DNA from: an uncultured delta proteobacterium | GTDB taxonomy: Bacteria; Desulfobacterota; BSN033; UBA1163 | NCBI GenBank assembly: GCA_963708295.1 | Contig: CAVPSJ010000017.1 | Span: forward strand, 532,879-596,878 | Length of the DNA: 64,000 nt | Direction: 5' to 3' | Shown: positions 1 through 64,000 of the stretch, piece after piece | Layout of the letters: each line of letters begins with the position of its first letter | Numbering within the stretch: position 1 is the first letter of the stretch | The notes under the pieces: model-generated | What the model saw: the letters and a program-made list of their open reading frames with translations, nothing else | What the model was told of the DNA's origin: nothing | Database searches by the model: none | Translations under genes and position numbers: made by a program

Positions 1-2
1 TC

Positions 3-89
3 ACCTCGGAGCCCGGAAAGGGGACCCGGGCTAAGATTGTGCTTCCTATTTTCGAGGCGAATTCAGCCACGATGGAGATGAAAGAATGA
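3..89 (+). CDS. Sensor histidine kinase, C-terminal end (partial, runs off window)
   Basis: Frame from nt 3 reads TSEPGKGTRAKIVLP...*, a typical HATPase G2-box end; the stop overlaps the next start (ATGA). Confidence 0.7.
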   Translation, partial: TSEPGKGTRAKIVLPIFEANSATMEMKE

Positions 90-1504
90 TGGAATCCCTC
101 TATCCTCAACTGCCGGTTTTGATGATCGATGACGAAGTACAGGCCTTGAATAGTTTCGAGATGGTCCTCCGCTCAGCCAGTATGAACCATATCCTCCGTT
201 GCCAAGATAGTCGCAAAGTCATGGAAATTTTTTCGAGTCAAGAGATCGAGGTGATGATGCTTGACCTCTCGATGCCCTACGTATCGGGGGAGGAGTTGCT
301 TTTGTTAGTGACCAAGGACTATCCCGAAGTCCCTGTGATCGTGATCACGGGATCCAACGATGTCGATACGGCTGTCGCCTGTATGAAAACCGGCGCCTTC
401 GATTACATGGTCAAGCCCGTTGAGAAGAGCAGGTTGATTTCCGGTGTGAAACGGGCGATCGAACTTCGTGAATTACAGCGGGAGAACAAATTGCTCAGAG
501 CCCATGTTTTATCCGATAAGCTAGAGCACCCGGAGGCTTTTTCAGAGACGGTGACCAAGAGCCCGGTCATGCGATCCATCTTTCAGTATATTGAGTCGAT
601 CTCGATCAGCCCCCAGCCGATCCTGATCACCGGTGAGACCGGGGTCGGGAAGGAATTGGTTTCCAGAGCCATTCACAAACTCAGCCAGCGTAGAGGAGCC
701 TTTGTCCCGGTCAATGTGGCGGGGTTGGACGACAATGTTTTTGCAGACACTCTTTTCGGGCATAGAAAAGGGGCTTTCACCGGCGCAGATCAGGCACGGA
801 ACGGTTTGGTGGAACAAGCCTCGGGGGGGACACTCTTCCTGGATGAGATCGGAGACCTGAGCCCAATTTCCCAGGTAAAGCTCTTACGCCTTTTACAGGA
901 TGGCGAGTACTTTCCCCTGGGGTCCGATGTCGGAAAGCGCTCAGATGCCCGAGTCGTGGTCGCTACGAATCAGGATATTCAGGCCCTTCAGGAATCCGGA
1001 AAGTTCCGTAAAGATCTTTACTATAGACTCTGTTGCCACCAGATCCACATCCCTCCGCTTCGTGAGCGACGAGAGGATTTGCCCATTCTTCTGGACCACT
1101 TCTTGGAAAAGGCCTCCGAAACGCTGGGCAAGAAGAAACCTACCCCTCCGGGAGAATTATTGACGCTTCTTTCGACCTATGGGTTTCCCGGAAATATCAG
1201 AGAACTCCAATCCATTATTCTGGATGCAGTGAGCAGTCACAAATCGGGGAAACTTTCCATGGAGGGATTCAAATCCTATCTCCGTCAGAAACAACCCGCT
1301 CTGGATATGGATGCAAAACCTCTCGCCGGAGGAGAGAGGCTCATGGTTTCTTTCTCTGAACCGTTGCCTACCCTCAAGCAAACAGAACAGTTGTTGATTT
1401 CCGAAGCAATGAGGCGAGCACGCCGAAACCAGGCGACCGCTGCCCAATTGCTCGGAATCACAAGACAGGCGTTGAATAAACGTTTGAAACAGGGAGACCC
1501 ATGA
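86..1504 (+). CDS. Sigma-54-dependent response regulator (NtrC/AtoC family)
   Basis: Receiver domain (IDDE...MLDLSMP), Walker A GETGVGKE, GAFTGA, LFLDEIGD, Fis-type HTH. Confidence 0.95.
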   Translation: MMESLYPQLPVLMIDDEVQALNSFEMVLRSASMNHILRCQDSRKVMEIFSSQEIEVMMLDLSMPYVSGEELLLLVTKDYPEVPVIVITGSNDVDTAVACMKTGAFDYMVKPVEKSRLISGVKRAIELRELQRENKLLRAHVLSDKLEHPEAFSETVTKSPVMRSIFQYIESISISPQPILITGETGVGKELVSRAIHKLSQRRGAFVPVNVAGLDDNVFADTLFGHRKGAFTGADQARNGLVEQASGGTLFLDEIGDLSPISQVKLLRLLQDGEYFPLGSDVGKRSDARVVVATNQDIQALQESGKFRKDLYYRLCCHQIHIPPLRERREDLPILLDHFLEKASETLGKKKPTPPGELLTLLSTYGFPGNIRELQSIILDAVSSHKSGKLSMEGFKSYLRQKQPALDMDAKPLAGGERLMVSFSEPLPTLKQTEQLLISEAMRRARRNQATAAQLLGITRQALNKRLKQGDP

Positions 1505-1621
1505 AGTTCTTGGCTCGTCGTGAGACAAACTCCCCGACCGAGATAGGTCCTCCTGTCACGAGTGACGGATAGGAAAACCGAGACGAAGGGAGCCTTGAGG
1601 CATCGAGAGAAAAAGACCTGA

Positions 1622-3529
1622 TTAACTCCGGAGGGCGTCTTTATTGATGTCGATTTTGGTTTTGGACCGGAGCTGACCGAGCCAGTTCTGAAAGGTTTCT
1701 TCCTGTTTCTGGTAGCTCAGTCTTTTTTCAAGAGTTTTCTTCACGGATTGAAATTTGCTCTGATCCGCAGGCTCATGTCCGGATAGGGTGACCACAAAGT
1801 ACCCGTCTTTTGTCCGGATCACTTCTTTGGGCACCGGGTTTTTCTCGGTGAGAGACGCGAGTATTCCCATAAACTCTCTAGCAGGGCCGATCTTGGGAAC
1901 GACCCCTGCCGTTCGGGTGAAAAAGCCGGTCTCTACCAGAGGATAACCCTTTTCTCTCGCTCCCTCTCTCATATTCTTGCCTGTCCGGATCTGATTCAGG
2001 AATTCTTCAGCGACCTGACGGGCTTGCGCCTCACCCTTGATTTCGATGACCTTTCTTTTCACTTCCTCTTTCACCTCGTCCAGAGGGGGAACCCGGGAGT
2101 CCTTCTTGTTTACCTGCTTCAGGACATAGTAATTGGGGGGGATGTCCACGACGGGGGAGATCTCCCCTACCTTTAAAGAGAAAGCACTGGAATAGAAGAG
2201 AGGATTCTTTCCAAAATCCGGGATCTCGTCGCCTTCCTTGAAAAGGCCGGTGGTCTTGATGGGAACACCCTTTTCTCTCGCATACCCCTCCAGATCGCGG
2301 CTACGGAAAAGGGAGTAGAAAGCATCGTCCGCTTTTCGGGAGGCTTCTGCCTTGGTTTTCTCTTTTTTTAAGGCTTCAAGGATCTGGGTTCTTACCTCTT
2401 CGAAAGATTTTTGTTTCTCCTCCTTAACCTCCTCTATTTTAAAAATAAGAAAACCCTCTTTCCCGGATAACACTCCGCTTAAATCGCCCGCCTTCATCGA
2501 AAAGAGAATCGACTCCATCGGTTCACCCAACATTCCCTTTTGAACCCATCCCAGATCGCCTCCTTTCGAGGCATTTTGTCCTTCGGAATACTGCTTTGCC
2601 AGGGAGCCAAAATCTTTTGTCTTTTTAGCCTTCTCCAGGATCTCCTCGGCCTTCTTCTTTTTCGCCTCCAATTGATCCGGTGACTCTTGAGTCCCTGTTT
2701 TGACGAGGATATTCCTCACCCTGATCTGCTTGGGTATTTTAAAAGTATTCTTTCGTTGATCGTAATACCGTTTGACTTCATCCGGGGAAACCCGGATTTC
2801 ACTCTCGAAATCAGAAGGTCGGAAGAAAAGGTATTGAATCTGGACAAAAGCGGGGATTCTGAATTCCTCTCGATGCTTCTCATAGTAGTCTTTCATCTCA
2901 ATGTCGTTTGCGTTGACTTGACTCTTGAAAGAGTCGGGGGCGATCTTCAGGAAGGTGAGGTTGATCCGTTCATTCTCAAAGAGATAGGTGTCCAGTACTT
3001 CATCATCGGAGACCTTCCCTTCGTTCGTCTTGATCAGGCTGACCGCTTTTGAAATCAGAAGATTTTCTCTTTGGCTTTGCTCAAATTCGTCAGGGGTCAT
3101 TCGGTTTACACGAAGGAACCTTTCATAGTTCCTTCTGTCAAATTGACCATTGATCTGAAAAGCCGGGATCGATTCAATGCCCGCCCTCAGTTCGTCATCA
3201 GGAATACTGAACCCAAGCCTTTTTGCCTCTTGCAAGATGAGGATCTTGTCGATAAGGCCATCCAAAATTTTGTCTTTCAGACCGAGTTCTTCGATCATCT
3301 TCTCCGAAAAGGACGGGCCCAAAGCATCTCGATATTGCTTGACGGCGTTCTGAAAGGCGTCATTATACTCTCTCCAATCAATCGTGGTGTCATTCACCTT
3401 AGCGACATAGGTCATTTTTTTCTCGCGGAAAAAAGAGTATCCCCCCCACGAGATGAAAGTGACGGCCACCAATATCAGTATCCCCTTGAGCATCCACGAA
3501 GATGCATGTTCCCTCAATACTCTTAGCAT
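1622..3529 (-). CDS. ppiD: Peptidyl-prolyl cis-trans isomerase D (SurA-N + parvulin)
   Basis: N-terminal anchor, VAKVN...I SurA-N region, rotamase motif LAKQYSEG..ASKGGDLGWV; 635 aa. Confidence 0.85.
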   Translation of the reverse strand: MLRVLREHASSWMLKGILILVAVTFISWGGYSFFREKKMTYVAKVNDTTIDWREYNDAFQNAVKQYRDALGPSFSEKMIEELGLKDKILDGLIDKILILQEAKRLGFSIPDDELRAGIESIPAFQINGQFDRRNYERFLRVNRMTPDEFEQSQRENLLISKAVSLIKTNEGKVSDDEVLDTYLFENERINLTFLKIAPDSFKSQVNANDIEMKDYYEKHREEFRIPAFVQIQYLFFRPSDFESEIRVSPDEVKRYYDQRKNTFKIPKQIRVRNILVKTGTQESPDQLEAKKKKAEEILEKAKKTKDFGSLAKQYSEGQNASKGGDLGWVQKGMLGEPMESILFSMKAGDLSGVLSGKEGFLIFKIEEVKEEKQKSFEEVRTQILEALKKEKTKAEASRKADDAFYSLFRSRDLEGYAREKGVPIKTTGLFKEGDEIPDFGKNPLFYSSAFSLKVGEISPVVDIPPNYYVLKQVNKKDSRVPPLDEVKEEVKRKVIEIKGEAQARQVAEEFLNQIRTGKNMREGAREKGYPLVETGFFTRTAGVVPKIGPAREFMGILASLTEKNPVPKEVIRTKDGYFVVTLSGHEPADQSKFQSVKKTLEKRLSYQKQEETFQNWLGQLRSKTKIDINKDALRS

Positions 3530-3766
3530 GGGTTCTCTCTCCTTTAAAGCTCAACATTAATCTATCCTTTCCGAAAACTCAAGGGGTTATCCGCCATTCC
3601 CGACCTAAGTTTTTCCCTCTATGTACAGAATAGTTATCGACACAGAGGGGCGAGCTTGAAGCTTGCCCCATGAGGGCGGCGCTCCAGCTGCAGGGCAATG
3701 TCAAGACGGGCATTGATCCGGGTTAGCCTCAACGCAGGACTTATGAAGCCTCGGAGGGGATTTAGG

Positions 3767-3795
3767 AAGCCCCGCCCTGTGGGCGGAGAGCTTCA
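3767..3795. repeat. GC-rich hairpin resembling IS200/IS605 ends or REP elements
   Basis: gaagc-cccgccc-tgt-gggcgg-agagcttca palindrome. Confidence 0.45.
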
Positions 3796-3875
3796 AAAGA
3801 ATCCTCTTGATTCTTTATGATTTTTGAGTAAAGAATTCATCATAAGACAGGCCAATTGCCTCTCGGGGGGAGCCC

Positions 3876-5105
3876 ATGTTTGAATTTCTATTAACCAGGG
3901 AAGAAAAGGAGTTGCAGGAAGAGGTCAGAAGGTTCGTCAGGGAAGAGGTGCCGAGTTCACTCATCCGGGCCATGGACGCCGATCAGGTGAAATATCCGAA
4001 GGAGTACATGAAAAGCCTGTCCGCGCGGAATCTCCTCGGACTTCGTTTCTCCAAAGAATGGGGAGGCAGGGGAATGAAGTGGACGGGGGAGGTGGCGGCG
4101 ATTGAGGAAATTGGCGTCCTCGGATCGGGAATGAGCTGCCTCTACTCTCTGGTGAGCATCTGCGGCGAGGCGATCCATCATTTTGGGACTCCGGAGCTGA
4201 AGGGAAAGTATTTGAAGCCCACCCTGGAAGGGAAACTCTGCTGTGCCGAAGCGCTCACCGAACCCCGGGGAGGGTCGGATTTTTTCGGCGCGACCACCCT
4301 TGCCAGGAAGGATGGAGAGGATTATATCCTCAACGGCCAGAAGCGTTTTGTGGTGGGTGCGGAAGGGGCGGATTATTTTCTCGTTTACGCAAAAACGGCG
4401 AGTGAGGCTGAGCCGCATCGGTCCATTTCCTGTTTTATCGTGGAGAGGGATGCCAGCGTGGAAGTGAAGCACGTCTATGGACTTCTGGGGTCGCGGGGAG
4501 GAGGGACAGGCCGCCTCTATTTTCACGACACGCGGGTGCCAGCCAAAAATCTTGTGGGCCCGCTTCACGGAGGCGTTCTGGTCTTCAACCGGATGATGAT
4601 TCCCGAGCGGCTGACCACTGCGGCCGGAGCACTCGGCATGGCCCGGTGTTGTCTGGAGGTCGCTACCCGGTATACCGACCGGAGGAAAGCCTTCGGAGAG
4701 ACGATTCGGAAATTTGAAGCGGTCAGTTTCAAGGTGGCCGATTCCATCGCTAAACTGGATGCCGCCCGGAGCCTGGTCTATGTGACGGCAAAGCACGTGG
4801 ACGAAGGACTCGATTCGAGACGGATGGTGTCCGAAGCAAAGAAGACCGCTACAGAGATGCTTTGGGAAGTCGTCAACCATTCGATGCAGGTCATGGGGGG
4901 AATCGGATACACGAATATCTACCCGATCGAGCGCTTCTTCCGAGATGCCAGGCTTCAGATGATCTGGACCGGAACGAATGAAATCATGAATCTCCTCATC
5001 CAGCATGAATTCTACAAAGAGACATTGAACAGGGAGAGTGGCGTAAGGGACGTCGAAAGAGATGCCATGGACCTCGAAGGAGAAGAAGAGAAGGTCTATG
5101 AATGA
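3876..5105 (+). CDS. Acyl-CoA dehydrogenase family protein
   Basis: [40 protein letters not shown] motifs. Confidence 0.93.
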
Positions 5106-5207
5106 ACACGCCAAATTTCAATAGCTCCATTATCTCCCTCTCCCTTTGTGGGAGAGGGCGGGGGTGAGGGGAAACATACAATATCCACCCCCACCTCAAT
5201 CCTCCCC

Positions 5208-5449
5208 GTATAGACCGGGGACATAGTAAATGGGTGTTCGGCACATGGGTAATAGTTGTTTTATATCTCTTAGTCAATGTTGGATGTCGTTTACCTCCCC
5301 TTAGGTTAAGGGGAGGTGTGGAGGGGTTACGATCAGCGACGATTCGGGACTTAATAACTCCCCCCAACCCCCTCTTACTCTAAGAGGGGATACCAACGAT
5401 TGCGTCCATCAGCCCCTTGTCCTGTATCCTGTTACCTATGTCTTTGCAC
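5208..5449. mobile_element. Non-autonomous MITE with IS481-like ends, copy 1 (right end truncated), inserted in a REP-like hairpin
   Basis: Starts gtatagaccggggacatag, ends ctgttacctatgtct; internal ~190 bp nearly identical to 7447-7643. Confidence 0.65.
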
Positions 5450-5614
5450 TTCCCCTTGACGGGGGAGGATAACCCTGATTAATTTTTATTGTTTGTGCGT
5501 GATGTATTCGTCATGTAAAATTTGATTGAGTTTGGAATTCAGTTATTTAGATTTTACTGACGATGTTGAGATCGACACAACATCCTGTCTTAAGAGCAAT
5601 GTGCCTAATATGAT

Positions 5615-6838
5615 ATGACGACGAACGATCGTATTTGCATCACCGGAATGGGGGTTGTCTCTCCGATTGGGATTGGAAAGGAAGAATTCCTTCTCTCGTT
5701 GAAGGAGGGTCGCTCCGGCATTGAGGAGATTAGAGAATTCGATACCCATTTCTCCCGTTCCAAAAAGGGAGGGGTGATCCGTTCTTTTCATCCCAAAGAT
5801 TTCATACCCGCGAGCAAGATCCGGCGCCTGGATCGGGCCAGCCAGTTTGCCATCGCAGCCTCCAAACTGGCGTTAGCCGACGCAAAGTTTTCTGTGACTC
5901 GGGAAAACAGCTCCAGGGTCGGGGTGGTCCTCGGCTCCGGTTTCTGTGGCCTGTCGAGTGCAGAAGAATTCCATCGTGGGCAGGTTCTCAAAGGATTTCT
6001 TGATTTAAACCCCATCCTCTTTCCCAATACGGTTCCCAACGCCCCTTCCAGTTATGTCTCCATCGAGCTTGGGATCCAGGGGGTCAATTCCACATTGGTT
6101 CAATCCTTCTGTACGGCGGAGGCCGCTATTATTTTTGCGTGCGATCAATTGCGAAAACGAAGGGCGGACCTCATTCTCACGGGTGGAGTCGATGAGTTGA
6201 GTGAGTTTTTGTTTCGGGGATTTTCGGAGCTTCACCTCCTGGCCGCAGATCGGGGATACGGAGAGAGGTCGTGCCCTTATGACAAGATGAGAAATGGTCT
6301 GGTATTGGGAGAAGGCGCGGGATTGTTGGTCTTGGAGAGGGAGGAGCAGGTCCGGTCGAGGGGGGGAGGGATTTATGGTTATGTCCTGGGTTATAGTTTT
6401 GTGGGGAAATCGCCGAAGGGTGACCCGTCTGAGGATCTGGGGCGTTCAATCAAAATGACACTCGAAGGAAGGGAAAAGGGTTTTGTCGATTATCTGAGCG
6501 GGGCTGGCAATTCATCGAAAGGATTGGACGCCCTGGAGGCCAAAGGGGTTAAAAAGGCATTTCAAACGCGGCCTCTCCGAATTCCCGTCAGCTCGATCAA
6601 GTCGATGACCGGAGAAGCCATTGCCTCCGGGGGAATTCGAATGGTGGCCAATGTTCTTTCCATGGAAAACGGCGTCATTCCGCCGACCATCAATTATCTG
6701 AACCCGGATCCAGCCTGTGATCTGCGCTATATCATCAATGAAAGACTGGACCGGGAGATTAAAACCGTTCTCCATCTGGGGATTTCACCGGAGAATTGTT
6801 TTTCCTCTCTCCTGATAGGTGTCGAATGGAATGGATAG
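5615..6838 (+). CDS. Beta-ketoacyl synthase homologue lacking the catalytic triad (chain-length-factor-like subunit)
   Basis: FabF fold (ITGMGVVSPIG, LGEGAG, PVSSIKS, IPPTIN), but TAC is QSFC, NAHGT is SGAGN and GH is GE. Confidence 0.85.
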   Translation: MTTNDRICITGMGVVSPIGIGKEEFLLSLKEGRSGIEEIREFDTHFSRSKKGGVIRSFHPKDFIPASKIRRLDRASQFAIAASKLALADAKFSVTRENSSRVGVVLGSGFCGLSSAEEFHRGQVLKGFLDLNPILFPNTVPNAPSSYVSIELGIQGVNSTLVQSFCTAEAAIIFACDQLRKRRADLILTGGVDELSEFLFRGFSELHLLAADRGYGERSCPYDKMRNGLVLGEGAGLLVLEREEQVRSRGGGIYGYVLGYSFVGKSPKGDPSEDLGRSIKMTLEGREKGFVDYLSGAGNSSKGLDALEAKGVKKAFQTRPLRIPVSSIKSMTGEAIASGGIRMVANVLSMENGVIPPTINYLNPDPACDLRYIINERLDREIKTVLHLGISPENCFSSLLIGVEWNG

Positions 6839-7305
6839 CCGGCCATTGGAAACTCATCCTCCTCTTCACTGCCATCCACTTCTCCCTGGGGCGATCTTTC
6901 TCTGTGCTTTTTGCCATCATCAACGAGATGCCTGCCTTCCTCTACTTTCCCTTGGCTCTGGTTTATGACTACGTTCAAATCCCGGTCTACGGAGCGATCC
7001 TGGAACATTCGAGCAAGAATTTCTTCCCCGTGCGATGGTTAAAAAATAAGACAGATCATTTCCTGAGCCATTTGAATGAAAGGCCTATTCTAAAAAGGGT
7101 CATGTCCTTGGGGAATGTCGGGTTGATTCTGCTCTCTGCTCTCCCGATTCGAGGCTTTGGAATTCTCTCAGCGAGCATCGTCAGTTTCTTTCTCAAAAAA
7201 GGAAGGGTGGAGGGGACCCTTCTCCTGATGGCGGGCTCCTTCATCGGTATTTTTATCATCATGGGAATTGCAAACGGAATCCTTAGAATCCTTTCTTTCT
7301 TTTGA
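6826..7305 (+). CDS. Small membrane protein (small multidrug-export-like)
   Basis: Overlaps the KS stop; about 4 hydrophobic segments; GLILLSALPIRGFGILSASIVSFFL resembles the Sm_multidrug_ex/VTT signature. Confidence 0.6.
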   Translation: MEWIAGHWKLILLFTAIHFSLGRSFSVLFAIINEMPAFLYFPLALVYDYVQIPVYGAILEHSSKNFFPVRWLKNKTDHFLSHLNERPILKRVMSLGNVGLILLSALPIRGFGILSASIVSFFLKKGRVEGTLLLMAGSFIGIFIIMGIANGILRILSFF

Positions 7306-7431
7306 GAGAGGGGGGAGAAATCGCCTCTTTAGCTGAACCCACCCCTACCCTTTCCATATCCCTGAAGGGGAGGGGTCGCGTTATACTATTCCTCCGAAGA
7401 AATTGACATTCTCCTCCCCTTCAAAAAGGAG

Positions 7432-7678
7432 TGTATAGACTGGGGGCATGGGTAATAGTTGTTTAATATCTTATAGTTAGTAAATGTTTGAGATGTTTTA
7501 CCTCCCCTTAAGTTAAGGGGAGGTGCGGAGGGGTTACGATCAGCGCCAATTCGGAACTGAATAACTCCCCCATCCCCCTCTTACTCTAAGAGGGGAATAC
7601 CAACGATTGCGTCCAGCAGCCTCTTGTCCTGTTACTTATGTCTGCGAACATCTGTTACCTATCTCACCGATCTATTCA
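7432..7678. mobile_element. Non-autonomous MITE with IS481-like ends, copy 2
   Basis: Imperfect 27-bp terminal IR (TGTATAGACTGGGGGCATGGGTAATAG / CTGTTACCTATCTCACCGATCTATTCA), TG..CA ends, repeated subterminal ctgttac.tat motif. Confidence 0.7.
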
Positions 7679-7823
7679 AGGGGGAGGTTAGGAGGGGGAT
7701 GGGTCTCAAGACACCCAATCGCCTTTTGGATTTTTTTTGTGCAACGAGTGGGTTAAGATAAAGATTTGGAAGGGGAGAGAGGAATAAAATGGCTGCGTTG
7801 AGCTCAGCAACAAAAATGATACG

Positions 7824-9191
7824 ATGACACAACAACCCGATACCCGTAAAAAGAAAGCTCTGCTGATCTTTCCCAGGGAGAAAGGAATCAAGTTTTCTAA
7901 TGATACGCTCTACCCTTTTCCGATATTAGGCCTCACCCTCCTGGCCGCTCTTTTTCCGAAAACCTATGAGGTCAAGATCATCAACGAAGTGGTTGAAGAG
8001 GTCGATTTCGATGCCGAGGTGGATTTCGTGGGGATCACCGGCCTGACTTGTGTGATCAAGAGGGCCTACGCGATCGCCGACCGGTTTCGTGAAAGGGGCA
8101 TCAAGGTAGTTTTGGGAGGCATTCATCCCAGCCTTTTGCCCGAAGAGGCCAAAGAACATGCTGACTCGGTCTTCATCGGCGAGGCGGAGGGAATGTTCGA
8201 AGAAGTCCTCCGGGACTTTGAGGCCGGGGAACTCAAGCCTTATTATAAAAATCGAGAGTGGCCAGATTTGAAGCAAATGCCCCATCCGAGAAGGGACCTC
8301 TTGAATAAACGTTACCGGCCGTTTTTCAAGGTGATCGAGACGACTCGCGGTTGTCCCAACCGGTGCGAATTTTGCTCTGTTCCGATCATCAGCGGAAAGC
8401 GTTATCGGCTCCGTCCCCTTGAAGAGATCGATCGGGAGCTGTCCCTGATCATCAAGAAGAAAGGGGAATATCTCATGGTCGCCGATGATAACGTGACCGC
8501 TAAAGAGGATTATGCCTTTGGGCTTTTCGACCTCTTCAAGCATTACGGAGTGAAGTGGATGGGGTTCACGACCATCAAGATTGCCCTGAATGAAAAGCTT
8601 CTCAAAAAGGCTCAAGAGAGCGGCTGCATCTCACTCTTCATCGGCTTTGAGTCGCTCCTCCAGGAGAATCTGAACGGCGTCTCGAAACGATTTGTCGATG
8701 CAAAAGAGTTGTCGAAATGGATCAAAACGATTCAAGGCCGTCAGATTGGTATTCAAGGCGCCTTCATCTTCGGGTTCGATGAAGATGACTCCACGATCTT
8801 CAAAAGGACGGTGGACTTCGTCCAAAAAAACAATATCGAACTCCCTACTTTTTCCATTCTCACGCCCTTTCCGGGAACCCCTCTTCAAAAGAGGCTGGAA
8901 GAGGAAAGGAGAATCTTTGACCGTGACTGGTCGCATTATGACATGAGTCATGTGGTCTTCAAGCCAAAAAAGGTGACGGTCCAGGAACTCCAGGAGGGAT
9001 ACCTCTGGGCCCAGAAATATATCTGTGCCCCTCGATCCATCTTGAAACGGCTGCTCTGGGGGCCCAGGAATCACTTCTTTCACTTCTTGATGTCAAACTT
9101 TATTCTGCGCGGGGCCCAGATGGAAGTGATTCGCAGGATCAAAGAGAAAGAACTCCCGTATGAGAATTCTGCTGATCTCCGTCAATCGTGA
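7824..9191 (+). CDS. B12-binding domain radical SAM protein
   Basis: N-terminal cobalamin-binding region (VGITG...VVLGGIHPS), ETTRGCPNRCEFC (CxxxCxxC), DDN, LFIGFES, ILTPFPGT. Confidence 0.93.
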   Translation: MTQQPDTRKKKALLIFPREKGIKFSNDTLYPFPILGLTLLAALFPKTYEVKIINEVVEEVDFDAEVDFVGITGLTCVIKRAYAIADRFRERGIKVVLGGIHPSLLPEEAKEHADSVFIGEAEGMFEEVLRDFEAGELKPYYKNREWPDLKQMPHPRRDLLNKRYRPFFKVIETTRGCPNRCEFCSVPIISGKRYRLRPLEEIDRELSLIIKKKGEYLMVADDNVTAKEDYAFGLFDLFKHYGVKWMGFTTIKIALNEKLLKKAQESGCISLFIGFESLLQENLNGVSKRFVDAKELSKWIKTIQGRQIGIQGAFIFGFDEDDSTIFKRTVDFVQKNNIELPTFSILTPFPGTPLQKRLEEERRIFDRDWSHYDMSHVVFKPKKVTVQELQEGYLWAQKYICAPRSILKRLLWGPRNHFFHFLMSNFILRGAQMEVIRRIKEKELPYENSADLRQS

Positions 9192-10560
9192 GAGGATGCC
9201 TTTTCCTGTCTTCCCCCTGGGACTGGCTTACATCGCCAAGGTATTGAGGGAAGAGGGCCATCCGATGGACGTCATGGATCTCTGTTTTTCTCAAAACGTA
9301 TCGGTCGATCTCAAGAACACCCTTCATCGCTTCCAGCCCGGCCTGATCGGCATCTCTCTAAGAAATCTGGATAATCTCACTTATCCAACCTCTGTCTCTT
9401 ATCTTAAAGAGGTGGAGGAGGTCATCGGGATTTGCCGCCAACAGGGTTCATCGCGATTGGTCATCGGGGGATCGGGGTTTTCCTTAGCCCCCCAAGAGCT
9501 CCTCCGGCATTTGGATGTCGATTTTGGGATTGTGGGAGAAGGCGAGGAGGTTTTCGTGCAATTCGTAAGGAGTCTCGAAAAGGGTGAACCCATCTCTCCC
9601 TCTCCTTATCTCCTCGTTAAGGGGAGCCCTTTTCCGCCTTTGATCGAAGGGGCTCGGGTCTTTCCCGTCCGAAGTCCTGATCGGAGCTTTTTCGAAACGC
9701 GTCGCTATTTGGAAGAAGGAGGGATGGGGAATATTCAAACGAAGCGGGGATGTCCCTTCTCCTGTATCTACTGTACCTATCCTTTGTTGGAAGGGAAGAA
9801 GGTCAGGCTGAGAAAGATGGAAGAAGTGGTGGACGAGATCCAGCGCCTCGTGGAAGAGGAAGTGGATTACATCTACTTCGTCGACGATATCTTCAACTAC
9901 CCGCCCTCCTTTGCGGAAGCGCTCTGTCGTGAGATGGTTCGAAGAAAGGTCGATGTCAAATGGAGCGCTTTCGTCAACCCGGCTTTTCTTAATGAAACGT
10001 TGCTGCAATGGATGAAAGAAGCCGGGTGCGATGGAATAGAATTTGGAACCGATTCAGGATCTCCGCGGATGATTGAGAATTACAGGAAATCATTCACCCG
10101 GGAAGACATCCTCCGTTCCTCAAGACTCTGTTCAACCTTACAGATCAATCACTGCCACTATCTTCTCTTCGGGGGACCGGGAGAAGACGAAGAGACGATT
10201 GAAGAATCCTTTCAGCTCATGGATCAGCTTGATCCTACGGCGGTGATCGCCATGTTGGGTGTTCGGATCTATCCGGGGACAGAATTGGAGAAGCTCTCCA
10301 TTTCCCAGGGGGTCATCCGCCAGAATTCTCCTTTGATGTATCCCCATTTTTATATCTCTCCAAATTTGGGAGAGAGATTGGGTGAGATTGTCCAGGAGAA
10401 AGCGCTTGTCAGGAAGCGTTGGATCGTTCCCGGGCTGGAGATCAACATCACGAAAAATCTGATAGAACAGATACGAAAATTCCGAATTCGAGGACCCTTA
10501 TGGGAGCTGGTAGGAAGGATGAAGAGATCAAGAGTCAGACCCCTCGGGGAATCAAAGTGA
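9160..10560 (+). CDS. Lipid-biosynthesis-type B12-binding radical SAM protein (TIGR04072-like)
   Basis: N-terminus MRILLISVN...PFPVFPLGLAYI and ISLRNLDN recall the ladderane-cluster B12/rSAM family; QTKRGCPFSCIYC. Confidence 0.85.
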   Translation: MRILLISVNRERMPFPVFPLGLAYIAKVLREEGHPMDVMDLCFSQNVSVDLKNTLHRFQPGLIGISLRNLDNLTYPTSVSYLKEVEEVIGICRQQGSSRLVIGGSGFSLAPQELLRHLDVDFGIVGEGEEVFVQFVRSLEKGEPISPSPYLLVKGSPFPPLIEGARVFPVRSPDRSFFETRRYLEEGGMGNIQTKRGCPFSCIYCTYPLLEGKKVRLRKMEEVVDEIQRLVEEEVDYIYFVDDIFNYPPSFAEALCREMVRRKVDVKWSAFVNPAFLNETLLQWMKEAGCDGIEFGTDSGSPRMIENYRKSFTREDILRSSRLCSTLQINHCHYLLFGGPGEDEETIEESFQLMDQLDPTAVIAMLGVRIYPGTELEKLSISQGVIRQNSPLMYPHFYISPNLGERLGEIVQEKALVRKRWIVPGLEINITKNLIEQIRKFRIRGPLWELVGRMKRSRVRPLGESK

Positions 10561-10587
10561 CCCCTTTGGTTGTGCTTCAATTTGGGA

Positions 10588-10770
10588 CTTGAAATTCGAA
10601 GCACGAAATTCGAAATGGTTGAAACTCAAACTTCAAATGACCAAAGCACTAAAATCTAAAACTCAAATGACGAAACGATTTTGAATTTTGGTACTTTGGA
10701 CATTTGAGTTTGTTTAGAGTTTAGGTTTCGAGTACGGACGCTTCGCATCATATTCGGATTTCGAATTTTT
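10588..10770. repeat. Degenerate short-unit inverted repeat (gaaattcgaa/tttcgaattt family)
   Basis: Tandem cgaaat/caaat units followed by their complements; related tracts at about 30725-30850, 31672-31860, 33958-33990 and 55468-55503. Confidence 0.75.
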
Positions 10771-10788
10771 TAAAATTGGAGGACGGAG

Positions 10789-11531
10789 ATGTTACTGAAA
10801 AGATCAAGTGGCCATCGTGACCGGCGGAACGAAAGGGATTGGAAGGGCGATCTGTCTCCTCTTGGCCGAACAAGGGGCAAAGGTCATCGCCAATTTCTCC
10901 AAGGATGGTGATGCGGCAGAAAACCTGAAGAAGGAAGCCAAATCCAGGGGGCTGGACCTCGGTTTGTATAAAGCGGATGTGACCCAATTCGATCAGGTAA
11001 AAGCGATGGTGGAGGAGACCGCGGCTCAATACGGAAAGATTGACATCCTGGTCAACAATGCGGGCCTTGTGAGGGACAACTTTCTCATGCTGATGAGCGA
11101 TGAGGATTGGGAATCTCTTGTCAGAACGAATCTGACGAGCCTTTTCTATTGCTGCAGGATCGTGATTCGAAAGATGATTCCTCAGAGAAAAGGGAAGATC
11201 ATTAATATCTCCTCGATCAGCGGGATAATGGGCACCCCCGGCCAGGTCAATTATGCGGCGACCAAAGGAGGAATGATCAGCTTCACAAAATCCCTTGCCC
11301 GGGAATTGGGGCCTTTCAACATTCATGTGAATGCCGTGGCTCCGGGCTTGATCGAATCGGAAGTGGTTTCCAAAATGCCCAAGGAGAAATTGGAATCGAT
11401 CGTCAAATCGTCGAGCCTCGGGAGGATCGGGAAGCCGGAGGAAGTCGCCCAGGCCGTTCTCTTTCTTGCGTCAGAAGCATTCAAACTACATCACCGGCCA
11501 GACCATTGTCGTGGACGGTGGAATTGTTTAG
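10789..11531 (+). CDS. fabG: 3-oxoacyl-ACP reductase (two single-base frameshifts, probably sequencing errors)
   Basis: TGGTKGIG, NNAG, YAATK. True start MLLK-DQVAIVTGG after a GGAGG RBS needs one indel at ~10800; C-terminus NYITGQTIVVDGGIV* is in another frame after ~11480. Confidence 0.88.
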
Positions 11532-11715
11532 CAGGCTGCTGAAAAACGCCCGTCTTCTTCGTTTCCCTCATCCTTCGTCATTGCGGCGTACGTCCAAGTA
11601 CGCCTCTAGCCGACTCACCAACTCGTCGGCGTGGCTGGAAGTCACTCCTTATTCGTCGTGACGCCACTCTCAGGATTTCGGGAGCCTTGCATCCGGGCAT
11701 TTTTGAGCAGCCTGC
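11531..11715. mobile_element. MITE-like element with terminal inverted repeats
   Basis: gcaggctgctgaaaaacgccc ... gggcatttttgagcagcctgc; relatives at 32139-32308 and (partial) 27563-27704. Confidence 0.75.
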
Positions 11716-11913
11716 GAAAAATGACTTTCTCAGCAACCCGTTAAACACTCACGCTTCTTCCTCCCCTTGATGGGGGAAGGCGGTGCCAAGAGATTGAAAA
11801 ACATAGAGTAGCGTCGGCATTTACTGCCGACGAGCAACTGTCATTTACGACCCCTGCGCGCTATCCTGCCCCATTGCTTACCACGCAGCTGGCCCAAGAG
11901 AATATTCGCTTCC

Positions 11914-12300
11914 TCAGGCGAGCAGAGCACCCCGCTCAGCGAGGAGTTGACGAAGCACGGAACGATGGCAGTGCTGCTCGTCATTGCAATAACATCCGAC
12001 CGAGAAATTCGCATGGTGTGATAATGCAGCGAGCAGATCAAGAACCCGGCTGTTCTCCGGTCGGCTCATTTCCGAACGGTAGCGTTTGATGAAAGCGCGC
12101 CAATCGGCCTCATTCTTAGCCGATTGCGCGGCCTTGACAAGCTGGTCGCTGGGCGCGAGGTTGGGCAGCCACACATCGTAATAATTGCGTGATGCAAACT
12201 CGCTCTTGGGTACGCCTCTGGGCGGGCGCCGAACTGTGCCGATGCGAAGCCCTTCGCCACTCGCGCGGGGACTTCCAAGCTGCACGATACGAACTGCCAT
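11914..12300 (-). CDS. DUF488 family protein (YeaO-like)
   Basis: Start MAVRIVQLG after GGAGG; GLRIGTVRRPPRGVPK, WLPNLAPS, GCYC..E.HCHRSVL. Confidence 0.85.
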   Translation of the reverse strand: MAVRIVQLGSPRASGEGLRIGTVRRPPRGVPKSEFASRNYYDVWLPNLAPSDQLVKAAQSAKNEADWRAFIKRYRSEMSRPENSRVLDLLAALSHHANFSVGCYCNDEQHCHRSVLRQLLAERGALLA

Positions 12301-12364
12301 GGATTCACCTCCCTTGAAGACAACTTCCCATCCGGCATTCCTCCATCCGGAGATAGATCCTGTT

Positions 12365-13711
12365 CTACCATGTCCCTGGCTGGACAAGTGGTCCTTTGGA
12401 GCGAGGCCAACGCGATCGGATTTGTCTTGTCCTGCCGAAATACATTGAAAAATTGAGCCCGAGAGCCGTAAGCCAATTCGTCCGCGGTGCCCGGAACATT
12501 CTACGGAAAACCGAGCGCGGTGCCGCACAGTATTTCTTGGCCCAGAGGAATCCCTCCTCCAATTCTTCGGGCGACATATGGGCCGGTCTGAAGAGGACGT
12601 GGGAACCGTCGAAAAGCCGCCAGTTGGAAGACTCGGGCAAAAGTCTCCCCTCCTTGCTCAATCTTGCTCTCACGCGGGTCGCCGGATAGGGGGTGAGGAT
12701 GCCGAATACAGGGACCTGAATGCCGGCCGTTTGGACAAAGTCCACGGTCTTCCGGAAGATATCTTTTCGGTCGTTTTCATGGCCGAAGATAAAGGCACCC
12801 TCAACGATGATCCCGTGGTCGTGGAAGATCTTGATATACTCCTTCATCCGATCCGTTCGGACCCACGATTTGTGCGAGGCGTCCAGATTCTCTTGGGAGA
12901 TGGATTCAAAACCGATGAAGAGATCGATGCAACCGGATTTTGCGGCGAGGTCGACCAACTCACGATCTCTTGTGAAGGCGACGGAAGCAAAACTTCCCCA
13001 TTTTATTTTAAGCGGGATCAGGGCCCGAAAGATTTCCTTCGCATAATGGGGATTGCCGCCGATATTATCATCCACGAAGAAGACCGTTCTGGATGAGGCC
13101 TGCTCAAGGGAAGTTCGTAGGTCACGGATGACATCCTCCACAGGCCTCAAACGGTATTGGTGTCCAAAGAAGGGAGTGACGGAACAGAAATCGCAGTCAT
13201 GGGGACAGCCGCGCGTGGCCTGGATGGAGTGGAGGAAACGGCGGTGTTTGGGATGAAGCAGGTCAAATCGCGGGTGGGGCACTTTTGTAATATCCGGAAG
13301 CTCCTCACTCTTATAGATCCCCTTCATCCTGCCGTTTTCGAGGTCCGAAAGAACATGATCGAACACCCCTTCTGCTTCACCCACGACGACGGCATCGCCG
13401 TGCTGAAGCGATTCTTCCGGAAGGGCCGAAGGATGCATGCCTCCCATCAAGACGGGGATGCCTTTATTGCGAAAGTGATCTGCCAGTTCATAAGCACGAG
13501 ATGCATTGAGGGTAAGCGTCGAGATGCCTACGAGATCGGCCTTCCGGTCGAGGTCGATCTCCTCGATGGCTTCGTCGGCGACCTGGACTTCCCAACTCTC
13601 GGGGAAAAGGGCAGCCACCGTAATCACCCCTAAGACCGGAAAGACCGAGACAGGCTGTTCGGCCACCACCAGGGATTTTTCTGTTGAAAGGATCAGGAGG
13701 GCTTTTGGCAC
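12365..13711 (-). CDS. B12-binding domain radical SAM protein (paralogue of 7824-9191)
   Basis: LMGGMHPS, QATRGCPHDCDFC, FVDDN, LFIGFES; C-terminal EGFLWAKKYCAAPRS matches EGYLWAQKYICAPRS. Confidence 0.92.
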   Translation of the reverse strand: MPKALLILSTEKSLVVAEQPVSVFPVLGVITVAALFPESWEVQVADEAIEEIDLDRKADLVGISTLTLNASRAYELADHFRNKGIPVLMGGMHPSALPEESLQHGDAVVVGEAEGVFDHVLSDLENGRMKGIYKSEELPDITKVPHPRFDLLHPKHRRFLHSIQATRGCPHDCDFCSVTPFFGHQYRLRPVEDVIRDLRTSLEQASSRTVFFVDDNIGGNPHYAKEIFRALIPLKIKWGSFASVAFTRDRELVDLAAKSGCIDLFIGFESISQENLDASHKSWVRTDRMKEYIKIFHDHGIIVEGAFIFGHENDRKDIFRKTVDFVQTAGIQVPVFGILTPYPATRVRARLSKEGRLLPESSNWRLFDGSHVLFRPAHMSPEELEEGFLWAKKYCAAPRSVFRRMFRAPRTNWLTALGLNFSMYFGRTRQIRSRWPRSKGPLVQPGTW

Positions 13712-13781
13712 GGAGGAATTATACGGTAGTTCGACTGAAAAAACCAGGTGGGTATTTCAAATTCATTTGTCGGCTGGTTTA

Positions 13782-14114
13782 TCATTTTGAACGAATCAGT
13801 CTTTCTAAGAGAATATCTTCAATATTTCCTCTCGAATCCAGCACAGATAGAACGTAAACGGTTTTCCCTGATATCCTGTAGATCATTCTCCATGGCGGAA
13901 CGATTAATTCGCGGTAGAGAACAATCCCCTGATCTTTAAGCTCAGGGACGGTCCGACCCCTTTCAGGAAAGGTATAAAGTCTTGAGGCCTTTTGCTTAAT
14001 TTCCTTGAATATTTCAAAGGCATTGGAGGGATTGTCCGCGGCAATATATTCAACAATTCCTGTGAGGTCTTTCTCCGACGTCTCTGACCCAATCACGTCG
14101 TATACTTTCTTCAT
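13782..14114 (-). CDS. Type II toxin, RelE/ParE family
   Basis: DL..I.EYIAADNP, FPERGRTVPEL, YRELIVPPWRMIYRI; overlaps the antitoxin stop. Confidence 0.88.
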   Translation of the reverse strand: MKKVYDVIGSETSEKDLTGIVEYIAADNPSNAFEIFKEIKQKASRLYTFPERGRTVPELKDQGIVLYRELIVPPWRMIYRISGKTVYVLSVLDSRGNIEDILLERLIRSK

Positions 14115-14392
14115 TTCATTTTTTCTTTCAGGATATTCTCGATCGTTGCAAATACTTCTTTCTGTGATCTTGACTTCCCGTCCTTGATATCCTCTTCTCC
14201 CAGGGAAATCAGTTTCAATAGACCCATGGCATTTCGCATGTTCTCATAACTTTCAGGGTCCTGCAGTACCGCTCTGGGCTCCCCATTCTGGGTAATGACC
14301 ACGGGTCGATGGGTCTCGTTAATTTGCTTGAGGAGGTCAGCCGCTCTTGCCTTGAGGTAAGTCACCGGCTTGATGTCCCTTGAAATGTTCAT
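14111..14392 (-). CDS. Type II antitoxin, Phd/YefM family
   Basis: DIKPVTYLK...RPVVITQNGEPRAVL; GGAGG RBS. Confidence 0.9.
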   Translation of the reverse strand: MNISRDIKPVTYLKARAADLLKQINETHRPVVITQNGEPRAVLQDPESYENMRNAMGLLKLISLGEEDIKDGKSRSQKEVFATIENILKEKMK

Positions 14393-14407
14393 GTTGCCAC
14401 CTCCAGT

Positions 14408-14441
14408 CTTTATATCATTCCATATTCAGACCGGTTGTCAA
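14408..14441 (-). promoter_or_regulatory. Putative TA promoter/operator
   Basis: Minus strand TTGACA at 14441-14436 and TGaTATAAA downstream; spacing is non-canonical. Confidence 0.3.
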
Positions 14442-14445
14442 TCTC

Positions 14446-15327
14446 TCAGCCACCCTGGCTTGTTGCTCCGCCGGAAACCTGGGCGTTGATCAGGTGTGAT
14501 AAGCTTCCAACTCGGAGCCCGTCTTTGCGATCCTTGAAGTATCTTGCGTTGATCTCTTCGGGCCCTAAGTCAACAACATATCCAAAGCCCATGGCTCGCA
14601 GCTCACTCGCCAGCGACCCCGGGTCGAAGAATGCTTTCCACGGCTCCCCGGCCGACTCTACCCGTCGGGCAAGGGTATCGAACCGGTCCCGCTGGACAGG
14701 AGTCAACAACGATGGCGAGATCATATAGTCGAAGACGATCCCGCTTCCCTTCGACGCCGACGCGATGAAACGCAAGGTTGTCATCACTGCCTCGGTTGTT
14801 AAGTATTCCGTCACGCCGAGCCACGAAAAGAACGTGCCCTTGCCTGGATCGTAGCCTGCGCCCCGCAGCCCGTCTGCGAGTGTCCGGGTCTCAAAATCAA
14901 CGGGGGCGAACGTGAGATCACCGGGGGGTGTCATGCCCATTTCATCGAGGCGCGCCCGCTTCCAGGTCTGTGTCGCAGGTTGGTCAACTTCGAACACGTG
15001 CAGAGTGCCTTGAGGATAGGGGTTCCGGTAGGCAAACGTATCAAGCCCTGCGCCCAGAATGACGTATTGGCATACGGCACCTCGAACGCCAAGAGCAAGT
15101 TCGCCCTCGGCGTATCGGCTGCGTGCGGCCACGAAAGCCCGCAGGTAGGGTGCCAGGGGCGTCGTCTCGTATTGATGTGGATCGGCTTGCAAAGCCGAAG
15201 CGCTCTCTTTGCCGATGATGCGAAGTGCGACAGGGTCATCGAAAACCTTCGGATCATCCAGGAGTTGATGGGTTGCACGTTGAATTGCAACGCGCTGCGC
15301 CGTTACACTCGCTCGGTTTTCTTTCAT
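14446..15327 (-). CDS. SAM-dependent methyltransferase (LCM/TIGR00027-like)
   Basis: QYVILGAGLDTFAYR, VFEVDQP.TQ.WKR, SWLGVT.YL. Confidence 0.88.
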   Translation of the reverse strand: MKENRASVTAQRVAIQRATHQLLDDPKVFDDPVALRIIGKESASALQADPHQYETTPLAPYLRAFVAARSRYAEGELALGVRGAVCQYVILGAGLDTFAYRNPYPQGTLHVFEVDQPATQTWKRARLDEMGMTPPGDLTFAPVDFETRTLADGLRGAGYDPGKGTFFSWLGVTEYLTTEAVMTTLRFIASASKGSGIVFDYMISPSLLTPVQRDRFDTLARRVESAGEPWKAFFDPGSLASELRAMGFGYVVDLGPEEINARYFKDRKDGLRVGSLSHLINAQVSGGATSQGG

Positions 15328-15361
15328 GGCCTCTTGCTTTTCTTCATTTTCCGAACTCTGC

Positions 15362-15682
15362 TCAATTTGACATTAAAGCGATACCTGCGACAATGACAAA
15401 GGCGCCAACCATGTTCATCGCACTTATTTTTTCACCGAAAATAAGATGGGACAAAATTACCATGAAAAATATACATCCTCCGGAAAATACGGGATAGGCA
15501 ATGCTCAAGCTTATATTTTTAAGTGCCTTGGTGAAGAACCATATATTAATACCGCCGAGGATCAAGCCTGACGCGAATAGTATAAACCAGAGAATATTGC
15601 TTTGCTTGTTTGCAATGCTTTTATACAGGAGATAAGACGCAACATTAAAAGCCACCGATAAAAACAAATTAACATGTCTCAT
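15362..15682 (-). CDS. SMR/EamA-type small membrane transporter
   Basis: 106 aa, 4 TM; ALKNISLSIAYPVFSG, FGEKIS. Confidence 0.8.
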   Translation of the reverse strand: MRHVNLFLSVAFNVASYLLYKSIANKQSNILWFILFASGLILGGINIWFFTKALKNISLSIAYPVFSGGCIFFMVILSHLIFGEKISAMNMVGAFVIVAGIALMSN

Positions 15683-15744
15683 ATGTTATCTCCTATTATC
15701 TGAGGCTCCCAATAACAAAGGGGACATCCTATATTGTCCCCTAT

Positions 15745-15822
15745 TTTCCCTCTGCCCGGCATGATAAATTTTGCGAGCAAACCTACGATTAACCCCATGA
15801 TGATCCAGGATGGAATCCCCAT
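15745..15822 (-). pseudogene. Truncated GlsB/YeaQ/YmgE (transglycosylase-associated) gene
   Basis: GGAGG RBS then MGIPSWIIMGLIVGLLAKFIMPGRG; homology is lost at a ggggaca..tgtccc palindrome. Confidence 0.65.
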
Positions 15823-16234
15823 GGCTAACCTCCTTTGCGAAGTTCGCGTTCAATTTCTTGGTCTCACCACTAATAGACGGAGGGCCTGTTTATTCCGATT
15901 TTTTACCCTTACCGTATCATAATCCGAATACGCGTTCAATCGTAATCATTCGTGGATAGAGGGAAGATATCTTCGCTTGTCCGCACTTATGGGATAAGAA
16001 ATATTCTGAGTTTTCCAAAAAGCCCGCTTGGCGAACTCTATGTGAAAAACCGCTTTAAGAAACTCTCCGGTCCATTCGGTGACCGAGCCCTACCTCTTTA
16101 ACGCATTACCTGTAGGGTTTGTTTTTCGGGTGATTAGAAAAAGGAATCTGAACGAATAGCTATTGCAGGAATCGGGGTGTTTTGCTCTACCGGGGAAATT
16201 GGACTGGAGACTCGAAACAGCTTGGGCCGAAACC

Positions 16235-17446
16235 CTAAGATGATTCAATATACACTTCGACACGATTCCGGCCCTTTTCCTTCGCAAGATACAAAGCTTT
16301 GTCGGACTGCCTGATCAACTCCTCATAAGAAATGGAGAGATTGTTGTCTGCGGTTGCGACACCGAGGCTTATGCTAACCATTCCCGCGGGTGATGATTTC
16401 TCATGGGGTATCTCCAAATTATTGACCGCCGTGCGTATTTCTTCTGCAATATACATGGCACCCTCTTGTGTTGTATCAGGCAAAACAATAATGAATTCTT
16501 CTCCGCCATATCTCGCGCAAAAATCACTCGGGCGTTTTAATGTTTTCTGTATAGCCAGCGCCACTTTCTTAAGGCATTCATCCCCACGCTCATGACCATA
16601 AGTATCATTATAAGATTTGAAATGGTCAATATCGATCATGATGACCGATAAGGAATATTTATTTCTTCGGCTGCGATTGAATTCCGTTCGTGCACGATCT
16701 AAGAAATTGCGTCGGTTGGGAATGCCGGTTAAATCATCAGTGACCGCTTGATTTCTTATCAGTTCATAAGCTTGGTTAAGTTTTGCTCCAAAAAGAGCTA
16801 TTCCCACCAGCCCTGCTAAGCCAATGACGATGTGGCCGATGAGCAAAGCAATGAGCGGTGTTTGGGGGACGAACGGCAGAGTGACACTGATACCCCCTCT
16901 GATATCCCCTTCTTTATATCCGTGTTCAGCATGGCAGGGCAAACATTCCTTTTCCGTTTTCAGCGGAGCCATATAGAAGAAAGTTTTGTTTGATTCGTCA
17001 TCAACGATCTGGCCAATTTCTTGTATGCCTTTTTCAAAGGCCCTTAAAGCTATTTCCTCGCGCGGCGTGGGTCTATTCTCAGGACGAACAGGTTTGAGGC
17101 TGGTTAAGTGGAATTGTATCCCTTCCCGGTTGGCTGCCAGCTCAGCAATTTGCCTGGTCATGAAAGAAGGATTGACCTTTGTCAGTTTCAACTCCTCATT
17201 GACTTCGATATCCCTCAAAGGGTCATTGAGATATGGATTGGGCTGTGTGTCTTTGGTCACAGGAACATATACCCCGCCATGCATCGCATTCCATGATCGA
17301 GATATTAAAACCTGATTGAAGAAACTCCTTGCTGTTTGAAATGCAAGCGCCTCTTGGCCTTTATTGGCGTTGAGATAATTCCACACAAAGGATGTCCCTA
17401 CTAAGATAATCCAGATCGAGCTGACGATGAATATGGTTCTTTTCAC
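16235..17446 (-). CDS. Diguanylate cyclase with periplasmic haem-c (DUF3365/Tll0287-like) sensor
   Basis: Two TM segments flank a domain with NP..MTR, CLPCH and GDIRGGISV; D.LTG.PNRR, IDIDHFK, RPSD I-site, GGEEF. Confidence 0.92.
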   Translation of the reverse strand: MKRTIFIVSSIWIILVGTSFVWNYLNANKGQEALAFQTARSFFNQVLISRSWNAMHGGVYVPVTKDTQPNPYLNDPLRDIEVNEELKLTKVNPSFMTRQIAELAANREGIQFHLTSLKPVRPENRPTPREEIALRAFEKGIQEIGQIVDDESNKTFFYMAPLKTEKECLPCHAEHGYKEGDIRGGISVTLPFVPQTPLIALLIGHIVIGLAGLVGIALFGAKLNQAYELIRNQAVTDDLTGIPNRRNFLDRARTEFNRSRRNKYSLSVIMIDIDHFKSYNDTYGHERGDECLKKVALAIQKTLKRPSDFCARYGGEEFIIVLPDTTQEGAMYIAEEIRTAVNNLEIPHEKSSPAGMVSISLGVATADNNLSISYEELIRQSDKALYLAKEKGRNRVEVYIESS

Positions 17447-17489
17447 GGGATATCCCTACTAATGATTCATGACTCCAGATAATCGAGTT

Positions 17490-17513
17490 GTCCGCCAGAT
17501 TGATTTGTTATGC
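17490..17513 (-). other. Truncated attC (left arm only)
   Basis: Minus strand GCATAACAAATCAATCTGGCGGAC overlaps the stop of 17508-18011; no matching R' arm. Confidence 0.45.
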
Positions 17514-18011
17514 CGCTTTTTTCTGTTGTTCCGTCAGAACATTGGATGCAATATTTCGCCTGACGATGTTCCGCAATTGTTCTGAAGGTCTCATTTCATC
17601 CGGGCTTCTCATTGCATTGACGATATTTCGGACCACCTGCACCGGCGTTACAAGAAGACCCCAAGGAAATCCCCACCAACCGAATAGAAAAGAGAATATC
17701 GCATCCCCAATTTGGCTCTTCCTTCCACAGGACCGGCAGCAAATATGGGGTCTGCTGCTCCAGGACGTGTACACGAGTAAAGAGTAAACGCGATAGGACG
17801 TGTGTACGTCAATAGGGCCATTTCCCTGGCACTTAGGGCACAATCCTCGGTGAATTTCACCCGCATGTTTATCCACGATGTCTTGCGGTATCTTTTTGGA
17901 TATCGTTAGTGCGTAGCCTTTTTGGTGGCATTTCGCATTGCAAAACCGCAAGTCGCTATCGCGGACACCGCCAAACAGGATGGAACTTCCACAGTAAGCA
18001 CATGTTGCCAT
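17508..18011 (-). CDS. Cys-rich hypothetical membrane protein (cassette-like)
   Basis: CAYC, FC...C, CPKC, CCRSC; LFGWWGFPWG TM hairpin; AAGGAGG RBS. Confidence 0.8.
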   Translation of the reverse strand: MATCAYCGSSILFGGVRDSDLRFCNAKCHQKGYALTISKKIPQDIVDKHAGEIHRGLCPKCQGNGPIDVHTSYRVYSLLVYTSWSSRPHICCRSCGRKSQIGDAIFSFLFGWWGFPWGLLVTPVQVVRNIVNAMRSPDEMRPSEQLRNIVRRNIASNVLTEQQKKAA

Positions 18012-18130
18012 AACAGCCTCCTTTTTTTGGTTGCCTCAGAATCTCTATTCTTGCCCCATAGCCAAATAACCCCGTTAGAATTTTCCTGTGATCTCTAATT
18101 TTGGTGCGTCGCTCCTTATCTTTGTCGTAG

Positions 18131-18194
18131 CCCAAACGCTGCGCGTCACCTGGAGAGTGCAGTTTCGGTGATCCGGTGTATGCGCCGGTTATGT
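18131..18194 (-). other. Integron attC recombination site
   Basis: Minus strand ACATAAC-cggcgcatacaccgga...tccaggtgacgcgcagc-GTTTGGG; 64-bp imperfect palindrome directly after a stop codon. Confidence 0.72.
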
Positions 18195-18515
18195 TTAGTT
18201 TGCGACTCTGCAAGCGACTTGTATGTTTAGCACCCGAGGTGTGCTTTTGAATGATGACGCTACCGCATCTTTCGCAGCGCCCTCTAACTCGGACACCTTC
18301 TTGTCTCGAACTTCTTCTGCATCAAAGGCTACTGTGACTTGCGTTAATACCCCGTTATTTATGTTCCAGCCAACTTGGGACTGAAGTCCGTATTTTTCTT
18401 TAATCGCTTTTTGGACCAATTCCTGTTTCTCAAACATGCCTGTCATATCGCTTACTGCATTACAGCCAATCAATAGGAGAGATACCGAAAGTATTAGAGT
18501 TGTTATCAATCGCAT
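18195..18515 (-). CDS. Hypothetical lipoprotein (gene cassette)
   Basis: Start MRLITTLILSVSLLLIGC (lipobox) right after the GTTAAGGAGG of the upstream attC. Confidence 0.8.
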   Translation of the reverse strand: MRLITTLILSVSLLLIGCNAVSDMTGMFEKQELVQKAIKEKYGLQSQVGWNINNGVLTQVTVAFDAEEVRDKKVSELEGAAKDAVASSFKSTPRVLNIQVACRVAN

Positions 18516-18523
18516 CGTTTCCT

Positions 18524-18611
18524 CCTTAACAAAATAAATAACCCGCGCAGGCAACCAACCTGTGAAAACCCGCCGACGCTATTCTGCGTCGGGTTGATTT
18601 ACTGGTTAGAT
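18524..18611 (-). other. Integron attC recombination site
   Basis: Minus strand ATCTAAC-cagtaaatcaacccg...cgggttatttatttt-GTTAAGG; 88 bp; R'' contains the TAA of the upstream ORF. Confidence 0.82.
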
Positions 18612-18872
18612 GGGGTCGTGTATTTTCCTGTTCTTGTTCTTCGTCTTTTTGCGTATTCTATACAGGGCAAGGCAGCTCAACCCCAGGAAGAGTGATATTC
18701 CAAATACAGCGGCGCGCATATGAAATCTTTGATTCCAGTATTCGACCCCTCCAGGCAAACGGGCAATCCGCCAGAGATAGTAGAAGACGATCTCAAATAG
18801 GGAGACGATGCACACCGCACCCGCCGCGAGGTTAAGCGTAGAGAGAAGTTTGTCAAATCTCTTTTTCTTCAT
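18606..18872 (-). CDS. Small two-TM hypothetical protein (gene cassette)
   Basis: 88 aa with two hydrophobic segments; stop lies inside the attC R'' box. Confidence 0.65.
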   Translation of the reverse strand: MKKKRFDKLLSTLNLAAGAVCIVSLFEIVFYYLWRIARLPGGVEYWNQRFHMRAAVFGISLFLGLSCLALYRIRKKTKNKNRKIHDPI

Positions 18873-19280
18873 CTAAGAATTTAATAGACGAAATTCCGAT
18901 TTGTTTAAAAACGTCTCTTCTAGGTCTACTTTTTTGGCCGCTCGATACCCTTTCCGTACATGAAATTGTGCAGAATTGTTAATTCTATTTCGTGTTTTGC
19001 CTGTAATAGCACAAAATACGAACTTCGTATAACATCGGAGTTTTGGCAAAGCTGGGGGTCCTCACTGAAAAATAGGACATTCCCTGAGTTTTAAGACCTT
19101 CTGGGTTCATGGTGTGTTTTTAGTGCAAGAAATGTGCCCTTTTGTGCTTACAGGGAGGTTCGCAAGCGGACCGCGGGAGATTTGTTCGCTGGTTTAATAA
19201 ATGGAGGTCGGCAGTAAAAGTGTGATGTTCAGAAAAATACTTATTCTCTGCGTCGGCGAAGCATTCCCTGAATTTGGGGA

Positions 19281-19318
19281 AAATAAAAAGGGCGGGGAGA
19301 CCCGCCCTTCGTTTTTTC
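19281..19318. terminator. Rho-independent terminator, likely bidirectional
   Basis: aagggcggg-gaga-cccgccctt flanked by A and T runs, just downstream of 19336-20895. Confidence 0.75.
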
Positions 19319-19335
19319 ATTATTCGATTCCGGGC

Positions 19336-20895
19336 CTAAAACCTGATGGACAAACCTCCGCCGATAGACCACTCTTTCCTGGCCATGTCTCCCTCCAGGA
19401 TGCCTGGGATATAGACCGTTTCGAATCCATCTCCTCTGAGGTTCAGCTTCTGATAGCCACCGGCAATGAATGGCTCAAGGCTGAATCGGTCAAACTTAAC
19501 CGTTCCTCCCAGCGAAGCCCCCAGGCCCCAGTGATAACCATCCAAGGAAGTACGACTACCGACTCCAACCGGAGAGCCGGAGGTTGTAAAGTTATATCTA
19601 AAATCCTCATCCACCCAGCCATAGAAGAACTCTATTCCCATTCTCAAGTCAACCGCTGGAGAAAGTTCCTTCTCTCCTGATAGCTTCAGTAGGACCTGGT
19701 TCTCCCGGTGGTCCGGGTAGTTACTATAATTGGTATCTATCCAATTCGCACCTTGAAACCACATAAAGTCAACGCTGTTCTTATTTTGCAGGTAGCGGTA
19801 GTAGATTCCCGCGGCAGCCCTTGTCCCTCTGGAGAATTCTTTATCGATACCTCCGCCAGCCTGTACCTGAAGGATTTTTTCTTCATTGGAATAATCCACA
19901 TTTGGAAAGAAAAAGCCGTTTGAGATCCCATCTCCATCCCTGGTCTTTCTTTGGTAATCTACCCTTGCAAGAAGAGGGAGGGAGAGCCCATTGGATAAGG
20001 GGACCCTCAACCAGAGGTCTTCTCCTATTCTCCAACCCTTAACGTTACCCTCTGTTCTCATGCCACTCAGGGTGGCCGGCGAAGTACTGAAAACACTCGT
20101 CGCATTGTATTCATTCTCTCCGCTGAAGATAAAGCCTCCCCTTATCGTGAAAGCCGCCTTCGCGGGGCCGATGGCGCCCTCCACCGACCCCTTGAAAAGG
20201 GCTTCCCAGAAATTTGAATCATAGGGAGTCATGAATGGCAGGAGATTTATCCAGGGTTCATCTCCACCAAACGGGCTGTTTGTATGAAATATGCGGATGG
20301 TATGGATGGGTGGCGATATATCTTCATTCATGAATGTTTCGTTTTCTTCCTGCCTGTAGGCCAGCTGGACTTCACCCCCAAGCCTGAATCTACCCAAGGG
20401 GAGACCATAGAGAAGCCTTAAGGCAAACGAATCCAACTCGTTTTCTAATTGATAAGTATGATAGTAAAAAGTAGGGACAAAAAGCTCTTTCTCATCCCCA
20501 TCATACTCGTTCCTCTTACCTGAATACTCGAAGAAAAGCCCCATCCTTCCCGGTCCCAGGGGAAAGGCAGCCCCGAGGAGACCGTTATGCTCGTAATCAT
20601 TCCCGGAGCCTCTATAGGGCCAGATTTCGACTATTGCCCCGGAAACAGGGTTGAAAAGATTCGAAGAATAGTCCCAGTCCGTCACATCTCGCCAGTTGAA
20701 ACGGTAGTGACCGTAAAAATTGGTGCCTTTGCCATCGGCGATTCCCGACGGATGGATGAGAAAATCGGATTCATCCTGCACAAGACCAAAAGGATCCCCC
20801 ATACCGGCCATCCTTCCCTGCCAGCCATGGCTGACTCCTGTAAGGGAAAGAGTCAATAAACCCACAGTCACAAAAACGAAAAGCCTTCTTCTCAT
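19336..20895 (-). CDS. Outer-membrane beta-barrel protein
   Basis: Signal peptide MRRRLFVFVTVGLLTLSLTGVSHG, alternating aromatic/Gly strands, C-terminal WSIGGGLSIRF (BAM signal). Confidence 0.8.
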   Translation of the reverse strand: MRRRLFVFVTVGLLTLSLTGVSHGWQGRMAGMGDPFGLVQDESDFLIHPSGIADGKGTNFYGHYRFNWRDVTDWDYSSNLFNPVSGAIVEIWPYRGSGNDYEHNGLLGAAFPLGPGRMGLFFEYSGKRNEYDGDEKELFVPTFYYHTYQLENELDSFALRLLYGLPLGRFRLGGEVQLAYRQEENETFMNEDISPPIHTIRIFHTNSPFGGDEPWINLLPFMTPYDSNFWEALFKGSVEGAIGPAKAAFTIRGGFIFSGENEYNATSVFSTSPATLSGMRTEGNVKGWRIGEDLWLRVPLSNGLSLPLLARVDYQRKTRDGDGISNGFFFPNVDYSNEEKILQVQAGGGIDKEFSRGTRAAAGIYYRYLQNKNSVDFMWFQGANWIDTNYSNYPDHRENQVLLKLSGEKELSPAVDLRMGIEFFYGWVDEDFRYNFTTSGSPVGVGSRTSLDGYHWGLGASLGGTVKFDRFSLEPFIAGGYQKLNLRGDGFETVYIPGILEGDMARKEWSIGGGLSIRF

Positions 20896-21267
20896 AAACA
20901 CTCCCTCCGAAAAAGTTTTTATTTGGGCAAAGTATCGTTTGAGATCGAGAAAAAAAGAACAAGCAAGTTGTATGCCCAAGAGAATAAGATTGTAAATAGA
21001 TGATTTATTTATATTTTTCTATGATTTTTAACTTTTTGAGAAAGAAAAAGGCAATTTTTTGTCAAAATGTGAGAATTTTTTGACCATCGAAAGCAGAATC
21101 TGTCCGAGGCTTTTTCGATCTCCAAAGGTTCCAATGGCCTGGTTTTCTGCGCATCTCCATGGATCGCCGTTGAAAGCTATTCTGACTTGACCTTACCTTG
21201 CGAGTATCCAGTTGAAAGTGATATAAATAATTGCTCTCGAAAGATGAAAATCCCCATCGATCCCCCT

Positions 21268-21350
21268 TTTGCCTGCCTCCAGCAGGGAAATGACGCAAAC
21301 GGGGGGAATTAGTCCTCCCTTTAGCAAAAGGGAGGAGAGGAGGGATTTGG
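21268..21350. repeat. REP-like palindromes (cccccttt...aagggggg family)
   Basis: Same family at about 5130-5207, 5450-5470, 7310-7430, 7679-7703, 11760, 34062-34101, 59380-59430 and 60290-60440. Confidence 0.7.
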
Positions 21351-21377
21351 AGAAGTTATTCCCAGGACGATTGGAAC

Positions 21378-22622
21378 ATGGAATCAAAACGAGTAGCCAT
21401 CACAGGATTAGGAGTATTCTGCTCTATTGGGAAAAATGGAGAGGAGTTTCTTCGATCCCTGAAACGTGGTCAGTCGGGTATCGGGACAATCACCCTGTTT
21501 GATACCTCGAAATACCCATGCAAAATCGGAGCAGAGATCAGAGATTATCGACCGGAAGAATTCTTCGCGAAAAAAGAACTGAAAAAGCTTTCCAGGGCGG
21601 ATCAGTTTGGCCTCCTCGCTTCGGAAGAGGCAGTGAAAGCCTCCGGGATTCATTCTTATCCTCCTGAAGAAGTGGGGGTTTGCTTGGGTGCGGGCGCAGG
21701 GGGAATGTTTGAAGCAGAGACCTATCACCGGGAAGTTCTTATTAAAGGAAAATCCAAACCTTCCCTTTTGTGGCCGTTTATACCCAGCTATACCACCGAT
21801 CGAATCGCGGAAAGGTTTGGATTTTCGGGTTCAAAGTTTACGGTGACCACGGCATGCAGTTCATCGGCCACGGCCATAGGCTATGGAGCCGATCTTATTC
21901 AAAGCGGGAAATGCAAAGTTGCTGTCTGTGGAGGAAGTGAAGCTCTGACGGAGCTCACCTTTGGTGGCTTTAGTTCCTTGAAGGCGGTAGATCCTTCTCC
22001 CTGTAGGCCCTTCGATCGAAAGAGGGCGGGGATGTCATTGGGCGAAGGCGCGGGCATCCTCATTTTAGAAGATTTGGACGAGGCGGAGAAAAGAGGCGCC
22101 AAAATCTTAGCTGAATTCTTGGGGTATGGAATCGGAGGAGAAGCTTATCACATTACGGCCCCGGAACCCACGGGAATGAACGAGGCCCGTATTATGAAGG
22201 AAGCACTCGAGGAAAGTGGGTTTGCCCCTACAGATGTGGATTATATTAATGCCCATGGGACCGGCACGCCGCTCAACGACAAAGTCGAAACGCTTTCCAT
22301 CAAAAATGCTTTTGGCAAGAGGGCCTATTCCATTCCCGTCAGCTCCATTAAATCATCGGTGGGTCATTGTCTGGGGGCTGCAGGAGCAATAGAAGCGATC
22401 GCGTCCGTCCTCTCTGTCGTCTATCAATTTATCCCTCCTACTCTCAATCACCAGGAGGGAGACGAAGAGTGCGATCTGGATTATGTTCGGGGAAAGGCTC
22501 GTGAGAAGGAAGTCAACGTCGTCCTCTCAAACTCCTTCGCCTTCGGTGGCAACTGCACCGCCCTGGTCTTGGGGAAAGCTCGTCCAAAGAAAACCTTGCC
22601 ATTTTCATCACCCCAGAAATGA
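21378..22622 (+). CDS. fabF: Beta-ketoacyl-ACP synthase II family, catalytically intact
   Basis: TTACSSS, YINAHGTGT, KSSVGHCLG (Cys-His-His), SNSFAFGG. Confidence 0.9.
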   Translation: MESKRVAITGLGVFCSIGKNGEEFLRSLKRGQSGIGTITLFDTSKYPCKIGAEIRDYRPEEFFAKKELKKLSRADQFGLLASEEAVKASGIHSYPPEEVGVCLGAGAGGMFEAETYHREVLIKGKSKPSLLWPFIPSYTTDRIAERFGFSGSKFTVTTACSSSATAIGYGADLIQSGKCKVAVCGGSEALTELTFGGFSSLKAVDPSPCRPFDRKRAGMSLGEGAGILILEDLDEAEKRGAKILAEFLGYGIGGEAYHITAPEPTGMNEARIMKEALEESGFAPTDVDYINAHGTGTPLNDKVETLSIKNAFGKRAYSIPVSSIKSSVGHCLGAAGAIEAIASVLSVVYQFIPPTLNHQEGDEECDLDYVRGKAREKEVNVVLSNSFAFGGNCTALVLGKARPKKTLPFSSPQK

Positions 22623-22646
22623 TAAACTGAATTTGTTGCAGACATC

Positions 22647-23825
22647 GTGGAACAAGCTAAGAATCGAAATCTCATTTTTATCTCGCTCTCCCAGTTCGGC
22701 ATGGCCTCCTCTGTGAACTTCATCACGGTGATGCTGCCCTTCTATGTCTTGAAAATTAGCCCTTATTCACCCCAGGAGACACTGATATGGATTGGGTGGA
22801 TCATGGGGGCATCTGGTATTGTCATCATTTTCGCATCGAACTTCTGGGGCATGCTCACATCCCGCTTCAGTCCTAAATTGCTTTACATGAGGGGGCTCCT
22901 TGCCAATCTCGTGCTCTTCTTCTTAATGGGATTCACTTCAGACCTCCGTGTCCTGCTTCGTCCTAGGATACTGCAGGGGGTATTTGGAGGGATCTCCACC
23001 GTGGGGCTCCTTATCATTTCCGCTTCTTCATCGCAAGAAAAGATTTCTTCGGATATCGGTTTCTTCCAAACCTTCCAAACATTGGGTTTTCTGGCGGGAC
23101 CTCCGATGGGAGCGTTTGCTGCATCGGTATTCGGTTATCGGGGCGCCTTCGTGAGCGCTTCGTTCATTCTCTTTGTCGTTCTGGTTTTCTGTCAACTTTA
23201 CGTGAAGGACATTCCTCTTCAACAAGAAAAAGAGAGCTTCTTCGGGCGGAGTAATATAAATCGGCAAACGGTCATGGGATGGTTACTCTCTTTTATGGTG
23301 ATGGTTCAATTAATGTTCTTGCCGAGCATCCTTCCCAATGTTCTTGAAAGATTCGACCTGGGAAAAAGTGTTGCCCTAGAATGGGCCGGGTTGGTGATCA
23401 TGTTTTACACCGGCACGGCGACTTTCAGCACCTATTTTTGGCCTAAGTTTTCTCGAAGAGTAGGAATCAAGAAAATGATTCTCTTGATCGTTCTGCTGGG
23501 GTCTGTTTTCCAAGCCTTACTCTCTTTCAGCAGGGGGACCATGGACTTCATCGTCATCCGGATGATTCAGACCGGGCTGATCGCGGGCGCCATTCCGTTG
23601 GTGATCTCAATTTTTGCGGTACGGCAGAAGGGGAACGTCATCGGTTTTTTGAATTCCGGGAGATTTGCGGGAACCGCATTAGGACCCATTATGGCTACCT
23701 CTGTCCTGGCCATTTCTAATTTGCCAACCCTCTATCTGTTGATCAGTGGATTGACCTTGCTGGCTTTGTTTGCTTTCAACTTCTCATTGAAGGTTGGAGG
23801 GCAGGAGGTCATTTCATCGGGATGA
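22647..23825 (+). CDS. MFS transporter
   Basis: About 12 TM; WGMLTSRFSPK (motif A-like), RILQGVFGG, GPPMG. Confidence 0.88.
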   Translation: MEQAKNRNLIFISLSQFGMASSVNFITVMLPFYVLKISPYSPQETLIWIGWIMGASGIVIIFASNFWGMLTSRFSPKLLYMRGLLANLVLFFLMGFTSDLRVLLRPRILQGVFGGISTVGLLIISASSSQEKISSDIGFFQTFQTLGFLAGPPMGAFAASVFGYRGAFVSASFILFVVLVFCQLYVKDIPLQQEKESFFGRSNINRQTVMGWLLSFMVMVQLMFLPSILPNVLERFDLGKSVALEWAGLVIMFYTGTATFSTYFWPKFSRRVGIKKMILLIVLLGSVFQALLSFSRGTMDFIVIRMIQTGLIAGAIPLVISIFAVRQKGNVIGFLNSGRFAGTALGPIMATSVLAISNLPTLYLLISGLTLLALFAFNFSLKVGGQEVISSG

Positions 23826-23843
23826 GACGGTGTAAGAAGCTGG

Positions 23844-23965
23844 GGAGAAGTTCGAGAGCCTGGCCGGAGGGTGATGGCAAGAGAAGGATCGATGCCATCG
23901 TTGAGACCATTGAAAAATTCGAAAAGTTGGATGATATTAGGACACTGACACGGCTTCTTGAATAA
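23844..23965 (+). pseudogene. C-terminal remnant of an MmgE/PrpD-family gene
   Basis: EKFESLA, then across a frameshift RRIDAIVETIEKFEKLDDIRTLTRLLE*. Confidence 0.5.
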
Positions 23966-24253
23966 AAGGCTGATTCCATACAAAATGATTAGAGGGGAGA
24001 GTTGAAAAGACCTGTGATCCTTCAGGCCATGCGAAGGAAGAGCACTTTTAGATGCACGATCATGCGGGGAGGGACAGCAGGGGATCTTTCTTAGGCGGAG
24101 GATCTTCCAAAGATCCTCCGCTGAGGACCGAATTGTCCCGGCGATCTTTGGAAGTCCTGACATCCGCCAGACCGATGGTCGGGGGGTGCGGATTCAATGA
24201 TCCGCTGAAAGACAAAACAAAAAAAGGAATGGACACGGGAGGAGTGAAATAGG

Positions 24254-26192
24254 ATGGGAAAGAATCTCGTTGAGAAAATTCTGGACACGCATTTAATATC
24301 AGGTCAGATTCGCCAGGGGCAGACCATCGCGATCTCCATCGATCAAACCTTGATCCAAGATGCCACAGGGACGATGGCTGCCTTACAGTTCGAAGCCCTG
24401 TCCATTCCCAGGGTCAAAACCAAGCTCTCCGTGGCCTATATAGACCATAACACCCTCCAGCTGGGTTTCGAAAATGCCGACGACCATCTTTACCTCCAGA
24501 GTTTTGCAGCGAAGTATGGGCTCTACTTTTCAAGAGCCGGGAAACGGGATTTGTCACCAGGTTCATCTAGAAAGGTTTGCTCTCCCGGGGCAAACCCTTT
24601 TGGGAGCGGACAGTCATACTCCAACCTGCGGAGGAATGGGAATGTTGAGTGTCGGGGTAGGGGGCTTGGATGTCGCATTGGCCATGGCAGGGGAGCCTTT
24701 TTACATCCGTGTGCCCAAGGTTGTCGGGGTGAACCTGGTGGGTCAACGGCCTCCCTGGGTGAGCGCAAAGGATATCATTCTTGAGATGCTTCGCCACTTC
24801 ACCGTGAAAGGGGGAGTGGCAAAGGCTTTCGAATATGGTGGACCCGGGGTGAAGAGCTTAACCGTCCCGGAACGGGCGACCATCACCAATATGGGAGCGG
24901 AACTCGGAGCCACCACATCGATTTTTCCGAGCGACGAGATGACCCGCACTTTCTTAAAGGCTCAGAAAAGAGAGAAAGGGTGGATTCCGCTGGGTCCTGA
25001 TTCCGATGCAAGCTATGATGAGGTCTGGGAGATTGACCTGGGAAAGCTGGAACCCCTGATCGCGCAACCCCACAGTCCGGACCGTGTTCGCTCTGTGAGA
25101 GAAGTGGAGGGGCTTCGGGTAGATCAGGTTGCCATCGGGAGCTGCACCAACTCATCCTACCAGGATATGATGACGGTGGCTTCGGTTCTAAAAGGGAAAA
25201 CGATCTCTGCAAATGTCAGCCTCGTCATCTCGCCGGGCTCGAGACAGGTTCTCATGATGCTGGCTTCAAAGGGTGCTCTTTTAGATCTTCTCGATTCAGG
25301 GGCTCGAATTTTAGAAAGTACGTGCGGCCCGTGCATTGGGATGGGACAGGCTCCGTGCACGGATGGAGTTTCCCTCAGGACCTTTAACCGGAATTTTCAG
25401 GGGAGATCCGGAACCCAGAGCGCTCAAGTCTACCTGGTCAGCCCCGAGGTGGCTGCTGTTTCTGCACTCAAGGGAGTGATCACGGACCCTCGTAAACTGG
25501 GAAGTCCCCCTTCTATCGATTTGCCGGAAACTTATCCTGTCGAGGACAGCATGCTTATCCCTCCTCTATCAGCCGACAAAGGCGAGAAGGCGGAAACCAT
25601 CCGGGGACCCAATATCAAGCCCGTTCCGTTGAAGGGACCTTTGCCGAAACAGTTGAAGGGCCGCGTTTTGATAAAAGTTGCAGACAATGCCACCACGGAT
25701 GACATCATCCCGGCAGGAGCCAGGGTTCTTCCGCTCCGTTCAAATGTCCCCGCCATTTCTGAATATGTCTTTGAAAGACTGGATCCCTCGTTTGCCAAGA
25801 GAGCAAAAGAATCCAAAGGTGGGTTTATCGTTGCGGGACATAATTACGGTCAGGGGTCGAGTCGGGAACATGCTGCCTTATGCCCGATGTTTCTCGGAGT
25901 TCAGGCGGTGATCGCCCAGTCGTTTGCCCGAATCCATCTGGCGAACTTGATCAACTTCGGCATTCTTCCCTTGATCTTCAAAGAAGAAGGGGATTACCAG
26001 GTTTTGGAGCAGGGAGATGAGGTTGAGATCGCGGTCGGGGATCTGGGAGAAAAGGTCACCCTGGTCAACGTGACAAAGAAGAAGGAAATCCCGCTCATTC
26101 CCGTGTTGGATGAAAGAGAGAAGGTTCTCGTAAGAAGTGGAGGGGCATTGCCGTTTGTCAAAGGGAAAGGGTCGGGGTTATGGACAGATTAG
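24254..26192 (+). CDS. acn: Aconitate hydratase (one frameshift at ~24535)
   Basis: DQTLIQDATG, IDHN, GNGICHQVH, GADSHT, IGSCTN, CGPCIG, NRNF.GR, NYGQGSSREHA. Confidence 0.92.
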
Positions 26193-26219
26193 TGAAATAT
26201 CATCCGGAGGAAAAGGACA

Positions 26220-27434
26220 ATGGCCGACAAGATTGAGATTAGTTCAAACGGAAGTTTACAGGTTCCAGACGCTCCGGTGATTCCATACATCGAAGGCGAT
26301 GGGGTGGGCCCGGATATTTGGAAAGCATCGGTCCGGGTCTTTGATGCAGCGATTCAGAAATCTTATAGAGGGAAGAAGAAGGTTCACTGGCTTGAAGTCT
26401 ATGCAGGAGAGAAGGCATTCCAACTGAAAAAAGAGTGGGCTCCTGACGAGACGATCGAGGCCATTCGAGAATATAAAGTGGGGATCAAAGGACCGTTGAC
26501 CACTCCCGTCGGCGGAGGGATCCGAAGCGTTAATGTGCTTTTGCGACAGCGGCTCGACCTCTACGCCTGCATCCGACCCGTCAAGTACATCCCGGGGACA
26601 CCCAGCCCGGTAAAGCATCCGGAGAAGATGGACATGGTGGTCTTCCGTGAGAACACGGAGGACGTGTATGCAGGGATCGAGTGGATGGCAGGGACAGAGG
26701 AGGCTTCAAGGGTCAGACTGTTTCTTGAGAGAGAGATGGGAAAGAAGATCAGGGAAGATTCCAGTATAGGAATTAAACCGATGAGTCGCTTCGGGACAAA
26801 ACGCCTGGTCCGTATGGCCATTCAATATGCGCTTTCTCACGGCCGGAAGAGTGTCACCCTGGTTCATAAAGGAAACATCATGAAGTTTACCGAGGGGGCG
26901 TTTCGCGATTGGGGGTATGAGGTGGCCCGGGAGGAATTTCGAGATAAGATTCTCCTGGAGAGTGAGTTGGGTGAGAGGAAGATGACGAATCCCCCCAAGG
27001 GGAAGATCTTTCTAAAGGATCGAATTGCCGACGCCATGTTTCAACAAATCCTCCTGAGGCCTGAGGAGTATGATGTGCTTGCGATGCCAAATCTGAATGG
27101 AGATTATATGTCTGATGCCCTGGCAGCCCAGGTGGGAGGCCTGGGCATGGCCCCCGGGGGAAACATCGGAGATCGGGCCGCCGTTTTTGAAGCGACCCAT
27201 GGGACAGCCCCCAAATATGCGGACAGGGACATGATCAATCCGGGGTCCGTGATCCTTTCCGGGGCGATGATGTTTGACTATCTGGGTTGGCCGGAAGTGA
27301 GAAAAAAAATTGTGAAGGCCCTGGAGAAGACCATCTCAAAGAGGATTGTTACCTATGACCTTGCCCGGCAAATGAGGGGAGCCAGGAAGGTCAAATGTTC
27401 TGAATTTGCCTCTGCGATCATTGAAAACCTTTGA
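26220..27434 (+). CDS. icd: NADP-dependent isocitrate dehydrogenase
   Basis: [61 protein letters not shown]. Confidence 0.96.
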
Positions 27435-27562
27435 CAACCCCTGCTTTTTTAAATTATTATCCCTAAACGAAGGGTCGATTATTCGGTCAACCCCGCTCTC
27501 CCCTCTTCATAAAGAGAAGCGAGGGTGTGTCTTGCCGTTAACGTAAAAAAGCTTTATATCTT

Positions 27563-27704
27563 GGGCTGCTCAAAAATGCCCCTGCCTTCGTGCAGGCAGG
27601 CAGATGCAAGTTGAGTCTGCGAAACCCGTTTACGAGGTCCCCCGAAATCCTTTGCGGGGAACGGTTTGAAACCGTTCCCTACGGATGTACACCGCAATAA
27701 GAGG
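27563..27704. mobile_element. Partial MITE (gctgctcaaaaa family) with nested REP hairpin
   Basis: gggctgctcaaaaatg...cagatgcaag end plus gggaacggtttgaaaccgttccctac, which also occurs at ~32236-32264. Confidence 0.6.
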
Positions 27705-28019
27705 ATGGCAGAGAAGAAGAAAAAGAAGGAGACGCCGAAGATAGACATCTTTAAGGCCTGGTGCAAGGCATGCGGGATTTGTGTGGCCTTCTGCCCGACC
27801 GGCGCCTTGGCCAAAGACGAGGCGGGCAATCCTTATGTGAAGGATATTGACAAATGTATCAATTGCGGATGGTGCGAGATCCGGTGCCCGGATTTTGCCA
27901 TCACCGTGGAGACGAAAACCATAGGGACAAAGAGGGTAGAAGTAAAAGGTGGAGAAGAGGAGTCGAAACCCAAAGAAGAAGACGTTTCGCCGGAAAGAAT
28001 TGCTGCTTCAGGGGAATGA
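27705..28019 (+). CDS. korD: 2-oxoglutarate:ferredoxin oxidoreductase delta subunit (2x4Fe-4S)
   Basis: WCKACGICVAFCP and KCINCGWCEIRCPDFAI. Confidence 0.88.
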   Translation: MAEKKKKKETPKIDIFKAWCKACGICVAFCPTGALAKDEAGNPYVKDIDKCINCGWCEIRCPDFAITVETKTIGTKRVEVKGGEEESKPKEEDVSPERIAASGE

Positions 28020-29118
28020 AGCCGTGGTCGAGGGAGCCCTCCGGGCAGGCTGCCGCTTCTTCGCAGGTTATCCCATCACCCCAGCCACGGAGATCTCTGA
28101 AATCCTTTCCGTCAGACTTCCCCAGGTAGCCGGGACCTTTATCCAAATGGAGGATGAGATCGCGAGCCTGGGCGCGGTGATCGGTGCCTCTCTGGCAGGG
28201 GCGAAGTCGATGACCGCGACCAGTGGTCCAGGGTTTTCTCTGATGCAGGAGAACCTGGGTTTTGCGATCATCGCTGAAGTTCCCTGTGTCGTCGTCAATG
28301 TCATGCGGGGGGGACCCAGCACCGGACTCCCGACCTTTCCTTCTCAAAGCGATGTGATGCAGGCACGATGGGGAACCCATGGCGATCATCCTGCGATTGT
28401 TCTTTCCGCTTCCACCGTCCGTGAATGTTATGACATGACGATCAAGTCGTTCAACTTCTCTGAAAAATTTCGGACGCCCGTTGTCCTCCTGATCGACGAA
28501 GTCGTCGCTCACATGCGGGAGAAGATCGTTCTTTCAGAGGAGGAAGAGGTCGAGACATTTGATCGGATTAAACCCACCGTTCCCCCGGAATGGTACATTC
28601 CCTATGAGGATACCCCGGGCGGTATTCCGGCCATGGCCAATTTCGGCGAGGGTTATCGATATCACGTGACGGGCCTCACCCATGACATTCGAGGTTTTCC
28701 CACATCGAGGGCCGATGAGATTGGACCCTTTATCGCGAGGCTCCATCGGAAGATCAGCCAGCATTTCGCAGAGATTCAGATGGCTGAATTTTTTCAAACA
28801 GAAGATGCTGAGATCACGATCGTCGCCTACGGATGTGTGGCCCGGTCCGCCAAGAGAGCGATGATTCAGGCGAGGGAGAAGGGGATCAAAGTAGGACATC
28901 TCAAGCTCGTGACCCTCTGGCCCTTTGTGCGATCCGCCGTTGAGAAGATCCTCCAGACCTCGAAAATCTTGGTTGTTCCCGAGATGAATATGGGGCAGCT
29001 CTCGAGAGAAGTCAAACGGGTGAGCCGGGGAGCCGCAAGGGTCTACGCTTTGAACAAAGTCGATGGGACGATCATTACTCCGGAAGAGATATTGAATCGA
29101 ATCCTGGAGGTTTCCTGA
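27949..29118 (+). CDS. korA: 2-oxoglutarate:ferredoxin oxidoreductase alpha subunit (start uncertain)
   Basis: QGNEA, FFAGYPITP, QMEDEI, TATSGPGFSLMQE, RGGPSTG. Confidence 0.92.
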   Translation: MEKRSRNPKKKTFRRKELLLQGNEAVVEGALRAGCRFFAGYPITPATEISEILSVRLPQVAGTFIQMEDEIASLGAVIGASLAGAKSMTATSGPGFSLMQENLGFAIIAEVPCVVVNVMRGGPSTGLPTFPSQSDVMQARWGTHGDHPAIVLSASTVRECYDMTIKSFNFSEKFRTPVVLLIDEVVAHMREKIVLSEEEEVETFDRIKPTVPPEWYIPYEDTPGGIPAMANFGEGYRYHVTGLTHDIRGFPTSRADEIGPFIARLHRKISQHFAEIQMAEFFQTEDAEITIVAYGCVARSAKRAMIQAREKGIKVGHLKLVTLWPFVRSAVEKILQTSKILVVPEMNMGQLSREVKRVSRGAARVYALNKVDGTIITPEEILNRILEVS

Positions 29119-29954
29119 TGGCAGAGATTACCAAACTCATCCACAAATATCTTCGGCACGACAAGAAGTTTCCCCACGTCTGGTGCCCGGGCTGCGGAAT
29201 CGGGATCATGTTAGGCGCCCTCATCCGGGCCATCGATCGGGTGGGTTTCGAGAAGGATGAGATTGTTTTGGTCTCAGGCATCGGATGCTCGGGAAGACTT
29301 CCCGTCTACGTGGATTTTAACACGCTGCATACCACCCACGGCCGCGCCCTCACCTTTGCGACGGGGGTGAAGCTGGCCAAACCCGGCCTGAAGGTTATTG
29401 TGATTATGGGGGATGGGGATGCCGTGGCCATCGGCGGGAATCATTTCATTCACGCCGCCCGGAGGAATATCGATGTGACGTCCATCATTCTCAACAACAG
29501 TATCTACGGGATGACGGGCGGGCAGTCCTCTCCGACGACCCCGTATGGCATGAGATCCTCAACGACGATTTATTCCAGTATCGAGCAGGCTTTCAAGATT
29601 TCGGAGTTAGCCATCACGGCGGGAGCGGTTTTTGTGGGGAGAGGAACCGTCTATCACGCCAAGCTTTTGGATAGCCTGATCGAGCAGGCATTATTGAAGC
29701 CGGGTTTTTCGACGGTCGAGGTGATCGCTCACTGCCACACCCAATACGGCAGGCAAAATCGTCTGGGGACGGCTGTCGAGATGATGGAGTGGCAGCGAGA
29801 TCATGCCGTCGAGGCGAAGAAGGCCGCCACCATGAAACCCGAGGAGTTGAAGGAAAAGATCGTGATTGGAGTCCTGGTGGATAAGGAGCTTCCAGTCTAT
29901 CAGGACGAGTATGAGAAGATTCGGGAGAGGGCGAAAGGAACGGTAGGGAGATAA
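29118..29954 (+). CDS. korB: 2-oxoglutarate:ferredoxin oxidoreductase beta subunit
   Basis: WCPGCG, SGIGCS, HTTHGRA, GDGD...IGGNH, YGMTGGQ.SPTTP. Confidence 0.93.
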   Translation: MAEITKLIHKYLRHDKKFPHVWCPGCGIGIMLGALIRAIDRVGFEKDEIVLVSGIGCSGRLPVYVDFNTLHTTHGRALTFATGVKLAKPGLKVIVIMGDGDAVAIGGNHFIHAARRNIDVTSIILNNSIYGMTGGQSSPTTPYGMRSSTTIYSSIEQAFKISELAITAGAVFVGRGTVYHAKLLDSLIEQALLKPGFSTVEVIAHCHTQYGRQNRLGTAVEMMEWQRDHAVEAKKAATMKPEELKEKIVIGVLVDKELPVYQDEYEKIRERAKGTVGR

Positions 29955-30059
29955 GGTGACAGGGTGATCGGGGGGTGGATTTTCCCCTAACTCCCCATCT
30001 CCCCATCACCCCATCGTGACCCAAAGGCCACATTCGGATATCTCCGTTTGGGAGTTAAA

Positions 30060-30662
30060 ATGGGTTCTCGGTATGAGATCCGTCTGAGCGGTTCAGGAGG
30101 CCAGGGGTTGATTTTGATGGGAATCATCCTAGCCGAGGCGGTCGGAATTTATGACGGAAAATATGTTGCCCAGACTCAGAGTTACGGGCCGGAGGCAAGA
30201 GGGGGGTCGAGTAAATCGGAAGTCATCGTCAGCGACGAAGAGATCGATTATCCCAAAGTGATGAGCCTGGACCTCCTTCTGGCGATGAACCAAAGATCCT
30301 GCGATGAGTTTTATCCGGATCTTAAGCCGGAAGGTTTGCTCATCGTGGATTCTACTTTCGTCACTCAGGTCCCAAGTCCTAAAGCCTTCCAGATCCCATT
30401 CACGCGCATCGCACGAGAGAAATTTAAACGGGAGGTCGTAGCGAATATTATCGCTCTGGGAGCCCTTTCCCAGTTGACTCCCATCGTCTCAGCAAGAGGT
30501 GTTGAATCTGCTGTCTTGGCGCGGGTCCCCAAGGGGACAGAAAAATTGAACCGTGAAGCATTGAGGGCAGGGATGAATGCCGCAAAACGGGCGAAGGAGG
30601 CTTGGATGAAATTGGAAGTGCCACCGGAGATCCCTAAAGAAGACCTCTTAGATTCATATTAG
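30060..30662 (+). CDS. korC: 2-oxoglutarate:ferredoxin oxidoreductase gamma subunit
   Basis: EIRLSGSGGQG, QTQSYGPEARGG. Confidence 0.92.
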   Translation: MGSRYEIRLSGSGGQGLILMGIILAEAVGIYDGKYVAQTQSYGPEARGGSSKSEVIVSDEEIDYPKVMSLDLLLAMNQRSCDEFYPDLKPEGLLIVDSTFVTQVPSPKAFQIPFTRIAREKFKREVVANIIALGALSQLTPIVSARGVESAVLARVPKGTEKLNREALRAGMNAAKRAKEAWMKLEVPPEIPKEDLLDSY

Positions 30663-31004
30663 CCGCTTCGTTTCTTGAGCGCATCGGGCTTGAAATTATT
30701 CAGCCAAGACAAGGGACTCAGGGATAATTTCAAATGACAAAGTTCGCACGAAGTGACGAACGAAGGTGAGTTAATTTCAAATGAGATCCAATTGACGAAG
30801 GTTCAAGTTTGGAATTTGACATCCGGGCTTCATTTGGCATTTGGATTTTGACTGGCAAGTGCCCCGTCCCGCCAAAACAGGATAGGCGGGTGAAGGGGCA
30901 CAACGAATAGGATGTTTCCTTTGCGCGCATTCTGCTCGCCACTGCGTGCCCGGGAAGCTCCGGCCTCTGGCCGTGGGGCTCAAATTTAACATGGGTTTGT
31001 AGCA

Positions 31005-31622
31005 ATGAAAAGAAATGACTTTGTGTACACCACAACTAAAAAGATGGCACAACGGGTCTTTTCCATTTTTTACCGGATCGAGACTGAGAAGAAAACGAAC
31101 CTGCCGAATGATGGACCGATGATCATTCTTCCCAAGCATCAATACTGGACCGATATCCCGATTGTCAGCCTTGCTTTCGAGTCCTTGCTTTACTTTGTAG
31201 CTAAGAAAGAGCTCTTCAAATATCCATTGATTCGAGAGTTCCTGTCCCTCCTCGGCGGTCTCCCTGTGGACCGAAAGCAATCGATTCGAACCCTGGATTC
31301 TTTCAAGGTTCTTGTCTCTTTGTTGAGGGCCGGAGAGAGAATCGTCATCTTTCCGGAGGGAAAGTACATTCGAAACGGAGTCGGGTCAGGAAAGAGTCGG
31401 CTCCTTCAGATGATTTTGAAGTTCCAAACAGAGCTGGGATCTCCCATTCCGTTTATTCCCGTGGGTATCCGCTATGGAGAGAGATCGGGAGGCAGAAGGC
31501 GAGTCGAAGTGTGCATTGGGTCTCCCCTGTTTGCAGAAAGGGAATCCGATGCCATTCCTCTGACCCATCGGGCGATGGAAGAGATCAGTCATCTCTGTCG
31601 TTTACCTCGATATGAGACTTAG
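31005..31622 (+). CDS. Lysophospholipid acyltransferase (PlsC family)
   Basis: HxxxxD (HQYWTD), FVAKKELF, IFPEG. Confidence 0.88.
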   Translation: MKRNDFVYTTTKKMAQRVFSIFYRIETEKKTNLPNDGPMIILPKHQYWTDIPIVSLAFESLLYFVAKKELFKYPLIREFLSLLGGLPVDRKQSIRTLDSFKVLVSLLRAGERIVIFPEGKYIRNGVGSGKSRLLQMILKFQTELGSPIPFIPVGIRYGERSGGRRRVEVCIGSPLFAERESDAIPLTHRAMEEISHLCRLPRYET

Positions 31623-31880
31623 AATTGGCAAAAAGATTTTGTGGGAATTGATGGCCCACTTAGTTATAAATACGAAGCACCTGCCTGCGCGTAGCCGCTT
31701 CGGCGAAGGCAGGCGAAATCCGGGCGAAGCATCCCGTTAGGGATCAATTCGAAACAAACTTGAATTTCCGAAATACAAAATTCTAAGCTTCTTAAATTTT
31801 GATTATTTGATCATTTTGAATTTGTTTCGGATTTCGATATTCGGATTTCGGATTTTTGATCTTCTGAAAAGGAGGAAAGC

Positions 31881-32132
31881 ATGCCAAGACGGGAAAAGGA
31901 TCGGGAACTGGCGAGGAGAAGGAAACGGAACAAGGAAAAAAAGAAGCTTCGGGCCAAAGAGCTTTCGAGATCGCATGCGGGTGCTGTAAAAGAAGAAAAG
32001 AAAAAGCCGGAGAAGGCACCTGTGAAGGCACCTGTCAAGGAACCTGTGAAGGAACCTGTGAAGGAACCTGTGAAGGAACCTGTGAAGGAACCCACCCAAG
32101 AGGGTGTAGAGAAACCCCCTTCGGAGACCTAA
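31881..32132 (+). CDS. Small basic protein (DUF6800-like N-terminus) with K[AE]PV repeat tail
   Basis: AAGGAGGA RBS; MPRREKDRELARRRKR... Confidence 0.65.
   Translation: MPRREKDRELARRRKRNKEKKKLRAKELSRSHAGAVKEEKKKPEKAPVKAPVKEPVKEPVKEPVKEPVKEPTQEGVEKPPSET
32013..32093 (+). repeat. 12-bp coding tandem repeat (aagg[ac]acctgtg) x6 plus a partial copy
   Basis: Directly visible; encodes KAPV x2, KEPV x4, KEP. Confidence 0.95.
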
Positions 32133-32138
32133 CAGAAA

Positions 32139-32308
32139 AGGCTGCTGAAAAACGCCCATCGGTCCCGCGCTTCGCGGGATTTCCCTCGTCCCTCCCCGTG
32201 TCAAGCACGGGGCAGGCTTATTGTAGTGTACACCCGTAGGGAACGGTTTCAAACCGTTCCCTACAAAGGATCTCGAGGGCCTTGCATCTGGCCATTTTTG
32301 AGCAGCCT
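32139..32308. mobile_element. MITE-like element (gctgctgaaaaa family) with nested hairpins
   Basis: aggctgctgaaaaacg ... catttttgagcagcct terminal IR. Confidence 0.75.
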
Positions 32309-32334
32309 GAAAAATAATCACTTTTCAGCAGTTG

Positions 32335-33228
32335 TTAGTCTTTCGCTGAATCTTTCTGAGAGATGGGATGGCTTGCCCTGGAGAGGCTTCGATAGACAAG
32401 ATTGTCAATCAATCTCGTCTTGCCCAGATACGCAGCGAAGGCGACGACCACATCCCCTTCGATCCGGTCAACTTCCTGTAACGTAAAGGCGTCACAGATT
32501 TGAATGTAATCCACCCGGATGAGGGGCTCCGACTGAAGGATTCCCTTCATTTCATCCAGGATTCGACTCGCCCTTTGCTCTCCTTTTTGAAGGATCTCTT
32601 TTGCCCTTTGCAGGGACCGATACAGGGACAGTGCGGCTTTCCTTTCCTCCGGGAGGAGGTAGGTGTTTCGAGAGCTCATGGCTAAACCGTCCGCTTCCCG
32701 GACCGTCGGCATCCCCACGACCTGGACACTCATATGCAGATCTCGGGCCATCTGGCGAATCGTGACCAATTGTTGATAGTCTTTTTCCCCGAAGATCGCC
32801 ACATGGGGCGTCACGATTTCAAAGAGCATCATGACCACTGTAGTCACCCCTCTGAAGTGAGTCGGCCTCGACCGTCCGCAAAGGTTCCGGGTCACCTTCT
32901 CCACCTCAACATAGGTCTGGTGATCCGAGGGATACATCTCTTCGACTTCGGGGACGAAAAGGATGTCGGCGCCTACTTCTTCTGCCATCTGACGGTCTCT
33001 TACAAAATTTCTCGGGTAATTCTTGAGATCCTCATGGGGGGCAAACTGGGTGGGATTGACGAAGAGGCTGACGACAAGAAGATCTCCTCTTCTTCGACCC
33101 TCTCTCATGAGGCTGAGGTGACCTTCATGAAAAAAACCCATCGTGGGGACAAAAGCAATCGTCTCCCCCATGGCTCGACTCCGGGAGCTAAATGCCTTCA
33201 TCTCTTCGATCGTTTTGATGACTTCCAT
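32335..33228 (-). CDS. panC: Pantoate--beta-alanine ligase
   Basis: FVPTMG..HEGH, FVNPTQF, SRPTHFRGV, FGEKDYQQ, GLAMSSRN, RLIDN. Confidence 0.96.
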   Translation of the reverse strand: MEVIKTIEEMKAFSSRSRAMGETIAFVPTMGFFHEGHLSLMREGRRRGDLLVVSLFVNPTQFAPHEDLKNYPRNFVRDRQMAEEVGADILFVPEVEEMYPSDHQTYVEVEKVTRNLCGRSRPTHFRGVTTVVMMLFEIVTPHVAIFGEKDYQQLVTIRQMARDLHMSVQVVGMPTVREADGLAMSSRNTYLLPEERKAALSLYRSLQRAKEILQKGEQRASRILDEMKGILQSEPLIRVDYIQICDAFTLQEVDRIEGDVVVAFAAYLGKTRLIDNLVYRSLSRASHPISQKDSAKD

Positions 33229-33246
33229 TTTCCTCTTGGGGATGAA

Positions 33247-33882
33247 TTATTTAGACCTCATTGGAATGAAATACGATGTTCCCTTCCCCATCTGTTTGAT
33301 CTCTCGTAGCAATTGGTCGAAATCTTCTTTTCGGTTTACGAAATCAATCTCGCTCGTATTCACGACGAGCAGGGGGGTCTGATCGTAATGGAAAAAATAA
33401 AAGTTGTAGGCTTCGGTCAATGTCTTCAGGTATTCTAACTCCATATCCTTCTCGTGAGGGATATTTCTCGATTTAATCCTGTGAAGCAAGACTTCCGGTT
33501 TGGCCTGTAAGAAGATGACCAGATCTGGAGGAGCGATCTGTCCGTTGAGGAGGTGAAAAACCTGTTCGTAAAGGGCAAGTTCATGATCATCTAAATTGAT
33601 GGAGGCGAACACCCGGTCTTTGTCGAAGAGGTAATCACAAAGGGTGACTTGGTTAAACAGATCGAGTTGGGCGATCTCTTTCTGCTGCTGGAAACGATTC
33701 AGCAAAAAGAAGATCTGGGTTTGAAAGGCATATTTCTTCCGATCCCCGTAGAAGAGAGGGAGGAAAGGGTTCTCCTCTGTCTTCTCGAGAATACATCGGG
33801 CATTGAACTCCTTTGCCAGGAGCCTCGCCAGACTTGTTTTTCCGACGCCGATCGGGCCTTCGATGACGATATATCGGAACAT
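33247..33882 (-). CDS. Deoxynucleoside kinase
   Basis: IEGPIGVGKTS, ENPFL..FY, QIFFLLNR, PDLVIFLQA. Confidence 0.92.
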   Translation of the reverse strand: MFRYIVIEGPIGVGKTSLARLLAKEFNARCILEKTEENPFLPLFYGDRKKYAFQTQIFFLLNRFQQQKEIAQLDLFNQVTLCDYLFDKDRVFASINLDDHELALYEQVFHLLNGQIAPPDLVIFLQAKPEVLLHRIKSRNIPHEKDMELEYLKTLTEAYNFYFFHYDQTPLLVVNTSEIDFVNRKEDFDQLLREIKQMGKGTSYFIPMRSK

Positions 33883-34200
33883 GACACGCTCAATGAATTC
33901 TTATAACAAAAGCTTAGGCTCTTGTAAATGAAACTTTGTTTAGGGATGTCACTCTACATTCGAAGCACGAGATCCGAAACAAATGTTACATGACGGGTTC
34001 GCCACCCGCGAACGATCAAAATGACCCAGGATGAGGTGGGGTGGATGGTGGATATCGTCTGCCCCCTTCCCCCCGCCCTCTCCCGGCAGGGGAGAGGGGG
34101 ATCATGGAGTTATTTTCAACGCATTCCAAATGGCGAGAACCCAAAATTCAAAATGAAAGAACCCATGGGATTCGATATCCGGAGTTTTAATGTCTCACGC

Positions 34201-34665
34201 TTAAGGCATAGAAAATCGCCTTCCGGGGAGCCTGACCGTCAGCACCGGGCAGGGGGATTTTCTCACGACCTTCTCGGCAGTGCTTCCGAAGAGAACGTGA
34301 TCTAAACCTGTCCTTCCGTGGGTACCCATGACAATGAGGTCAACGGAATCCTTTTTTGCCCGTCGGATGATCTCGAGGAAGGGTTCGCCTTCGTGAAAGA
34401 CGATTTGATAATTCTTGAACCGTCCCATTTTTTCCACATAATGACCCTTTAGCTGTCGATCGATTTCCTTCTTCTGGCAAGCCCTTAATTCCTCCAGTTT
34501 TTCCGGGGCAAGGTAGAGGGAAAGCTGTTCAGGATGAACGGGCTCAGGGGTCGCGTGGAATATCAGGAGTTTGGCCTTGTACGTTTTGGCCAGGTCGAGG
34601 GCGTAAGTGAAGGCCCAGTGGGAGTCTTCGGAGAAGTCCGTACAAAAGAGAATTTTTCTAAACAT
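34201..34665 (-). CDS. Universal stress protein
   Basis: KILFCTDFS, DLIVMGTHGRTG...LFGSTAEKVVRKSPCPVL. Confidence 0.94.
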   Translation of the reverse strand: MFRKILFCTDFSEDSHWAFTYALDLAKTYKAKLLIFHATPEPVHPEQLSLYLAPEKLEELRACQKKEIDRQLKGHYVEKMGRFKNYQIVFHEGEPFLEIIRRAKKDSVDLIVMGTHGRTGLDHVLFGSTAEKVVRKSPCPVLTVRLPGRRFSMP

Positions 34666-34941
34666 GATCCTCCCCCTCTTTTCTTTCCTTAAAATCTCAG
34701 TTCCAGGCTGATATTTATCACAACTTCCTACTAATTTGCTATAAAAACCTTTTGATCGTCAAGGTTTTCTCTTGCCCATCCTTTCTTGTCCCCCTCTGGA
34801 GAAATCTCCGAGCCTTCATAAGCCCCCTATTCAATCGGAGTGGGACAATGACGCTAAAGGTTCGGCCGAAACGTGCCCCATGCCGCCAAAGCAGGAGAGG
34901 GGGATCTGAAAAGACCGAGGGAGGTCAAGAGGCGTTTGTCC

Positions 34942-35054
34942 GTTGACCCGTTCGACGGCGCCAGGCCTCGCCTTTTAAGGCGGAGTAAAAAGGCGCCGCG
35001 AACGGTCAACCCTGAGCAACCCAGGCCTTCAGGCCGGGGAGTCGAAGGGTTGAC
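34942..35054. repeat. Nested palindromic repeat element
   Basis: ttgacccgttcg...cgaacggtcaa-ccctgagc...gtcgaagggttgac; its end supplies a TTGACA upstream of proC. Confidence 0.55.
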
Positions 35055-35169
35055 ATCTCATGTTATGTTAGGATACTAATTCCCTATTCATATTAGAAAA
35101 CTCTAACAGCATCCCCTGTCCCGGCTTCTCCGATTGAAAAGAGGGAAGGGGAGTAGAGGAGGAAAACCG

Positions 35170-36009
35170 ATGCTCAGGAATAAGCAGGTGGGTTTTGTCG
35201 GATCCGGGAATATGGGAGAGGCTCTGGTCAACGGGCTGTTACACGGTCGCCTTTGCCGGCCTGAACAAATCCTGTGTTCAGATGTGCGGGCTGAAAAACT
35301 GAAGGTGATACGAGAGAAATATGGAGTGAAGGGAACCCCCCATAATATAGAAGTGGTCAAGCAATCGGATATTATTGTCCTGGCGGTCAAACCGCAGATT
35401 ATGAAATCCGTTGTCGATGAGATCGCTAAGTATCTTGACTTCTCAAAATTGATCATCTCCATTGCCGCGGGAGTTCCCTTGGAGGCCATTGAGTCTTGTG
35501 CGAAAAAGGAACTGAAATTGATCCGGGTCATGCCCAACATCTGTGTTTCTGTTCGCGAGGGGATTTCGGCGATTGCTGCCGGCAAGCATGCCTCGAAGGA
35601 AGATCTCCTGTTGGCCAAGACGATCTTTGACTCGGTTGGGAAATCGCGTTTTATCGAAGAGGCCCTTCTGGATGCAGTCACAGGATTAAGCGGGAGTGGC
35701 CCTGCGTATATCTTCCTCATCATCGATGCCTTAGCCGATGCAGGGGTTAAGGTGGGGCTCGCCAGAGATGATGCTCTGATTCTGGCCTCTCAAACGGTCT
35801 TGGGGGCTGCGAAAATGTTAATTGAGACCGGGGAGCACCCCGGGAAGCTGAAAGATTTGGTGACTTCTCCCGGGGGGACAGCGATCGCAGGGCTTCATAC
35901 CTTAGAAGAAGGCGGGCTAAGGACGACCTTGATCAACGCCGTCGAGGTGGCAACCCGGCGGTCCGAAGCTTTAGGAAAGATCGTGAAGAGCAACCTGGTT
36001 CCCGATTGA
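35170..36009 (+). CDS. proC: Pyrroline-5-carboxylate reductase
   Basis: GFVGSGNMG, LAVKPQ, RVMPN, TGLSGSGPAY, VTSPGGT. Confidence 0.96.
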   Translation: MLRNKQVGFVGSGNMGEALVNGLLHGRLCRPEQILCSDVRAEKLKVIREKYGVKGTPHNIEVVKQSDIIVLAVKPQIMKSVVDEIAKYLDFSKLIISIAAGVPLEAIESCAKKELKLIRVMPNICVSVREGISAIAAGKHASKEDLLLAKTIFDSVGKSRFIEEALLDAVTGLSGSGPAYIFLIIDALADAGVKVGLARDDALILASQTVLGAAKMLIETGEHPGKLKDLVTSPGGTAIAGLHTLEEGGLRTTLINAVEVATRRSEALGKIVKSNLVPD

Positions 36010-36082
36010 TGGGATTCACCGCTTGCAAGAGGAACACTCAGGGCATTTCGCTCGGGGAATGAATGTCCGGATAGGAGACTGT

Positions 36083-37894
36083 ATGATGAAAGGATATGCT
36101 GGAAAGATGCTGAGGGTGGATCTTTCCAATGGGCGGATCTCGGCGGAAGAGATTCCGGATGGAATGAAAAGGGATTTCTTGGGGGGCCGGGGGTTTGCCG
36201 TAAAACTCCTATGGGATGAGGTGAAACACGTCGATCCCTTGTCCGAGAAGAACAAGATCATCTTTTCAACGGGCCCTCTCACAGGACAGTCCCTTCCCAG
36301 TTCGGGGAAGATGGTCATTGCCTCGAAGAGCCCTCTCACGGGGGGGTACGGAGATGGAAATATCGGAACCCGGGCAGCGGTTCATCTCAGGAAGGCAGGC
36401 TATGATGTTTTGATCGTGGAGGGGAAATCGGAAAAGCCCTGTTATCTTCTGATCGAGAACGAGAAGGTCAAGGTGATGGACGCTTCCGAATTGTGGGGGA
36501 AAAATACCTTTGAAGCGCAAGACCTCCTCGAGAGAAAGCATGGAAGGAATTCAGGGGTCCTTCTCATCGGCCCTGCCGGAGAGAACCAAATTCGATTTTC
36601 AGTCGTCATGTCCCAAAAGGGTAGAGCGGGAGGGCGCCCCGGATTGGGTGCGGTGATGGGGTCTAAGAATCTCAAAGCCGTGGTGATCAAGGGAACGGGC
36701 TCGATTCCCAATTTTGACGATGAGAAGGTGATGGAATTTGGGAAAAGGGGATATGAAGAGATCAAAGGGAAGGGGAACTATGACTTCTGGGTGAAGCAGG
36801 GAACGATGCAGGTCCTTGACTGGTGCAACGAAAATACCTGTCTCCCCACCTTTAATTTTAGGGAAGGTGTTTTTGAATACTCCAAACAACTGGATGGCTA
36901 TGTCCTCGAGAAGGCCAAAGTCGATCGTAAAGGGTGCCCTCTGTGCAACATGCAATGCGGCAATATCATCAAGGATGCGAGCAACCAGCCTTCCGAGCTG
37001 GATTATGAAAATGTCGGGATGTTAGGACCCAATATCGGGATGAGGAGTCTGCCTGAGGTGGCTCTGTTGAACCGAATGGCTGACGAGTGGGGGTTGGATA
37101 CCATCTCGCTGGGGAACACCATTGGGTTTCTCATGGAGGCCTCGGAAAAGGGACTGATTGCGGAGAAGATAGGGTGGGGAGATTTTGAAAGAGCTCAAAA
37201 GCTCATCATTGACATCGGAAAGGGGGAAGGGTTGGGGAAGCTCGTATCCCGCGGAGTTCGAAAGGCCTCCGAGACCCTCGGAAAAGGATCTCATCGATGG
37301 GCCATGCATGTCAAAGGACTGGAGATTTCAGCCTACAATTGTCATGCCTGCCCTGGGATGGCCCTCTCCTTTGGAACCTCTCCCATCGGTGGCAGCCACA
37401 AGGATGCCTGGGTTATTTCTTGGGAGATATCGACCGACCGACTTTCTTATAGCAAAGAAAAAGTCCAGAAGCTCATCGAGTTTCAACGAATCCGGGGAGG
37501 TTTTTTCGAATGCGCGACGGTTTGCCGGCTTCCGTGGGTCGAGGTGGGTTTTGGGCTTCATTGGTACCCCGAATATCTGGAAGCCGTTACGGGGAGTCGA
37601 ATGAGTTGGGAAGATTTTCATAAAATCGGGGACCGGGTTTACAACCTGATCCGGGCCTACTGGAAAAGAGAAGTCCCTCAATTCGGTCGATCATGGGACA
37701 TTCCGCCTGACCGCTGGTTTGAGGAGCCCCTTTCGCAAGGGAAGTTGGAAGGGGTGAAATTGGATCGGCAGAAATTTGACCAAATGCTCTCTTGGTACTA
37801 TGAACTGAGAGGCTGGAATAAGAATGGAATTCCCATGAAGGAGACCCTTGACGACCTTGGGTTGAGAGAGGCTTCAAAGGAGATGATCGGTTAA
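36083..37894 (+). CDS. aor: Tungsten-type aldehyde:ferredoxin oxidoreductase
   Basis: KSPLTG, IGPAGE, GR.G.GAVMGSKNLKA, C..C...C, EWGLDTIS, HVKGLE. Confidence 0.92.
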   Translation: MMKGYAGKMLRVDLSNGRISAEEIPDGMKRDFLGGRGFAVKLLWDEVKHVDPLSEKNKIIFSTGPLTGQSLPSSGKMVIASKSPLTGGYGDGNIGTRAAVHLRKAGYDVLIVEGKSEKPCYLLIENEKVKVMDASELWGKNTFEAQDLLERKHGRNSGVLLIGPAGENQIRFSVVMSQKGRAGGRPGLGAVMGSKNLKAVVIKGTGSIPNFDDEKVMEFGKRGYEEIKGKGNYDFWVKQGTMQVLDWCNENTCLPTFNFREGVFEYSKQLDGYVLEKAKVDRKGCPLCNMQCGNIIKDASNQPSELDYENVGMLGPNIGMRSLPEVALLNRMADEWGLDTISLGNTIGFLMEASEKGLIAEKIGWGDFERAQKLIIDIGKGEGLGKLVSRGVRKASETLGKGSHRWAMHVKGLEISAYNCHACPGMALSFGTSPIGGSHKDAWVISWEISTDRLSYSKEKVQKLIEFQRIRGGFFECATVCRLPWVEVGFGLHWYPEYLEAVTGSRMSWEDFHKIGDRVYNLIRAYWKREVPQFGRSWDIPPDRWFEEPLSQGKLEGVKLDRQKFDQMLSWYYELRGWNKNGIPMKETLDDLGLREASKEMIG

Positions 37895-37895
37895 G

Positions 37896-38114
37896 TTGGC
37901 TGAGCTCAAGTTCTTGGGCTACCTCGCAGAAGTCGTTGGCGCTCGGACAAAACATTTGGTTTTGGATAAACCCACGCCGTTAAGGAAAATTTTGCCTTCG
38001 TCTTTTCCAGAAGAGAATGTCATTATTCTCATCGATAAAAAACCAGGCAGCTTCGATAGTTTAATCGTAGATGGAAATTCGATTGTCATCATGCCTGTGT
38101 TATCGGGTGGGTAG
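37896..38114 (+). CDS. MoaD/ThiS sulfur carrier
   Basis: 72 aa, C-terminal PVLSGG, directly after AOR. Confidence 0.85.
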   Translation: MAELKFLGYLAEVVGARTKHLVLDKPTPLRKILPSSFPEENVIILIDKKPGSFDSLIVDGNSIVIMPVLSGG

Positions 38115-38233
38115 GCGATCCCCTTTCTGGGGATTTTCTCTGAAACCGTTCTGAATCGCGGAGATTTTCTCGACCCTTTGGAACTCTCCGATCAAACCTT
38201 GAAAAGCCTTAAAATTCGTAAAAATTAAGTCTA

Positions 38234-38253
38234 TTTGTGAAATATTTTACGAA
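38234..38253. promoter_or_regulatory. Candidate Rex operator upstream of acs
   Basis: TTTGTGAAATATTTTACGAA versus the Rex palindrome TTGTGAA-N4-TTCACAA (2 mismatches). Confidence 0.6.
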
Positions 38254-38326
38254 ATCTTTTAGATAACATTGTCATTTAATTTCAATAGGATATCTTGTGA
38301 ATTTCTGACTTTCTTTCATTTTTTTA

Positions 38327-38355
38327 TTGACAAAAAACTCTATTTCCTTTAAAAG
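38327..38355 (+). promoter_or_regulatory. Putative sigma-70 promoter for acs
   Basis: TTGACA-N17-TAAAAG in an AT-rich spacer. Confidence 0.45.
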
Positions 38356-38397
38356 AAGGTTCTTAGATAGCTAAAAACAGAGAGGAGGTTTCCGAAA

Positions 38398-40362
38398 GTG
38401 AAAGAAAAAACGCCAGCATCGGAAGAGAATTTGATTTATGAACCTTCGGATTCGGTAAAGGCCAAAGCCACCATTAAAACGATGGAGGAGTACAAGAAGC
38501 TATATCAGAAGTCTGTTAAGGATCCGGAGAAGTTCTGGGGGGAACTTGCGGAGGAGCTCGACTGGAAAAAGAAATGGAACAAGGTATTGGAATGGGACTT
38601 TAACAAGCCGGAAATCAAATGGTTTAGCGGCGGGAAACTCAATGCGAGCTACAATTGCCTCGACAGACACCTCAATACCTGGAGACGCAATAAGGTTGCG
38701 CTAATCTGGCAGGGGGAGCCTCTGGAAGAAAACAGGTCTTTTACCTATCAGCAACTTTATTACCATGTTTGTAAGTTTGCAAATGTTCTGAAGAAGATTG
38801 GAGTGAAGAAGGGGGACAGAGTATCGATCTACTTGCCGATGATTCCCGAGCTTCCCATTGCCATGCTCGCCTGTGCAAGAATCGGCGCGATTCACAGCGT
38901 GGTCTTCGGAGGGTTCAGCGCGGAGGCCCTTCGGGATAGGATGAATGATTGCGGTTCGAAGATTCTGATTACCGCAGATGGTTACTACCGAAGCGGCAAG
39001 ATCGTTCAAAACAAGGCCAATGCCGATGAGGCGTTGAAGGAATGTCCGGGAGTTGAGAAGGTGGTTGTCGTCAAGAGACTGGGGATCGATGTGCCCTTTA
39101 CAAAGGAAAGAGATCTGTGGTGGAACGAGGAGATGGCAAAAGAAGACATCAAGCCTTCCTGTGAACCCGAGGTGATGGATGCGGAGGACGTTCTTTTCAT
39201 CCTTTACACGAGTGGAAGCACGGGCAAACCCAAGGGAGTCATTCACAGCACGGCAGGATATCTCCTCTTTGTGCAGCAAACCCTGAAGTGGGTCTTTGAC
39301 ATCAAGGAGGAAGATATTTTCTTTTGTACCGCGGACATCGGGTGGGTCACCGGTCACAGCTATGTCGTCTACGGCCCGTTGGCCCTCGGTGGGACTTCTC
39401 TCATGTTTGAAGGCGTTCCAACCTATCCCAGCCCCGACCGGTTCTGGGAGATCGTAGAGAGATTTAAAGTAAACGTTTTCTATACAGCGCCTACAGCCAT
39501 CCGGGCGCTCATGCGAGAGGGCGAGAAGTGGGTGAAGGGAAGAGATCTTTCCAGCCTGAGACTTCTCGGTTCCGTCGGCGAACCCATTAATCCGGAAGCA
39601 TGGAGGTGGTATTACCTCAATGTCGGTAAGGAGAAGTGTCCGATTATGGATACCTGGTGGCAGACCGAGACCGGGGGATTTCTCATCAGTCCCTTGCCCA
39701 TCACTCCGTTGAAAGCCGGATCAGCCACCTTTCCCTTCCCCGGCGTTCAACCGAAAGTCATTCGCGAGAATGGAAGTGAATGTGACGCGGAGGAGGGGGG
39801 ATCTCTCGTCATCACCCAGCCATGGCCGGGGATGTTAAGAGGTTTCTGGAATGATCAAGACCGGAAGCGATTCAAGGAGACCTATTTCTCAGTTTTCCCG
39901 GGTCAGTACTTTACGGGTGACGGTGCGAAAAAAGACGGCGACGGTTATTACTGGCTCATGGGCAGGATCGACGACGTCATCAATGTTTCCGGCCACCGGA
40001 TCGGAACTGCGGAGGTGGAAAGCGCACTGGTTTCTCACCGTTCCGTTGCGGAGGCGGCAGTGATCGGTATTTCTCACGAGGTAAAAGGTCAGGGGATCTA
40101 TGCCTTTGTCACTCTGAAGGCTGGCTTGAAGGGCAGCGACGAATTGCGGAAGGAGCTTCTGGCCCACGTGAGAAAGGTGATCGGGCCGATTGCGACACCG
40201 GACAAGCTCCAATTTGCAGATGCTCTTCCCAAGACTCGGAGTGGAAAGATCATGCGAAGGATATTGAGGAAGATTGCAGAAGGCAAGATTGAGGAGTTGG
40301 GCGATACCTCCACCCTCACCGATCCCAACGTGGTGATCCAACTGGCTGGAGATAGACTGTAG
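38398..40362 (+). CDS. acs: Acetyl-CoA synthetase
   Basis: [44 protein letters not shown]. Confidence 0.97.
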
Positions 40363-40530
40363 AATTCATCCTCCGTGTTGGCACACGGGGTCTTGTTCGA
40401 GAGCGTAGGCTCGGGTCGCGAGCGAACCCGGGGACTTTGTTTTTGCAACGAAATGATTCATTCGCCTGTCCTCGGTAAATGGGGGCCGAGGACAGGCCAC
40501 CCTTCCAAACAGTTTCAGAACCGTTAGACG

Positions 40531-41351
40531 ATGACTTTCTCGATAGCGAAGCTGAACCGACTTCCGAAGGAGGAGCGGGATTCGATCTACCTCCGTCTCG
40601 TCCCTGAAAGCCTCTTCGAGACGTATCAAATCGACCGTCAGACCTTGACGAATCCATTCGGAGAGAAAATCGTCACGGGAATCTTTCCTCCTGACGAGAA
40701 TTTCGCATGCATCGAGGTCAAATACAGAGCGGCGGACAAGGACTGCATCTTCTCGTGTCAGGTTTCCCTGGAAGCCTTCATGCAAAGTCTTTACCTCGAT
40801 TTTCTGACGATCAACGATCCCTTCGCAGAGAGATTCAATATTGATGTCGACGAATTCGGGAAGGATACCTTACTCGGCACACGGTCGAGGAATATCCCTG
40901 AGGAGATTCGGGCCATGGAGGCCGGTCTCGCTCCCGGAATGGTCAGGCATGGGTTGCATCTCGTCAATGAATTTGTAAAATCCTGGAAGCGTTTATGACA
41001 CCGTTGGAACTGAAAACGACCACCATGGGCGCTTTTTTTTATCACAATGCCATCTTGTGGGAAAGACATGGATTTACCTATTTCAAGGGCGGCAAGATGA
41101 TGGAAAGGATCCACGGAGAATTTCAACCGGGAGGATCACTCTACCAGAAGCTGGATGATTCAACCCCTTTTCGCAGAAAGGGAATGGAGAAGACGGTGCG
41201 AGGAAGGAGTTGGGCCATCTATGACGGGATTCTCGCGGAGGCCTTCGATGAAGAGTGGGAAAGTCCCAAGATGTATAAGGCCCTGGGCAAGAGATTCCGG
41301 GACCAATACATTCCCGGGTCAGATTTATTAGTGAGGCGTTCTCGAATTTAA
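40531..41351 (+). CDS. Conserved hypothetical protein, possibly GNAT-like (frameshift at ~40985, 3' end approximate)
   Basis: ORFs 40531-40998 and 40995-41351 join with one indel; RNIPEEIRAM.AGLAPGMVR.GL and FYHNAILWERHGF.Y. Confidence 0.7.
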
Positions 41352-41593
41352 GGCGATGAATCTTGCCGCACGGAAATGGGTTTGCATGGTTCGTGAGCGA
41401 TCGAAGCGTCACCAAAGATCGCTGACCGTCCGTTCATGCGAACGCAGGCAGAGATCATTCTAGCGTGACTCTCATCAACATTTGAAGAAGTGCTGGAGAG
41501 GCAGCATTCACATAGGCTGGGGGAAAGAAGAAACAACGTTGAATCATGCCTCAAGGGAATACGGCGTCGAGTTCGCAGGTCCGGGAGAATCCT

Positions 41594-44500
41594 ATGGTTA
41601 CCAGGAAGAGGACGATAAGCGATTTAAGGAGCATTAAGGATCGAGTGAAGAAGGAAAGGCGAGCTTCGCAGAGGAGGTTTCGAAGCACGGGTTACGGTTC
41701 ATATGGGCACCTGCGGCCTGGCCTCGGGTGCCCAGAAGGTCCTGGACCGGGCACTCTCTGAACGATCCCGATGTGATCGGCCGAACATCGCCGTCTCCAG
41801 CACCGGATGCATCGGGCTGGTGCAGCCGGGAACCCTTGATCACGGTGGAGCGGATAGGGGAGGAACCGGTGATCTATCAGCAGGTGGACGATCGGAAGAT
41901 GGGCGAAGATTTTTAAACGGCACGTGCTGGACGGCAAGGTTCAAGTTGATTTGGCCCTGGCGCGGGGCAGAGCCTTCAATGAGGCGCCTCCGCCGACACA
42001 TTCGGATTTGGAAGGCATCCTCCCGCATGTCTCCCAGCTTAAATTCTTCTCCCTTCAGCAACCCCGCGTTCTTCGTAACAAGGGCTTGATCGATCCCGAG
42101 AGGATGGATGACTACATCTGGCGGGACGGCTATCAGGCAGCGGCGAAGGCATTACTGGAAATGACCCCCGCAGAAATTATTTCTGAGGTGAAGGGCTCGG
42201 GTCTTCGGAACCGCGACGCTCGCGGGTTTCCCACAGGGATCGAATGGGAGTTCTGTGCCCACTCCAAAGAGGAGGTCAGGGTTGTCGTTTGCACCGGGGA
42301 TGAAGGCGATCCGGGCGCTTCTATCGGATCCAGAGTTTTGGAGGCGGACCCCCATGCCGTGCTTGAAGGGATGATCATTGCGGCAAAGGCGATTGGAGCA
42401 CACCACGGGTTATATCACCTGCCGCCCTGAGTTTTCCTTAGCGGTGAAGAGGCTCAACCTGGCGATTGAGCAGGCCAGAGCTTATGGACTGCTCGGCAAG
42501 GACATCCTGGGTTCAGGGTTCGATTTCGACATCGAAGTTGTCCCTGGGCGCCGGCGCCTTCATTGTGCAGCGAGGAGACGGCATTGCTGGAAGCGATCGA
42601 AGGACGGCGCGGGATGCCTCCGGCCCCAGCCCTCTTTTCCTGCCATCTCGGGATTATGGAAGAAACCGACGCTCCTGAATAATGTCGAGACCTACATGAA
42701 TATCCCTCGGATTATTCTGATGGGCGGCGGAGGGTTATGCCGAATCTGGGAACCGAATCATCCAAAGGCACGAAACTCTTTTACCTGGCCGGTAAGGTCA
42801 GCAACATCGGGCTTAATTGAAGTGCCGATGGGTACCTCCGTGGGTGAAATCATCTTCGATATGGGCGGTGGGATTCCCGGCGGAAAAAAGTTCAAAGCCG
42901 TCCAGTTAGGAGGGACTGTCCGGCGGTTTTATTCCCCCGGAGCATCTCAATACCCCGATCGACTATGACGCCATTGCGAAGCTCGGCGCAAGCATGGGCT
43001 CGGGCGGCATGATCGTGATGGATGATGAGACCTGCATGGTGGATATGGCCCGCTATTTTATCGATTTTTGCCTGGGCCAGGTCTGCGGAAAAGGTGCCAT
43101 CTTGCCGGGTCCAGCCTGAACGGATGCAGGAGATTCTCCGGAGGATCTGCCGGGGCGAAGGCCGCGAGGGAGACATTGAACTCCTTGAAGACCTCGGACA
43201 GGAGATGAAAGAGAACGGCCCTTTGTGCCCTGGGCCAAGCCGCACCTAATCCGGTCCTGAGCACGATCCGTTACTTTCGACGCGAATATGAAGCCCATAT
43301 CCTCGACAAGAGGTGCCCGGCTGCAGTCTGCTCGGCACTGCTTCAAGAGTCCTTGTCAACATACCTGTCCGGTGGGCATGGACGTCCCTGCTTACATTGC
43401 CCTGATTCGGGCCGGGCGCATCGATGACGCTTACAAAGTACTCAAGCGGACCAATCCTTTTCCAAGCGTGTGCGGCCGGGTCTGCAGGCATCTCTGCGAG
43501 TCGAAATGCCGGCGGGGTCAACTCGACGAGCCGGTGGCGATCATGCATCTCAAGCGGTTCATCACTGACCATGCGAAACGGCCTGAGCCGGAATCCCTGA
43601 AAATCATCCGGAAGGAGAAGGTGGCCATTATCGGCGCGGGGCCCTCAGGGTTAAGCGCGGCCCTGGAGCTCAAGAAGACGGGGATACGGGGTCACCGTTT
43701 TTGAGGAGCTTCCTGAGGCAGGGGGCATGCTTCGTTGGGGCATCCCCGCTTACAGGCTTCCGCGAGAAGAGCTTGAACGTGAGATCGAGGAAATCCTTCA
43801 AGCCGGCGTGGAACTCCGGGTCAACACCCGGGTGGGACGGGATGTAACTTTTGAAGAGTTGGACAGCGCGTTTGATATCATTTATCTATCCGTGGGCGCT
43901 CAAAAGAGCTCCCCCCTGAACATTCCCGGGAGAAGATGCCGAAGGAGTGTTCGGCGCCGTTGATTTCCTCCGGGCTTACAACCTGGGAAAAGAGATCAAG
44001 GTAGGCAAGCACGTCGCGGTTATCGGCGGTGGAATCTCATCTGTGGACGCTGCTCGTACGGCGATGCGTTTGGGCGCGAAAAAGGTCACCCTTTACTTTC
44101 GTCACGACCGGAATGACATACCCGCACAGGAATGGGAATTTGAGGCAGCATCGGAAGAGGGTGTACAGGTGATGTACCTGGTTGCCCCGGTGAGGGTGAT
44201 CACACAATATGGAAGGGTGAGAGGACTTGAATTGACCCAGATGCGGCTCGATAAGTTTGACCAAAGCGGCCGCAGGCATCCAAAGCCGATTTTGGGATCG
44301 GAATTCATTGAAAAGGCAGAAACCGTCATCTTCGCCGTTGGCCAAAATGCCGATCTCGGATTCTTGCCGGAGGGAAGCTGGAGTCGAGATAAACGAAGGA
44401 ACCGTCAGAGTGGACAAAAACCTCCGTACAACCCATGCCAAGGTGTGGGCTGGCGGAGACATGGTGACAGGTCCTGCTACGGTCATTGATGCAATCAAGG

Positions 44501-44859
44501 CTGGCCAGACTGCGGCCCGGGCAATCGATGCTGCAATCCGTGTCAGCCAATGGGCAGGAACCGTGGATGGCTCCGGCCGAGGAAAGGATGAGATATCCCT
44601 TCGAAGGTGGGACGAGGAGCCAGTAGATCAGCCCCGGGTCTCGATGCCGAAGGCTCCATCTAAGATTCGGCGGAGCGATTTCCGAGAGGTGGAACTGGGC
44701 TATACCCTCGAGATGGCCCTTGCGGAGGCCTGTCGCTGCCTGCGCTGCGATGTGATGCTAAAAGTTTTTCACGACTCAGAAACCGCAGGCTTCAGAGCGG
44801 CTGTCGTGGATTCGTATGAGTGGCCGGCCGGTACGTGCCCCGCGGGGTCAAGTCGATAA
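41594..44859 (+). CDS. Thioredoxin-like Fd + NuoF/HydB + GltD-like fusion with degenerate nucleotide-binding motifs (many frameshifts)
   Basis: Across frames: [89 protein letters not shown]. Confidence 0.75.
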
Positions 44860-45083
44860 GACCCGACCACGGGGGGCACCATAGGAGCGAAACTTCCGTT
44901 ATGCCGCGATGACAGAGATCATTGAAGGCGGAGGTCATCTTACGAGAATCCTGTCGATGAGGCAACTTGATGAGATCCTTCATCGCGGCCCGCCGGCAGG
45001 GCGCTCGGCAGATGGCTTGCCCCCCGGGGCGTCCAACGCCTTATCTGTTGGATGAGGTCGAACCGACTACAAAAGGAGGCAAT

Positions 45084-45488
45084 ATGGCGGTCAAAGCCGA
45101 GATTCTCCTGGTGGACGATGATCATGATTTCCGCGACGCTCTTCAAATCATCTTAAGGAACCATGGCTATGAGGTTCGAACTGCGGGAATCGTCACGAGG
45201 CCCTTGAAGCGCTCGAAGTCAAGAGGCCTGACCTCATCATCCTCGACGTCATGATGACGACGGACACCGAGGGGTTTGATTTGGCTTACGAGATCAAGAA
45301 AAAGCACGGGGCTCGGAGATCTTCCCATCATCCTGTTGACCAGTTTCCTTGAAAAAGTCCGAGACGAGGGACCCGGAAAATTCCAGCATATCATGGGGGA
45401 GGAATGGCCGGCAAAATGGATGTTCGAAAAACCGGTCGACACGAAGAAGCTCATTGCCAAGATCGAAGGCATTTTGAACGAAGGGTGA
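45084..45488 (+). CDS. Single-domain response regulator (frameshifted)
   Basis: AAGGAGG RBS; ILLVDDD, PDLIILDVMM, PIILLT, EKP across frames. Confidence 0.85.
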
Positions 45489-45515
45489 TTCTATCCCCTG
45501 AATCGGAGAAAAGGT

Positions 45516-47467
45516 ATGGGCTCACCCAGCCAAAGAAACAGGTCCCCTCAACGTGCCGGATGAACTTCGCAAGCGGAAACGAATTATTCTGGGCGAGTTG
45601 AAGGAAAGAACACTTTGGTTCATCAAATTGCGCTGGTGGGTTCCTCCGAGCATTGTCATGGGCACGGCTCTCGCCCGTTGGGTTGGGGTCGAGTTCGAAT
45701 CGGGCGCCCTTTTAGGGCTGGCCTGTTTCATTCTGGTTTACAATTTTGTTTTTTACCTGTTGAGCCAAAAAGTTAGAACGGAGGCCATCCAAAAAGAGTC
45801 TATTGAGCGCTTCACTTACTGGCAGGTGGGCTCTTGACTACGGCACCATGTTTCTTCTCGTCCATTTTACGGGCGGAATCGCAAGCCCCTTCATCTTCTT
45901 CTTCGTCTTTCATGTCACTTTTTCTGCGATTTTTCTGCCCCGCCGCTCGACTTACAGTTTCGCTCTCGTCGCCGCCGCAGGCATGGGCATGATCGCAGCG
46001 GCGGAGTCTCTGGGGTGGATTCCGCATCACGATTTGCTCTTCCAGGGGAAAGCCATCGATCTGGGACAACAGCCTTTCCACCGCGTCGTGATTTTGGGTT
46101 TTTTTTCCGGCTTTGTATTCATTACCGCCGTCACGATCACGGCGGTCATGCAAATGCTCGAAAGGCGAATCCTCGACCTGGCCGAACTGACCGAGGCAGT
46201 GACGGCGCTGAACAACAAACTGAATACCCTCTATACCATGACCCAAGCCATCGGGTCCAAACAGCGCCTCGAACAGGTCTTCAGCATTGCATGCTCGGAA
46301 CTCGCGCGGGCAATGGATGTTCAGGCGATCTCCGTCAAACTCCTGAGCGAGGACGGGAAATTCCTGCAGTTTGCTTCGGCCTACGGATTGCCCGGGGAGA
46401 TTCTTAAGCATAAGGTGGTCGAGGTGGCGAAAAGCCCCCTCAACCGGAGGGTGATTGAAGGCGAGCCCTTTGTGACCGGCCATGTCACTCATGGGGAGAG
46501 TTTCCAATTCGGTGAAGATCTGGAAGCAGCCGAGTTGAATTCGGTTCAGTTTGTGCCTTTAATCGTAGAAAAGCGGGTCATTGGCATCCTGGGAGCCTAT
46601 TCCACACGGCCGGAGCAGTTTGGCCCGGAGGATTTGAATTTTTTCCGCCAGGCAGCCGGACTGGTGGCCATCGCCATCGAAAACGCCCGAGCCTATGAGG
46701 CCGTCGAGAAACCTGATTCAGGAACGATCACGGTTTATGAATCGAGTTGCCCACAACCTCAGGGCGCCGCTGACTGCCATGGCGAGCATGCTTGAGGTGA
46801 TTCGAAAACGGCTATCTGGCGGAGGTAGAATGAGGGGTTGCGTCAATACCTGAGCCGCGTTGACCACCGGGTCCGCAGCATGCTCCTGATGATTGATGAA
46901 CTGATGACCCTGGCCAAGAGTCAGAGCAAACAGCGGCAGGCCGAATTTGTACCCGTGGACTTGAAAATCCTTGCAGACCGGGTCAATCAAACCTTCCTCG
47001 AAAAGGCATCCGAGAAGAAGCTTACCTTTGAGGTAAGAATTTGCGAGGATTCCCCTCCAGTGAAGGCCGACTCGGAGCTGATGGAGCAGATGTTGGAAAA
47101 CCTCGTTTCGAACGCCATCAAGTATACCCCTGAAGGCGGCCGAGTGGAAATGGCCATCGGACCGGGAGAAAATGATACTGTCCGGATCTCCGTCAGCGAT
47201 AACGGGATTGGAATTCCAGGGGATGAAATATCCCGTCTCTCGGCAGAGTTTTTCCGGGCTTCGAATGTTAAGAACGTGATCGGCACGGGTTTAGGGTTGG
47301 CGATTGTCAAAGAGATTGTGAACCAACATGGTGGTCAGATCTATGTGGAGAGTAAAGAAGGACTGGGAACAACCTTCTCCGTTTACTTTCCTGCTGCTCC
47401 TGGGGAATCCCCGCAGAAACGAATCCTTGTGGCAAAGGAAGCGTTCCTTCTAAATACAATCCGCTAA
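45516..47467 (+). CDS. Membrane-bound GAF-domain sensor histidine kinase (frameshifted, start approximate)
   Basis: About 6 N-terminal TM, GAF (VPLIV..RVIGIL...AIAIENAR), H-box VAHNLRAPL, NLVSNAIKY, DNGIGI, GTGLGL. Confidence 0.87.
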
Positions 47468-47614
47468 AATTCTGCTTTTTTCCATTTCTTGATCCATTCT
47501 TGGAAATCATATTTTCCTTTGCAGGTTCGCACTAGATTTCAGAGAGGTTAAATCAAAATAAACGTAATAATTATAATATGTTGAATTAATGTATATTTTT
47601 TTAATAAAATTTGT

Positions 47615-47643
47615 TTGACAGGTTTTTCTAAAAGTGTTATGTT
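47615..47643 (+). promoter_or_regulatory. Putative sigma-70 promoter of the hydrogenase operon
   Basis: TTGACA-N17-TATGTT with extended -10 TG and an AT-rich upstream tract. Confidence 0.6.
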
Positions 47644-47659
47644 CACGTTAACGCATTTA

Positions 47660-47677
47660 ATGTGAAATATTTCTCAG
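47660..47677. promoter_or_regulatory. Candidate Rex operator
   Basis: ATGTGAAATATTTCTCAG just downstream of the -10 box. Confidence 0.5.
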
Positions 47678-48215
47678 AGTCAATTCTGTTCGCAGCATAG
47701 CTGCGGGACGCTAAAGATCGAGGCTTCATTGCTCTAGTCACCGATACTTTATGAAACGACATATGGCTCTCGACGTGACCTTATTTCGAACCTCAAAAAC
47801 CCGCGCCCTTCCAGGTTTTGTTCCCCAATGGGAGCTCTTTACCTTGAAAGACTGTTTAGACTCTATGATTGCGAAAATTGTCCTTGTCCATTGGACAATT
47901 TCCGCCAGAGAATACCGGGGAAGCGCAGACCGAAACAAATGAAAACAACCCTCTCTTACCTCCTTTGTATCTGGCTCAGACTCATACCGCTTGGCGATCT
48001 CCTTGAAAACGTTTATGATTCCAAGCGCCAAGCCTTTTTTCAAAGTCATCTTATGAAATTCGGGAACCGACTTCCAATCATCAATTGGATAGATTTTTCC
48101 TATCGGGCTCATGGAACAGTTATTGCAAGTTCAATACTTCACAAGCCTGTTTTCATCCTATCAGCAGAGCTGACTGGAGTTCGACAGGTATTTTTCTAAA
48201 AACGGAGACAAAATC

Positions 48216-48562
48216 GTGAATCTGAAAGAGATTGTTGGAATTATCGGGGGAAGGATTCTAACCAAACAGGCCAAGCTGGACATGGAGATTCCATCCTGCG
48301 GAGCCTCGGATTTGATGAGCGACGTTCTGTCCTTCATGAAACCGGGTTCTCTTCTCCTCACCGGTCTTATCCATCCCCAATCCGTCCGCACGGCTGAAAT
48401 GGCTGATCTTGCCGCGATTGTGTTTGTGCGCGGGAAAACCCCCGGCCCCGAGGTCATTAGTCTGGCAGATGAAGTTGGGCATCCCTCTCATCGCATCGCC
48501 TTACGGCATGTATGAAATATGCGGTCGTCTTGTACAAGGCAGGGTTAGCATCCCAGTCATGA
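48216..48562 (+). CDS. DRTGG-domain protein (frameshifted near 3' end)
   Basis: GASDLMSDVL, LLLTGL..PQSVRTAEM, IVFVRGK.P, then MYEICGRL in another frame. Confidence 0.82.
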
Positions 48563-48604
48563 AGTGAACTTCTGTACCGGCTTCTTTTCATTGGAGAAGA
48601 GCAG

Positions 48605-49574
48605 TTGGCACAAGTTCCAAAGTTCACAAAGATCCAGGAACTGATCTATGAACTGCCGATCGAGCGGGTGATGAAGAAAGATGTCGTCAAGGTCTCTCCT
48701 GATACCTCGATGACGGAATTGAAAGAAGTCCTCCGGGTCAATCGGATCTCCGGAGTGCCGGTGCTCGAGGGCGACCAACTGGTCGGGGTCATTTCGATTG
48801 AGGATCTGATCAAGGCCCTGGTGGAAGGGGACATTCAGGCCCCGGTACGAAAAAGGATGACCACGCGAATGATCACCGTCCGGGAAAATGAATCCGTGGT
48901 CGAGGCCGTCAAGAAGTTTGCTCAATACAAGGTCGGGCGACTGCTGGTGGTCAATGAACAGGGGCATCTGACGAGGTATCCTGACCGGAGGCGATATTAC
49001 CCGGGGGCTGTTGGAGGCCATCAGCCTCGACTACCACGCGGAGGAGATCAGTCGATATCGGGCCAAACACATTTTCGAAGACATCGTCTCGGATCAGACG
49101 AGCCTCATCCTCAGGTACAAGGTCAAGGCAAAAGACTTCAAAAAGGGAGGAAATGCCTCCAGCAAGCTGAAACGGGCCCTGGACCGGTTGGGAGGCGTTC
49201 CTGAGGTGATTCGGCGAGTGGCCATTTCGGCCTATGAAGCAGAGATGAATTTGATCATCCATGCCGACGAGGGCGGAGAATTGATTGCAGAGATGCAGCC
49301 CGAGGTGATCCGGATCACGGCGATCGATCACGGACCCGGGATCCCGGATGTGGACCAGGCGATGAGCCCCGGATTTTCGACGGCTCCCAACTGGATTCGA
49401 GAGCTGGGATTTGGCGCAGGGATGGGCCTGATGAATATCAAGAGATGCGCCGATTCCATGAAGCTGGAATCGACCGTAGGCGTGGGAACACAGCTGGAAA
49501 TCGTCATTCTATCTTCGACCGGAGTCCGGAGAGGAACAGAATCCCGACGGGGAGAAGGGACGGAGCCCTCATGA
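48605..49574 (+). CDS. CBS-pair + RsbW/RsbT-like Ser/Thr kinase (frameshift at ~48975)
   Basis: Two CBS repeats; RRVAISAYEAEMN..IHA, DHGPGIPD..QAMSPGFSTA, GFGAGMGL.NIK. Confidence 0.85.
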
Positions 49575-49918
49575 CGTCGCTGAAAGAGATCATCGAAAAA
49601 TTGGATCTTGAAACGGTGTCTTCAGCCAGCTTGACGGATCGACCGGTGGCGGGAGGATATGCCGCAGATCTTCTGAGTTGCGCCATGAAAGGCGCCAAGA
49701 AGGATTATCTCTGGGTCACGCTTCAGTCCCATCTCAACGTGGTGGCCGTGGCGAGTCTGCTCAACCTTGCGGGCGTCATCATCACGGAAGGAAACCGACC
49801 GGATCCGGAGACCATCGCGCGAGCGGAGAAGAGAAGGGTCGCCCTGATGGTCACCCCGAAGACGACGTTCACGGTTGTCGGTGAACTGACGTTACTGGGG
49901 GTAAAAGGGGAATCGTAG
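49571..49918 (+). CDS. DRTGG/HPr-kinase-N-like protein
   Basis: GGYAADLLS.AM, WVTLQSHLNVVAVA. Confidence 0.82.
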   Translation: MTSLKEIIEKLDLETVSSASLTDRPVAGGYAADLLSCAMKGAKKDYLWVTLQSHLNVVAVASLLNLAGVIITEGNRPDPETIARAEKRRVALMVTPKTTFTVVGELTLLGVKGES

Positions 49919-49939
49919 AGTCCGAGGCTGAATGACGAC

Positions 49940-50699
49940 ATGTTAAAGCCTTTTCTGGCAGATTTGCACATTCACACGGTGCTTTCGGGATGCGCAGAGG
50001 TGGAGATGATTCCTCCTCTGATCCTGCGGCAGGCGAAACGATTGGGATTGAGTTTGATTGCCATTACCGATCACAATGCATGTCACAACGCGGAAGCCGT
50101 GATCCAGGCATCCGCGGGAACGGACATTCACGTGCTGCCCGGGCATGGAATTACAGTCAAGGGAGGAGGTCCATCTTCTCTGCTTGTTCGATACGGTCCG
50201 TCAATGCCAGCAGTGGCAGGAAGAAGTATTTCAGAGACTTCCTCCCCTTGCCAATAAGGAAGAGATCTTTGGAGCCCAGTTTGTCGTTGACTCCGAGTGG
50301 CGAATGGGTGCGGACAGAGGAACGCTTTCTCGCCGGGGCGGCGGATATCGGCCTGGAGGAGGTGGTGGCGGAAGTTCATTCCATGGGAGGGATGGTCATC
50401 CCCGCCCATGTGGATCGCCCCTCGTTCAGCCTGCTTTCCAATCTCGGGTTGGTCCCCGATTCTCTCGAGGTCCAAGCGCTGGAGGTCACGCCTCAGTTTG
50501 TCCCGACCATCGGATTTCAGAAATGGCCTCAATTGAAGGCATGGTGTCTGATCGTCAACGGAGACGCGCATCGGCTTCAGGAGATGCAGAATCGTACCTT
50601 GTTCAAAATCGCTGCCCCCGTGGTTCAGGAGATTCGATCTGGCCCTGAGAGGGGAACAAGGCCGGCGGGTCGTGGTGGAATGGCCCGAGAGCACATTAA
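49940..50699 (+). CDS. PHP-domain phosphoesterase (frameshifted)
   Basis: DLHIHT, AITDHN, GMELQSREEVHLL, IPAHVDR, GDAH. Confidence 0.85.
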
Positions 50700-50724
50700 T
50701 TTTTCAGCCAGGAGGAACGATTGT

Positions 50725-51196
50725 ATGAACGGACAAGAAACGTTTGATTTGGCACCCCTCGACAAGATGATCGACGAATTCGGAGGAAAAGCAGGAACGC
50801 TCATCCCGATTCTGCAGCGGGCTCAGGAAATCTACGGCTATCTTCCGCCCGACGTGCTGAAACGAGTCTCCGAAAAAACAGGGATCCCTCTCAGCCAGAT
50901 CTATGGCGTCGTCACCTTCTATGCCCAGTTCTACCTGACCCGGCGGGGAAAATGTATCGTCAAACAGTGTGACGGCACGGCCTGTCACGTTCGCGGAGCC
51001 GGGAAAGATCGTGGACGTGATCGAGAAGGAGTTGGGGATTAAGGCGGGGGAAACGACGCCGGACTACAAGTTCACGTTCGAGGTGGTCTATTGTCTGGGT
51101 TCTTGCGGTCTGTCTCCTGTGGCGACGATTAACGACAAGGTGGTCGGCCGTCTGGTCCCGGAGAAAATGACCCAAATTCTGAAGGAGACGAAGTAG
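50725..51196 (+). CDS. NuoE/HydC/HoxE-like 2Fe-2S subunit (frameshift at ~51003)
   Basis: LIPILQ.AQEIYGYLP, GVVTFY, CDGTACHV, CLGSCGLSP. Confidence 0.9.
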
Positions 51197-51198
51197 GT

Positions 51199-51770
51199 GT
51201 GCGAGAGTTGTCGTTACATATTCTCGATCTCCTCGAAAATGCGGTGGAGGCAGGGGCTTCAAGAATCGACCTCACGATTCGACGAGGATTTGCAAGGCGG
51301 ACCGGATGGTGATCGAGATCACCGACAATGGATGCGGCATGAGCAAGGAGTTGATGGAACAGGTCCTGGACCCGTTTTATACCACCCGCAAGACAAGACA
51401 CGTGGGATTGGGTCTTCCGCTCTTTTCGGAGGCGGCCCGTCGTTGCGAAGGGGACCTGGTGATCCAATCAGAGCCCGGAAAGGGGACACGGGTCAAAGCG
51501 ACGTTTCGCCATAGCCACATCGACCGAGCCCCCTTAGGGGACATGCCTGCCGCCCTCTTGGCGATCCTTCTCTCCGAACGTCCGGTCGATCTGGACTATT
51601 GCCATCAAGTGGGCGCTGCGGGAATTCCGATTTGATTCTTCGGAGATACGAAAGGAACTCGAAGAGGTCCCCCTGACCCATCCGAAAGTGCGGGATTGGA
51701 TCTTTCAATTCCTGCACGAAGGAGAGGCAGGCCTTTTCCAGAGAAGAGCAGGAAAGGCAGCCTATCCTCT
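51199..51770 (+). CDS. Stand-alone HATPase/kinase-like protein (frameshifted, end approximate)
   Basis: MRELSLHILD..ENAV.AGA, DNGCGM, DPFYTTR.TR.VGLGLP, HIDRAPLGD. Confidence 0.82.
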
Positions 51771-51813
51771 AGGCGATGGACAGGGGCGCCAAGGAAGACA
51801 AGGAGGAAACAGG

Positions 51814-52198
51814 ATGGCACGATTAAAAAACATGGAAGAGCTTAAGAAAGCTTCGTGCAGAGGCACTGAAAGACCTCATGGTGCGCACCCAGACCGGCAC
51901 CCGAATTATCGTCGGGATGGGCACCTGCGGTATCGCCGCCGGGGCCAGGGAGGTCATGCATGCCATCTTGAAGGAATTGGAAGCGCGAAAGATCGAGGCC
52001 CATGTGGAAACCGTCGGATGTGTCGGCATGTGCGCCAAGGAACCTCTGGTCGACATCGAACAGGCAGGGAAATCAAGGATTCGATATGCCAACATTACTC
52101 CGGAGAATGTCCCCCGGCTGATCGAGGAACACCTGGTCAAGGGAAATGTCATCCAGGAATGGGCGATTGGCCGTTTGGATGCCAGGAAAATTCAATAA
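51814..52198 (+). CDS. Thioredoxin-like [2Fe-2S] ferredoxin (HydD-like, frameshifted)
   Basis: IIVGMGTCGIAAGAR, GCVGMCAKEPLV. Confidence 0.85.
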
Positions 52199-52297
52199 GT
52201 TTCTTGATGGGTGCAGGTTTAACGCTCAATCAAGCATCAAGAAATCAAAGATGGGACGATCCATTGACAAGGGATAACGAACAAGAAGGAGGCAGAT

Positions 52298-55200
52298 ATG
52301 GCTGAAGCTTTTTACAGGGCCAATGTTCTCGTATGTGGCGGGACAGGGTGTACGTCATCAGAGTCCTTGGAGGTCATTGAGCGCAATGACCAAGGAGATC
52401 TCCCGCCGAGGATTGGAAAACGAGGTCCGTGTCGTACAAACAGGGTGCCGGGGCTTCTGTGCCATGGGACCTGTCATGATCATCTATCCCGAAGGGATCT
52501 TCTACTGCCAGGTGCAACCCAGGGATGTCCAGACGATCGTTGAAGAAACGCTCGTCAAGGGACGGGTCATCGGACGGCTCACCTACAAGATGCCGGATTC
52601 CCACAAAGAGCTGCCCCGTTACCAGGAAATCCCCTTCTACAGCAAGCAGGTCCGCATCACCCTCCGGAATTGCGGAATCATCGATCCGGAGAAGATCGAT
52701 GAGTACATTGCCCGGGGTGGATATGAGGGACTTTCCCATGCCTTGTTCGATATGACCCGCGAAGAGGTCATCGAAGAGGTGAAGCTTTCCGGCTTGCGAG
52801 GCCGTGGCGGAGCGGGATTCTCGACGGGAACCAAATGGGAATTCACGGCAAAGGCTCCGGGAGACGTCAAGTATGCGGTCTGCAATGCGGACGAAGGCGA
52901 CCCGGGAGCCTTTATGGATCGCTCGATCCTGGAGGGAGACCCCCACAGCCTCATCGAAGGGATGACCATCTGCGGATATGCCGTCGGAGCCAGGGAAGGC
53001 TACATCTATTGTCGCGCGGAATACCCCCTGGCCATCAAGCGATTGAGAAACGCCATTGCCCAGGCAGAAGAGTATGGCTTGCTGGGGGATAACATTCTGG
53101 GCACGGACTTCAGCTTCCACCTCCACATCAAAGAGGGGGCAGGCGCCTTTGTCTGCGGCGAGGAAACGGCCCTTCTGGCGTCGATCGAAGGCCGTCGCGG
53201 CGAACCCCGGCCCCGCCCTCCCTTCCCGGCCGTCTCGGGTCTCTGGGGAAAACCGACCAACCTGAACAACGTAAAAAGTTATGCGAATATCCCCCAGATC
53301 ATCGTGAAAGGGGCAAAATGGTTTAGCACCATCGGCACGAAGCGGAGTCCCGGCACGGCCATCTTCGCCCTGACCGGCAAAGTGAATAACACGGGTCTTG
53401 TGGAAGTCCCCATGGGAATCACCCTGGGCGAGATCATCTTTGATATCGGCGGCGGCATCCCCAAGGGAAAGAAATTCAAGGCCGTCCAGACCGGAGGCCC
53501 TCTGGGCGGCTGTATCCCGGCCCAGCATCTCAACGTTCAGGTCGACTTCGATTCTCTCCAGGAAGTGGGCGCGGTCATGGGCTCCGGAGGCATGATCGTC
53601 GTGGACGAGGACACCTGCATGGTCGAATTCTCGAAGTTCTTCCTCAACTTTGCCCAGGCGGAATCGTGCGGGAAATGCGTCCCCTGCCGCGTGGGAGGAA
53701 GACGCATGCTGGAGATCCTCACCCGGATCACCGAAGGGAAACGGAAAGATGGAGGATCTCGACACCATCCGGGAGATCGCCAAAGGAATGCAGACCGGGT
53801 CTCTCTGCGCCCTGGGACAATTGACGCCCGGGCCCCGTGATGGCGGCCCTGCAATACTTCGAACCGGAATTCAGGGCCCATATCCTGGACAAGGAGTGTC
53901 CTGCCGGAACCTGCAAAGACCTGGTCCGTGCCCGCTGCATCAATGCCTGCCCGGCAGAGATCGACATCCCTTCTTATCTCTCCTTGATCGCCCAGGGGAA
54001 ATACGCCGAGGCGCTGGAAATCCATCGCGAAAAGAACCCCTTTGCCCTGACCTGCGGCCGGGTCTGCCCTGCCTTCTGCGAAGACAAATGCAGGCGGGGC
54101 GACATTGATGAGCCGATCGCCATCCGCGTGGCAAAACGATTCATGGCCGATCATGAGCTGGAAAAACCCTGGACGCCCAAGAAGCTGGAAGGACCGAAAG
54201 AGAAGAAGGTGGCCGTCATCGGCGCCGGTCCGGCCGGATTGACCGCCGCCTTGCGGCTGGCCCAGCGGGGTTATCCCGTGACCGTCTTCGAAAAGCTGCC
54301 CATGGCCGGCGGGATGATGGTCGTCGGAATTCCGGAATATCGCCTGCCCCGAAATATCCTGAACAAAGAGATTGAGAACATCAAGAGGGCAGGGGTTGAA
54401 ATCAAATTCAATCAGGAGTTGGGAAAGGATTTCACCGTGGACGGACTGCTCGACAAGGGCGGCTTCAGCGCCGTGGTCCTGGCCATCGGAGCCCACAAGA
54501 GCCGCCGGCTGGGAATCCCGGGCGAAGATCTGCCGGGGGTTTATCACGGCACCCAATTTCTGAAAGACGTGGCCATGGGCAAGGTGCCCGATATGAAGGG
54601 AAAGCGCGTGGCCGTGGTCGGCGGCGGCGCGGTGGCCATCGATGCGGCACGGACGGCCTTGCGCCTGGGAGCCAAAAAGGTTCATATCATCTACCGCCGG
54701 ACCCGGGAAGAGATGCCTGCATGGAAGGGCGAGATCCATGCGGCCTTCCAGGAAGGGATTCAGTTCCATTTTCTCACCGACCCGGTGGGCGTCCTCGGTC
54801 CGGAACATGTCACCGGAGTGGAATGCCATCTGCAGAAGCTGGGTGAGTTTGATGCGAGCGGCCGGCGCCGCCCCATTCCCATCGAAGAGACGGAATTTGA
54901 AGGAGCGGAATTCGTCCTCGATGCCGACATCTTCATCCCCGCCATCGGCCAGACGCCCGGAGGCCGAATGCCTCGCGCAACGGAAGCAAGGCGATCGGCT
55001 CTCAACAAGGATGGCACCGTCACCGTGGGCCCCAACCTGGCAACGAGCCGGGAGGGAGTCTTTGCGGCAGGCGACCTGGCCTTAGGTCCTGCCACCGTCA
55101 TCGAGGCCGTGGCTCAGGGAAACAAGGTCGCCGTGGCCGTGGATGCCTATCTCAAGGGCCAGCCCGTGGAGAGACCCAAGTTCATCACGGAATTCAGAGA

Positions 55201-55414
55201 AATTCCCCAACTCTACAACATCGAGGACTATGCCGAGGCCAAACGGCCCGTGATGCGAGAGTTGCCCGTGGAGGAACGCATTCGCAACTTTGAAGAGGTG
55301 GAAGCGGGCTTCGACGAACAGAAGGCCCGTGAGGAGTGCAAACGGTGCCTGCGATGCGACCTGGAGTGGCTGGAGTCGATGGGACTCCAGCAGTCGAGGC
55401 CAAGAAGGTGCTAG
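52298..55414 (+). CDS. NuoF/HydB diaphorase subunit fused to a GltD/NfnB-like FAD-NAD(P)H module (frameshifted)
   Basis: CGGTGC, GCRGFC, GLRGRGGAGF, CNADEGDPGAFMDR, FVCGEET, ESCGKCVPCR, CINACP, CGRVC..FCE..C, GAGPAG, GGG.VAIDAAR, YRR, CLRC. Confidence 0.9.
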
Positions 55415-55525
55415 AAATTCATCCGATCCCGTAGTCTCATCGTCATGAGATGAACGTGTCGAGAATTGATTTCGGATTTCGAAATTCGAGCTTCGAATTT
55501 CAGAGATAAGGAGGTCACTTGCCCG

Positions 55526-57265
55526 ATGGATAAAATGGTGAATTTGAGGATCAATGGACGTCAAATTCGGGCGCGTTCCGGGCAGACCGTTTTGGAGGCG
55601 GCCAAAGGCGGCAGGAATCGACATTCCGAGCCTCTGTCACCATCCTGCCATCACGCCCCACGGGGCCTGTCGCATCTGCCTGGTCGAGATTGAGAGGCAG
55701 CGCACGCTTCAACCCGCCTGCACCTTTCCGGTGGCCGAAGGAATGAAGGTGGAGACGGAATCGCCCAAGGTCGTGGAGGAACGAAAATTCGTGCTCCAGA
55801 TGCTCTTCTCGGAGCGAAACCATTACTGCATGTTCTGCGAGATGAGCGGTGACTGTGAATTGCAGGCCCTGGCCTACCGCTACGGGATGGACCACTGGAC
55901 CTATCAGAATCCTTACCCGAAGATCCCCGTGGACGGGACAAGAAAATATTTCATCATGGACCACAACCGCTGCATTTTGTGCCGTCGTTGCATCCGGGCG
56001 TGCAGCGAGCTGGCGGCCAACAATACCCTGGGGGTGAAGTTCCGCGGGGCCAAGACGATGATCTCCGCGGACATGGATTCTCCGTTCGGCGAATCGACCT
56101 GCGTCGCCTGCGGAACCTGCCTTCAGGTCTGCCCCACCGGCGCCCTGGTCGATCGAAAGAGCGCCTATACGGGTCGCGAAACCCAGGTGGAAAGAACGAA
56201 GAGCGTCTGTATGTTCTGCAGCGTGGGCTGCGGCACCGAGATCATCACCCGTTCAGGCCGGGTCCTTCGCGTCGAGGGAGAATGGGAAGAACATAACAAG
56301 GGGGTCCTCTGTGTCGCAGGCCGATTTGAGCCGGTCTACGACAACCGGGAGCGGATCAAGACCCCGCTGCTTCGAAAGAACGGCGAACTGGTCTCCGTCA
56401 CGTGGGACGAAGCCCTGGACACCGATTGCTGAGAAAGCTCAAAACGCACCAAAGCGAACAAGATCGGGGCCTGGACGACCAGCAAGACCCTCAACCTGAC
56501 GATGAGCGAATTCGTGGCCGTCTTCCAGGGAAAGATCGGGCGCCCATGTGGGCGTCCTCGAACCGACCCTGAGCGAACTCGAACTGCCCGTGGGCGGCTC
56601 TCTGAGCGAACTGGTCTCCTCGGACTGCATCCTGGTCATCGGCGCGGATCCCCTCTCCGACCATCGCGTGCTCGGCTATCATATCAAGCGGGCCCGGATG
56701 AAAGGGGCCCAGGTCATCCTTGTATCCGAAAACAAGCAACGAGATGAGCCGATTTGCCGACAAGACAATTCGCCCCGGAGGAATTGGCCAAGGCGATCAG
56801 AATGATGTCAGGGCTGTGCCTCTCCTTCTGTGGTCTACGGCGTGGGAACCGACCCAGAAAGAAGCGGAGAAACTCGCGGTCCTGAAGAGGAAGGCCCACT
56901 TCATCCCCGTCTTTCCGGCCACCAATGGTTATCATGCAAAGGTGTTGGGTCTCCAATCCGGCCTGAACGCCGATCCAGATCGAAATGGCTCTATCTTCTC
57001 CTGGAGGATATCGCTCCCAAGGAGGAATGGATCAAGCGGGCCAAGAAGGCAAAGTTTCTGGTGGTCCATACGAGTTACCACGGGCCCGATCACGGAAACG
57101 GCCGATGTGGTCCTGCCGTCGCTGCTGTGGTACGAGCAGGAAGGCTCGCTCTACAATCTCGAGGGGAAGAAGGTTGCCGTCAGAAAGGCGGTGCCTCTGC
57201 CGGAGGGGTTGATCCCGGAAAATGAGGTGTTGACCCAATTGGCCGCCCGTTTAGTAGGAGGATGA
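55526..57265 (+). CDS. NuoG/HydA/HoxU-like FeS subunit with truncated molybdopterin-oxidoreductase fold (frameshifted)
   Basis: IPSLC..GACRIC..C, H.C..C...C, CILCRRC..C, CVACGTC..CP, CMFCSVGC...LC..GRF, ADVVLP...E.EG; no H-cluster motifs seen. Confidence 0.85.
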
Positions 57266-57308
57266 GCGATACGGTTCAAAACCGTGTTCACGCTTAGGAG
57301 GAAAACCC

Positions 57309-57851
57309 ATGACAAAAGTGAAGGTTGCAATGGATTGGCTGGCCGCATGCGCCGGATGTGAGATGTCCGTATTGGACATGGACGAGAGGCTTGTCCAGCT
57401 CTTGGAAAAAATAGAACTCACCTCCACTCCCATCACCGATTTGAAACATCCTCCCGAAAGAGGGGGTCACGGTCGGGATTCTCTCGGGGACGGTCAACAA
57501 TACGACCAACCTGGAAGTGGTCAAGGAGATGAGGGAGCGGTGCAAGATCCTGATCGCCATGGGAGACTGCGCCGTCTTCGGAGGCATCATGACCATGCGG
57601 AATTTCTTCGATATGGAAGAGGCCCTGAAGAGGGCTTACATTGAAACGGAGAGCACGGTGGATGGGATCATTCCCAGTTCCGAGGAACTGTCGCAAACCG
57701 ATCAAGGCCCGTCCGGTGAATCAGGTCGTCAAGGTCGATGTCCATCTTCCCGGCTGTCCTCCTTCGGCCGATGCCATCTATTACGTTCTCAGCGGAGTTG
57801 CTGGAAGGCCGCATTCCCGTCCTGTCGGGCGACAACCTGAAGTATGATTGA
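57309..57851 (+). CDS. hoxY: [NiFe]-hydrogenase small subunit (HoxY/HydS-like, frameshifted)
   Basis: WLAACAGCEMS, GDCAVFGG, VDVHLPGCPP. Confidence 0.88.
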
Positions 57852-57919
57852 TCGGCATGAAGCGGTCCGAGCTGACCTAGACTCACGGACGCAACGTTAG
57901 TCCGGAGGAGGAAAGCAAC

Positions 57920-59341
57920 ATGCAGAAGATCACGATTGAGCCTGTAACACGAATCGAAGGTCACGCCAAAGTCACCATTCACCTGAACGGCAAGGGAAAG
58001 GTGGAAAAGGCCTTCTTCCATGTGAATGAATGGCGGGGCTTCGAAAAATTTACGGAAGGCCGTCCTTTTTTCGAGATGCCGCAGATCACCCCGCGGATCT
58101 GCGGGATCTGTCCGGTCAGCCATCACCTCAGCTCGGCCAAGGCCTGCGACCGCGTGGTCGGCGTCACCCCTCCCCGGCCGGCCCAGCTCCTTCGGGAACT
58201 GATGCACATGGGCCAGTTCATCCAGTCCCACTCCATGCATTTCTTCGAACTGGCAGGCCCGGACCTTCTCCTCGGGTTTGATGCCGATCCGGCGATTCGC
58301 AATGTGGTGGGAGTCATTCAGGCGAATCCGGACCTCGCCCTGAAAGCGGTCCGCCTGCGCGCCTTCGGCCAGGAGATCATCCGAAAGCTGGGAGGCAAGC
58401 GAATCCATCCCAATCACTCCATCCCCGGAGGGGTCAACGCCCCTCTCTCCGTGAAGGACCGCGACGAGATCCTCAGCCAGATCGACGACATGACCGACGT
58501 GGTCAAGACGGCCATCACCGTGGCCAAGGGATGGTATGAAGGGAACATGGAGGTGGTCAACAACTTTGCCGTCTTCCCATCAGGATACATGGGCCTGGTC
58601 GATGAGCAAGGCGGGCTTCAGCTCTATGACGGCATGCTTCGCCTGGTGGACAGCAGCGGAAAGAAGCTGGAGGAATTTGATCCCGAGAACTATCTGGACT
58701 ATATCGGAGAGCATGTCGAAGACTGGTCCTACCTGAAATTCCCCTTCTATCTCAAGATGGGATGGCCGAAAGGAACCTACCGGGTCGGACCTCTGGGACG
58801 GCTCAATGTGGCGGACAAGATCAACACCCCTCTGGCCAATGAAGAATTCAAGAACTTCAAATCCCTCGGCGGCGGCAAGCCGGTGGAGGGGACGCTGTGG
58901 TACCATTATGCCCGCCTGATCGAAGATCTCTATGCCATTGAACGCGCCAAGGAGATTCTGCTCGATCCGGATGTCCTCTCCACGGATCTGGCCACAGACT
59001 ATGCGGCGCTGACAGGCGAGGGAGTCGGATGCCTGGAGGCGCCCCGGGGAACGCTCTTTCATCATTACAAGACCGACCCGAACGGCATGCTGACCAAGGT
59101 CAACCTGATCGTCGCAACGGGACACAACAATTGGGCCATGAGCAACTCCGTCGAGATGGTGGCCAAAGCCTATGTGGACGGCAAGAAGTTGACGGAGGGG
59201 ATGCTGAACCGGGTCGAAGCCGCCATCCGGGCCTATGATCCCTGCCTCTCCTGCTCGACCCATGCCATCGGAGCCATGCCCATGGTGATTGAGATGATGG
59301 AGCCGGATGGAACGGTGGTGGACCGGATCTCCCGCGGATAG
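57920..59341 (+). CDS. hoxH: Group 3 (3d-like) [NiFe]-hydrogenase large subunit
   Basis: PVTRIEGH, L1 [21 protein letters not shown]2 DPCLSCSTH plus a cleavable C-terminal tail. Confidence 0.95.
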
Positions 59342-59613
59342 ATCTACTCTTCCTCGTTGATACACATGCTGCTAAACTAACCCTCCTCGATTCCCCCCTT
59401 AATTTAAGGGGGGAGGAAGGGGGGTTAGGACTTTCCTCTTGATCAAGGCATCGACAACCGTTCTGTGTATACGGGAAGAAAAACTGGAAAACTCTGGTCT
59501 TGCTGCCAAACATCACTGCCGAGTGTCATAATGCATTTGAACCTGGCCTCATTAAGAACACGTTTTCTTGAAAAAGAGAAACGGTGGGGCCAAAAGATGT
59601 CGGAAGAACTGCC

Positions 59614-60120
59614 ATGGAAGACAGAGTTCTGGTCATTGGATACGGAAATGCGTACTGTCACGACGACGGCGTGGCCTTACATATCATCAACGAGTTACGG
59701 CGTTTTCGGGACATACGCGAACTTCAACCTGACGAGGACGGGTTAGACGAATTAGGTCACAACCTCGATTCCGTCATGCTCCACCAACTGGTCCCGGAGA
59801 TCATTCCTGTCGTCGCCAACTATCGACTGGTGATTTTTGTCGATGCTCATGTGGGTACGATTCCGGACGAGGTCAGAGTAGTCCGGGTCGAAGAGGAGCG
59901 CGGTTTTCACGCGGTCAGTCACCATATGAGCCCGGGGATGGTCTTAAGGATGGTCCGGGAAGCGAACGGTGTCGCTCCTGTGAGCTATCTTGTCTCCGTG
60001 AGGGGCGAAAATTTTGATTTCGGATTCGGAATCTCTGACACGTGCAAGCTCTCCGCAGATATCGCGATCAAGAAGATTCTCGACCTCGCAGATACGTTCT
60101 CCCGGACGGAGATCGTCTGA
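59614..60120 (+). CDS. Hydrogenase maturation protease (HoxW-like)
   Basis: LVIGYGN...DDGV, HQLVPE, VIFVDAH, SHHMSP. Confidence 0.88.
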   Translation: MEDRVLVIGYGNAYCHDDGVALHIINELRRFRDIRELQPDEDGLDELGHNLDSVMLHQLVPEIIPVVANYRLVIFVDAHVGTIPDEVRVVRVEEERGFHAVSHHMSPGMVLRMVREANGVAPVSYLVSVRGENFDFGFGISDTCKLSADIAIKKILDLADTFSRTEIV

Positions 60121-60223
60121 TGCCCCGCCAGCGTGAAAATAAAAGTGTCAGTGTCAGTGTGAGTGTAGGTAACTGATTGACTGAAAACAATGCACCCGTG
60201 ACAGATACTAATTTCTGAAAAGA

Positions 60224-60273
60224 CTGGATTCCTGCTGGAGTCTATCCCGATGGAAATCGGGGTAGGAATGACA
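60224..60273. repeat. ctggattcc...ggaatgac palindromic repeat
   Basis: ctggattcctgc...gtaggaatgac hairpin, followed by a REP-like cluster to ~60440. Confidence 0.55.
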
Positions 60274-60463
60274 GCCGGTATCCAGACGGAATCCCCATCC
60301 CCCTCTCAGCCTCCCCCTTGAAGGGGGAGGAGAATAGCAGCTTTCCTCCATCGGGGGAGAACATAACGATCCCTCCTTCAGGAGAAAGGACACAACGATT
60401 CCCCTCCCCTTCAGGGGGAGGGCAGGGGTGGGGGTGGGGTTAATCAGATGTCTATTCAATTAA

Positions 60464-62104
60464 TTAGAAAATAGCAGGGGGCGAATTCGTTTGTGGTTCT
60501 AGTGTCTCCAAACCTCTGCCAGAGTGTACAGTGAGTACCCTTGGATCGAAGTAGTGTTCTATTACTTCCTTCGCATCAACGACCCTGTCTTCCGGAACGA
60601 GAACGGAGATCTCGATATAAGGACCGAAAAAATAGAGCAAGGCCCGGTGATAATAGCCTCTCAAGTGGCAAGGAACTCCTTTTTGTTCAAGGAGGCTTTT
60701 GAGAAGTCCCGCCATTGGAACATCATGCAGCTCCGCTACTTTTATGAGCTGGCTTCCCCTGCTTAGCCGTATTGCCTCTATAAGATCAAAGAGGATGGCC
60801 ACAGCCACAATCAAGCCGATACTATCCAAATGAAAGTTGATGAAAAGATCAAAAAGGGCGTTCGGAACAAAGAGGACGACGCATAAATATAGAGCTGCAA
60901 TGGGAACCATGAACTCAAGACTTCTATCGATATAGCTTTCTTTATCTTTTCCTTGAAGAGATAAAATTGAAGCGTTCCTGTCGTTTAAGAAAGAGACCAT
61001 ACCCTTGGGATTATGAAAGAATGAAGTAAAAAAGTAGTAGAGAAAAAAGAGAATAACGACATAAATGATGTAATACCAAATATGCCCGGGAAGAAGAGCA
61101 ACATATAATTTCTGGAGGGTCGAACGATTCATAAACTCAAAAACCGTTATGGGTAGTCCGATCAAAATTGATCCCCAGTATACCGGTGTTATTCCCGCGG
61201 ATGTGAATTTTAGCGGTATATAGGCTTCCGTGCCATCGTTAAATTTAACCGATATTCTTTTAAATCCCCTTTCCATCAGTACAATAAGAGCTATTAATGA
61301 AATGACTATTATGGCAAATAATAGAAAATACGCTAAGGGACTAGGAGTGTTTTCACGAGGTACCAATTTTATTCGAGGGATGTTTGAAAAAATCCTTGGT
61401 CCATATCCGACGAACATCAAAATGCTTATGCCATGGCCCACCCCTTTTTTTGTAATGAGTTCTGTTATCCATATCGTCAGGAAAGTACCGGCTGTAAGGG
61501 TCAAAGCCGAGATCAGGCGGAAACCCAATCCGGGATTTAATACAACCCGTTCCCAGGAAGATCCAGGCATCGCCTCAAGCACTTGAGCCAATCCGTAGCC
61601 CTGTAAAAAAGCAAGCAGAAATGTCGCAAAGAAAGCTATCTCTTTTATTCTTTTCCTCCCTCGAACTCCCTTTTCTCTCCAAGATTTAAGAGGTTGAATA
61701 AACAACGATAGGATTTCAACTATCATGTATGCGCTTAAATAAGGCAGAATGCCAAGAGCAACAATAGAAAGCCTTTCAAGGGCTGGTCGATCGGCGAAGA
61801 ATCCTCGAAAAATCCCTTGATGGCCAAAAAGTTCTTCAAGAGCCTGAAAGTTGATTCCTGGAACGGGTATGAGTAACAAGACCCTCCATAGGAGAACAAA
61901 ACCAATGGTGTATAAAATTCTTTTGTAGAGATTAGCGGGAATAGGTCTGGAAGGAGTTTTCTGCGTATCTTCTTTTTCAATGACTTCTTCGGACAGCGGG
62001 CTTCCACAATCCGAGCAGTGCGTAAACCCTTCCCGAAATTCTGCAGGACGCCCGGTTTTCTTTTTGTGTGGGCAATCTGGATTCAAACAATAAGCCATCG
62101 TCAC
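60464..62104 (-). CDS. Divergent SecY paralogue with N-terminal Zn ribbon and C-terminal DUF2007-like domain
   Basis: RILYT...R....IPVPGIN, SIVALGILPYLSA, LTAGT....WI.E.IT.KGVGHGIS, YIPLK..SAG; N-terminal CLNPDC...CSDC; C-terminal AGLLKSLLEQKGVPC...ISVLVPED...AKEVI. Confidence 0.85.
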   Translation of the reverse strand: MTMAYCLNPDCPHKKKTGRPAEFREGFTHCSDCGSPLSEEVIEKEDTQKTPSRPIPANLYKRILYTIGFVLLWRVLLLIPVPGINFQALEELFGHQGIFRGFFADRPALERLSIVALGILPYLSAYMIVEILSLFIQPLKSWREKGVRGRKRIKEIAFFATFLLAFLQGYGLAQVLEAMPGSSWERVVLNPGLGFRLISALTLTAGTFLTIWITELITKKGVGHGISILMFVGYGPRIFSNIPRIKLVPRENTPSPLAYFLLFAIIVISLIALIVLMERGFKRISVKFNDGTEAYIPLKFTSAGITPVYWGSILIGLPITVFEFMNRSTLQKLYVALLPGHIWYYIIYVVILFFLYYFFTSFFHNPKGMVSFLNDRNASILSLQGKDKESYIDRSLEFMVPIAALYLCVVLFVPNALFDLFINFHLDSIGLIVAVAILFDLIEAIRLSRGSQLIKVAELHDVPMAGLLKSLLEQKGVPCHLRGYYHRALLYFFGPYIEISVLVPEDRVVDAKEVIEHYFDPRVLTVHSGRGLETLEPQTNSPPAIF

Positions 62105-62128
62105 CCTTCCATCAAACTCGTAGACTGT

Positions 62129-63524
62129 CTACTTGACTTTCGCTCTTTGGGGAAGCTTCGGTTCTATTTCTTTCAACAATTTCCGAGCCTCCTGATGATC
62201 GGGTTTAAGTTTTAAGGCCTGATTCAAGAGGTTTTTTACATGGTCGTAGTCTTTTGGCTCACTCAGAAGTAATGATTTTGCAAACATGAAAACATAGTCC
62301 GGATTTTCTGGAGAAAGCATATAGGCATGGGCAAACTCAACCTGAGTTTGCAGAACGTCCCGTTGGCTGTAGAACGTTAAGCCTTTTTTATAATGATTCT
62401 CGGATTGGGACGAATCTCCAGGATTAAGGAATTCTATCGATGAGAGGATCGCAAGGACATCATCCTCGCCGAGATACCCTTTTATAAACATAATCGTTCC
62501 GCCAATACCTTGAGCGTTCTCCTCATGATACATGGAAAACTCTCTAAAAAACGCGTCTCCTGTTTGCCATTCCTTCAAAAAGCCTCTGAGGTCATCCCTA
62601 TGGATTTCCTTCGTTTCAAATCGTGCCTCCTTTGGGCTGATCAGAGACCGTATGACAACGAGGCCAGGATTCCAATTGTTCGTTAATATATATTTCTCAA
62701 GATTGAATTTGGAATCTGGACCTTAGCATTTTTCCAAATGCTTCGTCCAGCAATTCGTCGTAGGGAAATTGATTTCTCAAGACAATGAATCCCTTTGTGT
62801 TCACTCCCTGGTTTTGTAAACTGACGGCCCATTTTTGATTTTTTCTTTCTGTCCTATTTAACCTTCCCACAGAAAATTCTTTTGGCACTAAAAGTGAGAC
62901 ATTGAGTAATTCAATCTTCCGATATTTTTCCAACACCTCAGGCCTTACCGTTTTCTCTAATATCATGACTTGAGGTCTATCTATAAAAAAAGGATATCCG
63001 AATTTCCATGCGGCATGCACTTTCCAATAGAAGGAAAAGATGATCCAGGAGAAGGAAATGAGTATGATGAATATGGCCAAGAGTCCATGCCAGCTGATGA
63101 ATCTAAATGTGCGCCTCTCATGAAAGAGCGCCTTGACGGGCCCTCTCGACAAGTAAAGCAGTGTGAGAAGAACAAACAAAAACTGAACGGCAAGCGTGAC
63201 ATCCTTTAAACTGTGAGCTCCCCACCATAGGAACTGAGTCAGAATATGGACGGGAAATGTCAGCATGACTGCAATCGCACCATATCTGGCCCAGAATCTT
63301 CTGCGCAGTAAACCGTATCCGACGATGATATTGATCGGAGTGGTATAAAGGGCAATCCCTGTAAAAGCAAAGAAATAATGGATGAGGTCGATATTCCATT
63401 TTATTGTAACAATTTGGAATTTGGGCAGGATGACAGTCCAGATCTCGAACACCGCATAAATGAGTATAAGGACGGAGTAAACCCATAACACAAAAATCGC
63501 CTTTTTGTTGCCTATGGTTTCCAT
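62129..63524 (-). CDS. Multi-TM membrane protein with C-terminal TPR (one frameshift at ~62722)
   Basis: Removing one A joins 63524-62723 to an open frame that runs into 62578-62129; about 5 TM; TPR-like HYKKG...AYMLSPEN...ALKLKPDH. Confidence 0.7.
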
Positions 63525-63649
63525 TTAGCTTTACTGTCGTTCAAAAATTTATCACGGATGTAGTGAAATATATCAGAATTGCGGCAGGCAAGCAATTCGA
63601 ATGCGTTTGCGAGAGAGAACACGAAACAGTTTGCTTCGAAAAGTCAAAG

Positions 63650-63727
63650 CTGGTCGTAGCGAGGAGTCCTACCTTGGTGGACGACGTGGCAATCTGATGG
63701 GATTGCTTCGCTCCACTCGCAATGACA
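63650..63727. repeat. gtcattgcgag...gaagcaatc palindromic repeat
   Basis: Minus strand gtcattgcgagtggagcgaagcaatc...gattgccacg...ctcgctacgac. Confidence 0.6.
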
Positions 63728-63792
63728 TTTGTGTCGCGATGCAAAGCATCATGCGCTCCGGGTAATAAATGAGGTGGGTTTTGTTATTTGTT

Positions 63793-63999
63793 TTAGTTTT
63801 TCCGCATGATGTGGCTGACCGCTTTCTCCAGGCCATCGAGGGTCAGCTCGAACATGGGGAAAATCTCGCGGATGTGGGCGATGCTTCGAGTATAGGGCCA
63901 GTCCTGCGCAAGAACCGGATTGATCCAAACAGAATGGGGGAAGGTTTTGGCGATAAACTGCAGCCTCTGATAACTGGGTTTGCCCGATCTTTCTTCAAT
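63793..63999 (-). CDS. VWA/CoxE-like protein, C-terminal end (partial)
   Basis: FPHSVWINP...W.YT.SI..I..IFPMFELTLDGLEKAV..IM. Confidence 0.7.
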   Translation of the reverse strand: MEERSGKPSYQRLQFIAKTFPHSVWINPVLAQDWPYTRSIAHIREIFPMFELTLDGLEKAVSHIMRKN

Positions 64000-64000
64000 A

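What the first reader, a model, noticed from the sequence alone, without database searches (positions are those of the whole stretch)
60464..62104. Orphan SecY paralogue fused to a zinc ribbon and a DUF2007-like domain, lacking the SecA/ribosome contact loop
Seen: recognisable SecY motifs along a multi-TM core, located outside the ribosomal-protein (spc) operon, with an extra N-terminal CxxxxC...CxxC module and a ~75-aa soluble C-terminal domain. The conserved cytoplasmic loop GGFIPGIRPG is replaced by NASILSLQG, and GGTSLLI by DSIGLIV. Known: the Arg in that loop (E. coli R357) is important for SecA and ribosome function, and Gram-positive accessory SecY2 comes with SecA2/Asp genes, none of which are seen here. 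Inference: a repurposed translocon-fold channel, insertase or sensor, possibly of an undescribed class.
Basis: partly seen in the sequence, partly recalled or inferred. Interest (0 to 1): 0.77.

Follow-up and report, generated by a model that had tools for sequence, protein, structure and literature searches.

The report
Remodelled extra SecY with two add-on domains
This gene encodes a second, heavily remodelled copy of the universal protein-export channel SecY that has lost the loops used to dock the ribosome and the SecA motor and instead carries its own zinc-ribbon and DUF2007 domains, and it belongs to a rare, undescribed family found in several bacterial phyla.

Summary
Window 60464-62104 (-) encodes a 546-aa protein (likely start ATG 62098) made of a 4-Cys ribbon, a 10-helix SecY core (Pfam 174.6 bits) and a DUF2007 domain (28.3 bits). 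A canonical secY sits elsewhere in the genome, which has one SecA, one SecE and one SecG. It is not a chimera: over 100 protein clusters, five same-genus genomes, Nitrospirota MAGs and cultured Desulfogranum marinum carry the fusion, always beside a canonical SecY. In 51 fused proteins against 12 canonical ones the 6/7 loop lacks its Arg-rich tip (51/51), the 8/9-loop Arg is gone (51/51), a TM2b Gln is Glu (50/51), a TM7 Asn is replaced (51/51) and the pore-ring Ile278 position is never Ile and mostly polar. The ribbon and DUF2007 also occur together as small soluble proteins, so the SecY core looks inserted into that unit. The gene is under purifying selection (dN/dS 0.13-0.34) but rare (2/401 and 3/301 genomes), low in GC3 and repeatedly deleted. 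No partner gene is conserved family-wide. Best reading: an accessory channel or insertase independent of SecA and the ribosome, controlled by its own cytoplasmic domains. The function is untested.

The parts
60464..62104 (-). Longest ORF of the ribbon-SecY-DUF2007 protein (546 aa, stop codon included). The likely true start is the ATG at 62098.
61988..62098 (-). N-terminal 4-Cys zinc ribbon, residues 3-39 (C6, C11, C30, C33; CPNPxCPH...PAEF...CxDCG pattern).
   Evidence: NCBIfam 4Cys_prefix_kin 23.9 bits, cut-off 24. The Cys residues are nearly invariant in 37 family members. The same ribbon heads other protein families.
61937..61987 (-). Variable, acidic linker, residues 40-56. Residues 42-56 have pLDDT below 50.
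60758..61936 (-). SecY-type core of ten transmembrane helices, residues 57-449.
   Evidence: Pfam SecY 174.6 bits. PDB profile hit to E. coli SecY, E 5.4e-91. AlphaFold2 pLDDT 79.2, pTM 0.70. Foldseek top hit 8ya3_Y, TM 0.78.
61715..61717 (-). Codon of Glu130 in TM2b. Canonical SecY has Gln here (E. coli Q93 by my recalled numbering).
   Evidence: Glu in 50 of 51 fused proteins; Gln in 10 of 12 canonical.
61208..61264 (-). Shortened cytoplasmic 6/7 (C4) hairpin, residues 281-299. It is 9 residues shorter than canonical and lacks the Arg-rich tip.
   Evidence: Segment length 18 residues in 37 of 38 clade-A proteins (22 in the other) against 27-29 in 12 canonical. The three Arg columns are gaps or Asp in 51 of 51 (alignment).
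61202..61204 (-). Codon of Thr301 in PLK-x-T, where canonical SecY has the TM7 Asn (E. coli N270 by recalled numbering).
   Evidence: Thr in 38/38 clade A, Cys/Ser in clade B, Pro/Thr in clades C/X; Asn in 11/12 canonical.
61178..61180 (-). Codon of Tyr309, the equivalent of pore-ring Ile278 of E. coli SecY.
   Evidence: Never Ile in 51 fused proteins. In clade A: S9, E7, Y5, D5, G3, T2, N2 and others. Ile in 11/12 canonical. The pore-ring role of I278 comes from passages of PMC13537251.
60950..60976 (-). Tip of the cytoplasmic 8/9 (C5) loop, N377-G385 (NASILSLQG), in place of GGYIPGIRPG.
   Evidence: the Arg357-equivalent is never Arg in 51 fused proteins and is Arg in 11/12 canonical. This loop is not conserved even within the family.
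60806..60826 (-). TM10 segment D427-V433 (DSIGLIV) in place of GGTSLLI.
60551..60757 (-). C-terminal DUF2007-type alpha/beta domain, residues 450-518, with the nearly invariant GYYHRALLYFFGPY block.
   Evidence: Pfam 28.3 bits. 32.4 bits in the genome search, where it is the only DUF2007 in the genome. pLDDT about 83-93. Conservation.
60467..60550 (-). Unconserved C-terminal tail, residues 519-546. Residues 527-546 have pLDDT below 50.
62129..63524 (-). Upstream gene for a membrane protein with a C-terminal TPR region. It is one gene of 463-469 aa in relatives. In the window it is split into two ORFs by a frameshift near 62715-62737.
   Evidence: tblastn of the L004 protein: residues 1-270 in one frame, 264-466 in another. 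Two related contigs lack one base at 62715. Directly upstream of the SecY-like gene in 15 of 72 sources.
63793..63999 (-). 3' end of the gene for the conserved 397-aa protein, cut by the contig end.
   Evidence: 81% identical to residues 330-398 of the L004 protein.
60200..60453 (.). High-copy short repeats just downstream of the SecY-like gene, at the boundary of the low-GC block.
   Evidence: Depth spike in laid contigs. 77 blastn hits in the genome.

Best explanation
The gene encodes a functional member of an undescribed family of bacterial SecY paralogues. The architecture is [4-Cys ribbon]-[SecY core]-[DUF2007], and it always sits beside a normal SecYEG/SecA set.

Shown here:
- The ten-helix channel core and the blocks that are conserved in ordinary SecY (TM2b, TM5, the 6/7 hairpin with TM7, TM8, TM10) are retained under purifying selection.
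- The tips of both cytoplasmic loops that dock SecA, FtsY and the ribosome are deleted or replaced in every member examined.
- Positions in the pore ring and TM10 where substitutions make E. coli SecY 'super-active' are substituted.
- An acidic residue is fixed in the lateral-gate helix TM2b.

Inferred:
- The protein is still a membrane channel or insertase, but one that cannot be driven by SecA or a translating ribosome.
- Its closed state is intrinsically looser than that of ordinary SecY.
- Its cytoplasmic mouth is occupied and controlled by its own terminal domains. The DUF2007 domain follows TM10 within about 3 residues, and the ribbon sits on a flexible linker before TM1.
- These two domains are one evolutionary unit (they occur as small ribbon-DUF2007 proteins), into which a SecY core was inserted.

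The gene is an accessory gene: rare, compositionally foreign, probably moved horizontally and often lost. Substrate and trigger are unknown.
For: Fold and core:
- Pfam SecY 174.6 bits; family profile against E. coli SecY, E 5.4e-91; AF2 pLDDT 79.2, pTM 0.70; Foldseek TM 0.78 to SecY.

Extra copy:
- Own genome has a canonical SecY at 408.5 bits plus this one at 176.5 bits.
- 4 of 4 other genomes tested have both.

Family:
- 254 hits at E<=0.001 among 8000 candidates scored. Of the 120 listed, 77 carry both PF00344 and PF09413 in the precomputed column.
- 38 genome loci, 79 metagenome loci, four atlas clusters with SecY plus DUF2007.

Derived characters in 51 fused against 12 canonical proteins:
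- 6/7 loop 11-22 residues against 27-29, Arg tip missing in 51/51.
- Arg357-equivalent missing in 51/51.
- Gln to Glu in TM2b in 50/51.
- TM7 Asn replaced in 51/51.
- Ile278-equivalent never Ile.

Role of those sites (passages only):
- PMC13537251: C4/C5 are major SecA and ribosome contact points; I278S/Y/A, G403E, I408G/A and position G402 are among super-active variants.
- PMC4602035: residue 357 contacts FtsY, SecA and uL23; the C4 loop enters the ribosomal tunnel.

Single origin:
- The 51 fused rows lie on one side of a branch against the 12 canonical rows, SH-aLRT 99.5 on core columns only.

Selection:
- dN/dS 0.13-0.34 in 7 independent pairs. Ribbon 0.05-0.12. C-terminal domain 0.02-0.40.

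Ribbon-DUF2007 unit:
- L034 and L037 have the ribbon plus DUF2007 above the Pfam cut-off.
- L030 matches P0001 residues 3-39 (62% identity, E 2e-16) and 461-515 (31%, E 7e-4).
- 61 clusters of such small proteins.

Accessory status:
- Present in 4 of 14 other same-genus genomes and 0 of 26 from other genera.
- 2/401 and 3/301 genomes in phylum-wide samples.
- GC3 0.41 against 0.64 for canonical secY. Local GC troughs at the gene in L004 and L011.
- Clean deletions that leave about 30 codons in 6 contigs.
Against: - No experiment or expression datum exists, and no RNA holder was listed.
- No substrate, motor or partner gene is conserved family-wide, so 'channel' rests on retention of the core alone.
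- The domain arrangement could not be inspected: the tools return no coordinates or inter-domain error.
- The stand-alone ribbon-DUF2007 model is weak (pLDDT 66.6, pTM 0.39).
- The ribbon is absent in clade B and in one clade-A subclade, so it cannot be essential to the mechanism.
- The plug region is variable (19-35 residues against mostly 34-36) and poorly predicted. This fits a loosened channel, but it equally fits loss of sealing or of translocation function.
- Long branches could join the fused clades artificially, and only 12 canonical SecYs were sampled.
- The roles I give to the Gln93 and Asn270 positions are recalled, not verified: neither term occurs in the paper searched.
- Two same-genus copies contain stops or a split, and several genes in this assembly are frameshifted.
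Confidence: 0.5

Rival explanations
1. The translocon fold has been repurposed as a signal-gated pore and not a protein exporter. The ribbon-DUF2007 unit senses a cytoplasmic cue and opens an intrinsically leaky SecY-derived channel to ions or small solutes. This could serve stress adaptation or an abortive-infection-type membrane permeabilisation.
For: - Polar or acidic residues at the pore-ring Ile278 position, and Glu fixed in TM2b.
- Degenerate plug.
- No motor or substrate gene linked to it.
- Rare, low-GC, often-deleted accessory gene.
- Some copies lie in variable contexts with DUF2971 or WapI-like immunity genes.
- The ribbon resembles the N-terminus of the defence kinase PD-T4-6 (E 0.0046) and the 4-Cys prefix of kinases.
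- Pfam itself names DUF2007 a 'putative signal transducing protein'.
Against: - No PADLOC model matches the core, and no known defence genes are adjacent in the window.
- No viral, plasmid or phage copies.
- The lateral-gate helices and other SecY-specific blocks stay strongly conserved, which an ion pore would not need.
- The PD-T4-6 hit covers only the 28-residue ribbon.
Confidence: 0.2
2. It is an alternative core subunit of an otherwise ordinary Sec translocon. It would pair with the housekeeping SecE and SecG, and still be served by SecA or ribosomes through other contacts, handling a special client set as SecY2 does.
For: - Closest by every measure to bacterial SecY.
- The genome has SecE, SecG and SecA available.
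- Clade B keeps the GGTS/GGSS motif of TM10.
Against: - Both docking loops are remodelled in 51 of 51 members, and mutations there cause severe translocation defects in E. coli (passage of PMC13537251).
- The DUF2007 domain starts about 3 residues after TM10, on the face where SecA and the ribosome bind (the steric clash is inference).
- Scores fall below the SecY equivalog cut-off (182 against 253.6) and far below the SecY2 cut-offs.
- No second SecA and no Asp-like genes.
Confidence: 0.12
3. It works with the upstream AAA ATPase, the 397-aa protein and the membrane-TPR protein as one machine, with the AAA ATPase as a substitute motor.
For: - Same-strand cluster with gaps of about 25-35 nt between the membrane-TPR gene and the SecY-like gene.
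- Membrane-TPR gene directly upstream in 15 sources; AAA and 397-aa genes in 7 each, where the contigs reach that far.
Against: - The cluster is confined to the clade at 59% identity or above. Sister loci at similar identity (L005, L060, L062) and all other clades have different neighbours.
- The three upstream genes persist intact where the SecY-like gene has been cleanly deleted (L031 for all three; L111, L112, L114, L115 and L126 for the membrane-TPR gene).
Confidence: 0.08
4. It is a decaying duplicate with no function of its own.
For: - Two same-genus copies carry stops or a split.
- Clean deletions occur elsewhere.
- Faster evolution than canonical SecY: about 60% against 87-92% identity within the genus.
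Against: - Intact ORFs in over 100 clusters across at least two phyla.
- 34 invariant columns in 37 members.
- dN/dS 0.13-0.34, with the added domains at least as constrained as the core in the more diverged pairs.
- The same derived residues are fixed in all clades.
Confidence: 0.05

Closest known systems
Housekeeping bacterial SecY (TIGR00967; channel subunit of SecYEG)
   Same: Ten-helix fold. About 30-33% identity over residues 58-446. The same conserved blocks. Four pore-ring positions (82, 86, 187, 191 by E. coli numbering) stay hydrophobic.
   Different: - Scores below the equivalog cut-off (182 against 253.6).
- Lies outside the ribosomal-protein operon.
- 6/7 loop tip deleted and 8/9 loop Arg lost.
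- Gln to Glu in TM2b, TM7 Asn lost, pore Ile278 position polar, plug variable.
- Extra ribbon and DUF2007 domains.
- Dispensable and rare.
Accessory SecY2 of Gram-positive SecA2/SecY2 systems (TIGR02920, NF009082)
   Same: A second, diverged SecY kept beside the housekeeping one.
   Different: - SecY2 models score 61 and 72.8 bits against cut-offs 249.6 and 353.
- No SecA2 or Asp genes, and only one SecA in the genome.
- Different phyla.
- SecY2 has no fused soluble domains (recalled, not tested).
prlA-type or 'super-active' E. coli SecY variants (I278S/Y/A, G403E, I408A/G, position G402)
   Same: The family carries natural substitutions at these same pore-ring and TM10 positions. The window protein has Tyr at the 278 position, Asp-Ser in place of Gly-Gly at 402/403 and Val at 408 (passages of PMC13537251).
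   Different: Those are single laboratory substitutions in a SecA-dependent channel. Here they come together with loss of the docking loops. Whether they loosen this channel is inference.
Small stand-alone ribbon-DUF2007 proteins (about 100-180 aa; 61 clusters, seen for example in Acidobacteriota MAGs)
   Same: Same CPNPxCPH...PAE[FY]...CxDCG ribbon (62% identity, E 2e-16) and a homologous DUF2007 domain (31%, E 7e-4) in the same order.
   Different: They have no membrane core. Their function is unknown. Their predicted two-domain arrangement is not confident (pTM 0.39).
Other membrane proteins headed by the same ribbon: RDD family (L032), DUF898 (L125), and Ser/Thr kinases with a '4-Cys prefix' (L040; NF045510)
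   Same: The same N-terminal module on a flexible linker ahead of the first transmembrane or catalytic domain.
   Different: The bodies are unrelated, and the kinase version lacks the PAEF element. What the ribbon binds is unknown.

Membership tests
SecY/Sec61-alpha superfamily (Pfam PF00344) | Match to the family HMM above the gathering score | tested here: met
   174.6 bits against 32.2, profile positions 1-304 of 306; 176.5 bits in the genome search.
SecY/Sec61-alpha superfamily (Pfam PF00344) | Ten-helix clamshell fold | tested here: met
   AF2 model pLDDT 79.2. Foldseek 8ya3_Y, E 7.9e-18, TM 0.78 normalised to the target. The top 17 hits are all bacterial SecY.
Housekeeping SecY (NCBIfam TIGR00967 equivalog) | Score above the curated equivalog cut-off | tested here: not met
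   182 bits against 253.6.
Housekeeping SecY (NCBIfam TIGR00967 equivalog) | Conserved cytoplasmic C4 and C5 loops that dock SecA, FtsY and the ribosome (including the E. coli Arg357 position) | tested here: not met
   C4 tip deleted and Arg357-equivalent absent in 51 of 51 fused proteins; present in 11 of 12 canonical. Roles of the loops from passages.
Housekeeping SecY (NCBIfam TIGR00967 equivalog) | The cell's main SecY, encoded at the end of the ribosomal-protein (spc) operon | tested here: not met
   Another gene fills that role (C4, 408.5 bits). This gene lies beside an unrelated cluster.
Accessory SecY2 | Score above the SecY2 model cut-offs | tested here: not met
   NF009082 72.8 against 353; TIGR02920 61 against 249.6.
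Accessory SecY2 | Linked SecA2 and accessory Asp genes | tested here: not met
   One SecA above cut-off in the genome. No such neighbours in the window or in the related loci annotated.
DUF2007 (Pfam PF09413) | Match above the gathering score | tested here: met
   28.3 against 25.7; 32.4 in the genome search. The margin is small. 77 of the 120 listed relatives carry the precomputed hit.
4-Cys prefix domain (NCBIfam NF045510) | Match above the cut-off, with two Cys pairs | tested here: inconclusive
   23.9 against 24 bits. The four Cys are invariant or nearly so in 37 members.
Known anti-phage defence systems (PADLOC-DB 2.0) | Match of the protein to a system component model | tested here: not met
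   Only the 28-residue ribbon matches the N-terminus of PD-T4-6, at E 0.0046.

The most novel reading that the evidence does not exclude
A universal protein-conducting channel has been turned into a self-contained, ligand- or signal-gated membrane pore. A SecY core was inserted into a cytoplasmic ribbon-DUF2007 sensor, stripped of every contact with SecA, FtsY and the ribosome, and fitted with a loosened, partly acidic pore. It would open on command of its own domains, either to export or insert a special client without any motor, or to permeabilise the membrane. That would be the first translocon-fold channel gated by fused soluble domains instead of by a ribosome or an ATPase.
Probability: 0.25. 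Interest if true: 0.9.

Novelty: new variant of a known kind. Interest (0 to 1): 0.72.

Why it matters
SecY/Sec61 is one of the few truly universal membrane machines, and in every studied case it is opened and driven by a partner that docks on its two cytoplasmic loops: the ribosome, SecA, or Sec62/63.

A naturally selected SecY that has removed both loops and added its own cytoplasmic domains is a natural experiment on what the channel core can do alone. It also carries, as fixed wild-type residues, substitutions at positions where E. coli mutations loosen the channel.

It would give translocon biologists a new gating mode to study. It would give two widespread but uncharacterised modules, DUF2007 and the 4-Cys ribbon prefix, their first functional handle.

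A copy exists in a cultured strain, Desulfogranum marinum DSM 2058 (WP_205223583.1), so the question can be tested directly.

Tried and rejected
- **Terminal domains binding each other:** Complex prediction with residues 1-45 and 447-526, each with the 37-row alignment, gave 'no answer' (score 0.01, mark 0.32). It is not evidence either way.
- **Stand-alone ribbon-DUF2007 fold:** AF2 model with pLDDT 66.6 and pTM 0.39. Too weak to show a rigid unit, and I did not fold-search it.
- **Protein atlas on the C-terminal domain alone:** no usable hit.
- **PDB sequence searches:** nothing for either terminal domain. The best ribbon hit, ribosomal protein L37Ae at E 1.7, is not significant.
- **Expression:** no RNA holder listed. 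All 18 listed runs hold only small shares of the words, 0.15 or less.
- **Laid contigs:** these come from relatives 90-99% alike. I used them only for the one-base difference at 62715 and the repeat depth spikes.
- **Family-wide partner gene:** neighbour clustering over 16 and then 71 loci plus the window, with Pfam, NCBIfam and PADLOC annotation, found only subclade-level synteny.
- **Link to the adjacent redox or hydrogenase genes:** rejected. They are convergent, GC-rich, and the shared cluster reflects only generic molybdopterin and Fe-S domains.
- **AAA ATPase as motor:** rejected as a family-wide idea.
- **'MadB' literature search:** irrelevant hits. I do not know what NCBIfam's MadB family does.
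- **Mobile-element carriage:** no viral contigs. Plasmid and phage hits are ordinary SecY at 31% identity or less.
- **Regex tally of architectures:** crude. Mis-called starts and an over-strict C-terminal pattern distort it, so I use it only to show that ribbon-less lineages exist.
- **Literature:** searches (0 papers; 54 papers, 30 listed by title and abstract start, none on this family; 6 papers, one mention each; 3 papers, unrelated), and passages of 10.1101/202358 gave no description of the fusion. This covers only the held library. Supplements are closed, so the variant table 'data S1' of PMC13537251, which may list exact activities at positions 278, 402, 403 and 408, was not seen.
Full report
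**1. What is in the sequence**

The minus strand of window 60464-62104 holds an open frame of 546 codons that starts at a GTG. The family alignment begins two codons later (M-A/P-F/Y-C), and a GGAAGG site ends 6 nt before the ATG at 62098. The real product is therefore probably 544 aa.

Pfam finds SecY over residues 113-440 (E 4.1e-51, 174.6 bits, profile positions 1-304 of 306) and DUF2007 over residues 454-516 (28.3 bits, cut-off 25.7). NCBIfam gives these scores:
- 182 bits for the housekeeping SecY equivalog, below its cut-off of 253.6.
- 72.8 and 61 bits for the two SecY2 models, against cut-offs of 353 and 249.6.
- 23.9 bits for the '4-Cys prefix' domain, cut-off 24, over residues 5-37.

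The four cysteines are C6, C11, C30 and C33.

An AlphaFold2 model built on 37 relatives has mean pLDDT 79.2 and pTM 0.70. It shows a small beta ribbon and a disordered linker (residues 42-56), then ten long helices and a beta-hairpin at 281-299. A beta-alpha-beta-beta-alpha domain starts about three residues after the last helix.

Foldseek puts bacterial SecY structures first (8ya3_Y, E 7.9e-18, TM 0.78 normalised to the target) and Sec61 later. The best-fitting structures are SecA-engaged, substrate-bearing SecY. I note this without building on it.

A profile of the family hits E. coli SecY at E 5.4e-91 over profile positions 50-437 only, and neither terminal domain matches any solved chain by sequence.

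**2. It is an extra copy, and the fusion is real**

The genome (20 contigs, 91% complete) has a second SecY match of 408.5 bits on contig C4. That protein is 442 aa long and keeps GGYIPGIRPG and GGTSLLIV. By my reading of the neighbouring translations it lies between ribosomal protein L15 and adenylate kinase genes (no HMM call was made for those two).

The genome has one SecA above cut-off, one SecE and one SecG. This gene carries its only DUF2007 domain.

The fusion is not an assembly chimera:
- A search of 5.8 billion proteins gave 254 hits at E<=0.001 among the 8000 candidates scored. The 120 listed are 37-99% identical and mostly 505-550 aa long, and 77 of them carry both Pfam domains in the precomputed column.
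- Members without the precomputed DUF2007 hit still align through the C-terminal domain.
- Genome and metagenome scans gave 38 and 79 loci.
- Four other genomes that I checked each hold a canonical SecY (398-405 bits) plus the fused form. They include a complete Nitrospirota chromosome and the cultured Desulfogranum marinum DSM 2058.
- Public names are automatic: 'preprotein translocase subunit SecY', 'DUF2007 domain-containing protein' or 'hypothetical protein'.
- The protein atlas lists four clusters of 54-76 members that combine SecY and DUF2007 (leads only).

**3. Structure of the family**

I distinguish three groups:
- **Clade A** includes the window protein. Members come from Thermodesulfobacteriota and Nitrospirota MAGs and are 37-99% identical.
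- **Clade B** includes Desulfogranum, Smithella, Desulfosarcina and Desulfocapsaceae (26-31% identical). It lacks the ribbon but keeps the C-terminal domain and a canonical-looking GGTS/GGSS in TM10.
- **Clades C/X** are very divergent. They have the ribbon and a degenerate C-terminal domain.

One clade-A subclade also lacks the ribbon. The C-terminal domain is therefore the constant partner of the core, and the ribbon is optional.

I built a maximum-likelihood tree of 63 rows: 38 clade A, 6 clade B, 7 clades C/X and 12 canonical, of which five canonical SecYs come from the window's genus. The 51 fused proteins lie on one side of a branch against the 12 canonical ones. Support is SH-aLRT 100 with all columns and 99.5 with the SecY core columns only.

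The tree has four limits. It used a quick search under LG+G4. Long branches meet. Canonical sampling is small. The 37 clade-A rows taken from the protein search were picked from the 120 listed hits.

**4. What changed relative to SecY**

I used the genome's own SecY as the ruler and counted landmark columns in 51 fused and 12 canonical proteins.

| Landmark | Fused proteins | Canonical |
|---|---|---|
| 6/7 (C4) loop segment length | 18 residues in 37 of 38 clade A (22 in one), 20 in clade B, 11-18 in C/X | 27-29 |
| Three Arg columns at the C4 tip | gaps or Asp in 51/51 | mostly Arg |
| 8/9 (C5) loop Pro-Gly-x-Arg-Pro-Gly | gone; the Arg is never Arg in 51/51 | Arg in 11/12 |
| TM2b Gln (E. 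coli Q93) | Glu in 50/51 | Gln in 10/12 |
| TM7 Asn (E. coli N270) | Thr in 38/38 clade A, Cys/Ser in B, Pro/Thr in C/X | Asn in 11/12 |
| Pore-ring Ile278 position | never Ile; clade A is S9, E7, Y5, D5, G3, T2, N2 and others; the window has Tyr | Ile in 11/12 |

- The C5 loop is variable even inside the family.
- Positions 82, 86, 187 and 191 stay hydrophobic.
- The 408 position is mixed in clade A (V12, T9, I7, K4, L3, S1, E1), and the alignment is less sure there.
- The Gly-Gly of TM10 is Asp-Ser in the window.
- The segment that holds the plug varies from 19 to 35 residues, against mostly 34-36 in canonical SecY, and is predicted with pLDDT below 50.

I read passages of two papers to check the meaning of these sites:
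- **PMC13537251:** names I86, I191, I278 and I408 as pore-ring residues. [quoted passage not shown] It lists I278S, I278Y, I278A, G403E, I408G and I408A, with position G402, among 'super-active' translocation variants.
- **PMC4602035:** states that residue 357 of C5 contacts FtsY, SecA and uL23, and that C4 reaches into the ribosomal tunnel.

The E. coli numbers for I82, I187, Q93 and N270, and the idea that Q93 and N270 belong to the lateral-gate polar cluster, are my recollection and were not confirmed.

**5. The two added domains are one evolutionary unit**

Hits to the ribbon alone led to other proteins:
- Small soluble proteins in which the same ribbon is followed after about 15-25 residues by DUF2007. 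L034 scores 35.6 bits and L037 26.0, both above the cut-off. L122 scores 22.2, below it.
- An RDD-family membrane protein (L032) and a DUF898 membrane protein (L125).
- Ser/Thr kinases with a looser ribbon (L040).
- Further divergent SecY-like proteins (L029, L107).

One small protein (L030) matches the window protein at both ends. Residues 3-39 match at 62% identity (E 2e-16) and residues 461-515 at 31% (E 7e-4). Such small proteins form 61 clusters of about 100-180 aa.

The simplest history is insertion of a SecY core between the ribbon and the DUF2007 domain of such a protein. This is geometrically easy because both ends of SecY face the cytoplasm (inference).

DUF2007 is essentially uncharacterised. 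Six papers in the held library mention it, once each.

**6. Selection, distribution and turnover**

Selection was measured in seven non-overlapping pairs drawn from 26 pairs at 80-97% identity among 52 intact genes. They give dN/dS of 0.34, 0.30, 0.21, 0.13, 0.26, 0.18 and 0.18. In the four more diverged pairs the ribbon is at 0.05-0.12. The C-terminal domain is at 0.02-0.11 in three of those four pairs and 0.23 in the fourth, L021-L026. The core is at 0.16-0.30. The gene is therefore maintained.

It is nevertheless rare and patchy:
- Among 40 relatives, it is in 4 of 14 other genomes of the same genus. One of those has an internal TAA and one is split with stops. It is in 0 of 26 genomes from other genera, families or classes.
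- 39 of the 41 genomes searched, counting the window's own, show a canonical SecY. The two without are 74% and 82% complete.
- A fusion-specific probe (residues 401-546) found it in 2 of 401 genomes sampled across the phylum, the window's own included. That is 1 of 254 genera.
- The same probe found it in 3 of 301 genomes of the phylum of the Nitrospirota genome, the seed included. This clade-A probe may miss clades B and C.

Within the genus the canonical SecYs are 87-92% identical, while the paralogues are 58-62% identical.

Composition also sets the gene apart. Its GC3 is 0.41, against 0.64 for canonical secY and 0.76 for the neighbouring hydrogenase gene, in a genome of about 50% GC. The same local GC trough marks the gene in a Thermodesulfobacteriota locus and in the Nitrospirota chromosome.

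Six contigs (L031, L111, L112, L114, L115, L126) show loss of the gene. They keep the upstream gene and the first ~30 codons of the SecY-like gene at 81-84% DNA identity to the window, and then lose homology. In L031 homology resumes for 41 nt at the very 3' end of the gene, which marks a clean deletion of about 1.5 kb.

No copy was found on viral contigs, plasmids or phages. Horizontal spread is thus inferred from composition and patchiness, not shown.

**7. Surroundings**

The gene is the last of a same-strand, low-GC block. About 30 nt upstream of the likely start, a gene for a multi-pass membrane protein with a C-terminal TPR region ends. It is 463-469 aa in relatives.

In the window that gene is split by a frameshift near 62715-62737. 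Two related contigs lack one base at 62715. The hydrogenase small-subunit gene and a NuoG-like gene nearby are also fragmented, so assembly indels are a likely cause.

Further upstream, relatives have a 397-aa protein with no family match and an AAA ATPase. The window holds only the last 68 codons of the 397-aa gene before the contig ends. The ATPase matches Pfam AAA, and its best NCBIfam match is 'MadB family', 121 bits against a cut-off of 475.

The membrane-TPR gene is directly upstream in 15 of the 72 sources, all in the clade at 59% identity or above. The other two genes are present in 7 sources each.

Sister loci of similar identity have PAP2, HAD or molybdopterin-enzyme neighbours instead. 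Other clades have DUF2971, WapI-like, rhodanese, dehydrogenase or DUF4388 genes.

The three upstream genes survive where the SecY-like gene is deleted. So there is no family-wide partner and no dedicated motor.

Downstream and convergent lies a GC-rich NAD(P)-linked [NiFe]-hydrogenase operon that is unrelated to the gene. Short high-copy repeats sit at 60200-60453 and 63629-63755.

**8. How it most likely works**

*Shown:* a SecY core is retained under selection. Both docking loops are removed. The pore and gate are substituted at positions known to loosen E. coli SecY. Two cytoplasmic domains of common origin have been added. The gene is an accessory, dispensable one.

*Inferred:*
- The protein still forms a channel or lateral-gate insertase, but it cannot be engaged by SecA, FtsY or the ribosome.
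- The DUF2007 domain starts about three residues after TM10. It must therefore sit on the cytoplasmic face and would also hinder such docking.
- The loosened, partly acidic pore needs another form of control, and the obvious candidates are the DUF2007 domain and, where present, the ribbon.

I give this reading about 0.5 overall. The descriptive part is near-certain and the mechanism is roughly even odds.

Rivals:
- A signal-gated pore for ions or small solutes, possibly with a stress or defence role (0.2).
- An alternative core of an ordinary SecYEG served by SecA or ribosomes (0.12).
- A machine together with the upstream AAA ATPase (0.08).
- A decaying duplicate (0.05).

**9. Comparison and novelty**

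It is a member of the SecY superfamily by sequence and fold. It fails the tests for housekeeping SecY (score, loops, operon) and for SecY2 (scores, SecA2/Asp linkage).

In terms of how it works, it is closest to a prlA-like 'unlocked' SecY combined with a built-in cytoplasmic module.

I found no description of the fusion in the held literature. Databases carry only automatic names. I rate it a new variant of a known kind.

**10. Limits**

- There is no expression or functional datum.
- No model coordinates were available.
- The single complex job gave no answer.
- Paper supplements are closed.

Noticed in passing
window 62129-63524 (-), break near 62715-62737: The upstream membrane-TPR gene is a single gene of 463-469 aa in relatives. 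Here it is split into 275-aa and 149-aa ORFs in different frames. Two ~94%-similar contigs of run X1 lack one base at 62715.
   Followed up: partly
window 55554-57840 (+): The NuoG-like gene (55554-56432 plus 56720-57265) and the [NiFe]-hydrogenase small-subunit gene (overlapping ORFs 57309-57644 and 57517-57840) look fragmented. This suggests indel errors in the assembly, or several pseudogenes in one operon.
   Followed up: partly
window 60200-60453 and 63629-63755: Two short stretches reach 100-1000 times the depth of their surroundings in four metagenome runs. The first gives 77 blastn hits within the genome, with sub-elements of about 40-70 bp in up to 48 copies. The two stretches are not similar to each other. 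They look like REP- or MITE-like repeats bordering the low-GC block.
   Followed up: partly
L031 9968-10141; L111 1768-1905; L112 1652-1789; L115 5539-5676; L114 2038-2187; L126 1524-1643: Short ORFs of 40-58 codons are 5' stubs of the SecY-like gene. The ribbon is kept up to about Cys30, followed by unrelated sequence left behind by deletion of the rest of the gene.
   Followed up: yes
L032 10007-11242; L125 161-1552; L033 10001-10597: The same CPNPxCPH...PAEF ribbon, followed by a second CPECG ribbon, heads RDD-family and DUF898-family membrane proteins and some ~200-aa proteins in Nitrospirota. It appears to be a shared N-terminal module on unrelated membrane proteins.
   Followed up: partly
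L004 6269-9967 (and L006, L007, L052, L056, L073, L079, L031): A conserved trio: an AAA ATPase (283 aa), a 397-aa protein with no Pfam match, and a membrane-TPR protein of about 465 aa. The trio persists in L031, where the SecY-like gene has been deleted. Its function is unknown.
   Followed up: partly
L004 11714-12973 (-): A formate/nitrite transporter domain fused to an N-terminal response-regulator receiver domain lies next to a second receiver protein and a Cache/HAMP histidine kinase. This is an unusual transporter architecture.
   Followed up: no
G011:C51 (L005) and G012:C5 (L007): Two same-genus copies of the SecY-like gene are interrupted. One has an internal TAA. The other is split into 409-aa and 114-aa ORFs with stops.
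   Followed up: no
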